A stretch of 64,000 nucleotides of DNA from the human T2T-CHM13v2.0 reference genome, Homo sapiens. A program made the position numbers and the translations under genes. Location of the stretch: NCBI RefSeq assembly GCF_009914755.1, contig NC_060938.1; one strand, 5' to 3'. Positions 1 to 64,000 of this stretch are shown in pieces (position 1 is the stretch's first letter; the number at the start of each line of letters is the position of its first letter). Under the pieces are notes generated by a model. It ran no database searches, was not told where the DNA came from, and saw only the letters and a program-made list of their open reading frames with translations.

Positions 1-124
1 TACCTCTTAAAATACATGTATCATTATTATTAATTTGTATGGTGCTTTGTTGTAAACATCTTTATTGTAATTCAGTGTATGTAATTTGTGATTAAGATTT
101 GTTCTTTTTCTCCCCTCTCTATAG

Positions 125-292
125 GAAGATGATCCCTATGATCTTGAAGATGTTTCTGCACAGAAATGAGGGAAATACAAAGAACCAAATACAGTTCTGA
201 AATTTGGGATCTGTATTTTGAGATGATTTTATTTTCAGAATGAGAAGCATATCTGGTTACCTTTATGAATGTAGAGACATGAGAAGAGAGTT
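125..292 (+). other. ARHGAP5: 5'UTR part of the large ARHGAP5 exon (exon 2)
   Basis: Polypyrimidine tract ttctttttctcccctctct followed by atag| (AG 123-124); 168 nt upstream of the ATG at 293. Confidence 0.88.
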
Positions 293-3200
293 ATGATGGC
301 AAAAAACAAAGAGCCTCGTCCCCCATCCTATACCATCAGTATAGTTGGACTCTCTGGGACTGAAAAAGACAAAGGTAACTGTGGAGTTGGAAAGTCTTGT
401 TTGTGCAATAGATTTGTACGCTCAAAAGCAGATGAATATTATCCAGAGCATACTTCTGTGCTTAGCACCATTGACTTTGGAGGACGAGTAGTAAACAATG
501 ATCACTTTTTGTACTGGGGTGACATAATACAAAATAGTGAAGATGGAGTAGAATGCAAAATTCATGTCATTGAACAAACAGAGTTCATTGATGACCAGAC
601 TTTCTTGCCTCATCGGAGTACGAATTTGCAACCATATATAAAACGTGCAGCTGCATCTAAATTGCAGTCAGCAGAAAAACTAATGTACATTTGCACTGAT
701 CAGCTAGGCTTAGAACAAGACTTTGAACAGAAGCAAATGCCTGAAGGGAAGCTCAACGTAGATGGATTTTTATTATGCATTGATGTAAGTCAAGGATGCA
801 ATAGGAAGTTTGATGATCAACTTAAATTTGTGAATAACCTTTTTGTCCAGTTATCAAAATCAAAAAAACCTGTAATAATAGCAGCAACTAAATGTGATGA
901 ATGCGTGGATCATTATCTTAGAGAAGTTCAGGCATTTGCTTCAAATAAAAAGAACCTTCTTGTAGTGGAAACATCAGCACGATTTAATGTCAACATTGAA
1001 ACATGTTTTACTGCACTGGTACAAATGTTGGATAAAACTCGTAGCAAGCCTAAAATTATTCCCTATTTGGATGCTTATAAAACACAGAGACAACTTGTTG
1101 TCACAGCAACAGATAAGTTTGAAAAACTTGTGCAGACTGTGAGAGATTATCATGCAACTTGGAAAACTGTTAGTAATAAATTAAAAAATCATCCTGATTA
1201 TGAAGAATACATCAACTTAGAGGGAACAAGAAAGGCCAGAAATACATTCTCAAAACATATAGAACAACTTAAACAGGAACATATAAGAAAAAGGAGAGAA
1301 GAGTATATAAATACTTTACCAAGAGCTTTTAACACTCTTTTGCCAAATCTAGAAGAGATTGAACATTTGAATTGGTCAGAAGCTTTGAAGTTAATGGAAA
1401 AGAGAGCAGATTTCCAGTTATGTTTTGTGGTGCTAGAAAAAACTCCTTGGGATGAAACTGACCATATAGACAAAATTAATGATAGGCGGATTCCATTTGA
1501 CCTCCTGAGCACTTTAGAAGCTGAAAAAGTCTATCAGAACCATGTACAGCATCTGATATCCGAGAAGAGGAGGGTGGAAATGAAGGAAAAATTCAAAAAG
1601 ACTTTGGAAAAAATTCAATTCATTTCACCAGGGCAGCCATGGGAGGAAGTTATGTGCTTTGTTATGGAGGATGAAGCCTACAAATATATCACTGAGGCTG
1701 ATAGCAAAGAGGTATATGGTAGGCATCAGCGAGAAATAGTTGAAAAAGCCAAAGAAGAGTTTCAAGAAATGCTTTTTGAGCATTCTGAACTTTTTTATGA
1801 TTTAGATCTTAATGCAACACCTAGTTCAGATAAAATGAGTGAAATTCATACAGTTCTGAGTGAAGAACCTAGATATAAAGCTTTACAGAAACTTGCACCT
1901 GATAGGGAATCCCTTCTACTTAAGCATATAGGATTTGTTTATCATCCCACTAAAGAAACATGTCTTAGTGGCCAAAATTGTACAGACATTAAAGTGGAGC
2001 AGTTACTTGCTAGTAGTCTTTTACAGTTGGATCATGGCCGCTTAAGATTATATCACGATAGTACCAATATAGATAAAGTTAACCTTTTTATTTTAGGGAA
2101 GGATGGCCTTGCCCAAGAACTAGCAAATGAGATAAGGACACAATCCACTGATGATGAGTATGCCTTAGATGGAAAAATTTATGAACTTGATCTTCGGCCG
2201 GTTGATGCCAAATCGCCTTACTTTTTGAGTCAGTTATGGACTGCCGCCTTTAAACCACATGGGTGCTTCTGTGTATTTAATTCCATTGAGTCATTGAGTT
2301 TTATTGGGGAATTTATTGGGAAAATAAGAACTGAAGCTTCTCAGATCAGAAAAGATAAATACATGGCTAATCTTCCATTTACATTAATTCTGGCTAATCA
2401 GAGAGATTCCATTAGTAAGAATCTACCAATTCTCAGGCACCAAGGGCAGCAGTTGGCAAACAAGTTGCAATGTCCTTTTGTAGATGTACCTGCTGGTACA
2501 TATCCTCGTAAATTTAATGAAACCCAAATAAAGCAAGCTCTCAGAGGAGTATTGGAATCAGTTAAACACAATTTGGATGTGGTGAGCCCAATTCCTGCCA
2601 ATAAGGACTTATCAGAAGCTGACTTGAGAATTGTCATGTGCGCCATGTGTGGAGATCCATTTAGTGTGGATCTTATTCTTTCACCCTTCCTTGATTCTCA
2701 TTCTTGCAGTGCTGCTCAAGCTGGACAGAATAATTCCCTAATGCTTGATAAAATCATTGGTGAAAAAAGGAGGCGAATACAGATCACAATATTATCATAC
2801 CACTCTTCAATTGGAGTAAGAAAAGATGAACTAGTTCATGGGTATATATTAGTTTACTCTGCAAAACGGAAAGCTTCGATGGGAATGCTTCGAGCATTTC
2901 TATCAGAAGTTCAAGACACCATTCCTGTACAGCTGGTGGCAGTTACTGACAGCCAAGCAGATTTTTTTGAAAATGAGGCTATCAAAGAGTTAATGACTGA
3001 AGGAGAACACATTGCAACTGAGATCACTGCTAAATTTACAGCACTGTATTCTTTATCTCAGTATCATCGGCAAACTGAGGTCTTTACTCTGTTTTTTAGT
3101 GATGTTCTAGAGAAAAAAAATATGATAGAAAATTCTTATTTGTCTGATAATACAAGGGAATCAACCCATCAAAGTGAAGATGTTTTTCTACCATCTCCCA

Positions 3201-4009
3201 GAGACTGTTTTCCCTATAATAACTACCCTGATTCAGATGATGACACAGAAGCACCACCTCCTTATAGTCCAATTGGGGATGATGTACAGTTGCTTCCAAC
3301 ACCTAGTGACCGTTCCAGATATAGATTAGATTTGGAAGGAAATGAGTATCCTATTCATAGTACCCCAAACTGTCATGACCATGAACGCAACCATAAAGTG
3401 CCTCCACCTATTAAACCTAAACCAGTTGTACCTAAGACAAATGTGAAAAAACTCGATCCAAACCTTTTAAAAACAATTGAAGCTGGTATTGGTAAAAATC
3501 CAAGAAAGCAGACTTCCCGGGTGCCTTTGGCACATCCTGAAGATATGGATCCTTCAGATAACTATGCGGAACCCATTGATACAATTTTCAAACAGAAGGG
3601 CTATTCTGATGAGATTTATGTTGTCCCAGATGATAGTCAAAATCGTATTAAAATTCGAAACTCATTTGTAAATAACACCCAAGGAGATGAAGAAAATGGG
3701 TTTTCTGATAGAACCTCAAAAAGTCATGGGGAACGGAGGCCTTCAAAATACAAATATAAATCTAAAACCTTGTTTAGTAAAGCCAAGTCATACTATAGAA
3801 GAACACATTCAGATGCCAGTGATGATGAGGCTTTCACCACTTCTAAAACAAAAAGAAAAGGAAGACATCGTGGAAGTGAAGAAGATCCACTTCTTTCTCC
3901 TGTTGAAACTTGGAAAGGTGGTATTGATAATCCTGCAATCACTTCTGACCAGGAGTTAGATGATAAGAAGATGAAGAAGAAAACCCACAAAGTGAAAGAA
4001 GATAAAAAG
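293..4009 (+). CDS. ARHGAP5: Rho GTPase-activating protein 5 (p190-B), first coding exon, codons 1-1239: N-terminal GTPase-like domain, FF domains, pseudo-GTPase middle domains, Tyr1091/Tyr1109 motifs, polybasic region
   Basis: 1239 uninterrupted codons MMAKNKEPRPPSY...GVGKS...TKCD...DNYAEP...EIYVVP recognisable as p190-B; ends at donor AAG|gtaagg (gt 4010-4011), phase 0. Confidence 0.98.
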
Positions 4010-5023
4010 GTAAGGTTAACTTAAGGTCAGTGATGTTTATAAAAATGCTTGTTGTTGCTTTTTTAAAATACTGACATCAGTGTTAGAATTTAGTCTCATT
4101 CATTCCATACATAATAATTAGTAGCCCTTTTTAATTTTCTGAGTATTCTGTGGGGATAAGTGATTTTTTGTTATTTTTGTGCTTTATTGGGGTAGAGTTT
4201 GATTTCATATTCTTCAGCATAAAAATTCTTGGTGAATGTGTTTTTTCTTTTTACAGAAACCCAGATATGAAGTGATTTTGTTCTTAATTTTTCCATTTGT
4301 AATCATCCTATTTTTCTGTTTTTCCCTTCTGCCCTACCAGTTTTGCGGTATTAATTTGACATACCTGTCTCACTCAAGGATATTAATAATACAATAAAAT
4401 TGTAACAGTTTACAGTCTTGGATATTTATTAACTTTTCCAGGAAGCTTCTTTGCAGATGGTGGTATACTACCTGAAGGTATACAGAAAGGTTTCTGAAAT
4501 TTGAATTGCAGAATTCTAAACAAATAGCAAGCATTCTTTCATCTTTTACATTTTCAGTAGGTATTAATCCATCTAATGGTATTAGGCATTTGAAACCTAA
4601 ATATGAATGCTGTTAAAGTTGTATTTAATAATTTTGACTTTTATTAGATATTTTTCACAGTGGTATTTTAGCAACTTCACTTCTAATACTGTTTGACACT
4701 TAATTGCACACAAACTTGTATTTAAGGATTTTATGGCTTAAGATAGCATTCAGTAGGCTTTTATGCTAATGTGTTGGTCATTTCTTCATAGGTTAAGTCC
4801 ATAATCTTGTAAATTATCAATATTTATTTTCTACAGCTGACTGCTGTTTATCATACCCAATTAAAGGTGTCGATATTTTGAGTAAGCTTATTCTAGGTAA
4901 TTTTCCTAAATATAGTAACTGCCCATTATAGTTGAATAGAATCTGCTTTATTTTCTAAGTTTAAGTTAAAGTATTACCTTTTTTTGTCGTTAGCAAATTT
5001 TCTGGAAAAGGCATGTAAACTTT

Positions 5024-5336
5024 GTTTTTTTTTTTTTTGTTTTTTTTTTTTTGAGATGGAGTTTCGCTCTTGTTTCCCAGGCTGGAGGGTAGTGGCGCAA
5101 TCTTGGCTCACCGCAGCCTCCGCCTCCCGGGTTCAAGCGATTCTCCTGCCTCAGCCTTCCTGAGTAGCTGGGATTACAAGCATGTGCCACCATGCCTGGC
5201 TAATTTTGTATTTTTAGTAGGATGGGGTTTCTCCATGTTGGTCAGACTGGTCTTGAACTCCTGACCTCAGATGATCCGAGGCCTGCCTTGGCCTCACAAA
5301 GTGCTGGGATTACAGGCGTGAGCCACCGCGCCCAGC
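5024..5336 (-). mobile_element. AluS (Sp/Sq-like)
   Basis: Full dimer, poly(T) tail, TSD tgtaaacttt (5014-5023 / 5337-5346). Confidence 0.93.
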
Positions 5337-5715
5337 TGTAAACTTTTAAAATAATACTGATCTAGACTTACAGCACATACTCAACTCATAACATGCTACT
5401 CTCTTGCATCTCTTCACACTTAACCTGTTATCACTAGTACCATTTTATCACTGACAAAAACTTTAATATTTTTCTCTTTATTGGTTTATATTACTAAAAC
5501 TACTTAATGTTTATTAAGAAAAAACACAGCCTTTCCATTTTTAAATTGCTTTTATTTTTGTGTTTTTTTTTCCATTTTTGTTCACAAGCCTAATTGCTTT
5601 GGTAACCTTTTATTTTGATGTAATTTCAATGAAAGTTGGAATAGTAAAAGGGGAATCCATATATCCTTTACCCATATTTGCCAATTATCTACATTTTGCC
5701 CCACTTGATGGAGCT

Positions 5716-5745
5716 GTGTGTGTGCGTGCGCACGTGTGTGTGTGT
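5716..5745. repeat. (TG)n/(CG) microsatellite
   Basis: tgtgtgtgtgcgtgcgcacgtgtgtgtgtg. Confidence 0.8.
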
Positions 5746-6004
5746 TTTCGTGTCTATTGGTTTGTTTTTTTTTTTAAGCCCTTTGAGATTAAGTTGGAGA
5801 TAGTGGACTCTTTTTGCTATTAAATATTTCATTGTGTATTTCCTAAGAACAGAAACATTCTCTTTAATAGCAGTAGTACAGTCATATTTTTCCATACTGC
5901 TGCATAGTCTTTCTAATTACAGTATTAGTATAATTTTGTATACTTTTAGTCAGGAGGCAGATTTAGGCATTCAGTTGTAAAGTGGTAGAGTTACAGAGAC
6001 CGTA

Positions 6005-7912
6005 TGAAAAGTAAAGGCTAAAAGCTGATTATTTGAAAAGACTAAAAAATAGAATAGACAAACCTCTGGTAATAGTGATGTGAGAAAAAAGGCATAAATA
6101 AGCACTGAATAAAAAGGAGAACATAATTACAGATAGATCAGATTAAAAGATAATAGAGAATACTATCAACAATTCCGTGCCACAAGTTTGAAAGTTTAAA
6201 CAAAATGAACAAAGTCCTGGAAAAATGTAATTTACCTAAACAAATATGCTTCAAATAATCCTGTAAATATTAAATAAATTGTGAAGTAGTAGTTAAATTT
6301 CCTACCAAGGAAATACTAGTTCCAGACAATTTTGCAGATTTTTCAAAAACAGATCATTCCAATGTTACATAAATTGTTTCAGAGAATAGAAGACAAGGGA
6401 ATACATTCTTAGGTTTATTCTCTAAGTCATCTATCTTTAATTCTAAAACCAGACAAGAATGGCTTAAAAAAGGAAAATTATAGTTCCATTTTACTTATGA
6501 GTATACGTGCCAAAGTCTTAAATACAGGTCTACAGACCCTTAACCTCAATTTTGAAATCGACTAACCTCTGAAAACCAAAGATTTAAGAACTTGGCAGCA
6601 CAACCTGATTTGGCCTATTCTCATTGATGGCAAAACCTGACTTGAATGGATGTAAGTCTGCTTACAATCATTGTTTAGAGTGAGTATCTGTACAGTTCAC
6701 TGTGAAAACATGAATGTGTTTGAATACTGGATGCTGACACTCAGTTTGCTAAGGTTGTTAAAAAATACCCAGTTTTTGCACCATGCATTATTACTAGTGA
6801 CTAGAAATGTTTGATTTCTGAAACATAGCTTATTCCAAGGGTTTTAAATAAGGGATTTTGGGGGATTTAATAGCAGAAAAACCTTGAACAGTATGTAAAA
6901 GGAAAATCATATCCATGTTGGATTTATATCAGATGTGCAAAGGGTGGCTTTTAATAGAAAAATCTGTACATGTAGTTTACCTCATCAACAAACTAAATGA
7001 GAAAAAATACTATAATGACAATAGATGCAGAAGAAAGACTTGATAAAATTTAACAATTCTTGGGAAAACTGCTAAATTAGGAACAGGTAAGAACTTTCTT
7101 GAAAACGTGTACACAGACAAGCAAAATTTATAATAAACATCATCTATCATCCTAAATGAGGAAATACATTCCCTTTTTAATCAAAAAGAAGGCAAATAAA
7201 ACATCACTTCTATTCAGTGTTATATGGAGATCCTACTCAGAGCAAAAGATAAGAAAAAGAAAAGCATGAGTGCTGGAAAGGAAGAAACAAAATTGTCACT
7301 ATTAGCTCATAATAATGAGTATCAATGTAAAGGCCAAAAAGGATTAGTATTACTAAAGTAGTATTTATCTACTGATAAATTATTAGAGTTAACAAAATAG
7401 TTTGATATAAGATCAGTAATCAAAAATAGGTTGCATTTCTATACATTACCAACAGAAAACTAGAGAAAGTAATTACAGAAGACACCATTTATAAAAACAT
7501 GACAGATTATCAAGTCCCCAGGAATAATTAATGTGTAACCTCTGTATTGGAAAAGTACAAAATGTTATTGAAAGACATTAAAAAGACCTAAATAAATGAC
7601 AGAGCTATTGCCTTCCTGTCCATGAATATGGCATATCATAGAGAAGTCACTGTTCTTCATACTGAGCTCTAGATTCAGTGTTGTTTCATTGGAAGTTTCA
7701 AAAGTTTTTAAGAAATTTCACATGCTGATTTGATAAATGGAAGAGTAAAGGGCTTATTAACAGAATAGCATGGACACTTCTGAAGAAGAAAGGCAGGGTG
7801 GAATGGTGGTAGTGTGTATGCTCATTCTATCATATAATATAAAACTTCAAGACAGTGTGTTACTGGCACACAGATAGGCATATCGACCAATATAATAGAG
7901 TCTGGAAACAAA
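6005..7912 (+). mobile_element. Ancient, highly decayed L1 (L1M/L1ME) ORF2 region, sense orientation
   Basis: A-rich ORF2-like phrases (tttgaaaagactaaaaaatagaatagacaaacctctg; aatagatgcagaagaaagacttgataaaattt; agacagtgtgttactggcaca); boundaries approximate. Confidence 0.75.
6525..6866. mobile_element. TcMar-Tigger-type MITE nested in the old L1
   Basis: Degenerate inverted ends (caggtctacagacccttaa ... aataagggattttgggg); L1-like sequence resumes afterwards. Confidence 0.5.
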
Positions 7913-8009
7913 CAGACCTCTGGTTTACTGCTGTCTCTCAAACATGTTAGCCACATGGGGCTATTGGACACTTGAAATGTGGCTAGTTTGAATTAGGATG
8001 CGCTAATCT

Positions 8010-9060
8010 AAATGGTGAGGAAAGGCCTTCTTGAAAAGTCATTTTTAGTCAGATCTGATAGCTAAATTGTTAACTGGGGGTTGGTGACATAGAATGGAGA
8101 ATATTTAATGCTGAATACATAGGATGTACATGTGGTGGGAGAGGAACAGTATGTTCTTAAAGGAGGTCAGTGTGTTCAGTCATTGATCTAGGGCAGACAT
8201 TGATAAACTTTCTGTAAAGGGCCTGATAGTAAATGTTTTAGGCTTTGAGGGTCATATAGTCTGTTGTACCTGGTCACATCTGTTATACTATGAAAGCAGC
8301 CATAGACCATATGTAAACCGATGAACATAGCCGTGTTCTAATAAACCATTTTCAAAAAAGGCAGCAGGCTGGATTTGGCCCCCAGGCCATATAATTTGCT
8401 GACTCTCTAGGGGAGAGAGTAGTATAAGGAGAGACGAGAATGCAGACCAGACTCTGAGACTAGTTACCAATGTTAGAGATTTTTGTTATTTAGCCTAAGA
8501 GTAATTTGAACATAGAGAGTGAATAGATTTCTTTCTTGTGATCACTCGGTTACAGTGTGAAGAATGGGTTGAGTGAGGGCTAGAGAGGCTGTGGAAGACC
8601 GTTTAGTATATTACAGTAATCTAAGCGAATCATGATGAAAACTTGGAGCAGCTGGAGTTGGGAGGGAGAGTGTTGGCGATGGAGAATGGAATGGATATGA
8701 GAGATACCTAAAACGCATAGGATGTGTTGCATATGGGGAGGTGAGGATAATGAATGAGATGGGAAAAATATCTCCTATGTTTCTAGCTTGTTCAGCTTCA
8801 TCAGTAATGTGCTGTTCATGATACAGAACATTAGAAATTTGCCAAGTTTGGAGTTGAGGAGTGGAAATTATAACAATTATAACTTTGGTTTTATAGTTCA
8901 AGTGGAGATGTCAATCAGGTAGGAAGTTACGGGTCATCGGCAGAAGTCTGAGTTGTAGATACATAGGAGACAGTGAACTAGAAATGGTAATAGATGAAAT
9001 CTCCTAGGGAGTGAATACAGACGATTGCTTAACACAGACCTTTGAGGATCTGTCAGTGTG
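8010..9060 (-). mobile_element. L2 fragments
   Basis: G/A-rich L2 antisense-like text (gaggaaaggccttcttgaaaag, gtggagatgtcaatcaggtagga). Confidence 0.6.
8194..8407 (+). mobile_element. MER58A (hAT-Charlie)
   Basis: aaactttctgtaaagggcctgatagtaaat...aaagcagccatagac...ggctggatttggccc. Confidence 0.85.
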
Positions 9061-9111
9061 GAATGGCCAACTATCAGAGATGGTCCTTAAAAACAGTAGA
9101 CAGAAAGAATA

Positions 9112-9244
9112 AACCACTTACCTTTCTTAGCTGGTTCCCTCACCTATAAATTAGGAATTATAATACTTCCCTTGGAGTTGTGGTAGAAATTAAAAATAAG
9201 TGTTTCAAGTGTCTGACAGAGCAGTGCTCAATAAATAGTATTAT
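9112..9244 (+). mobile_element. MIR
   Basis: ttccctcacctataaattaggaattataata...gtgctcaataaatagta. Confidence 0.7.
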
Positions 9245-9719
9245 AACGTACATCAGGCCTGAAATACCTCAATATACTCAGTCTGTATCTCAGAACGGTC
9301 CTCTGCCCATTTGCTGGATTAGTTTTCTTGACTCATTTTTAAGTTAAATACTCCTATAATTTTTCATTTTAAGTTTATGTGCTTTGCTTGAGCCATAGTT
9401 TAGGAATGTTTTCTCAGATTCCTTGATACCTGGAAAACCATAGCTTTTGGGCATTAATGGCATCTAAGGAAGATTCAGATATGTTTGTCTTAAACTGAGC
9501 TTCGTTGTCATTCTTACCAATCAGAAGCCTTTAGGTTTCGTTATCTTTTGTTTTATACCCAAATGAAGTTAGTGTTAGTTATGGTAACAAAACCTCTAAG
9601 ATGTTTTTGATTGTAACTGGCAATGAGAATTATTTTTTAAAATCATGACCCATTATATACACAAATATTTCTACATAATTGAAATGCAATTTCACAAAAG
9701 AATACTTAACTTTATTGTA

Positions 9720-10342
9720 CATTGTGCCCTCTGTATCCGTGAGTTTCACATCCACAGATTCCACAAACTGCAGATTGAAAATACTCAGGAAAGAAACTAC
9801 CAAAAATAACAATACAATAACAAAAATGGATATTTATTTATGAGATGTAATCTTGCTGTGTTGCCCAGGCTGGAGTGCAGTGGTACCATCGAGCTCACTG
9901 CAGTCTCAGACCCCTGGGTTCAAGTGATCTTCTCGCCTCAGCCTCCTGAGTAGCCAGGACTACAGGTATTAGCCACCATGCCTAGCTAATTTTTTGTTGT
10001 CATAGAGATGGGGGTCTCACTATGTTGCCCAGGCTGATCTCAAACTCCTGGCCTCAAGCCGTCCTCTACCTTGGCCTCCTAAAGTACTAGGACTACGTGT
10101 GTGTGCCACCATGCCTGGCTTGATAATACAAATTTAAAAAACAGCGTAGCAACTGTTTACACAGCATTTACACTGTTTTAGGTTATTATAAGTAATGTAG
10201 AGATGATTTAGGTATATGGAAGGATATGCATAGATTATATGCAAATACTATACCATTTTATATAAGGGACTTCAGTGTCCTCGGATTTTAGTGTCCACAG
10301 AGGTCTTGAAAGCAATGCCCTTCAGATGCTGTGGGACAACTG
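9720..10342 (+). mobile_element. Tigger3a/MER7-type DNA transposon, split by an AluJ
   Basis: TA-flanked ends; agcatttacactgttttaggttattataagtaat...tatatgcaaatactataccattttatataagggact. Confidence 0.85.
9832..10119 (-). mobile_element. AluJ
   Basis: Diverged dimer, ggtctcactatgttgcccaggctg. Confidence 0.88.
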
Positions 10343-11311
10343 TATATGTTATTTTGATTTTCTAGTCTATTACAGTGAAAAAAGAAGTACTTTTTTACTT
10401 CTTAAAATCTGAATTAATTTAGTAACCTACTAGTGTTTGAAAAGCAGCCCTTTAAGAGAACTGCTTGAAATTTCCTGAGAAAATCTGAGTTGTATTATTA
10501 TTAATAAAATTGCCAGTTTTGAACACATTCAAGGAGTGTGTTAAACACGTGTGTTTAAGTTGGTTTGATCTTTCTTCAGTATCTATTTTGTCTATTTTAT
10601 TTTTAGCTTGATTAAGATAAATAGTAAAATACTTGGTGAATTTTATGGTGTATTAGTATAAGCTGGTATTCAGATGATTTTTTATTTTTAACTTCTTTTT
10701 AAATTGTTTTCCTGTCTTATTCCAGGCCCTGAATATTTTCCTCCTCTTTATATTAGCAATTACCAACTTGTATTCCTTCTAATCAGTGTTTTTTCTTTGT
10801 ATTTTACTGCTCCCTTCTTATCTAAATCCACCATCAATTAGTGTCTTAAAAGATTTTGCTGCTTTAGCCACTGTAATGGGGTTTGGAGACTGGCAGAAGA
10901 ATAAAACCAAAATAAGTATGTTTTAGATAAATGTTAATATGTATATATTGAGTCACAAGGTATTAATCTGATATTAGCAAATCATGACTTCATACCATGC
11001 CATTATATTAATATAGTAAATCTTAGGTTTAGCATTGACTTCTGATTTCTAGAACCTCACTCTATCTGTAAATTGTTCATTCCAGTTATAAAAGTAATGA
11101 AGTATATGAAAATGTTTCTGTTGTCATTTGTCTATATCAGAATGCATAAGTTATGAGAAAAGCGTGCTTTTTGTTTTTTAGTGTGTATCATTTAACCTCT
11201 TGACAGTCATTAGGTTGACAGTGTTCACATCTGAGAGAACCTGATTTAGGTTCTTGAAAGAATTTTGTGAAGGCCAAAAAAAAAAAAAAACTGGGTGTAA
11301 AAAGCTTACTA

Positions 11312-11742
<431 letters not shown>

Positions 11743-12003
11743 CTATTTTCTGTACCTTGCTTAATTTCTTCAGAGTTGATGTGGAATATTCATTTTATCC
11801 ATTGTTACCTTGAAAACATCCCCTTAGGGGAGAAAGTGAGAGTCACCTTTGTACAGGAAGTGTGTTCAAAAGAATGAGAAAGGTTTTTTTCTAGACCCTT
11901 CAACCAGCATCTTTTCTAGTCTGCCTTGAGTTAGGTCCTGCACCTGTTCCTAACCAATACAGTCTGTCCAGGGTAGTAGAATTATCCAACTGAATTTAGG
12001 TCT

Positions 12004-12187
12004 GACCAGCCTGGGCAACATAGTGAGACACCATCCCTACAAAAATGTAAAATCTCAGCTGGGCATAGTGATGAGCCCCGAAGGATCACTTGAACCCAAG
12101 AGTTTGAGATTGCAGTGAACTGTGACTGCACCACTGCATTCTGGTCTGTGCAACAGAGCGAGACCCTGTCTCGAAAACAAAGAAAAA
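12004..12187 (+). mobile_element. 5'-truncated, internally deleted AluJ
   Basis: gaccagcctgggcaacatagtgagac...gcaacagagcgagaccctgtctc; flanks tgaatttaggt/tgagtttaggt. Confidence 0.8.
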
Positions 12188-13594
12188 TGAGTTTAGGTTT
12201 TAGTCTTTATCCTGAGAGCTCTGAGTGAAATTGGCTTTCTGTGAAATTAAGATAATTTCTAAGATAGGAAAACCACAATGTCTACTGCAGGCAAGATTTG
12301 TATCTTGTTTATAGTTGATCTCCATGGCCTAGCACAGTACTCTGTGTCATAGTGTGATCAGTTGAAGTCAGCATAAATGTATGGCCTTTGTTTTTGTAAA
12401 AGAACTGTTCATGTGTTTAACTACAATTTATTTTGACTCAGGAAAACTCATTTTATTCAACAAGCATTTTGGTAAATGCCTACTGTGCCTGAACACTGTT
12501 AGAAACTAATATGGGGATGACTTGGTCATTCATTGGCTCTGCTTTCAAGAAATTCAGTCTAATAAAATTGATTTTGCTGAAAATTAAATATGTTTTATAT
12601 TTTCAACAAGTTTAGCCAGACTTCTGGTTCTTTCTCATATTTCATCTCATCTGGAAAGAATTTACTTAGGCTTTCTTCAGTACCATTTCTATTGCTTTCT
12701 TCCTGGGTAACTGGCTAAATTGATCTACCTGGTTAACTAGATCTGTGATGTTTCTATAATTTCTCATAAAGTTAAAATTTGTTTCTTCAGCATTTTTGGT
12801 GCTGGCTACACCAATTTATGATAACATAAGTGTGGATATGTAGTGCAAGTATTTCTGGCAGTATTTTACTATTTGCCATTTCTTTGAATTCTGTGTTGTC
12901 CATTTGATCATGATTTATTGCTTTTCAAATTCAGATTGAAATGTAATTAGATGGTTAATTTTTAAAGTATATTTCTGATTTATATATTTTGTTAAGACTT
13001 AATTGGAAAGATTATGTCAGTGGCATACATTTTCGCTAATTTAAATTTGGCTTTCTATACAAACTTTTTCTTAGTGTTTATAGCAGCGTACTGAATATTT
13101 TGTAAAAGCATAGTACAGATTATTGAAGTTACTCATTTCTGCAGCAGATTAATAGTAAATGTTAAGTATGTGTCAAGGAGGCACTTCTGTAACATAGATA
13201 ATTGTGTTCTTATGTTAATGGACAGTTGTTACTATTGCAAGACTATAGGTAAATTTATAGGTTTGCCAATTTATGTACACCAAAATTTTGTATACTACAA
13301 ATTGTGTCAATCCTAGGAGAGGTTTTTTACAGTAGATGCAGTGTTATGATTTCTTGCTCTGTAATGTTTTCCTGTCATCTCAGCTAAAGTGTGGATGGAG
13401 TACTCAAGTAAATAGGGCTTAATCTGTGACTTTTAAAGAAGAGAAACCCCAGAGCATAGGAGGGTTGCTTTTTAAAAATAGTAGTAATTTTTGATGTTTA
13501 GAATCCTTACAACAAAATATAAGGATATGACAAAAGAGATCTTATGATTGTATCGTAGTCAAAATAAAGGGTACAACTTGCATACATTGTATAA

Positions 13595-13757
13595 CAATTG
13601 TTTTGAACTTTTTGGAAATTGTTCTTAGCCTTTGAAAATCTGAGTCAAGGTTTGGGTATTTTCCCTAGAAAAATGCACATGCACAAAATTTTACTGGAGT
13701 TTTAACGGTTTCAAATACTTTCTAAAGGCCTGTGGATCCCAGTTTAAGAAACTCCTT
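13595..13757 (+). mobile_element. hAT-Charlie MITE (MER117-like)
   Basis: cctttgaaaatctga...ctagaaaaatgcacatgcacaaaatttt...ggatcccagtttaagaaactcc. Confidence 0.55.
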
Positions 13758-14490
13758 GTATAAGATGAGAGGGAGGAGGAAGACACTGAAATTTGGGGAA
13801 GCTGGGTAGAAATCCACCCATTCACTTGAATAGTTAGTTGCTTTGCTAGAACTTTCTCCAAGTGACTCCAGGTTTATTTTTTGTTAAGTTGTTAATGGCA
13901 TTAATAAAATATCTGCCACATATATAATATATGTTGAAATGCTTTTTAGGAAGATGTTATCTTAGAGAATAAAGGTTCCTGAGTCAAGGTTAAAATTAGT
14001 TTGCCTGATAAGTATGTACAAAAACCTAGACCACATTTATTTACTCTGTTGTTTTTTATTTCCTCTTTTCACCTAGTGTTAGCATAAAGGGTGTGAGAGA
14101 GTCTTCACAATGTAAGTTTTCTGAAGTGTGTTTGGACTTTCAGCCAGCACTTACGGCTTTTATAGGCTTAAAAAAGGGATTAAATAAACCTTTAGAGTGC
14201 TGGGTCCCCTGAAGGCTTCTTTCTTACACCAGTGTGTTAAACTATAATGTAATGCTGCTTCTCACTGCCTGATCACTTTATATTGTAGTTTAATTTTGTT
14301 TTTCTATGTTATAACCTTTCTGAGGGCAGTTATGGTTATCATTCAACTTTGTATAACCTGCAGTATTGTTTCTCAGTCTTGAGTCGTGTATGGACCTTTT
14401 TTAAAGTTAAAATTCTCAGGCTTTTCAGAAATATATCTGTAGCTATTTCCCAAACTTGAGTTATTGGTCTTTGTTTTTACTAGTCTAGCA

Positions 14491-14727
14491 CAGTGGCTAT
14501 CAACCAGGGTCAGTTTGGCCCTCCAGGAAGCATATGGCAATGTCTAGAGACATTTTTGGGTGTCACAACTGGAAGTAGGAGGTTGCTGCTGGCATCTAGT
14601 GGGTAGAAGCCAGGGTTACTGCTAAACATTGAATTGCTAAACTGAATTGCAGAATTCACAGGCCATCTTCCACAACAAAGGATTATACAGCCCAAAGTGC
14701 CAATAATCTTGAAGTTGAGAAACCCTG
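14491..14727 (+). mobile_element. MER20
   Basis: cagtggctatcaacc...ggcaatgtctagagacattttt...ggcatctagtgggtagaagccaggg...gttgagaaaccctg. Confidence 0.9.
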
Positions 14728-15049
14728 GTGTAGGAGACTATGTCTTGAAAAAAATGTCTATGCAGTTCTAGAAGTCAGTCATACAAGGCATGTTTGTATC
14801 TGTTCAATAAGAAAGGTAGGGTTTTCCATATAGGTCATAGCGTTTTCTTCCCCAGCCTCACCGTGATTGGGTAAGAATATATTTTCAGGATTATGTTAAC
14901 TGTGGGCCAGAGCTACATGCTATTGTCATTTATCATACTCGACTGTTTATCATTCATTATTCTGCTATAAAATGTGTTGCTTCCGTTCCATTTTCATACT
15001 AGTTGAGGTTGTCATTATTTCTTACCTGCATTATCACAAATACCTTTTT

Positions 15050-16118
<1,069 letters not shown>

Positions 16119-17107
16119 GCAGCAACTTTTTAAATTAGGTTTCCGTGTTCCATTCACCATTTTTTTCAAACTGTTATTTATGTTGCTTTCTGGGGGGCAG
16201 TGCTAAAATAGAAGTGCCTGATCCCTGTCCGTACAAAGTGTATTTGTAACCTCTGTATAAAGTTCCAAATACGTGAGTTAGGCATCTAAAGCCATTTGCA
16301 GTATGGCCTTTGCTGACCTTTTAACCTTATTCATTCCCACACGTACTCTTAAGCTCCAGGTACATCAAAATAGATGGAAAATAGTAGCTGGCTCAGAGCT
16401 GTTGTGAAGATTAAGATTATGCACATAGTATTAACAAGTGCCTAATAGATAGTAAGCAGTAAATAAATGGCAGTTTCTGGTGATTTCATAGTCTTCATCC
16501 CGACATATAGTAGGCACCCAAATGTTTAGATGAGTAAATGACTTACGCACTAGATCCTTTCTAACTTCTGAAAATGTCCCTGACCTCATCCATTCCTATA
16601 TAAGTTCTACCCTTTGAATCCAGATTTAAGTCTTAAATTTAGTTATTTTGACATTTAATCGCATATTATTTTGTATGTGCTATTAATGACTGGTAGCGAG
16701 GTGTTTTTTCATTATAACAGACTATATGTTTCTCAAGGGCCTTAAATTCCACTGATTTTTAATATCCTTTACAGCAAACTAACATGCTATGCACATAGTA
16801 TAGTAATTTCTTCAGTTCTTACAGACTGTTGAAAGTACACCACCTTTTTTCCAAGTGAATTCACATACAGTTGGCTATTCTTCCTGTAACTTGATGATGT
16901 GAGTAATCATTATTTCATATGAATCCTGATTAGGTTAGGATGCTTAAGCTTAGACATACCTGTCTAGTAACTCCTATAGGAATGAAGAATTAGGTAAATG
17001 AAACTGTTACCATAAATGGTATATAAGCCAATAGTACTTCGTATATTAACAGAAATCTTATGTGTGAAGGCTTTCCTCTGGTGCCTGTTTTTAGTTGTTT
17101 GCTTCTG

Positions 17108-18200
17108 TCAATGTTTACTGAGTATCTACCATGTGCTGTATATATTGTGCCAGTTACAGGAACCAAAAGGAAATGTGACCAGATTTTAAATAGTATTTTG
17201 GAAGTTGTACCAATAGGGCTTGTGATATATTTGCTGTGGAGAGTAAAGGAAAAGAGAAAACCAAGGTTGACTCCTAGGTTTATGGTTTGAGCAGTTGGGT
17301 AGATTTACTAAGATAGCAAAGACTAAGGGTGAAAGGATTCAGACTAGAAAGAATAAAGACAACTGCTTTTTATGTTTAAAATATCTGTGTTGACAAATGA
17401 GTAGAAGTATCAAAGTCTAAAAATTAGATGTATGAGTCTGGTACTCAGAGGAAGAGTTATCAGGATGTATAAAGGATTTAAAGTTTTGGGATTAGATAAA
17501 TTCACATAAGGGCAGAGTACAGCTAGAGAAGAAGGGAGAACTCACAACTGAGTTTGGGTAGAAGAGTTGTTGGTAGATGAAACTGAAAGGAAATCCTTAG
17601 TGGGAAAAGAGAAAAGCTAGTGAAGAGTATGATATGGGAGCTAACAGATCAAGTGTTTAGGGAGGAAGTTCAAGAAAGAATGTTGCTGAGAGATCAAGGA
17701 TGAAGAAAAAAGTTTCTTATTCATTTGATAGTATCTGGTCGTGACAAGCGGTTTAAGGGAATGGTAGGGAAAGCCAGATGGAAGTGGGTTGAAGAGTTAC
17801 TGGAATGGGAAAAGTAGAGACAATGGATGTAGATGACATTCAAGAAGTTTCGCTGTGAAAGGGAGCAAGAATTGGGGCAGTAACTAGAAGGCAATGTGGG
17901 ATCAAAGGAGGGTTTTTGTGTTTGTTTTTAAAGATGAGAGAGATTGGAGAGTATATGTTCATAGGAGAGGGACAAATTGATGCTATAGGAGAAAAGTGAT
18001 GGGGAATAGGAGTGATTCTGAAGGAGAAGAAAGAGAGGAAGGAGAATCAGGATTTAGGTAATGTGTAATCCTGTGATCAGGATTTAGGTACTGCAGTTAT
18101 TATAGAGGGAAAAGATGAAATAGAGTAGGGTTATAGTTAGATTGGTCCTGGCAATAATATGAGGGAGTTCCTATTTTTTCTGCTTCTCAATTAAATGTGA
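17108..18200 (-). mobile_element. L2 fragments
   Basis: atgtttactgagtatctaccatgtgc; ccaaggttgactcctaggtttatggtttgagcagttgggtag; aagccagatggaagtgggttgaagag. Confidence 0.65.
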
Positions 18201-19732
18201 TTTCAGGCCATTAGGAAGGGAGAGGAAGGTAGGTAGTGCCTGTATTACTTGGGTTTTTTTAATTTCAGAATATGCTGGGATATGTGGAGAGTCTCAAGTA
18301 TGAGACAGTATAAAGGGACCAGAGGAAACTCAGGTTGAAAGTCATTGGAGTAAAATATGATTTTAGATCTCTTCCCTTTTTGGAAAGAGAAGGATTAAAA
18401 TTTATATAATTTTTGCTATACTTACATGAATATAAATGATGTTATAGAAATGGGATTATACTGTTTATAAGACTTAAAATTTATCTGGTGTATGTGTGAA
18501 TCTATTAAAATCAACATTCAGTGCTTATTCTTAATTTGGGCATACTTGACCTGACAAAGTAAAGGAGATCCTTTAAAATTGCTAACTCTTGGTTTCCATA
18601 GAAGTTTACTTATTTCTGCTATAATTTGTTGCTGCTTGATAGATTGAATTCTAGATCATTGTCAAGTGAGTTTGCTTGTATGGTTAAAGGCTTTTTGCCT
18701 TAGCAACTCCAATGTTAATACTGCTCTTTTAAAATATACATATATATTACTTAACTCTTTGGAGTCCTTTGTTTAAATGGCATGTGGTTGGTTGGGTTTA
18801 CTTTTACACTAAGCCCGAGAATCTTTTTGTTGTAGTTGATCCTGTTACATTTATATTTATTTTATAAATTTTGGCTTCCTTTTTTCTTGTTTTCTAGTTT
18901 TTATTCTTCATTAGCAAAGAAAAAAAGAAAAAGGAAGGAGCTATTAATTTATGTACTTCATATTTTTATCTTTGAATATATTGAACTCCTATTTCAGTTT
19001 ACCATCTTTATTCCACCTCCCAAATAGTATATTATTGTACCTGTTATGCAGTAGTGTAATTATATTATCTCTCATATCTCATTCGCTCGTCTCCCTTTAT
19101 ATAGGGTAGGTTGAGGCTTTTAGTTCTGGCCTGTTATCAGATTATTTTTACATTTTATAGCTTTACCTACAAAATTATAAATTATATTAATAGCCATACC
19201 ACTGTTAATTAGAATTAGTTTTACAATATTCATTGTTCACTGTTACATTTTTCATATCATAAATTCTCCAGTGTAAGTTTTTTTTAGTTGATTTTGTATC
19301 ATGTGGTTAAGATTTTTCAGGCGTTTGAAACTATTATAATTTAAATATAATTATTACATATTTGCAAACTTTTTAAAAAAATGTGTAAGTTGCGAGTTAT
19401 ACATGCCTAAATGACATACTGGCTAAGAATTCTTGACACATGTTTCCCGTGAACATTCCTGTAGATGAGTCTTCTGGCTTCCAGTTTTCCGGAGAACTCT
19501 GAGGCTGTCCTGCTTTTTTTTTCCCCCCACTGTTGGTCATTTGTTTCTTCTGCCTGGATGCTTTTAAGATTCTTTGTAGCTTACCAAGTTCAGCATGATA
19601 TGCCCTTAACTTGTTGATTCACTCTTATTTGTTGTTTATTTTTCCTGGTACATAGTAAGGTCGTTTAATCTACAAATTAAGCTCATTATTTTAGAAGAGA
19701 CCTCAAGTATCTCTTTCTGGACCATTTGTACT

Positions 19733-21228
19733 AATTTATTTCATAGTGTTCCAGATGTTTGAGGTATGTTGATGAACAAAGCAGATAAAAATTCCTGCCC
19801 TTGTGTAGAGCTTAAATTGTAGCTGGGGAGATAAAAAAAAAAAAAAGATGATACGTGAGTAGTTACATAGTGTTGTAGAGAGAAAAGGCAGGGTAAGAGG
19901 AACAGAGTACTGGGGAGGGGCTGGGAAAGACAGCAGTAGGATTGCTTTTGCTTTTTTTTTTTTAAGAGATGGGATCTTGCTGTGTTGCCCAGGCTGGAAT
20001 TTAAACCCCTAAGCTCAAGCTGTCCTTCCATCTCAGCCTCCCAAGTAGCTGGGATTGGATTACAATTTTTAATAGGGTGGTCAGTGTAGGCCTCATTGAG
20101 AAGGTAAAGGGAACGGCCACTACAAAAGTGCAAGGCAGGAGCATTCCTGGCATATTAAAATAGCAAGGAAACCATGTGACTTGAGGAAGGCGTAAATGAT
20201 GAGGGAAATTAGGTCAAAATGTAAAGGAGCGGAGTCCAAGGCATGCAGATTGTACATGTCTATTCAAGGAGCCAACATTCTAGCTCTCTGTAGAGAATGG
20301 CCTGTAGGGAATGATGGTAGAAGCAGGGGATATTAAGCAGGTGATGCAGTAATCCATATATGTGAAATGATGATAGCTTTATGGGCCAGGGAGTTAACAA
20401 TGAAGATGGTAAAAAGTAAGTAGATTCTGTATCTCTCCATTTGCTTAACAGTTGGAAGTAGGGTATGAGAGAAAAAGGAGATAGAGGATGACTCCAAGAT
20501 TTGTATTCCAAGCAACTGAAAGGATAGAATTCCCAAAAACAGATGGAGAAGGCTGCAGATAGATTACATTTTAAGGAAAGCATGAGAGGTTTTTCTTAGA
20601 CTTTAAACTGATGTTGTTAGGGTGTTTTACATTAGTTTAGGCTTCAGGAGAAAGAGCTGCGCTGGAAGTAATAATTTAGCTTATCAGCATATAGATGATG
20701 TTACCAAGAGGGTGAGTATAGATGGAAAAAAGAAGACAATCAGAGCCTGGGGCTGTGGCTCAACCTGTAATTCCAGCACTTTGGGGGACCAAGGCAGGAG
20801 AATTAAGGCCAAGGTGTTCAAGGCTACAGTGAACTATAATCGTGCCACTGCACTACAGCTTGAGTACAGAGCAAGATGCTGTCTCAAATAACAGCAGCAA
20901 AAGACAGTCAGAGACTGATGAGGATATTCACAACATTACAGTGTTGATCAGGAGGGACCAGAAAAGGAGACTAAAAAGGGGAGAGCAAGTAAGATAACAG
21001 GGGTGGTCTCTTTAGAAGTCCAGTGAAGAGACTGACTGCTGAAAAGTCAAGATGAGAACTGAGAACTAATTATAGAAAACAGTCTTTGGTGACCTTAATA
21101 AGAGCAGATTGATTTAGTGGAGTTTTGAGGGTGATAACTAATTTGAGTGCATTTGGAATGAATGGAAGGAGAGGAATTGGCGACATCTTCTATAGATTAT
21201 TTGTATATAGTTTGTCTGCAAAAGGGAG
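19733..21228 (-). mobile_element. L2a region with two inserted Alu monomers (about 19951-20055 minus; about 20745-20890 plus)
   Basis: aaaattcctgcccttgtgtagagctt; tagggtggtcagtgtaggcctcattgagaaggt; ttggtgaccttaataagagcag. Confidence 0.7.
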
Positions 21229-21386
21229 TATAAGATTGAGACTTCTTTTTTAAATGAGGGCAAAACCCAGTGTTTTGTGGTGTGTATAATAAGAATGATA
21301 TAGCAGGAAAAGGAACTCTCTGATGGTCTTTTCCATTTTATTTTGATCTTTTCAATTATATTGAATCTTTTATTTGCTACTTCTAA

Positions 21387-21738
<352 letters not shown>

Positions 21739-22212
21739 TCTTTGATTTTTTTAATTTCAAGAATCACATGTAAGAAAATAGAGATCCAGTTTTCTTGTTT
21801 CCACAGCTGGTTCTTTGAGAGCCTAGTAAACTGCATTTCACTGCTCAAGTTTTGTTCAATTTTTGGTTACTGGTGAAGCATTTGAGGTGTTTGGTTTTTT
21901 AAAAATGTTACTGTAGTATTTATTTGAAGATGTTGCTGAGGTGACCCTTTGTGTTGCTGGTATTAAGTAGGAAGAGCAGTTTCTGGAAAGGGCTGTTTTC
22001 TTCTTCCTAGTCATGTTTACGTATACAAATGAGAGTTTTTAATATGTTGGACACTTAAAGAGATGTAATTGCTGAATGGAATGTTTGTTTTACTGTGATG
22101 TGCTTTTGCAGATAAGAAATTCACTTAAGTGGCTAGAAAAAAGACGGCATTTGCATTTAAGTAGAAGTTCAGATATGAATGAATGTAGTAATGAATCAAA
22201 AATTGGATTTTC

Positions 22213-22551
<339 letters not shown>

Positions 22552-23568
22552 TTATTAGAGGTACCATTTCTAACTAAAGGTTTATCAAAAACTAGATATA
22601 AACAATAAAATACCATGCTACTAATTTTTCTCTTACATTTCAGAACTTTGATGGCATTTTATAGCAATTGTAATTATCTAGTCTTAGTTTATGAAATAGG
22701 TTTCTAGTTACATAAATCATTTTGAGTTGTTACAAGTTTATAGCTACACATCAGGAACTCTCAACCAAAGGGTGCTTATCAGAATTTTGTGGAGAGTTTT
22801 TCAAAAGTCACATGTTTTAAAAGAGCACCTTGAAGCGTAAATGATTAAGAACTATCACTTACAGAAAAAAGGAATCGTATACATTTTTGTTCATCACAAA
22901 AGCTAGTATAGGAGTGTCTAATCCAAAACTTTATTTTTCTGCATAGAATTTTCCTTTGTAGCAGTGTCATTAATTAGTGGAAAAATTAGAAGTCACATAG
23001 GCTCCCCTCCCCTTGTTATATGTATGGATTATAATTTGACTGTCAGAGCAGTTCTTTATTTCTAAAGTATCCCTTTTGAATTGGCCAGAAGTTCCTTATA
23101 TAAGCTACTTAGCCTTTCATTACATTAGATTGCTAGCTCTGAATCTTGGTGTAACTGCAGATTTAAATAATTTGCCCTTATAACTTTATGGACCTTGGGA
23201 CGTATTTACTGGCATAAGCCAGAGAATCTATAATTTTGCTTTCCTGTCACAACCCCCAATTTTATTTTAATTAAGTATTCAGGGCTGTCTGGATAAGGTT
23301 GAGACTTCACTTTTTCCTCTTTCCTGTGACCCCACAGACAGGGATAGGATTATTTCAGAATCATTGGAAAGTTTAAATTGACTCCTAAATGCTAGTGCTA
23401 AGAAAAGGAGTTAAGAGGTGATTGGAACATTTAGAGTTGGCTAGCTAGTTTGTTTTTCTTAAAACTTTATATTCCTCAGATGGTATTACAGACTGTTAAG
23501 ATCCCTTCCTTCCTGTTGTTCCCACCATAGTCTAGGCATTGCCATTTTCATTAATCTACCTAAGTGTA

Positions 23569-23884
<316 letters not shown>

Positions 23885-25003
23885 TTACCACTGCATTTAT
23901 CTCCAAACAGAAAACATCTGCTTCAGTTTTCATTTTTCTAATCAAATGATAATATAGCTAATAGTTGGTAGGCTGCAATGCACCTTTGTGTTCCTGAGAA
24001 AGAAAAGAACTCAGCCAGTGTACCCCTGCCTCAACTTTGAGGTTATAGTCTCTTCATTTCCACTTCCTTGCACGTTGTTCTGTTTTGGTGGTGGTCGAAG
24101 TGGAGGGATCATTTAAGGAATAAGGATCCACACCACTTGACTTGCCCTTGGCTTGCTGAGTTAGGTCTTGAGCCAGAAACAGACACTCCAATGCCCCCTT
24201 GATAACATTCCAGACACCTAGTTGTGTTTGGTTTAATCTGCACTTAACAGAGTTGCATATAATCTGCATCACCAGAGAATGATGGTATAAGAGGATTTAG
24301 AAGTTAGGTTTCATGAGCTCTGAGAGTTTGCTGGATGGAGTGACCTGAAATTGAAAGGATTTAATTAAGTATTTAAGATATTTAAGATATTCAGAGACTC
24401 AGAAGAATACATTGAAGTATGCATTCAAAAGACAGACTTCCAGAAATAATGAGAAACTAAGATGAAGACTATTGTTTTCAGGCATTGAAAGCCCTGCCTG
24501 TGCGCCTTCCCCTGCCCACACATATACATTTTTCTGATTAAAAATGATACCTTTTTGTCCAATTTGAAAACCAGTACGACAAATATGACAAATATTAATG
24601 GATTTGTGATTTATGCCAGAGAAAATAAAAATTTGTGGATTAAACTGAAAAACCAACAAGGGCTGTCAATAAAAGTGGCCTAATATCCTCTGAATTTCTG
24701 AAAACTTGCCCATCTTTGTATACTTCAGAAACTCTCAATGGGATGTGCACAGTAGAGTCATCTGTAGGAATCGTTGCTATACCCTGCTCTAGAGAGTGAA
24801 TCAGAATCTCCTCAGTAGTTTGATTCCCAAAAATACTTCTTTAAGTTTTTGAGATGTTCATTCTTTGGCTAAGAATCATTTTCCCTCTAATGCTACATTG
24901 AAGTTAAACTGTGAAAATTCTTACTTAATTTTGTCTTTTTACTATCCTGAAAATGTTTTGTACATTACTTATGAATGTTATCCTAACATTTAAGTAAGCA
25001 TCT

Positions 25004-26313
<1,310 letters not shown>

Positions 26314-26762
26314 TTATATAGCATCATTATGCAATCAATAATTAGAGCTCTTACGTTCTTACAAATATAGATAGACACAGAAAACTCACTCGGACCTGCT
26401 TCAAGAGACCAAATGAAATTAATATATCACACCTAAACTGAATCAGGTATTGCTTGCCCCTAGTTTGTCCCTTGTGTTGGCATTGAAAAGTGATATTTTC
26501 TATTCTCTCCTGACCTATCAAGTCTGTTATTTTCCAAAGAGAATATTTTCTTTCAATAAGCCATTTTTTTTTCTGTTCACTTATGTCTCCAATCAAGTTG
26601 CTACTTCTGGCAAAATTTATTTAGCGAGTCATATTGGTGGACATTTAGGTTGGATGTGGCTATAAAATTTTTCTTTTGATCCGAACCGTGTATTTACATT
26701 GCTCATTACTATTATTCTGAAATTAATTTTAATAGTGTTAACTTAAATATGTTTTCTTATAG

Positions 26763-26910
26763 CAGAAAAAGAAAACTAAGAACTTCAATCCACCAACACG
26801 TAGAAATTGGGAAAGTAATTACTTTGGGATGCCCCTCCAGGATCTGGTTACAGCTGAGAAGCCCATACCACTATTTGTTGAGAAATGTGTGGAATTTATT
26901 GAAGATACAG
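26763..26910 (+). CDS. ARHGAP5: ARHGAP5 coding exon (148 nt), QKKKTKNFNPPTRRNWESNYFGMPLQDLVTAEKPIPLFVEKCVEFIEDT-G, start of RhoGAP domain
   Basis: Acceptor ttttcttatag|cag (tandem, alternative start 26766), donor CAG|gtagga; in frame with the previous exon; FG.PL and P.FV.KC.E RhoGAP motifs. Confidence 0.96.
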
Positions 26911-27844
26911 GTAGGATAGAAGAATCATTGCAAGAGATTTGATTTTAAATTTCACTTTTGATACACCAACAGTTTGTCAAATGTTTGTGATTTGTTAATA
27001 TAGTTCTCATTATTAGGATTATTTAGTATTAACTCCATCTGATCAGGTAACCATCTGATATTTGAAAGAAGTTTTTGTTGTTGACCAGTAATGCTTTTAT
27101 TGGACTTCTCTTGAAGTAATAAATGGCTAAGTTGAATACTAAAATGTTAAACTTACCTTATTCTGGAATTTAGAATAACTTTATTAAGTTATGCTATTTA
27201 GTGAAGAGATATAGTTATGGTTTGAATAGTGTGGAAGTTTTCCATATTTTTAAGTGCAATGCTGTTTACTTTCATTACCCATTTTACACATGGATTTTTC
27301 TTTTAAAACTTACAGCAATAGTTGTAAATGCGTAAAAGGCAGCTTGTTCTATTTGTGATGCTACTATTTATTCAGTTCTAGCTTGACATGGTTTATATGA
27401 TTTGAGTTGTATTTTTAAAGAATGCATAGATATCCTCATTATTTTAAAAACAAGCCTGCTCTTATGTTTACTTTGCCTAATGTAATCTCAAAACTAAACA
27501 AAATAGGCAAGTTAAAGGTGGAAAATAGGGACAGAATATTGTTGTTTTTGAGTGCATTTAAAATGAACACGAGTTAACCATGAAACCTTAGTGACTGAAT
27601 GTACTACACATTTTAATGGCTTGAAAACATGAGCTAAGTCAGTTTTGGCTTTGTTACTAATGAACCCTTGATAGATAAGCATTGTTTAAAAAACAAAGTA
27701 GGATACTCTTGTTCTCGCTAAAAAATCATGCTCATTTTTCACATGTACACCTTGCCCTTCGGTTTATCAGCTAAGTTGTATATATATTGAGTTATCTATT
27801 TGGTAAGGAATGTTGACACTTTCAGTCTTAATGAGAGGGTAGAA

Positions 27845-28146
<302 letters not shown>

Positions 28147-29074
28147 TTATCCACTAGCTTTGTAGTTGAAATGGCATGTGTCTTCTGCCTTCAGTTAATA
28201 AGTGTTAATTTATGGAGGCTACATTTGAATATGCTCTTTATCATTTATTTTTCCCTTCAGCAAATACTTGAGAAGTGTTATTAGAAAAATTTCTTGTCTA
28301 TATTTCTGTCCACCTTTAATGTAGCAGAAATGCAAATGTTCTTAAAATATTAGCTTCCTGCTTTGGATTTAAAGAATTCTCATTTTCTCTAGTATTATAA
28401 TTAAGCCTATGGATACAACTGAACAATTAGAACATACTTTCCTTTAGTGATTGAAAAGCAATAATAAAATTATAGATTAGTGTTTTGTACATTTATTATT
28501 TAAAATTTCTATTTCTTGAATATTTCTTAGTAGTTGAGTGATTCGGTTTGAGGAAAATAAATGAATTCCAAATATAGGATAAAATGCAGGTCTAGTCCAA
28601 TTCTTAAAACAACTTGAATTAGTTTAGGTCAACTCTCAGGCGATTTATATATTTAAGTGCTTTGGTAGAAAGATAACATAGACTGTAGAATAGAATAAAA
28701 GATTAAACTAGTTCTTTTGTTGTCGTTATAGTATATTGTTTGATTTTATTACTGATTTTAAAACTATTAAGCAGTTTTAGCAGAAATTCCTAATTGCCTA
28801 CGAGATTGTTTGTGTCTTTTGAGAAATTTGTTCATTTCATCTAAATTTCATCAATTTACAGCTCTCAAAATGAACTGTAGCATAACCTTCTTATATTTAA
28901 GGTTCAACTTGTAAATATATTGCAGATACTCATTACTTAAAGATTGTGATATTTTGCTGTTTATAGATCCTTAGATGTAGTGATATAAATGATCAGTAAT
29001 TGTGTTGTTATAATCAGTCCTCTTATTTAAAAGACTAACCTTTCTTGAACAACCATGAAGAAAATATTGACAGT

Positions 29075-34000
<4,926 letters not shown>

Positions 34001-34619
34001 CAGATGTCCCTATTTTTATAATAGTACTATCTTAATAAGTTGTGCTAGGTTCCAGTTGGGAAATGACCCTTGAAATATTAATATGTTTACAGTAGACAAA
34101 AAGGGATAGTGCAGAAGAGAGTAACTGAAGAGAAAGGGAATAATAGGTCTTTTTGAGGAGTTAATAAGGATGATAAACCTGATAGATATTGGGTTGAAAG
34201 AGAGGGCTCAGAAGTGCCTCTCAGATTGCTCTGTTAGGGTGACCGTAGATGGCATTCCATTAATGAAAATAGAAGTTATAATGAGAAATGGCAGTTTCAT
34301 AGTACATTCATGTTTGGACATGTTAAATCTTCCGAGGTGCCTGTGGGACATATAAAAGCCTAAGACACAGTTGTATATATGGCTATGGATCTCTGGAAAG
34401 TGGTTTGGTCTTTAGATATGATTTTGGTAATTGTCAGTGTCTAGATATTAATGTAAACTATATGTGATATAATTCAGGGTAGACATCTAGGGTGGTAGGA
34501 AGAAAAGTTCACAGTGCAAACAGGCTATACAAGAGTGGAGCCCTAAAACACTAGGGAGAAGAAAAATTTTACTAAGAAGCATGATTATCAACATTTGAAT
34601 GAGAATGATTTTTTTACAT

Positions 34620-36413
34620 TGCTTTTTCTGAGGTGCAATTCATAAATAACATAAAACTAACCATTTTGAAATGTACAGTTCAGTGGCAGGTAGTATATTC
34701 ACAGTGTTGGATAACCACCACCTCATCTAGTTCCAGAACATTTTCATTTACCCCGAAGAAAACCCTGTACACATTAAGCAGTTATTTCTTATTTCCCCAC
34801 TACTCCAGTCCCTGGCAGTAACCAATCTGCTTTATGGCTCTCTGAATTTACTAATTCTGGATATTTCATATCAGTAGAATCACACAATGTATGACCTTTT
34901 CTTCTGCTTCTTAGCATTATTGTTTTGAGGCTCATCTGTGTTGTAACATGTATCATTATGTGTATATACATACATACATGCACACACATTTTGCTTTTTC
35001 AATCGTTTGGTGGACATTTGGGTTATTTCCACCTTTTGGCTATTGTGAACAGTCTGCTGTGAACATTCATGTGTACAACTATTCGTTCAAGTACCTGTTT
35101 TCAATTATTTTGGGTACCTAGGAGTAGAATACTGGATCATATGGTAATTCTGTGTTTAACTTCTTGAGGAACTGTCAAATTGTTTCCACAGTGGATGCAC
35201 CATTTTACTTCCCACCAACAATGTGTAAGGGTTCAAATTTCTCCATGTTGTTGCCAACACTTGTATGTGTTCTGTATGTGTATTAATTTTAGCTGTCTTA
35301 TCCCTTTTGATAAGGTTTCCTTTTAATCACTAAGTAGGTTACTTTGTCAGTATTGTGATTTTAGCAATATTAAGTCTTCGAATCCATGAATGTTTGATGT
35401 CTTTTTTATTTGTCTTTAATTTCTTTCAGTACCGTTTTGTAGTTTTCAGTGTTCAAGTCTTGCCTTGGTTAAATTTATTCCTAGGTATTTTATTGGAATG
35501 TTATTGTAAATGGAATTTAATTTAATTTTCATGTTTATGGATGTTTATGGTGGTGTGTAGAACTGATTTTTGTGTGTTGATCTTGTATCCTGAAATTTTG
35601 CCAAATTATTAGCTCTATTTTTTGTGTGTATTTGGGGGTTTTTATATATGTTTGTCTTCTGTGAATAGGGATACCTTTACTTTCAAATCTGAATGCTTTC
35701 TATTTCTTTGTCTTGCCTAATTGCTGTGGCTTGAACTTCCAGTGCAATGTTGAATAGCAGTTGTGAAAAGAGCACACGCTTGTCTTGTTCCTTATCTCAG
35801 GGGAAGCTTTTATTATTTCATCATGGAGTATGATATCAGCTGTGGGTTTTTTTTGTTTGTTTGTTTTTTTGAGATGGAGTCTCACAGTTCTGAACGCTAG
35901 AAGTCTGAAAGCAAGGTGTCAGCAGGGCCATGTTCCCTCTGAGACTCTAGGTAAACCTTCCTTGCCTCTTTCTTGCTTCTGGTGGTGGCTGTCAATCCCT
36001 GGTGTTCCATGGTTGGCAGCTGTATTACTACAATCTCTGCCTTTGGCATTCTCCATGTGCGTGCGCAGGTGTGTTTTCTCTTCTTTTCATAAGGACATCA
36101 GTCATATTGGGTTAAGGACCTCACCCTACTCCAATAATGACCACATCTTACCTTAACTAACTACATCTGCAATGATCTATTCCCAATAAGGTCACCTTCT
36201 AAGGTATTGGGGGTTAAGACTTCAACATATCTTTTTAGGACACAAAATTCAACTCATAATACCTTTCATTCCTAGTTTGTTGAGTGATGACAATGATTAT
36301 TATTATGAAAGGACATTGGATTTTATTGGATTATTTTTCTGTGTCAGTTGAGATAATCATGTTATTTTTCTTTTCTTTCATTTATTGATGTATTACATGG
36401 ATTGATTTTTCTT
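34620..36413 (-). mobile_element. L1MB-type element (3' end plus ORF2); continues at 38296-38525 after the SVA composite
   Basis: ttgaaatgtacagttcagtggc; ggatcatatggtaattctgtgtttaacttcttgaggaact; sequence joins across the SVA TSD. Confidence 0.8.
35880..36261 (-). mobile_element. MLT1C-like MaLR LTR, one end missing
   Basis: ctcacagttctg...aaggtgtcagcagggccatgttccctctg...aaggacatcagtcatattgg...gggggttaagacttcaacatatc. Confidence 0.85.
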
Positions 36414-36424
36414 TTTTTGGGGGG

Positions 36425-36605
36425 GGAGTAGTGAGCGTTTAATGGGTGCAGAGTTTCAGTTTTGCAAGATGAAAACAGCTCTGGAGATGGGTGGTAGTGA
36501 TGGATGCACAATATGAATGTACTTAATACCACTGAAGTGTACACTTACAAATGGTTAAGGTGGTAAATTTTATGTCATGTGTATTTTACCACAATAAAAA
36601 AAAAA
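36425..36605 (+). mobile_element. L1MB-type extreme 3' end (inside the SVA 3' transduction)
   Basis: tttaatgggtgcagagtttcagttttgcaagatgaaaa...aatggttaaggtggtaaattttatg...cacaataaaaaaaa. Confidence 0.85.
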
Positions 36606-36622
36606 TCAGGAAATATGATATC

Positions 36623-38010
<1,388 letters not shown>

Positions 38011-38295
38011 CTGGGCTCCCAAACAGGTTCATCCTCACACCAACTTGCAAGGGCGTGGCCCGCCTTGTCACCATGAGACCCTGAGAAAGTCCCTTCACCT
38101 CGCTGGGCTCTGGTTTCCTCATTCCAAGGATGGCTCTGCTATCTGCGTGTCGGCTATCGGTGCTGAGGCTGGCCCGCCTCTGCGTGGGCAGGATCTTGGC
38201 ATTCCTTTTGCTCCATGGACGCTGCCTCCCTGGGCTCGCCGCGCCTGGCCGCCCGGCAGGCAGCCCCAGGCCCCGGCTGCTCCATCCCGCTGCCC
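38011..38295 (-). other. GC/CpG-rich non-SVA segment fused to the SVA 5' end (5' transduction), includes a MIR-like piece at about 38065-38122
   Basis: Lies inside TSD tgatttttctt; composition unlike the AT-rich flanks. Confidence 0.75.
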
Positions 38296-39544
38296 TGATT
38301 TTTCTTATATTAAACCCCCTTGCATTCCTGGAATAAATGCTTTTGGGATTATGGTATATAATCCCTTTAATATGCTGTTAGATTTTATTTGCTAGTATTT
38401 TGTTGAAGACTTTTGCATCTATATTCATAAAAGATACTGGTCTGTTGTGTTTTCTTGTGGTGTTTTTGTCTGGCTTTAATGTCAGGATGCTACTGACCTC
38501 ATAGGAGTTAGGAAGTGTTTCTACTTTTAGAATGGTATATTTAATGACTGTGTTCCCTGGTTTTAAAAGTGCACTGTCTTCAGAATCTACTGAGGCATTC
38601 CTGTGTTAGAGACTTACGCTTTCTAAATTTTTTTCTGCATTTTTAGTTTTTCAGCCTCCTGCTTTATTGTCAGTATACCTCCTGCTGCTGTGTATCTCAT
38701 TTTTGCTTTTCTAGTTTGCAACTTCTAATCTGCTGTGAGTCAGGAAAACATATGGCAGAGTTAAATTGTGCTTTTGGTTAGGTTAGATAGAATCTGTGGA
38801 AAAACCCAAGGTGTTTCTCTTATAAGTAAATAATATATTTTAGTGGAAAGGCTTTGTGACATATTATTGGCTACTTGTAGTCCTTTCTGTTCCCATTTTT
38901 TTTTCAGTTATGCTAGAGTAGGTGATCAGGTGACCAAATTCCAGATAGCTGAGGTATTACTGTATTTGCCAGAATTTTTATTTGCATGTGGTTGCAGTTA
39001 ATCTGGAACGCCCCACTATGACAAATGAATTATAAAGAAATAGAGACTATCTTTAAAGCGTAGCAGTTATATTTTTGGTAAAAGTGGATTAGAAGGATAA
39101 ACATTAATAGCCTTCTCTGTATATTGGTCTAAAACTTGTGTTTTGTTTCACCACCCCAATATGGGATGAAAATGGATGAATGAATCTTTGTGTTATTGCT
39201 AAAGTAAATACAACTTCCTTAAGTAAAACCTTTTTGTTTAAACTTCAGCTTTCCCACTTGATGCTTTCAAGAACTCCCACTTTTTTTTTTTTAATCACTA
39301 CAACACTTTTTCACTAAATATCAATCCCTTGTTTCTCCTGCCCTACCTTGTCTGGATATTTCTCAATCCATTTTTATGTTCACTCCCTTGCATACTTCCT
39401 CGAAATTTCCACCATTTTATTCACTTGGCAAAACCTCAACTTTGGTTAAACCTCTGGTTACTCTGTGTTTGAACCAGAACAGGGGATATCATGGCTATAG
39501 AAAAACAAGCCATGCAGTTCACTTTGACTGTATGACCACACTTC

Positions 39545-39690
39545 CAGGCACAGTGGCTCACACCTGTAATACCAGTACTTTTGGGAAGCCAAGGAAGGAT
39601 TGCCTGATCCCGGGAATTTGAGGTTGCAGTGAGCCATGATCACAGTACTGCATTCCAGCCTGGGTAACAGAGTGAGACTCTGCCTCTGAA
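39545..39690 (+). mobile_element. FLAM/AluJ monomer followed by an AT-rich low-complexity tract (to about 39742)
   Basis: caggcacagtggctcacacctgtaat...cagcctgggtaacagagtgagactc. Confidence 0.8.
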
Positions 39691-39812
39691 GTAAATACAT
39701 ATATATGTAATAAAATATATATGTAATAAAATATATATATATGACCACATATCTTAAGCAGCTTAAGTGATCATCTTATATTTCCAATTTACCTAGTAAA
39801 TTTGTTTGTTGA

Positions 39813-40879
<1,067 letters not shown>

Positions 40880-41173
40880 TTTTTTTTTTTTTTAGGTTTG
40901 TCTTTATTTTATTTTATTTTTGCATTTCTAAGATTTGTATTAATTGTGTTAATTTTGTTAAAATCAATTTATAATTGTATTAAAAGATACATAACGTAAA
41001 ATGTGTCATGTTAACCATTTTGAAATATACATTTCAGTAGTAAATACATTCACATTGTTGTGCACCCAATCTCTAGAACTTTTGCATTTGGAAAAACTGA
41101 AACTGTATTTTTATGAAACGCCAACCCCCCCATTTCTCCCTTCCTCCAGCCACTGGCAACCACCATTTCATGT

Positions 41174-43786
<2,613 letters not shown>

Positions 43787-45047
43787 TAATTTAGAATAGT
43801 TTTCTAATCTTGTGGGTATGTTTTCATGTCATGAATTTTTTCATGAAAAAATTCAAAGCCTTTTTTTGCAGAATATTCCTAAATTTTATTTGACTAGAAA
43901 GTAGTGACACATTTTAGTTCAATAAACTGAATTTATCATAATATATGTATCCCCCTCCCCACATGGAATTTTAAGAAACTCGTTTTTGATAAATTGAGAA
44001 AAGAAAATACTGCTTTTTGTCTTATTCCTGTAATGGCATTGTGCCTGAAATGTCAAGTATCACCGCAAAAAACTCTTGCTCTATTGATGTTACTTCATCC
44101 CTATCAGCTTTTTAGCATGTGAAAAATCTCACTTCACTTAGCTTAAGTGAAGCCCCATTAGTAATGCATCATTAAAAACAGCATGAACACATTTACTTCA
44201 GCTGTTGTTTTAAAACTCAAAATAGCCGGCCTATTGAACTATACAGTATCAGGGACAATATATTTTATGTCTTGTATCACACATACATACTCTAAACACA
44301 GCACAGAGTGGGCATTTAAGGAACATTAAATCTTGTTTGAAATAAAAATATCATCACAATGTCTCATCATAGTATGTCTTCATGTGTTTGTCTTTTGCTT
44401 ATCCTAAGTGTATCTTTAAGTAGTTTGAGTAATTTATAGCCATTCCGTTTACTGTTGATGTCATTTATGCATGTCTGATTTATATTTGCTATTGGGCCTG
44501 AGCCATCACGTTTACAAGAATGACTCCCAGATCTTTATCTCTCACATTCCAGAGTGTTCTTATATTTCATTCTTATATTTAATTCTCCCAGTTGTCCAGG
44601 CCTCAGGTATCTCATTAATCTGTCTTTTTCACCCATTGTGCCCACATACCATTAATTGCCCATGCTTGTCCATTCCCAGCATTGTTTGTCTTAACATCTG
44701 TTTTACAGGGAAGACTCAGTATATAGCATTTATTTTGTTCCTTCCAATCCAGTTGTCTCATCACTCCCAAAGTTTTCCTATTAAAAAGTATTGAGTGCCT
44801 AGAAAGAAAAAATACCAAACTTTCATTGCCCAGGAATTGAGGCTTTTTTGGTTTAAATTATTTTAGTTGCTAGTCAGCAAACACTAATGCAAAAAATACA
44901 TTTAACTGGAATGAAGGTAACTTAGAGAAGCTGAAAGCAACTCATCTATTGGGCCAGAACCAGGAAGTGTTCTCTTTTCATTTCTCTTCTTTTTTATGTC
45001 TAGACTCACCTGGTCTGTTCACCAGATCCTAGAATTTTAGGTCTAAG

Positions 45048-45347
45048 TTGTTTTTTTGTTTGTTTGAGGTGGAGTCTCCCTCTGTTGCCCAGGCAAGAGC
45101 ACAGTGGCGTGATCTAGCCTCACTGCAACCTCTACCTCCCAGGTTCAAGCAGTTCTCCTGCCTCAGCCTCCTGAGTAGCTGGGTTTACGGGCACATGCCA
45201 CCACACCCAGCTAATTTTTGTATTTTTAGTAGAGACAGGGTTTCACCATGTTGGCCAGGCTGGTCTCAAACTCCTGGCCTCAGATGATCCACCCACCTTG
45301 GCCTCCCAAAGTGATGTGATTACAGGTGCAAGCCACCACTCCTGGCC
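45048..45347 (-). mobile_element. AluSx-like
   Basis: Dimer; TSD tttaggtctaagtt. Confidence 0.92.
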
Positions 45348-47170
45348 GATTTTTAGGTCTAAGTTTTAACCACATGCTAAGCCTAACCACATATCTTTGA
45401 ATTCTAATTCCAAATTTCCAGAAGAGATACTCTGATGAGTCCAGTATAGTGAGCATAGTGCCTAGTTAATTTTTAATTTTACATTACCAAATGATCAAAT
45501 AATTATTTAATTTTTTGATAACTGATGAATGTAGGATATGTTTTACTGTGTTAAAATGCATATTGCATTGTGCAGTTTTCTTGAAATAATGATTTTTACC
45601 ATTTACTCATGGACCTCCTTTTGTAGTTTTTATACTTAATCAAACATAAGAATGTACTTTTAATTCAGTGGGAGCTAGGTTCAATAAGTTTATATACTAC
45701 TACTAGTTCTTGTTTTGTTTTTTTCTTCCCAGCATGGGCTTTTAGAATTTTTTTGAGGTAAAATTTATATAACATAAGGTTAACCATTTTAAAGTATATA
45801 ATTCAGAGGCATTTAGTATATTCACAATGTTGTGCAACCATCACCTCTGGTTGCAAAATATTTTAATTGCTCCAAAAGGAGATCCTGTGCCCATTAAAGT
45901 CATTCCTCAGTTCACTCCTCTCACAGCCCTTGCAACCAATCTGCTTTCTCTTTAAGTTGCCCATTCTGGGAATTTCATGTTCTGAAATCACAAAATGTGA
46001 CCTTTTGTGTATGGCTCTTTCATTTAGCATATTATTTAGACTTATCCTCATTATAGCATGTATCAGTACATTATTTCTTTTTATGATTTATAAATTCCAT
46101 TATATAGCTATATCACATTTAGCCGTTTATTCATTGACAAGTATTTGGATTGTTTTCATTCTTTTGGCTATTGTGAATAGTGCTGCTGTGAATGTTTGTG
46201 TAAGTATTTGTTTTAGTACCTGTTTTGAATTCTTGAGGGTGTATGCCTAGGAGTGGAATTGCTGGATCATACGGTAATTCTATGTTTAACTTAGTAGAGA
46301 AGCACCACATTATTTTCTACAGCAGCTACACTATTTTACATTCTTATCAGCAGTGTACAGGTGTTTCATTTTCTCCACATCCTCACCAACACTTGCTGTT
46401 TTCCATTTTTAAATTATATGAAGTAATACCTCATTGTGATTTTGATTTCCATTTCCCGTTGACTAATGATGTTGAGCATCTTTTCATGTGTGTCTTGGCC
46501 ATTTGTGTACCTTCTTTGGAGAAATTTTTTTTTTTAAGTCTTTGGCCTTTTTAAATTGGGTTATCTTTTGTTAAGTTGTTAAGTTGATTCCTAGTACTGG
46601 ACTTTTATCAGGTAAGTGATTTGCAAGTATTTTCTCCCATTCTGTAGGTTGTCTTTCTTGATAATATCTTTTAATATATAAAAGTTTTAAATGTTAATGA
46701 AATCCAATTTATTTTTAAATAAATTGGATGTATATTGTTGCTCATGCTGTTGGTATCATAAATAAGAATTTATTGGCAAAATCAAGGTCATGAAGATTTA
46801 TCACTTTTTCCTTTATCCCTAGGTTTTATAGGGTTTGCTCTTACATTTAGGTCTTTAATATATTTTTGTATCTAGTATGAGGTAGAGATCTAAATTCGTT
46901 CTTAAGCATGTGGATATTCGCCTGTCTCTGCACTATTTATTGCGAAGAGTATCCTTTTCTCATTAAATGGTCTTGACACCCTTGTTGAAAATCAGTTGGC
47001 CATAGATACATGGGTTTATTTCTGTGCTCTCAGTTCTATTCCATTGATCTGTATATTATACTTTTGCTAGTACCACACTGTTTTGGTTACTGTAATTTTG
47101 TAGTAAGTTTTGAAATCAGAAAGCATAGAGTTCTTCGGTTTTTTCTTCTTTTTCAAGATTCCTTTAGCTA

Positions 47171-47650
<480 letters not shown>

Positions 47651-47895
47651 TTATTTAGATCTTGATCTTTAGTTTCTGTCAACACTATTTTGTCATTTTC
47701 ATTGTACAAGTGTTGTACCTTCTTGGTCAAATTTATTCCTAGGTATTTTATTCTTTAGGATGCTGTTGTAAATAGAATTTTTTTCTTGATTTCATCTTCA
47801 GATTGCTCATTGCTGGAGTATAAAAATACAACTAACTTTTATGTGTTGATCTTGTAACCTGCAACTTTGCTGAATTTTGTATTAACTTCTACTAG

Positions 47896-48208
47896 TTTTT
47901 ATTTGTTTGTGGTTTGTTTTGTTTTTAGAGGCAGAGTCTCACTCTGTTGCCCAGGCTGGAGTGCAGCAGTGCAATCTCTGCTCACTGCAACCTCCACTCC
48001 TGGGTTCAAGCAATTCTCTTGCCTCAGCTTCCCGAGTAGCTGGGATTACAGGTGGGTGCCACTGCACCTGGCTAGTTTTTATATTTTTAGTAGCGATGGG
48101 GTTTCACCATGTTGCCCAGACTGGTCTCAGACTCCTGAGCTCAGGTGATCTGCCCGCCTCAGCCTCCCAAAGTGCTGGGATTACAGGCGTGAGCCACTGC
48201 GCCTGGCC
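47896..48208 (-). mobile_element. AluS
   Basis: Dimer; flanks aacttctactagt/aactcttactagt. Confidence 0.9.
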
Positions 48209-49722
48209 AACTCTTACTAGTATTTTTTGTGGATTCTTTAGGATTTTCTGCATGTAAGTCATGTCATCTGTAAATAGGGATAATTTTACTTCATTTTTTT
48301 CCATCTTGGATATTATTTATTTATTTTTCCTTGCCTAAAACTCCAGTGTAATGTTAAACGGAAGTGGCAAAAACAGACATACTCGTTTTGTTCTTGATCT
48401 TAGGGGAAAACTGATTCTTTCACCATATTTCATCACAGCTAATAAGTATATAGCTCTGGATTTTTCATAAATGTCCTTGATCGTGTTGAAGAAGATAACC
48501 TTCTATTCCTAGCTTAAGTGACTTTATCATGAAAGGGTGATGAATTTTGTCAGATGCTTTTTCTACATCAATTGAGATGATCATATGGTTCCCCCCACCC
48601 CCTGCTGATTTATTCTATTAATGTGGCCCATCAGACTAATTGTTTTCCATATTTCATACTACCCTTGCTTTTTTTGGATAAATCCTACTTGGTCATGATG
48701 TATAATCTTAATATTCTATTCTTAATATTCAATTAATATTGATTTGGTTTGGTAGTATTTTGTTGAAGATTTTAAAAATCTGTATATGTAAGGGATATTG
48801 GCCTATAGTTTTCACTTTGTATTTTTAATCTGGCTATGGGGCATTAGGGTAATCACAGCTTCATAGGAAGTGTTTCTCTTTGTTTTTTAGAAGAGTTTGA
48901 GATCAATTATTGTTAATACTTTTTTAAGGGTTTGGCATAATTCATCAGTGAAAATATCTTGTATTGGGCTTTTTTGTTTTTGTGAGCTTTTGATTACTAG
49001 ATCAAGCTCATTTGTTTATAGAGCTGTTGAGATTTTCTGTTTCTTCTTGAATCAGTTTTGGTAGTTGGTATATTTCTAAAAAAGTTTATTTCATTTAACT
49101 TACCTAATTTGATGGCGTACAATTGTTCATAGTATTCTCTTGTAACCCTTTTTATCTGTATATTTCATTAGTGATGTGTCTACTTTCATTTCTGATTTTA
49201 GTAATTGGAGTCTTCTCTTTTTTTTCCTTGGTAAATCTAGCTAAAGGTTTGTCAATTTAATCTTTTCAGAGAACCAACTTTTGGTTTTGTTTGATTCTCC
49301 CTATTGTTTTTCTACTTTCTATTTTATCTCTATATTAATTTTTATTATTTCTTTCATTCTGCTAGCTTTAGGTTTAGCTTTGTCTTCTTTTTCTAGTTCC
49401 TTAAAGTTGGAATCTTTTTAAATCAAGGTTTTTACAGATGCAGGTTTCCGTCTGAAAATCTTTTGGCTGCATCCCATAGGTTTTTGTATATTGTTCTTTT
49501 TGTTCATGTCAAAGTATTTTCTTTTTTTTTTTCTAAAAGAAAAATAAAAAGAAAACATTTATTTAAAACCACTATATGCCAGACATTGCTAACAATAGGA
49601 TAATACCATATGTGATTAAAAATAATTTTGCCAATATAATTTCCTGCCAGATCTTTTTTTCTTTTGTATATTCCACTTCCTTTTCTCTCTCTTTTTTTTT
49701 TTTTTTTTTAGGTTATTTGTTC

Positions 49723-49859
49723 TTTTTTTTTTTTTTTTTCCTTTTTTTTTTTTTTTATTATACTTTAAGTTTTAGGGTACATCTGCACATTGTGCAGGTT
49801 AGTTACATATGTATACATGTGCCATGCTGGTGCACTGCACCCACTAAATCGTCATCTAG
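49723..49859 (-). mobile_element. Young L1 (L1PA2-like) 3' stub with poly(A)
   Basis: cacattgtgcaggttagttacatatgtatacatgtgccatgctggtg...cccactaa.tcgtcatctag (young-L1 variants). Confidence 0.9.
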
Positions 49860-49925
49860 AAGTGTTTTCTAATTTTATTTGTAATTTCTTCTTTGTTCCA
49901 TTGGCTGTTGAAGAATGTGTTGTTT

Positions 49926-50238
<313 letters not shown>

Positions 50239-52764
50239 TTAATTTTCACATATTTATTAATTTTTCTTTTGTTACTTATATCTGTTTTTATTCCCTTGTG
50301 ATCAGAGAACATACTCTCTATTATTTCATGCCTTTAAAATTTATTTAAACTTGTTTTGTGGCCTAACATACGGTGTTTCCTCCAGAATGTTACATGTGCA
50401 TTTAAAGAGAATGTATATTGTGCTGTTGTTAGATAGAGTGTTCTGTGTGTTTGTTTGGTCTAGTCGGTTTTTAGTGTTCAAAGTCTCTGTTTTCCTTGGT
50501 GATCTGTCTAGTTCTGTTCATTATTATAGTGGACTACTATCGTCTCCAACTTTTATAGTTGAATTGTTTATTTCTCCCTTCAATTCTGTCAGTTTTTGCC
50601 TTATGTATTTTGGACTCTTGTTAGGTGCATTTATGTTTATAATTATATCTTACTGATGGAGTCTCCCTGTTACTGATGTATAATGTCCTTCTATGCTCTT
50701 GTAACAGTTTTTGTCTTAAAGTCTATTTTTTCTGATACTAGGATAGCTACTCCCACTGTCTTATTAATTACTATTTATATGGAATGTACTTTTCTATCCT
50801 TTTACGTTCAACATATTGTGTCTTTGGTACTGTAGTGATTGTCTTATAGACTGTGTATAGTTGGATGCTGTTTTTCTCTTTTATCCATTCTACTAATCTC
50901 TGTCTTAATAGGAGATTTCAAATTATTTTCTTAGTCATTACCCTGCAGATTACAATTAACATATTTATAATAGTCATGTTTTAATTGAAAGCACCTTAGT
51001 TTCAAAAGTGTACAAAAACCGCTCCTTTACAGCTTCATTTCCCATCTTTGTTATTGTCAGAAATTACATCTTTATACATTTTATGCCCATTAACATAGAC
51101 TTGTAATTATTGTTTTATGTACTTCTAAAATCATACCAGGACAAAAAGGAGTTATAAATCAAAAATGAAATACTGCTGGCTTATATGCTTGCCTATCTAG
51201 CTGCCATAACCTTCGTTATTTATTTTTTTGTATGGCTTCAAGTTACTGTCTAGTGCCCTTTCATTTCAGCTTAGAGAACTTCCTTAACTCTCTTTACCAT
51301 ATCTTGTAGGACATGTATACTAGTGACAATCTCTCTCAACTTTCGTTTATCTAAGAGTATCTTAGTTTCTCCTTCATTTTTGAAACATAGTTTTACCAGA
51401 CACAGAATTTTTGGTTTGCAGGGTTTTTTTTCTCTTTAAACACTTTAAATATATCATTCTACTGTCTTCTAACCTCCATGGTTTCTGAAGATCGAATAGG
51501 CTGTTAATGTTATTGAATATACCTTATATGTGACAGTTGCTTCTTTCTTGTTTTTTCATTCATTCCTCTTTTCTCTTCAGACTGGATAATCTCAACCAGT
51601 CTTTAAAAATTCACTGATTACTCCTTCTGACTGCTCATGTCTGCTGTTAACCTCTCAACCTCTCTGGTGAAGTTTTCTTTTCATTTATTGTACTTTTCAA
51701 TTGCAGAATTTCTTTTTAGCGTCTTTTTATAATTTCTGTGTATGTATTGATATTCAGTTCGTTGAGTCATCATTCTCCTGGTTTCCTTTAGTTCTTTGTT
51801 CATGGTTTCCTTTAGATCTTTGTGATTTTTTAAAAGAACTTTTGATTTAAAGTCTTTGTCTAGTAAATGCAATGGACATTTTCTCTAAATTTCTTTTTTT
51901 CCTGTAATAAACTCTACTTTCTTGTTTCTTTGTATGCCTCTTTTGTTGAAAATAAAGACATTTAAAAGATTATAATATGGCAGCTCTGGAAATGAAATTC
52001 TTTCCCCTCACCAGGGTTTGCTTTTGCTGTGTGTTGTTTATGTTGTTTGCTTGTTTAGAGACTTCTGTAAACTATTTTTGTGAAGTCTGTATTCTTTGCC
52101 ATTTGCTGCCACTGAAGTCTGTTCTATTCACTTTGCGGTGATTTGTTAGTTTCTTTAAATATCTGGAGCCAAGGGAAAAACAACACTTTCCAAGTCTTGT
52201 GGGTGAAACAAAGGCAAGCCCTTGTGCCTTCCCTTCAGAGAGCCAAAAGACAGGTTGAAATCCATGACCACAGTTCTTTCAGAATAAGGTTGGTATTGCT
52301 CTCTGGCACTTGTGTAACCCACACCCACAGTGCAGGCTACTGTCCTCATGATTGTCACTAATCTGGGGTATTAGGGGATGGGAGGTAATTTAAAGCTTTC
52401 TTCACCAAGATGATTACTGGTTGTTGTAATTTTTTAATAGATTACAGAGTTCTGCAAACGTTGATTCTGACCCTTCTGGCAGCTCATTAGTCGCTTTTGT
52501 TGGGGGACTGAGTCCTGGAATTCTCTTATCCACCACTTTTGGTGACATCACTCCCCATGGACACATTTATCAAATTTATGGATTATTTATACACCTTGCA
52601 TCTCTGTTACCCTTTGTAATCTATTTTATGACTTAAATAATTATGTCACCCTGAAGGTGTAGGGGAACAGGCAGTGAAACCCTGGTTTTTTATCTGTTAG
52701 CAACTCAAATAAAACTTAGGCCATTCTAAAACTTCAGATATCAGTAATACTCTGGGTTACTTAA

Positions 52765-53172
<408 letters not shown>

Positions 53173-53448
53173 AAAAGGCAACATTATTTTACATTACTAA
53201 AATTTTATATTTAGCTTGGGAATGTTGGGATAGGTTTCTAATCCCTTTATTGCTTGGAGGTCCAGGATGGATACTTTGGGTGATTTAAGGCCATATAAAA
53301 CTTGGATAATTCACAGCTGGATAATTTAGTCTGTTTTTGTTTTTTGAAATCACTGTTAATAGTGAGTAAAGGGCAAGATTTTAGTGTGGATAGTTAAGGG
53401 CCTTATAATCTCCATTTAACAAATAATAATAAATGTTTATCACTGTGG

Positions 53449-53656
53449 AAGGGGTTTCCCAACCTTAGCATTATTGACATTTGAGGCTATTTAATTCTTT
53501 GTTGTTAGAGGCTGTCCTTTGCATTCTAGGATGTTTAACAGCATTCCTGGCCACTGCCTGTTAGATAGCCTTCCTACAATTTTGACAACCAAAAATATCT
53601 CTAGGCATTACCAAGTGTTCCTTGAGGTGCATTATGCCCCCAGCTGAGAACCACTG
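53449..53656 (-). mobile_element. MER20
   Basis: aaccttagcattattgacattt...aaccaaaaatatctctaggcatt...gagaaccactg; 8-bp TSD cactgtgg/cactgtgt. Confidence 0.88.
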
Positions 53657-53959
53657 CACTGTGTGAAGAACCCTGGGGATGGAAAGTTCCTGCTATGACT
53701 TTTACTGAGTAGTAATAGAGCTATAGATAAAGTACTACAGGAGTGCAAAGGAAGAAAAAATTGCGTCTAATTGGAGATAGCAGGGAACGTGTCAATGAGG
53801 AAGAAATGTTTCAACTGGGATATATAGATATACATGGAGTAATAAGAATTCTGTAAAAGAATACATTCACAAAGTCAGGATAAATGTTATCTAGAGAACA
53901 ATGAAGTATAGTTATTTTGAGGTAAGATTACAGGTGTGAGCTACCATGCCTGGCTTTAA

Positions 53960-55410
<1,451 letters not shown>

Positions 55411-55564
55411 TAAATGGTTTAAAATAGAAAACAGTCCACTAAGAACTTACTTTTTTAAAATGCTCAAAAAATATTTTATTCTTACAAATATTTTACCACT
55501 ATAAATTTGTAACGAAATTGTACATAAGATTAAGTACATTTATTGTTATAGATGTATATTGGTT

Positions 55565-55839
55565 TTTTGTTTGGTTGGTTGGGGTTTTTTTTTGGAGACA
55601 GGGTCTTGCTCTGTTGCCTTGACCTCCCAGGCTCAGGTGGGGAGCCTGAGCCTCAGCCTCCTGAGTAGCTGGGGCTACAGGTGCATGCCACCATGCCCAG
55701 CTAAGTTTTTCTTTATTATTTGTAGAGACAGAGTCTCCCTGTGTTGCCCAGGCTGGGCTCAAACTCCTGGGCCAAGCAGTTCTCCCACCTTGGCCTCCCA
55801 GAGTGCTGGGATTACAAACATGAGCCACTGTGCCCAGCC
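55565..55839 (-). mobile_element. AluJ with an internal deletion, ending 52 nt before an exon acceptor
   Basis: gagacagggtcttgctctgttgcc...gagccactgtgcccagcc. Confidence 0.87.
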
Positions 55840-55891
55840 GTGTGGATATATATGTGTTTATTAAAGTATGCATATTTCTTTATTCTCTTAG

Positions 55892-55969
55892 GGTTATGTA
55901 CCGAAGGACTCTACCGTGTCAGCGGGAATAAAACTGACCAAGACAATATTCAAAAGCAGTTTGATCAAG
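55892..55969 (+). CDS. ARHGAP5: ARHGAP5 coding exon (78 nt), GLCTEGLYRVSGNKTDQDNIQKQFDQ, contains the arginine finger (CGT 55915-55917, R1297 counting from 293 with the proximal NAGNAG)
   Basis: Acceptor tttattctcttag|, donor AAG|gtaaga; EGLYRVSG RhoGAP catalytic motif; phase 1-1. Confidence 0.97.
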
Positions 55970-56639
55970 GTAAGAAGATGATTATGTGAAATAAAAATTG
56001 TTGTTTTATGTTTTCCTTGTTAGAATTCATGGTGAGAAGATTGATTTTCATTTGAAAACTTCCTAAGGATATGGATGTTGAGGAGAGAGGGTTTCAAAGT
56101 GAGATTAGAAGCACTAAGTAAAATAGATACCACAGTAAAGGTACAAAACAGCTAGGGAAAGCCTGTTTTCTTTACATTAGCAAGGAAGTCACTGATTACT
56201 TTTAGAGCCTTTGAATTAAGGGGACTTGGTACTAGGGATTTATAAGAGGAAATAGATGATAAGAAACTTCTAAAATACAATTGCAATAGAAGAAAAGATT
56301 GAAAACGAGGCAGTTGAGTCAAGAAAATACAATATTGTATAAATTTTTAATGTAAGTATGAAGACAGAAGAGGATTTGGTAAATAAGAAAGGAGGTACTG
56401 GAAAAGCAGGCATTCAGTATTGAAGCAAAGTCCATCAGGCCTGGAAGGAATGGAAAGCAGTAGAATAAATTTTGTTTTTGAAATAACAAGAAACTATCTC
56501 TTACACTAAGACTGAAGGGAATACTGTACAATATTTTGATATCAGATTAGATATTTTATGGAGCATATACTCCGAGTTTCTTCCCAAATTTCGTATTCCT
56601 AATACATTAAACTATCTCACAAATAAAAGACTGTGACTG

Positions 56640-57860
<1,221 letters not shown>

Positions 57861-57919
57861 AGTGTTTAAAAAACTGTTTAGACAATGGTATTAAATTGGT
57901 AGAATTTCACTTCCAGTAA

Positions 57920-58152
57920 TGAATGCATGGTTATAGTTAATACCAAGGCTCTTGAGTTTGACTTTCTTGTTTTGTTTTCTCGTCCTGCCACCACTGCCAC
58001 TATTTTTGTGCCTCTGGCAAGTTAATCTTTCTAAATCTCAATTTCTTCATGTCTAGTATGGGAGTGATGAGAGTAACTATAAGGATGATGGGATAATGCA
58101 TATGAAGAGTTTTCTCTCCGAGCACCATATTAAATGTTCATTGGGTAGCTAT
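57920..58152 (+). mobile_element. MIR
   Basis: ggcaagttaatctttctaaatctcaatttcttcatgtctagtatggga. Confidence 0.65.
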
Positions 58153-58623
58153 TACTACAAAGAATGTAGCCTAAGGAAATAAGCTTGTATGTATTAAAGC
58201 ATAGCATCATATCATTTTCATATTATTGTAATATATTTAAATGAAATCTAAATGTTCAGTAATAGAATATTATGTAAATTGTATAATCTAAGGAAATATT
58301 TCACAGCCATTAAAATTGTTTATGTAGGGCAAAATGTTAACAATTGATTTGGCAATTTTTTTAATGAGCAGAGAAAGGCTGAAAGGAAACATGCTAAACT
58401 GTAAACAATGCTTCTCTCTAGGTGATGGGGAAATTTTTTTTCTTTTTGCTGGCCTATTTTTTATATTAAAGTGATTTACTGATAGCAAATTAACCTTATG
58501 ATACACCTTTAGTATGTTCCATTCTTGATTTTTTTAGTCGGAACTTCACCAACTACTTAAATTTAAACCATTTTACATAAAATTTTGAACTGTAAGCTTA
58601 AAAGGTCCAAATTAGAATTTATA

Positions 58624-58769
58624 CAAATTGAGTACCCCTTATTCAAAATTCTTGGGGCCCAGAAGTATTTTGGATTTCAGATTTTTTTCAAATTTTGGAG
58701 TATGTGGATTTTACTTAGCAGTTATCCCAGATACGAAATGTTCCAGTGAACAAGTTTCAGATCAACCTG
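58624..58769. mobile_element. Tigger4/MER46-type MITE, internally deleted
   Basis: ta-caaattgagtaccccttattcaaaat...cagaagtattttggatttcagattt...tcaacctg-ta. Confidence 0.75.
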
Positions 58770-58808
58770 TATGCATATTTATTTTTTCTTTCTAGTTACT
58801 TATGGCCT

Positions 58809-58947
58809 CTTTTTTTTTTTTCCTCCTCCAAAGAAACAGGGTCTCACTATGTTGCCCAGGCTGGACTTAAACTCCTGGGCTCAAGTGATCCTCTCACCTT
58901 AGTTTCCTGAGTAGCTGGGACTACAGGTACGCACCACCTCACCTGCC
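58809..58947 (-). mobile_element. FLAM_C
   Basis: Monomer; flanks tatggcctctttt/tgtggcctctttt. Confidence 0.85.
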
Positions 58948-59120
58948 TCTTGTGGCCTCTTTTAAATAGCTGTATAAACAAAAAAAAAAGATAGATATTA
59001 GTAAAGTTCCTCAATATACTAATAAGCCTAACAGCATTTTTTTATTATAACAGAAAAGGCTTATTGCTTGGTTGTCTTTTCCCTGATCTGTGTAGTTTGT
59101 AAGCCTGAAAAGAAAAGTGG

Positions 59121-59420
59121 GGCCAGGCGCCGTGGCTCATGCCTGTAATTTCAGCACTTTGGGAGGCTGAGGCAGGTGGATCACCTGAGGGTCAGGAGTT
59201 CGAGACCAGCCTGGCCAACATGGTGAAACCCCATGTCTACTAAAAATACAAAAAATTAGCCGGGCGTGGTGACGGTCGCCTGTAATCCCAGCTACTCGGG
59301 AGGCTGAGGCAGGAGAATTGCTTTGAACCCGGGAGGTGGAGGTTGCAATGAGGTGAGATTGTGCCACTGTATTCCAGCTGGGGCAACAAAAGTAAAACTC
59401 AGTCTCAAAAAAAAAAAGAA
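59121..59420 (+). mobile_element. AluSq/Sp
   Basis: Dimer; TSD aaaagaaaagtgg. Confidence 0.92.
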
Positions 59421-59534
59421 AAAGAAAAGTGGCCCAAGACTTAAAGTTATCTTTTGATCTAAAAGTAACCATTTAGCTTGCTTCTATAATAAAGTTTTAT
59501 TATATAATTTAAAATGTTAATTTTTGTCTTGTAG

Positions 59535-59666
59535 ATCATAATATCAATCTAGTGTCAATGGAAGTAACAGTAAATGCTGTAGCTGGAGCCCTTAAAGCTT
59601 TCTTTGCAGATCTGCCAGATCCTTTAATTCCATATTCTCTTCATCCAGAACTATTGGAAGCAGCAA
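59535..59666 (+). CDS. ARHGAP5: ARHGAP5 coding exon (132 nt), [44 protein letters not shown]
   Basis: Acceptor tttttgtcttgtag|, donor CAA|gtaagt; VAG.LK.FF..LP.PL RhoGAP motif; phase 1-1. Confidence 0.97.
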
Positions 59667-60016
59667 GTAAGTATAAACCTCCTTTTTATGAGAGGGATGA
59701 TAATGGCAGTTTTTGGATATTGATTGCTAAGTGTTAAAATCATCATGTACTAGAATATGTAGCTAATAAAAATTAACTTAACTAGAACTCTATTTCTTAA
59801 AGGCATTTTCCTCTAAATTAAAATCAGAATCCCTGGAGATGGCCTCCAGGAATATTCTGTTTTAGCTAGCCCCCTAGGTGACTTAAATGCTCCTAGAAAT
59901 TAGAAGATCATTGTACTAGAAGTTTGAGGTTTGTGTTTTTAATTCAAACTTAAGGGCATTGTAAGAAAATTAAATAAATTCTTCAAATTGTAAGTCAAAG
60001 AAATTTACTTTGGCTT

Positions 60017-60412
60017 TGTCTTACCTGTTTTATGTTGCTGTAACAGAATACTACAGACTGCATAATTTATAAAGTAATTTATTTCTTACAGTTCTAGAGG
60101 CTGGTAAGTTCAGGGTCAAGGAGGCCTCATCAGGTGAGGGCCTTTTTGCAAAGTCATTCCATGACCGAAGGTGGAAGGGCAAGAGAGCACACTCAGAGAG
60201 TAAGAGACAAGAAGGGGGCTGAACTTACTCTTTTATCAGGAACTCATTCCCAAAATAGCTAACTCACTTCAGAGATAACAGCGTTAATCTGTTCATGAGG
60301 ACAAAACCCTCATGATATAGTCACCTCTTAAAGATTCCACCTCTCAACACTGTTGCCTTGGGGATTAAGTTTCCCACACAAGAACTTTGGGGGAAACATT
60401 CAAACCATAGCA
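60017..60412 (-). mobile_element. MSTD-like MaLR solo LTR
   Basis: tgtctta...gttgctgtaacagaatac...ttccacctctcaacactgttgc...cattcaaaccatagca (TG...CA). Confidence 0.88.
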
Positions 60413-61109
60413 GACCATGTGTTGTAAGTCATTTTGGGAAAGAACATGATATTTATTTAGTATTTATTCCTACTTTGGCATCTTTCATTCAGATGTTTCC
60501 ACTAAACAGATATTCATTTATCTGGAAAATGAGAACTAAAGTCTGTTTGGGCATCAGTTTCATCCACATGATTTCTCAGTGACAAAAAATTAGCACAGTT
60601 GCTAAATACTTCTCTCTACTATTTCCTTTTGGTTGCAAGTCTTCAGGTTATTTTAGATGAGACTACTTCGTATTGTTCTAAGTTCTCAGTGATTCTTTTT
60701 TTTAATTCTGTATATTGTCACAAGGTATAGTTGCCTTATATATACGTACTCTCAGGTAAAGTGGGAAAATGGCTTAATTGATAGCTTAGATGTTCTTATC
60801 TATTGACCATTAATAGGAACCTCAGAACATTCCTACTTAGGAAATTTTTGAGGACTGATTTAGAAGTAATGTGTAACAAATGAAATGTTGTTAGTAATTG
60901 GTTATGCTACCATAATGATGTGGTGTGCACACTGGTCTCCAAAATAAGGAAGAGGTGGAAAGCACCCTCTATCTCATTTATTTCAGGGCCACATTTTAGT
61001 TACTCTGTTTCATAATTGCATAGATTTGGAGAGTAAGTTAAATACTTAAACTGCCTGTAAAGGAAAATCTTTGATAAGCAAAATGGATTACAAGTAATTG
61101 TAGTATAGG

Positions 61110-61360
61110 CGAATCTATAGCCCGAGGGCCATATTTAGGCTATCGCCAGTTTTTGGCAGACTTTTAAGCTGAGAGTCGTTTTTACACCAAGAGAAAAGAA
61201 AATTTCATGACACATTAAAATTACATGAAATTCAAATTTCAGAAGTTTTATTGGAGTATAGCCACTCCCGTTTGTTACATGTTGTCTGTTACTGCTTTTG
61301 TGCTACAACACAGGGTTGAGTAAGTGTGCCCACAAAGCCTAAAATAGTTACTCTGTAGCA
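61110..61360 (-). mobile_element. MER58B-like
   Basis: aaattacatgaaattcaaatttcag; ttttattggagtatagccac; gcccacaaagcctaaaata. Confidence 0.75.
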
Positions 61361-61594
61361 TAAATGTTAAGAGCCTAACATATTTATAAGTAATTAGTTA
61401 ATTATAAATCAGTATCTAGTTACGTAAATTGCTAACGTACCATTTCCCATTTTGTCAATGCTGGGTCACTTTGGTCTTCAGTGATTAGCTTTCCTTATAA
61501 AAAGGCTATAGTAATAAATGATGACATTAATAGAAATAGATAATGTTAGTTGAAGTGATTTCTTAATTTACATAATTTAGCAGGTTCTTTTGAA

Positions 61595-61906
61595 CAGGGC
61601 TCTCCAACCCCTAGGCCACACAGCCTGGCTTGTTAGGAACCAGGCTGCACAGCAGAAGGTGAGGAGTTGGATAAGGGAAACCGGGCTCCACCTTCTGTCA
61701 GATTAGGTGCGGCATTAGATTCTCCTAGGAGTGGGAACCCTATTGTGAACCACGCATGCAGGGGATCTAGGTTGTGCACGTCTTATGAGAATCTAATGAT
61801 AAATGTAATGCACTTGAATCATCCTGAAACCATCCCCCCACCCATCTGTGGAAAAACTGTCTTCCACAAAACTGGTCCCTGGTGCCAAAAAGGCTGGGGA
61901 CTGTTG
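61595..61906 (+). mobile_element. MER1B
   Basis: gcggcattagattctc...cttatgagaatctaatg...aaactggtccctggtgccaaaaagg; 8-bp TSD cttttgaa/ctttagaa. Confidence 0.9.
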
Positions 61907-62055
61907 CTTTAGAACATTTTCTTTGATTTTGTTTACCTATCCTAATATGCTTTAAACACATTCTTGACTGTTATAGTAAATATAGCAGGAAGCTTTATCA
62001 AATATTTTTAAATGTGTAAGTTTTACACAGATTCTTCACTGTTTTAATTTTACAG

Positions 62056-62161
62056 AAATCCCGGATAAAACAGAACGTCTTCATGCCTTGAAAGAAATTG
62101 TTAAGAAATTTCATCCTGTAAACTATGATGTATTCAGATACGTGATAACACATCTAAACAG
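62056..62161 (+). CDS. ARHGAP5: ARHGAP5 coding exon (106 nt), KIPDKTERLHALKEIVKKFHPVNYDVFRYVITHLNR; the CDS continues beyond the window
   Basis: Acceptor ttttaattttacag|, donor CAG|gtattt; in frame; N...F.Y...HL RhoGAP motif. Confidence 0.95.
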
Positions 62162-62449
62162 GTATTTTTATTTTTTTAGGGTTTTTTGGCAAATAAAATG
62201 CACTACACATTTCAAACATGTAAATTTTATAAATTGGATAATTATCAGATAGAAAAGGGGACTCAGACTAAACATATAGTTGAATTTTGTTTTTCTAATT
62301 TATATCTAAAAAGATATATGATTAGTTTTGTAATGTAATTATTATATAAATAGTAAGTGTGGTAAGTATATTTTCCTTTTTACCACATTCTCTGTAAAAT
62401 CTTAGAATTTTAGATATGAAATGACACTCAGATAACTAACCAGATTGAC

Positions 62450-62615
62450 CTATTTGGAGTTGGAACAGGGTTTGGTTTGAAAAATTACTAGTTCTGTGAC
62501 CTTGGGTAAATGACTTATTCTTCCTAAGTCTTGATTGTCTCAACTATAAACATGAAAATAACAACACTTCACAAAGTTGTTCTGAGGACTGAATGGAACT
62601 ATTTTAGTATATGTA
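62450..62615 (+). mobile_element. MIR
   Basis: ttactagttctgtgaccttgggtaaatgactta...gttgttctgaggactgaatg. Confidence 0.75.
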
Positions 62616-62852
62616 CTAATTTTTTGAAAAGTCTCCTCATAATATTTTCTACTGGCATTTTAATGAACTGTATGGTTTTTTTTGTTTTTTTTTTTTTTTA
62701 AACTAATAGTATCAACACCCAAACCAAGTACATTTCAGCTGGTACCTCCTAAAAGAGGATTCACCAATGTTTAAAGCTTACTTTTTACTAGCAATGTGGT
62801 ATAAAATTGTATTAACATTTCTTATAACCTTTCCCTGAGAAAATACCATGGA

Positions 62853-63038
62853 AACATGGTGAAACCCCATCTCCACTAAAAATACAAAAATTAACTGGGC
62901 GTGGTGTGAGCATCTGTAATCCTAGCTACTCAGGAGGCTTGGGGCGGGAGAATTGCTTGAGCCCGGGAGGCGGAGGTTGCAATGAGCTGAGATCATGCCA
63001 TTGCACTTCAGTCTGGCCAACAGAGCAAGACTCTGTCT

Positions 63039-63080
<42 letters not shown>
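62853..63080 (+). mobile_element. 5'-truncated AluS with a 41-nt pure A tail
   Basis: Starts at aacatggtgaaacccc; A run 63040-63080. Confidence 0.9.
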
Positions 63081-63082
<2 letters not shown>

Positions 63083-63101
63083 TTGTTTTATGGAATGCTA
63101 G

Positions 63102-63402
<301 letters not shown>

Positions 63403-63435
63403 TGCAACCAGGTTTTCTGAAAGTTAAAAATTCTC

Positions 63436-63597
63436 AGCCAGATGCGGTGGCTCAACACTTTGGGGAGCTGGAGGCCAGGAGTTTGAGACCAGTCTGAGCA
63501 ACATAGTGAGACTTGATTCTCAAAAAAAAAAAGGAAGAAAGGAGAGAGAAAGAAAGAGAGAGGAAAAAAAAAGAGAGGAACAGAGGAAGGAAGGGAA
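63436..63597 (+). mobile_element. Deleted FLAM-like monomer with a purine-rich (GA) tail
   Basis: gaggccaggagtttgagaccagtctgagcaacatagtgagac. Confidence 0.75.
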
Positions 63598-63614
63598 AAT
63601 TAGCCTGATATTAG

Positions 63615-64000
<386 letters not shown>

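What the first reader, a model, noticed from the sequence alone, without database searches (positions are those of the whole stretch)
38006..38295. Captured first-exon-like sequence: CpG-rich leader with a 43-codon ORF, then a MIR piece, then SVA
Seen (minus strand): the segment starts GGGCAGCGGGATGG; ORF 38285-38154 reads MEQPGPGAACRAARRGEPREAASMEQKECQDPAHAEAGQPQHR-stop with two ATGG starts. At 38122 it switches abruptly to MIR-like ATGAGGAAACCAGAGCCCAGCGAGGTGAAGGGACTT, where MIRs carry a cryptic acceptor (ttacag|atgaggaaac). It joins the SVA at GCTGGAGTGCAG, right after a CCCAG in the SVA Alu-like consensus. Inference: a spliced cDNA (host exon 1 + MIR exon + SVA-trapped exon) from a gene I cannot identify, now antisense within ARHGAP5 and possibly retaining promoter-proximal activity. 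A template switch at shared GCCCA is an alternative for the SVA junction.
Basis: partly seen in the sequence, partly recalled or inferred. Interest (0 to 1): 0.75.

Follow-up and report, generated by a model that had tools for sequence, protein, structure and literature searches.

The report
SVA that captured four LRRC8A exons
This is a fossil retrocopy of an aberrant LRRC8A transcript whose first four non-coding exons were spliced into an SVA retrotransposon sitting in the gene's intron, then copied into an ARHGAP5 intron; it is a clear example of a known mechanism and shows no sign of function.

Summary
Window 38295-38006 (minus strand) is not one captured exon plus a MIR piece. It is four exons, each bounded by GT-AG in the source, from chr9 (C9:141086933-141097202, + strand). 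They lie 15-25 kb upstream of the LRRC8A coding exon, starting in a CpG island. Exon 4 is joined to the SVA directly behind the Alu-like AG acceptor (CCCAG|GCTGGAGTGCAG).

New here: about 370 bases after the SVA poly(A) (36788-36419) are a 3' transduction from the same LRRC8A intron, 2.2 kb downstream of exon 4. This stretch ends 19 nt after an ATTAAA signal in a short A-tail. The whole 1.9-kb unit is flanked by a perfect 11-bp target-site duplication.

So one chimeric LRRC8A-SVA read-through transcript was retrotransposed by L1. The source SVA is absent from chr9 in this assembly, where the Alu at that site is intact. No second copy exists in the genome.

Copy and source differ at 30 of 643 positions, so the event is old, probably 10 Myr or more.

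The 43-codon ORF is a decay artefact. Its first ATG is ACG in the source, and its stop is a new C-to-T change. CpG loss is confined to the copy side (6 against 0), which argues against a lasting CpG-island promoter.

The mechanism is known. I did not find this instance in print.

The parts
38296..38306 (-). 5' copy of the target-site duplication AAGAAAAATCA (11 bp), inside an old L1 fragment
   Evidence: an identical 11-mer lies at 38306-38296 and at 36413-36403, directly flanking the unit.
38295..38295 (-). Extra 5' G not present in the source (chr9 has C at C9:141086932). It fits reverse transcription of the mRNA cap, which would make this a full-length copy starting at the transcription start. 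This is an inference.
   Evidence: block A: the copy reads ...atcag|GGCAGCGGG and the source reads ...gcggcc|GGCGGCGGG.
38230..38294 (-). Trapped exon 1 (65 bases) = C9:141086933-141086997 (+). Donor in the source is CCCAG|gtgagt. It lies in the CpG-island peak upstream of LRRC8A.
   Evidence: 4 of 65 mismatches, all CpG-type; source 200-base windows have GC 0.67-0.745 and CpG o/e 0.76-1.04.
38123..38229 (-). Trapped exon 2 (107 bases) = C9:141090762-141090868. Source acceptor is ccttgtag|GGAGG and donor is TTGGG|gtaagg.
   Evidence: 7 of 107 mismatches.
38067..38122 (-). Trapped exon 3 (56 bases) = C9:141096860-141096915, made from an ancient dispersed repeat (MIR-like; the name is recalled). 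Source acceptor is cattttacag|ATGAGGAAACC and donor is GTGAG|gtgggt.
   Evidence: five weak matches (80-86% over 50-64 bases) on other chromosomes, four of them spanning the acceptor.
38006..38066 (-). Trapped exon 4 (61 bases) = C9:141097142-141097202. Source acceptor is caccctag|AAGGCGG and donor is CCCAG|gtgaga. The last base is T in the copy and G in the source.
   Evidence: 1 of 61 mismatches, at the junction base.
37920..38005 (-). [quoted passage not shown] The hexamer repeat and about 330 bases of the Alu-like domain are missing.
   Evidence: 27 of 29 other SVA copies read ...CCCAG just before GCTGGAGTGCAG, and all 29 continue upstream with Alu-like sequence..
37314..37919 (-). SVA VNTR, about 16 units of 37-40 bases
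   Evidence: Tandem Repeats Finder.
36811..37313 (-). SVA SINE-R domain with the AATAAA signal at 36820-36815. The border with the VNTR is approximate.
   Evidence: 97-98% identity over 516 bases to the 39 other copies scored.
36789..36810 (-). SVA poly(A) merging with the A-rich linker of the chr9 Alu. The junction cannot be placed to the base.
36419..36788 (-). 3' transduction from the LRRC8A intron, C9:~141099403-141099758. It holds the right half of an Alu with its A-run (36788-36623), then an L1-3'-end-like stretch (36622-36419) with ATTAAA at 36443-36438. The last CCCC (36422-36419) has no counterpart on chr9.
   Evidence: 352 of 375 identical, E 1e-164; chr9 96%, next best genome match 81-87%..
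36414..36418 (-). Remnant poly(A) tail (5 A), 19 nt after ATTAAA
36403..36413 (-). 3' copy of the target-site duplication AAGAAAAATCA

Best explanation
The stretch 38295-36414 (minus strand, about 1.9 kb) is one L1-mediated retrotransposition of a single chimeric RNA. An SVA once sat in sense orientation in the LRRC8A intron that follows the fourth 5' non-coding exon. It sat inside the A-rich linker of an Alu at about C9:141099387. Transcription started at the LRRC8A CpG-island promoter. Exons 1 to 4 were spliced normally, exon 3 being a MIR-like exonised repeat. [quoted passage not shown] This removed the hexamer and most of the Alu-like part. The transcript read through the SVA's own AATAAA and was cleaved about 370 nt further on, after an ATTAAA in the intron. 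L1 copied this RNA into an old L1 fragment in what is now an ARHGAP5 intron, antisense to that gene, and made an 11-bp target-site duplication. Shown: the four GT-AG-bounded blocks, the junction at the SVA acceptor, the 3' stretch from the same intron, the poly(A) signal and tail, and the duplication. Inferred: the former presence of the source SVA on chr9, the cap origin of the extra 5' G, and the age. The copy left no offspring.
For:: the 290 bases hit only themselves, four chr9 blocks in colinear order (query 2-67, 65-180, 174-228, 230-289) and one short repeat match on chr2. All 5 candidates were scored.

all four blocks end at canonical sites in chr9. Donors are CAG|gtgagt, GGG|gtaagg, GAG|gtgggt and CAG|gtgaga. 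Acceptors are ttgtag|, tttacag| and ccctag|.

a 754-aa open frame at C9:141111914 lies on the same strand, 15-25 kb downstream. It scores 1668 bits against PDB chains named LRRC8A, versus 1028 or less for LRRC8C and LRRC8D.

the 5' end lies in the CpG-island peak.

27 of 29 other SVA copies have AG directly before GCTGGAGTGCAG.

window 36802-36430 matches C9:141099387-141099758 at 352 of 375 positions (E 1e-164). That is 2.2 kb downstream of exon 4 on the same strand.

for the non-Alu part, chr9 is 96% identical. The next best of the 40 scored matches (3011 candidates) are 81-87%.

ATTAAA lies 19 nt before the A-tail, and identical 11-mers sit at both ends.

the chr9 site holds an uninterrupted Alu.

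Published mechanism: passages seen in PMC4859970, PMC6139936 and PMC12593883.
Against: No SVA is present at the inferred source site in this assembly, so the source element is inferred, not seen.

The exon 4/SVA junction reads CCCAT|GCTGG, not the CCCAG|GCTGG expected from a clean splice. It needs one later G>T change. One of the 29 other SVAs shows the same T.

Exon 4 and the SVA share GCCCAG at the junction, so microhomology-guided template switching would give the same product there.

Four C's at the 3' end of the transduced stretch have no counterpart on chr9.

I could not check whether exons 3 and 4 are annotated LRRC8A exons, because no chr9 annotation was on hand.

I could not show that the two L1 flanks are contiguous in other L1 copies (inconclusive).
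Confidence: 0.92

Rival explanations
1. Chimera made during reverse transcription. L1 reverse transcriptase started on a polyadenylated LRRC8A intronic RNA. It switched at the Alu A-rich linker to the poly(A) of an unrelated SVA RNA. It then switched again at GCCCAG to a spliced LRRC8A mRNA. No SVA ever sat in LRRC8A.
For: No SVA is at the chr9 site today. Both SVA borders lie in microhomology: an A-run at the 3' side and GCCCAG at the 5' side. The junction base does not match a clean splice. Template switching between an SVA and another RNA is reported in passages seen in PMC12593883.
Against: It needs two switches to two different RNAs of the same gene, from points only 2.2 kb apart. The second switch would have to land exactly at the last base of exon 4, where the genome continues with a GT donor, and exactly behind the SVA's AG. 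A single read-through transcript explains all of this at once.
Confidence: 0.05
2. Member of the known human SVA_F1 (MAST2 exon 1) subfamily, or offspring of another multi-copy 5'-transducing SVA group.
For: [quoted passage not shown]
Against: The leader maps to four exons upstream of LRRC8A on chr9, not to one exon. Nothing else in the genome carries it (all 5 candidates scored), whereas SVA_F1 is said to have at least 84 reference copies (PMC12593883). Divergence from the source (4.7%) is far above what a human-specific subfamily would show.
Confidence: 0.01
3. The trapped CpG-rich leader still works as a promoter or start site, antisense inside ARHGAP5, as the MAST2 exon is reported to do in SVA_F1.
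For: GC is 65% and 16 CpGs remain. The hub's table lists a RefSeq enhancer at 36745-37695 in the same SVA, over the SINE-R and VNTR but not the leader. The first exons trapped in SVA_F1 and pt_SVA_D6 are said to serve as internal promoters (PMC6139936).
Against: Only sequence downstream of the start site was copied. CpG o/e fell from 0.70 to 0.53. All 6 CpG-type changes in the leader are losses on the copy side and none are on the source side, as expected of germline-methylated DNA. No offspring copies exist.
Confidence: 0.08

Closest known systems
SVA exon-trapping / spliced 5' transduction (Hancks et al. 2009 and Damert et al. 2009, both recalled and not held; review passage in PMC4859970; MRPS18A case in PMC12593883)
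   Same: An intronic sense-oriented SVA captures upstream exons through an AG acceptor in its Alu-like domain. The chimeric RNA is then retrotransposed by L1 with a target-site duplication and a poly(A) tail.
   Different: Here four exons are carried, one of them a MIR-like exonised repeat. The cases whose passages I read carry one or two. A 3' transduction from the same intron is present as well, and the source SVA no longer exists in the assembly.
SVA_F1 (MAST2 exon 1 fused to SVA_F), human-specific subfamily
   Same: A GC-rich 5' leader of a host gene replaces the hexamer and most of the Alu-like domain. [quoted passage not shown] Here it lies a median of 350 bases after the first hexamer, measured in the 16 of 29 canonical copies in which a hexamer run was found. 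The published junction is at position 385 of the SVA_F consensus (PMC12593883).
   Different: The gene is different (LRRC8A), there are four exons, and it is a single copy with no amplification. It is also much older. I could not verify base by base that the acceptor is the one used in SVA_F1.
Chimpanzee pt_SVA_D6 (STK40 exon 1), some members with exons of 8 other genes (PMC6139936)
   Same: It is an independent capture of host exons by splicing into the SVA Alu-like region.
   Different: That is a lineage-specific family of 94 copies. This is a solitary copy in human.
Processed retrocopy (processed pseudogene)
   Same: It is an intronless copy of a spliced polymerase II transcript, with a poly(A) tail and a target-site duplication.
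   Different: It carries no LRRC8A coding exon. The transcript ended in the intron after being diverted into the SVA.

Membership tests
L1-mobilised SVA insertion | VNTR, SINE-R, AATAAA and poly(A) in SVA order | tested here: met
L1-mobilised SVA insertion | CCCTCT hexamer repeat and complete Alu-like domain at the 5' end | tested here: not met
   the SVA starts at GCTGGAGTGCAG; in canonical copies this point lies a median of 350 bases after the first hexamer.
L1-mobilised SVA insertion | Target-site duplication, terminal A-tail and T-rich nick site | tested here: met
   11 of 11 identical AAGAAAAATCA at both ends and an A5 tail. The inferred nick on the window + strand is TTTCTT/AT.
SVA exon-trapping 5' transduction | Non-SVA 5' sequence inside the duplication maps elsewhere as exons bounded by GT-AG | tested here: met
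   four blocks with all donors GT and all acceptors AG.
SVA exon-trapping 5' transduction | Junction directly behind an AG in the SVA | tested here: met
   27 of 29 other SVAs have AG at that place. The copy itself now reads AT.
SVA exon-trapping 5' transduction | Source SVA in sense orientation in the intron downstream of the last trapped exon | tested here: inconclusive
   No SVA lies between exon 4 and the coding exon in this assembly. The 3' transduction places the former site 2.2 kb downstream of exon 4, and that site holds an intact Alu.
SVA_F1 (MAST2) | 5' leader is MAST2 exon 1, shared by many copies | tested here: not met
   the leader maps to chr9 upstream of LRRC8A, with no other copy.
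CpG-island promoter | 200 bases or more, GC 50% or more, CpG o/e 0.6 or more (thresholds recalled) | tested here: not met
   the copy has 289 bases, GC 0.651 and o/e 0.53. The source exons have o/e 0.70.
Protein-coding ORF | Start and stop conserved with the source | tested here: not met
   the first ATG is ACG in the source, the stop is a new C>T, and the source has only a 25-codon upstream ORF.

The most novel reading that the evidence does not exclude
The copy is a dated molecular fossil of two things that no longer exist or are not annotated. One is an SVA that sat in the LRRC8A 5' intron of an ape ancestor and diverted the gene's transcripts. The other is an LRRC8A 5'UTR isoform with a MIR-derived exon. 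In addition, the trapped leader together with the SVA would now act as an antisense regulatory element inside ARHGAP5, linked to the RefSeq enhancer call on the same SVA.
Probability: 0.1. Interest if true: 0.4.

Novelty: new member of a known kind. Interest (0 to 1): 0.27.

Why it matters
This is an unusually complete worked example of SVA-mediated exon shuffling. It has four spliced exons, the SVA, and a 3' transduction that pins the vanished source element to within a few bases. It shows that a retrocopy can record an extinct insertion and an old splice isoform.

There is also a practical point. The 282 unmasked bases next to the SVA are a near-copy of the LRRC8A 5'UTR. RNA, CAGE or methylation reads from LRRC8A can therefore mis-map to this ARHGAP5 intron and mimic an antisense promoter.

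It does not change what is known about the mechanism.

Tried and rejected
(1) MAST2/SVA_F1 membership was rejected.

(2) A coding reading of the 43-codon ORF was rejected.

(3) I searched for the source SVA between exon 4 and the LRRC8A coding exon, and in the 7 kb upstream of exon 1. Only Alu-type matches and the 3' stretch turned up, and no VNTR or SINE-R.

(4) I searched for sibling copies with the same 3' stretch and found none among the 40 scored of 3011 candidates.

(5) I tested whether the two L1 flanks are contiguous in other L1 copies. There was no match in the held data. The two genome searches (40 scored of 3309 and of 1879 candidates) shared no L1 copy, so the test is inconclusive.

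(6) I tried to find SVA_F1 copies so as to compare the junction base by base. Pattern searches gave 7 and 20 hits. The 7 were Alus or SVAs with a variant base. Two of these were canonical SVAs and two were other 5' transductions. None was recognisably SVA_F1.

(7) Literature on this instance: searches for SVA+LRRC8A+retrotransposon (1 paper; by its listing it is on another subject, and I did not open it), ARHGAP5+SVA+retrotransposon (2 papers; neither is on SVA by its listing, and neither was opened) and LRRC8A+SINE-VNTR-Alu (0 papers). The two primary 2009 Genome Research papers and the 2010 review were not held. Their tables and supplements may list this element.

(9) I did not assign an SVA subfamily, because no consensus library was on hand and I built no consensus.

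Full report
**Observation**

On the minus strand the segment begins GGGCAGCGGGATGG at 38295. It carries the 43-codon ATG ORF 38285-38154. It changes at 38122 to ATGAGGAAACCAGAGCCCAGCGAGG... and meets SVA sequence at 38005 with GCTGGAGTGCAG. Downstream follow an SVA VNTR (37919-37314, about 16 units of 37-40 bases), a SINE-R part, AATAAA (36820-36815) and an A-run.

**Where the 290 bases come from**

A search of the window's own genome found the segment itself, four blocks on chr9, and one 46-base match on chr2 to the repeat-derived part. All 5 candidates were scored. The four chr9 blocks are colinear and on one strand:

| Exon | chr9 coordinates (C9, + strand) | Length | Source splice sites |
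|---|---|---|---|
| 1 | 141086933-141086997 | 65 | donor CCCAG\|gtgagt |
| 2 | 141090762-141090868 | 107 | acceptor ccttgtag\|GGAGG, donor TTGGG\|gtaagg |
| 3 | 141096860-141096915 | 56 | acceptor cattttacag\|ATGAGGAAACC, donor GTGAG\|gtgggt |
| 4 | 141097142-141097202 | 61 | acceptor caccctag\|AAGGCGG, donor CCCAG\|gtgaga |

Every border is a canonical splice site, so the chr14 segment is an intronless copy of a spliced RNA.

Exon 3 and its upstream intron give five weak matches (80-86% over 50-64 bases) on other chromosomes. That fits an ancient dispersed repeat. The name MIR rests on my recall of its consensus, not on a tool.

**Which gene**

A Pfam search for the LRRC8 pannexin-like domain found one chr9 locus, at C9:141111914 on the same strand. 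That is 15-25 kb downstream of the four blocks. Its 754-codon open frame scores 1668 bits over residues 1-720 against PDB chains named LRRC8A. It scores 1028 or less against LRRC8C and LRRC8D.

Exon 1 lies in the peak of a CpG island: 200-base windows have GC 0.67-0.745 and CpG o/e 0.76-1.04. The copy has one extra G at its 5' end where chr9 has C. This fits reverse transcription of the cap, which is an inference. The trapped exons are therefore the 5' non-coding exons of LRRC8A. I could not check whether exons 3 and 4 are annotated today.

**The SVA junction**

After exon 4 the copy continues with GCTGGAGTGCAG. In 27 of 29 other SVA copies fetched from the genome, this sequence is directly preceded by ...CCCAG. 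One reads CCCAA and one CCCAT. All 29 continue upstream with Alu-like sequence. So the join lies directly behind an AG acceptor.

In the 16 of 29 copies where a perfect hexamer run could be found, the point lies a median of 350 bases after the first hexamer. [quoted passage not shown] I could not verify the identity of the site base by base.

The junction base itself is T in the copy (CCCAT|GCTGG), where a clean splice gives G. I take this as one later substitution.

Two other SVAs in this genome carry foreign sequence ending at the very same SVA position:
- At C2:74132024, the foreign sequence comes from C1:151116847-151116948 (92%).
- At C17:44303955, it comes from C5:77461605-77461750 (99%).

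These were 2 of the 4 loci I could cut out of 20 pattern hits. Their source borders were not examined.

The sequence after the SVA poly(A) is not chr14 sequence. Window 36802-36430 matches C9:141099387-141099758 at 352 of 375 positions (E 1e-164). That lies 2.2 kb downstream of exon 4, on the same strand.

For the part that is not Alu, chr9 is 96% identical. The next best of the 40 scored matches (3011 candidates) are 81-87%. The stretch is the right half of an Alu followed by an L1-3'-end-like sequence. It ends 19 nt after an ATTAAA (36443-36438) in five A's.

The whole unit is flanked by identical 11-mers AAGAAAAATCA, at 38306-38296 and at 36413-36403. On chr9 the Alu is uninterrupted: its left half runs straight into ...TAAAAATACAAAAATTAGCCAGG, and there is no SVA.

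**Mechanism**

The simplest account is one RNA.
1. An SVA sat in sense orientation in the A-rich linker of that Alu, in the LRRC8A intron.
2. A transcript from the LRRC8A promoter was spliced through exons 1-4 into the SVA acceptor.
3. It ran past the SVA's AATAAA and was polyadenylated after the ATTAAA.
4. L1 inserted it into an old L1 fragment in an ARHGAP5 intron, between the exons at 26763-26910 and 55892-55969 in the hub's table, antisense to that gene.

The splices, both junctions, the signals and the duplication are shown. The former SVA on chr9 is inferred. Its absence with an intact Alu suggests a source allele that was never fixed.

The rival is two template switches during reverse transcription. 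It fits the microhomologies: an A-run at one side and GCCCAG at the other. But it needs two RNAs of the same gene and a switch point that coincides by chance with a GT donor and an AG acceptor. I give it about 5%.

**Age and decay**

| Region | Mismatches | CpG-type | Gaps |
|---|---|---|---|
| Four exons | 15 of 289 | 6 | none |
| 3' stretch | 15 of 354 | 3 | 5 gap columns |
| Together | 30 of 643 (4.7%) | 9 | |

Without CpG-type changes the difference is 21 positions (3.3%). By my recall of ape genome divergences this is about the human-orangutan level. The event is therefore probably 10 Myr old or more, with a wide margin on 21 events.

The SINE-R part is 97-98% identical to the 39 other copies scored, of 2157 candidates. 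I did not assign a subfamily.

In the exons all 6 CpG-type differences are losses on the copy side and none are on the source side. CpG count fell from 23 to 16 and o/e from 0.70 to 0.53. The source island stayed protected, while the copy behaved like methylated DNA.

**The ORF**

In the source the first ATG is ACG, so the copy's ATG is a CpG transition. The stop of the 43-codon frame is a new C>T. The source has only a 25-codon upstream ORF starting at the second ATG. The ORF is a by-product of decay.

**What is known**

Retrotransposition of chimeric transcripts with upstream exons spliced into SVA is established (passages read in PMC4859970). Examples:
- SVA_F1 with MAST2 exon 1, and chimpanzee pt_SVA_D6 with STK40 plus exons of 8 other genes (PMC6139936).
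- A polymorphic MRPS18A case said to use the same acceptor as SVA_F1 (PMC12593883).

This locus is another, older and solitary instance. It stands out for carrying four exons together with a 3' transduction, and for a lost source.

Three searches of the held library did not turn up this instance. They returned 1, 2 and 0 papers, and I judged those returned by their listings only. The primary 2009 papers and their supplements were not held and may list it.

**Verdict**

The mechanism is known, and I found no evidence of present function. Interest is modest.

Noticed in passing
G000 C2:74131880-74132060 (L074) and C17:44303810-44303990 (L076): Two other SVAs have non-SVA sequence ending exactly at the same GCTGGAGTGCAG position. 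One carries 102 bases from C1:151116847-151116948 (92%), preceded by an Alu piece. The other carries 146 bases from C5:77461605-77461750 (99%). They are possible further exon-trapping or 5'-transduction events at the same acceptor.
   Followed up: partly
window 36745-37695: The RefSeq 'enhancer' in the hub's table lies wholly inside this insertion. It covers the SVA SINE-R, part of the VNTR and the start of the chr9-derived 3' stretch. It does not cover the trapped exons.
   Followed up: no
window 36419-36422 (minus strand): Four extra C's lie between the end of the chr9-matching stretch and the A-tail. There is also a 3-base ACT duplication just before them. Neither has a counterpart on chr9 and the origin is unexplained.
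   Followed up: no
G000 C4:109632135 (L045): A canonical SVA reads CCCAT instead of CCCAG at the acceptor. This is the same G>T as at the junction of the window's copy.
   Followed up: no
G000 C23:1080927 (L048): An SVA whose Alu-like sequence stops about 35 bases upstream of the acceptor and is preceded by unrelated sequence (AAATAGCTTGG...). It may be a 5'-truncated copy or another 5' transduction.
   Followed up: no
window 38296-38700 and 36000-36413: The target is an old L1 fragment, with 75-81% identity to many genome copies. NCBI's masking leaves the trapped exons (38014-38295) unmasked, so they look like unique sequence.
   Followed up: partly
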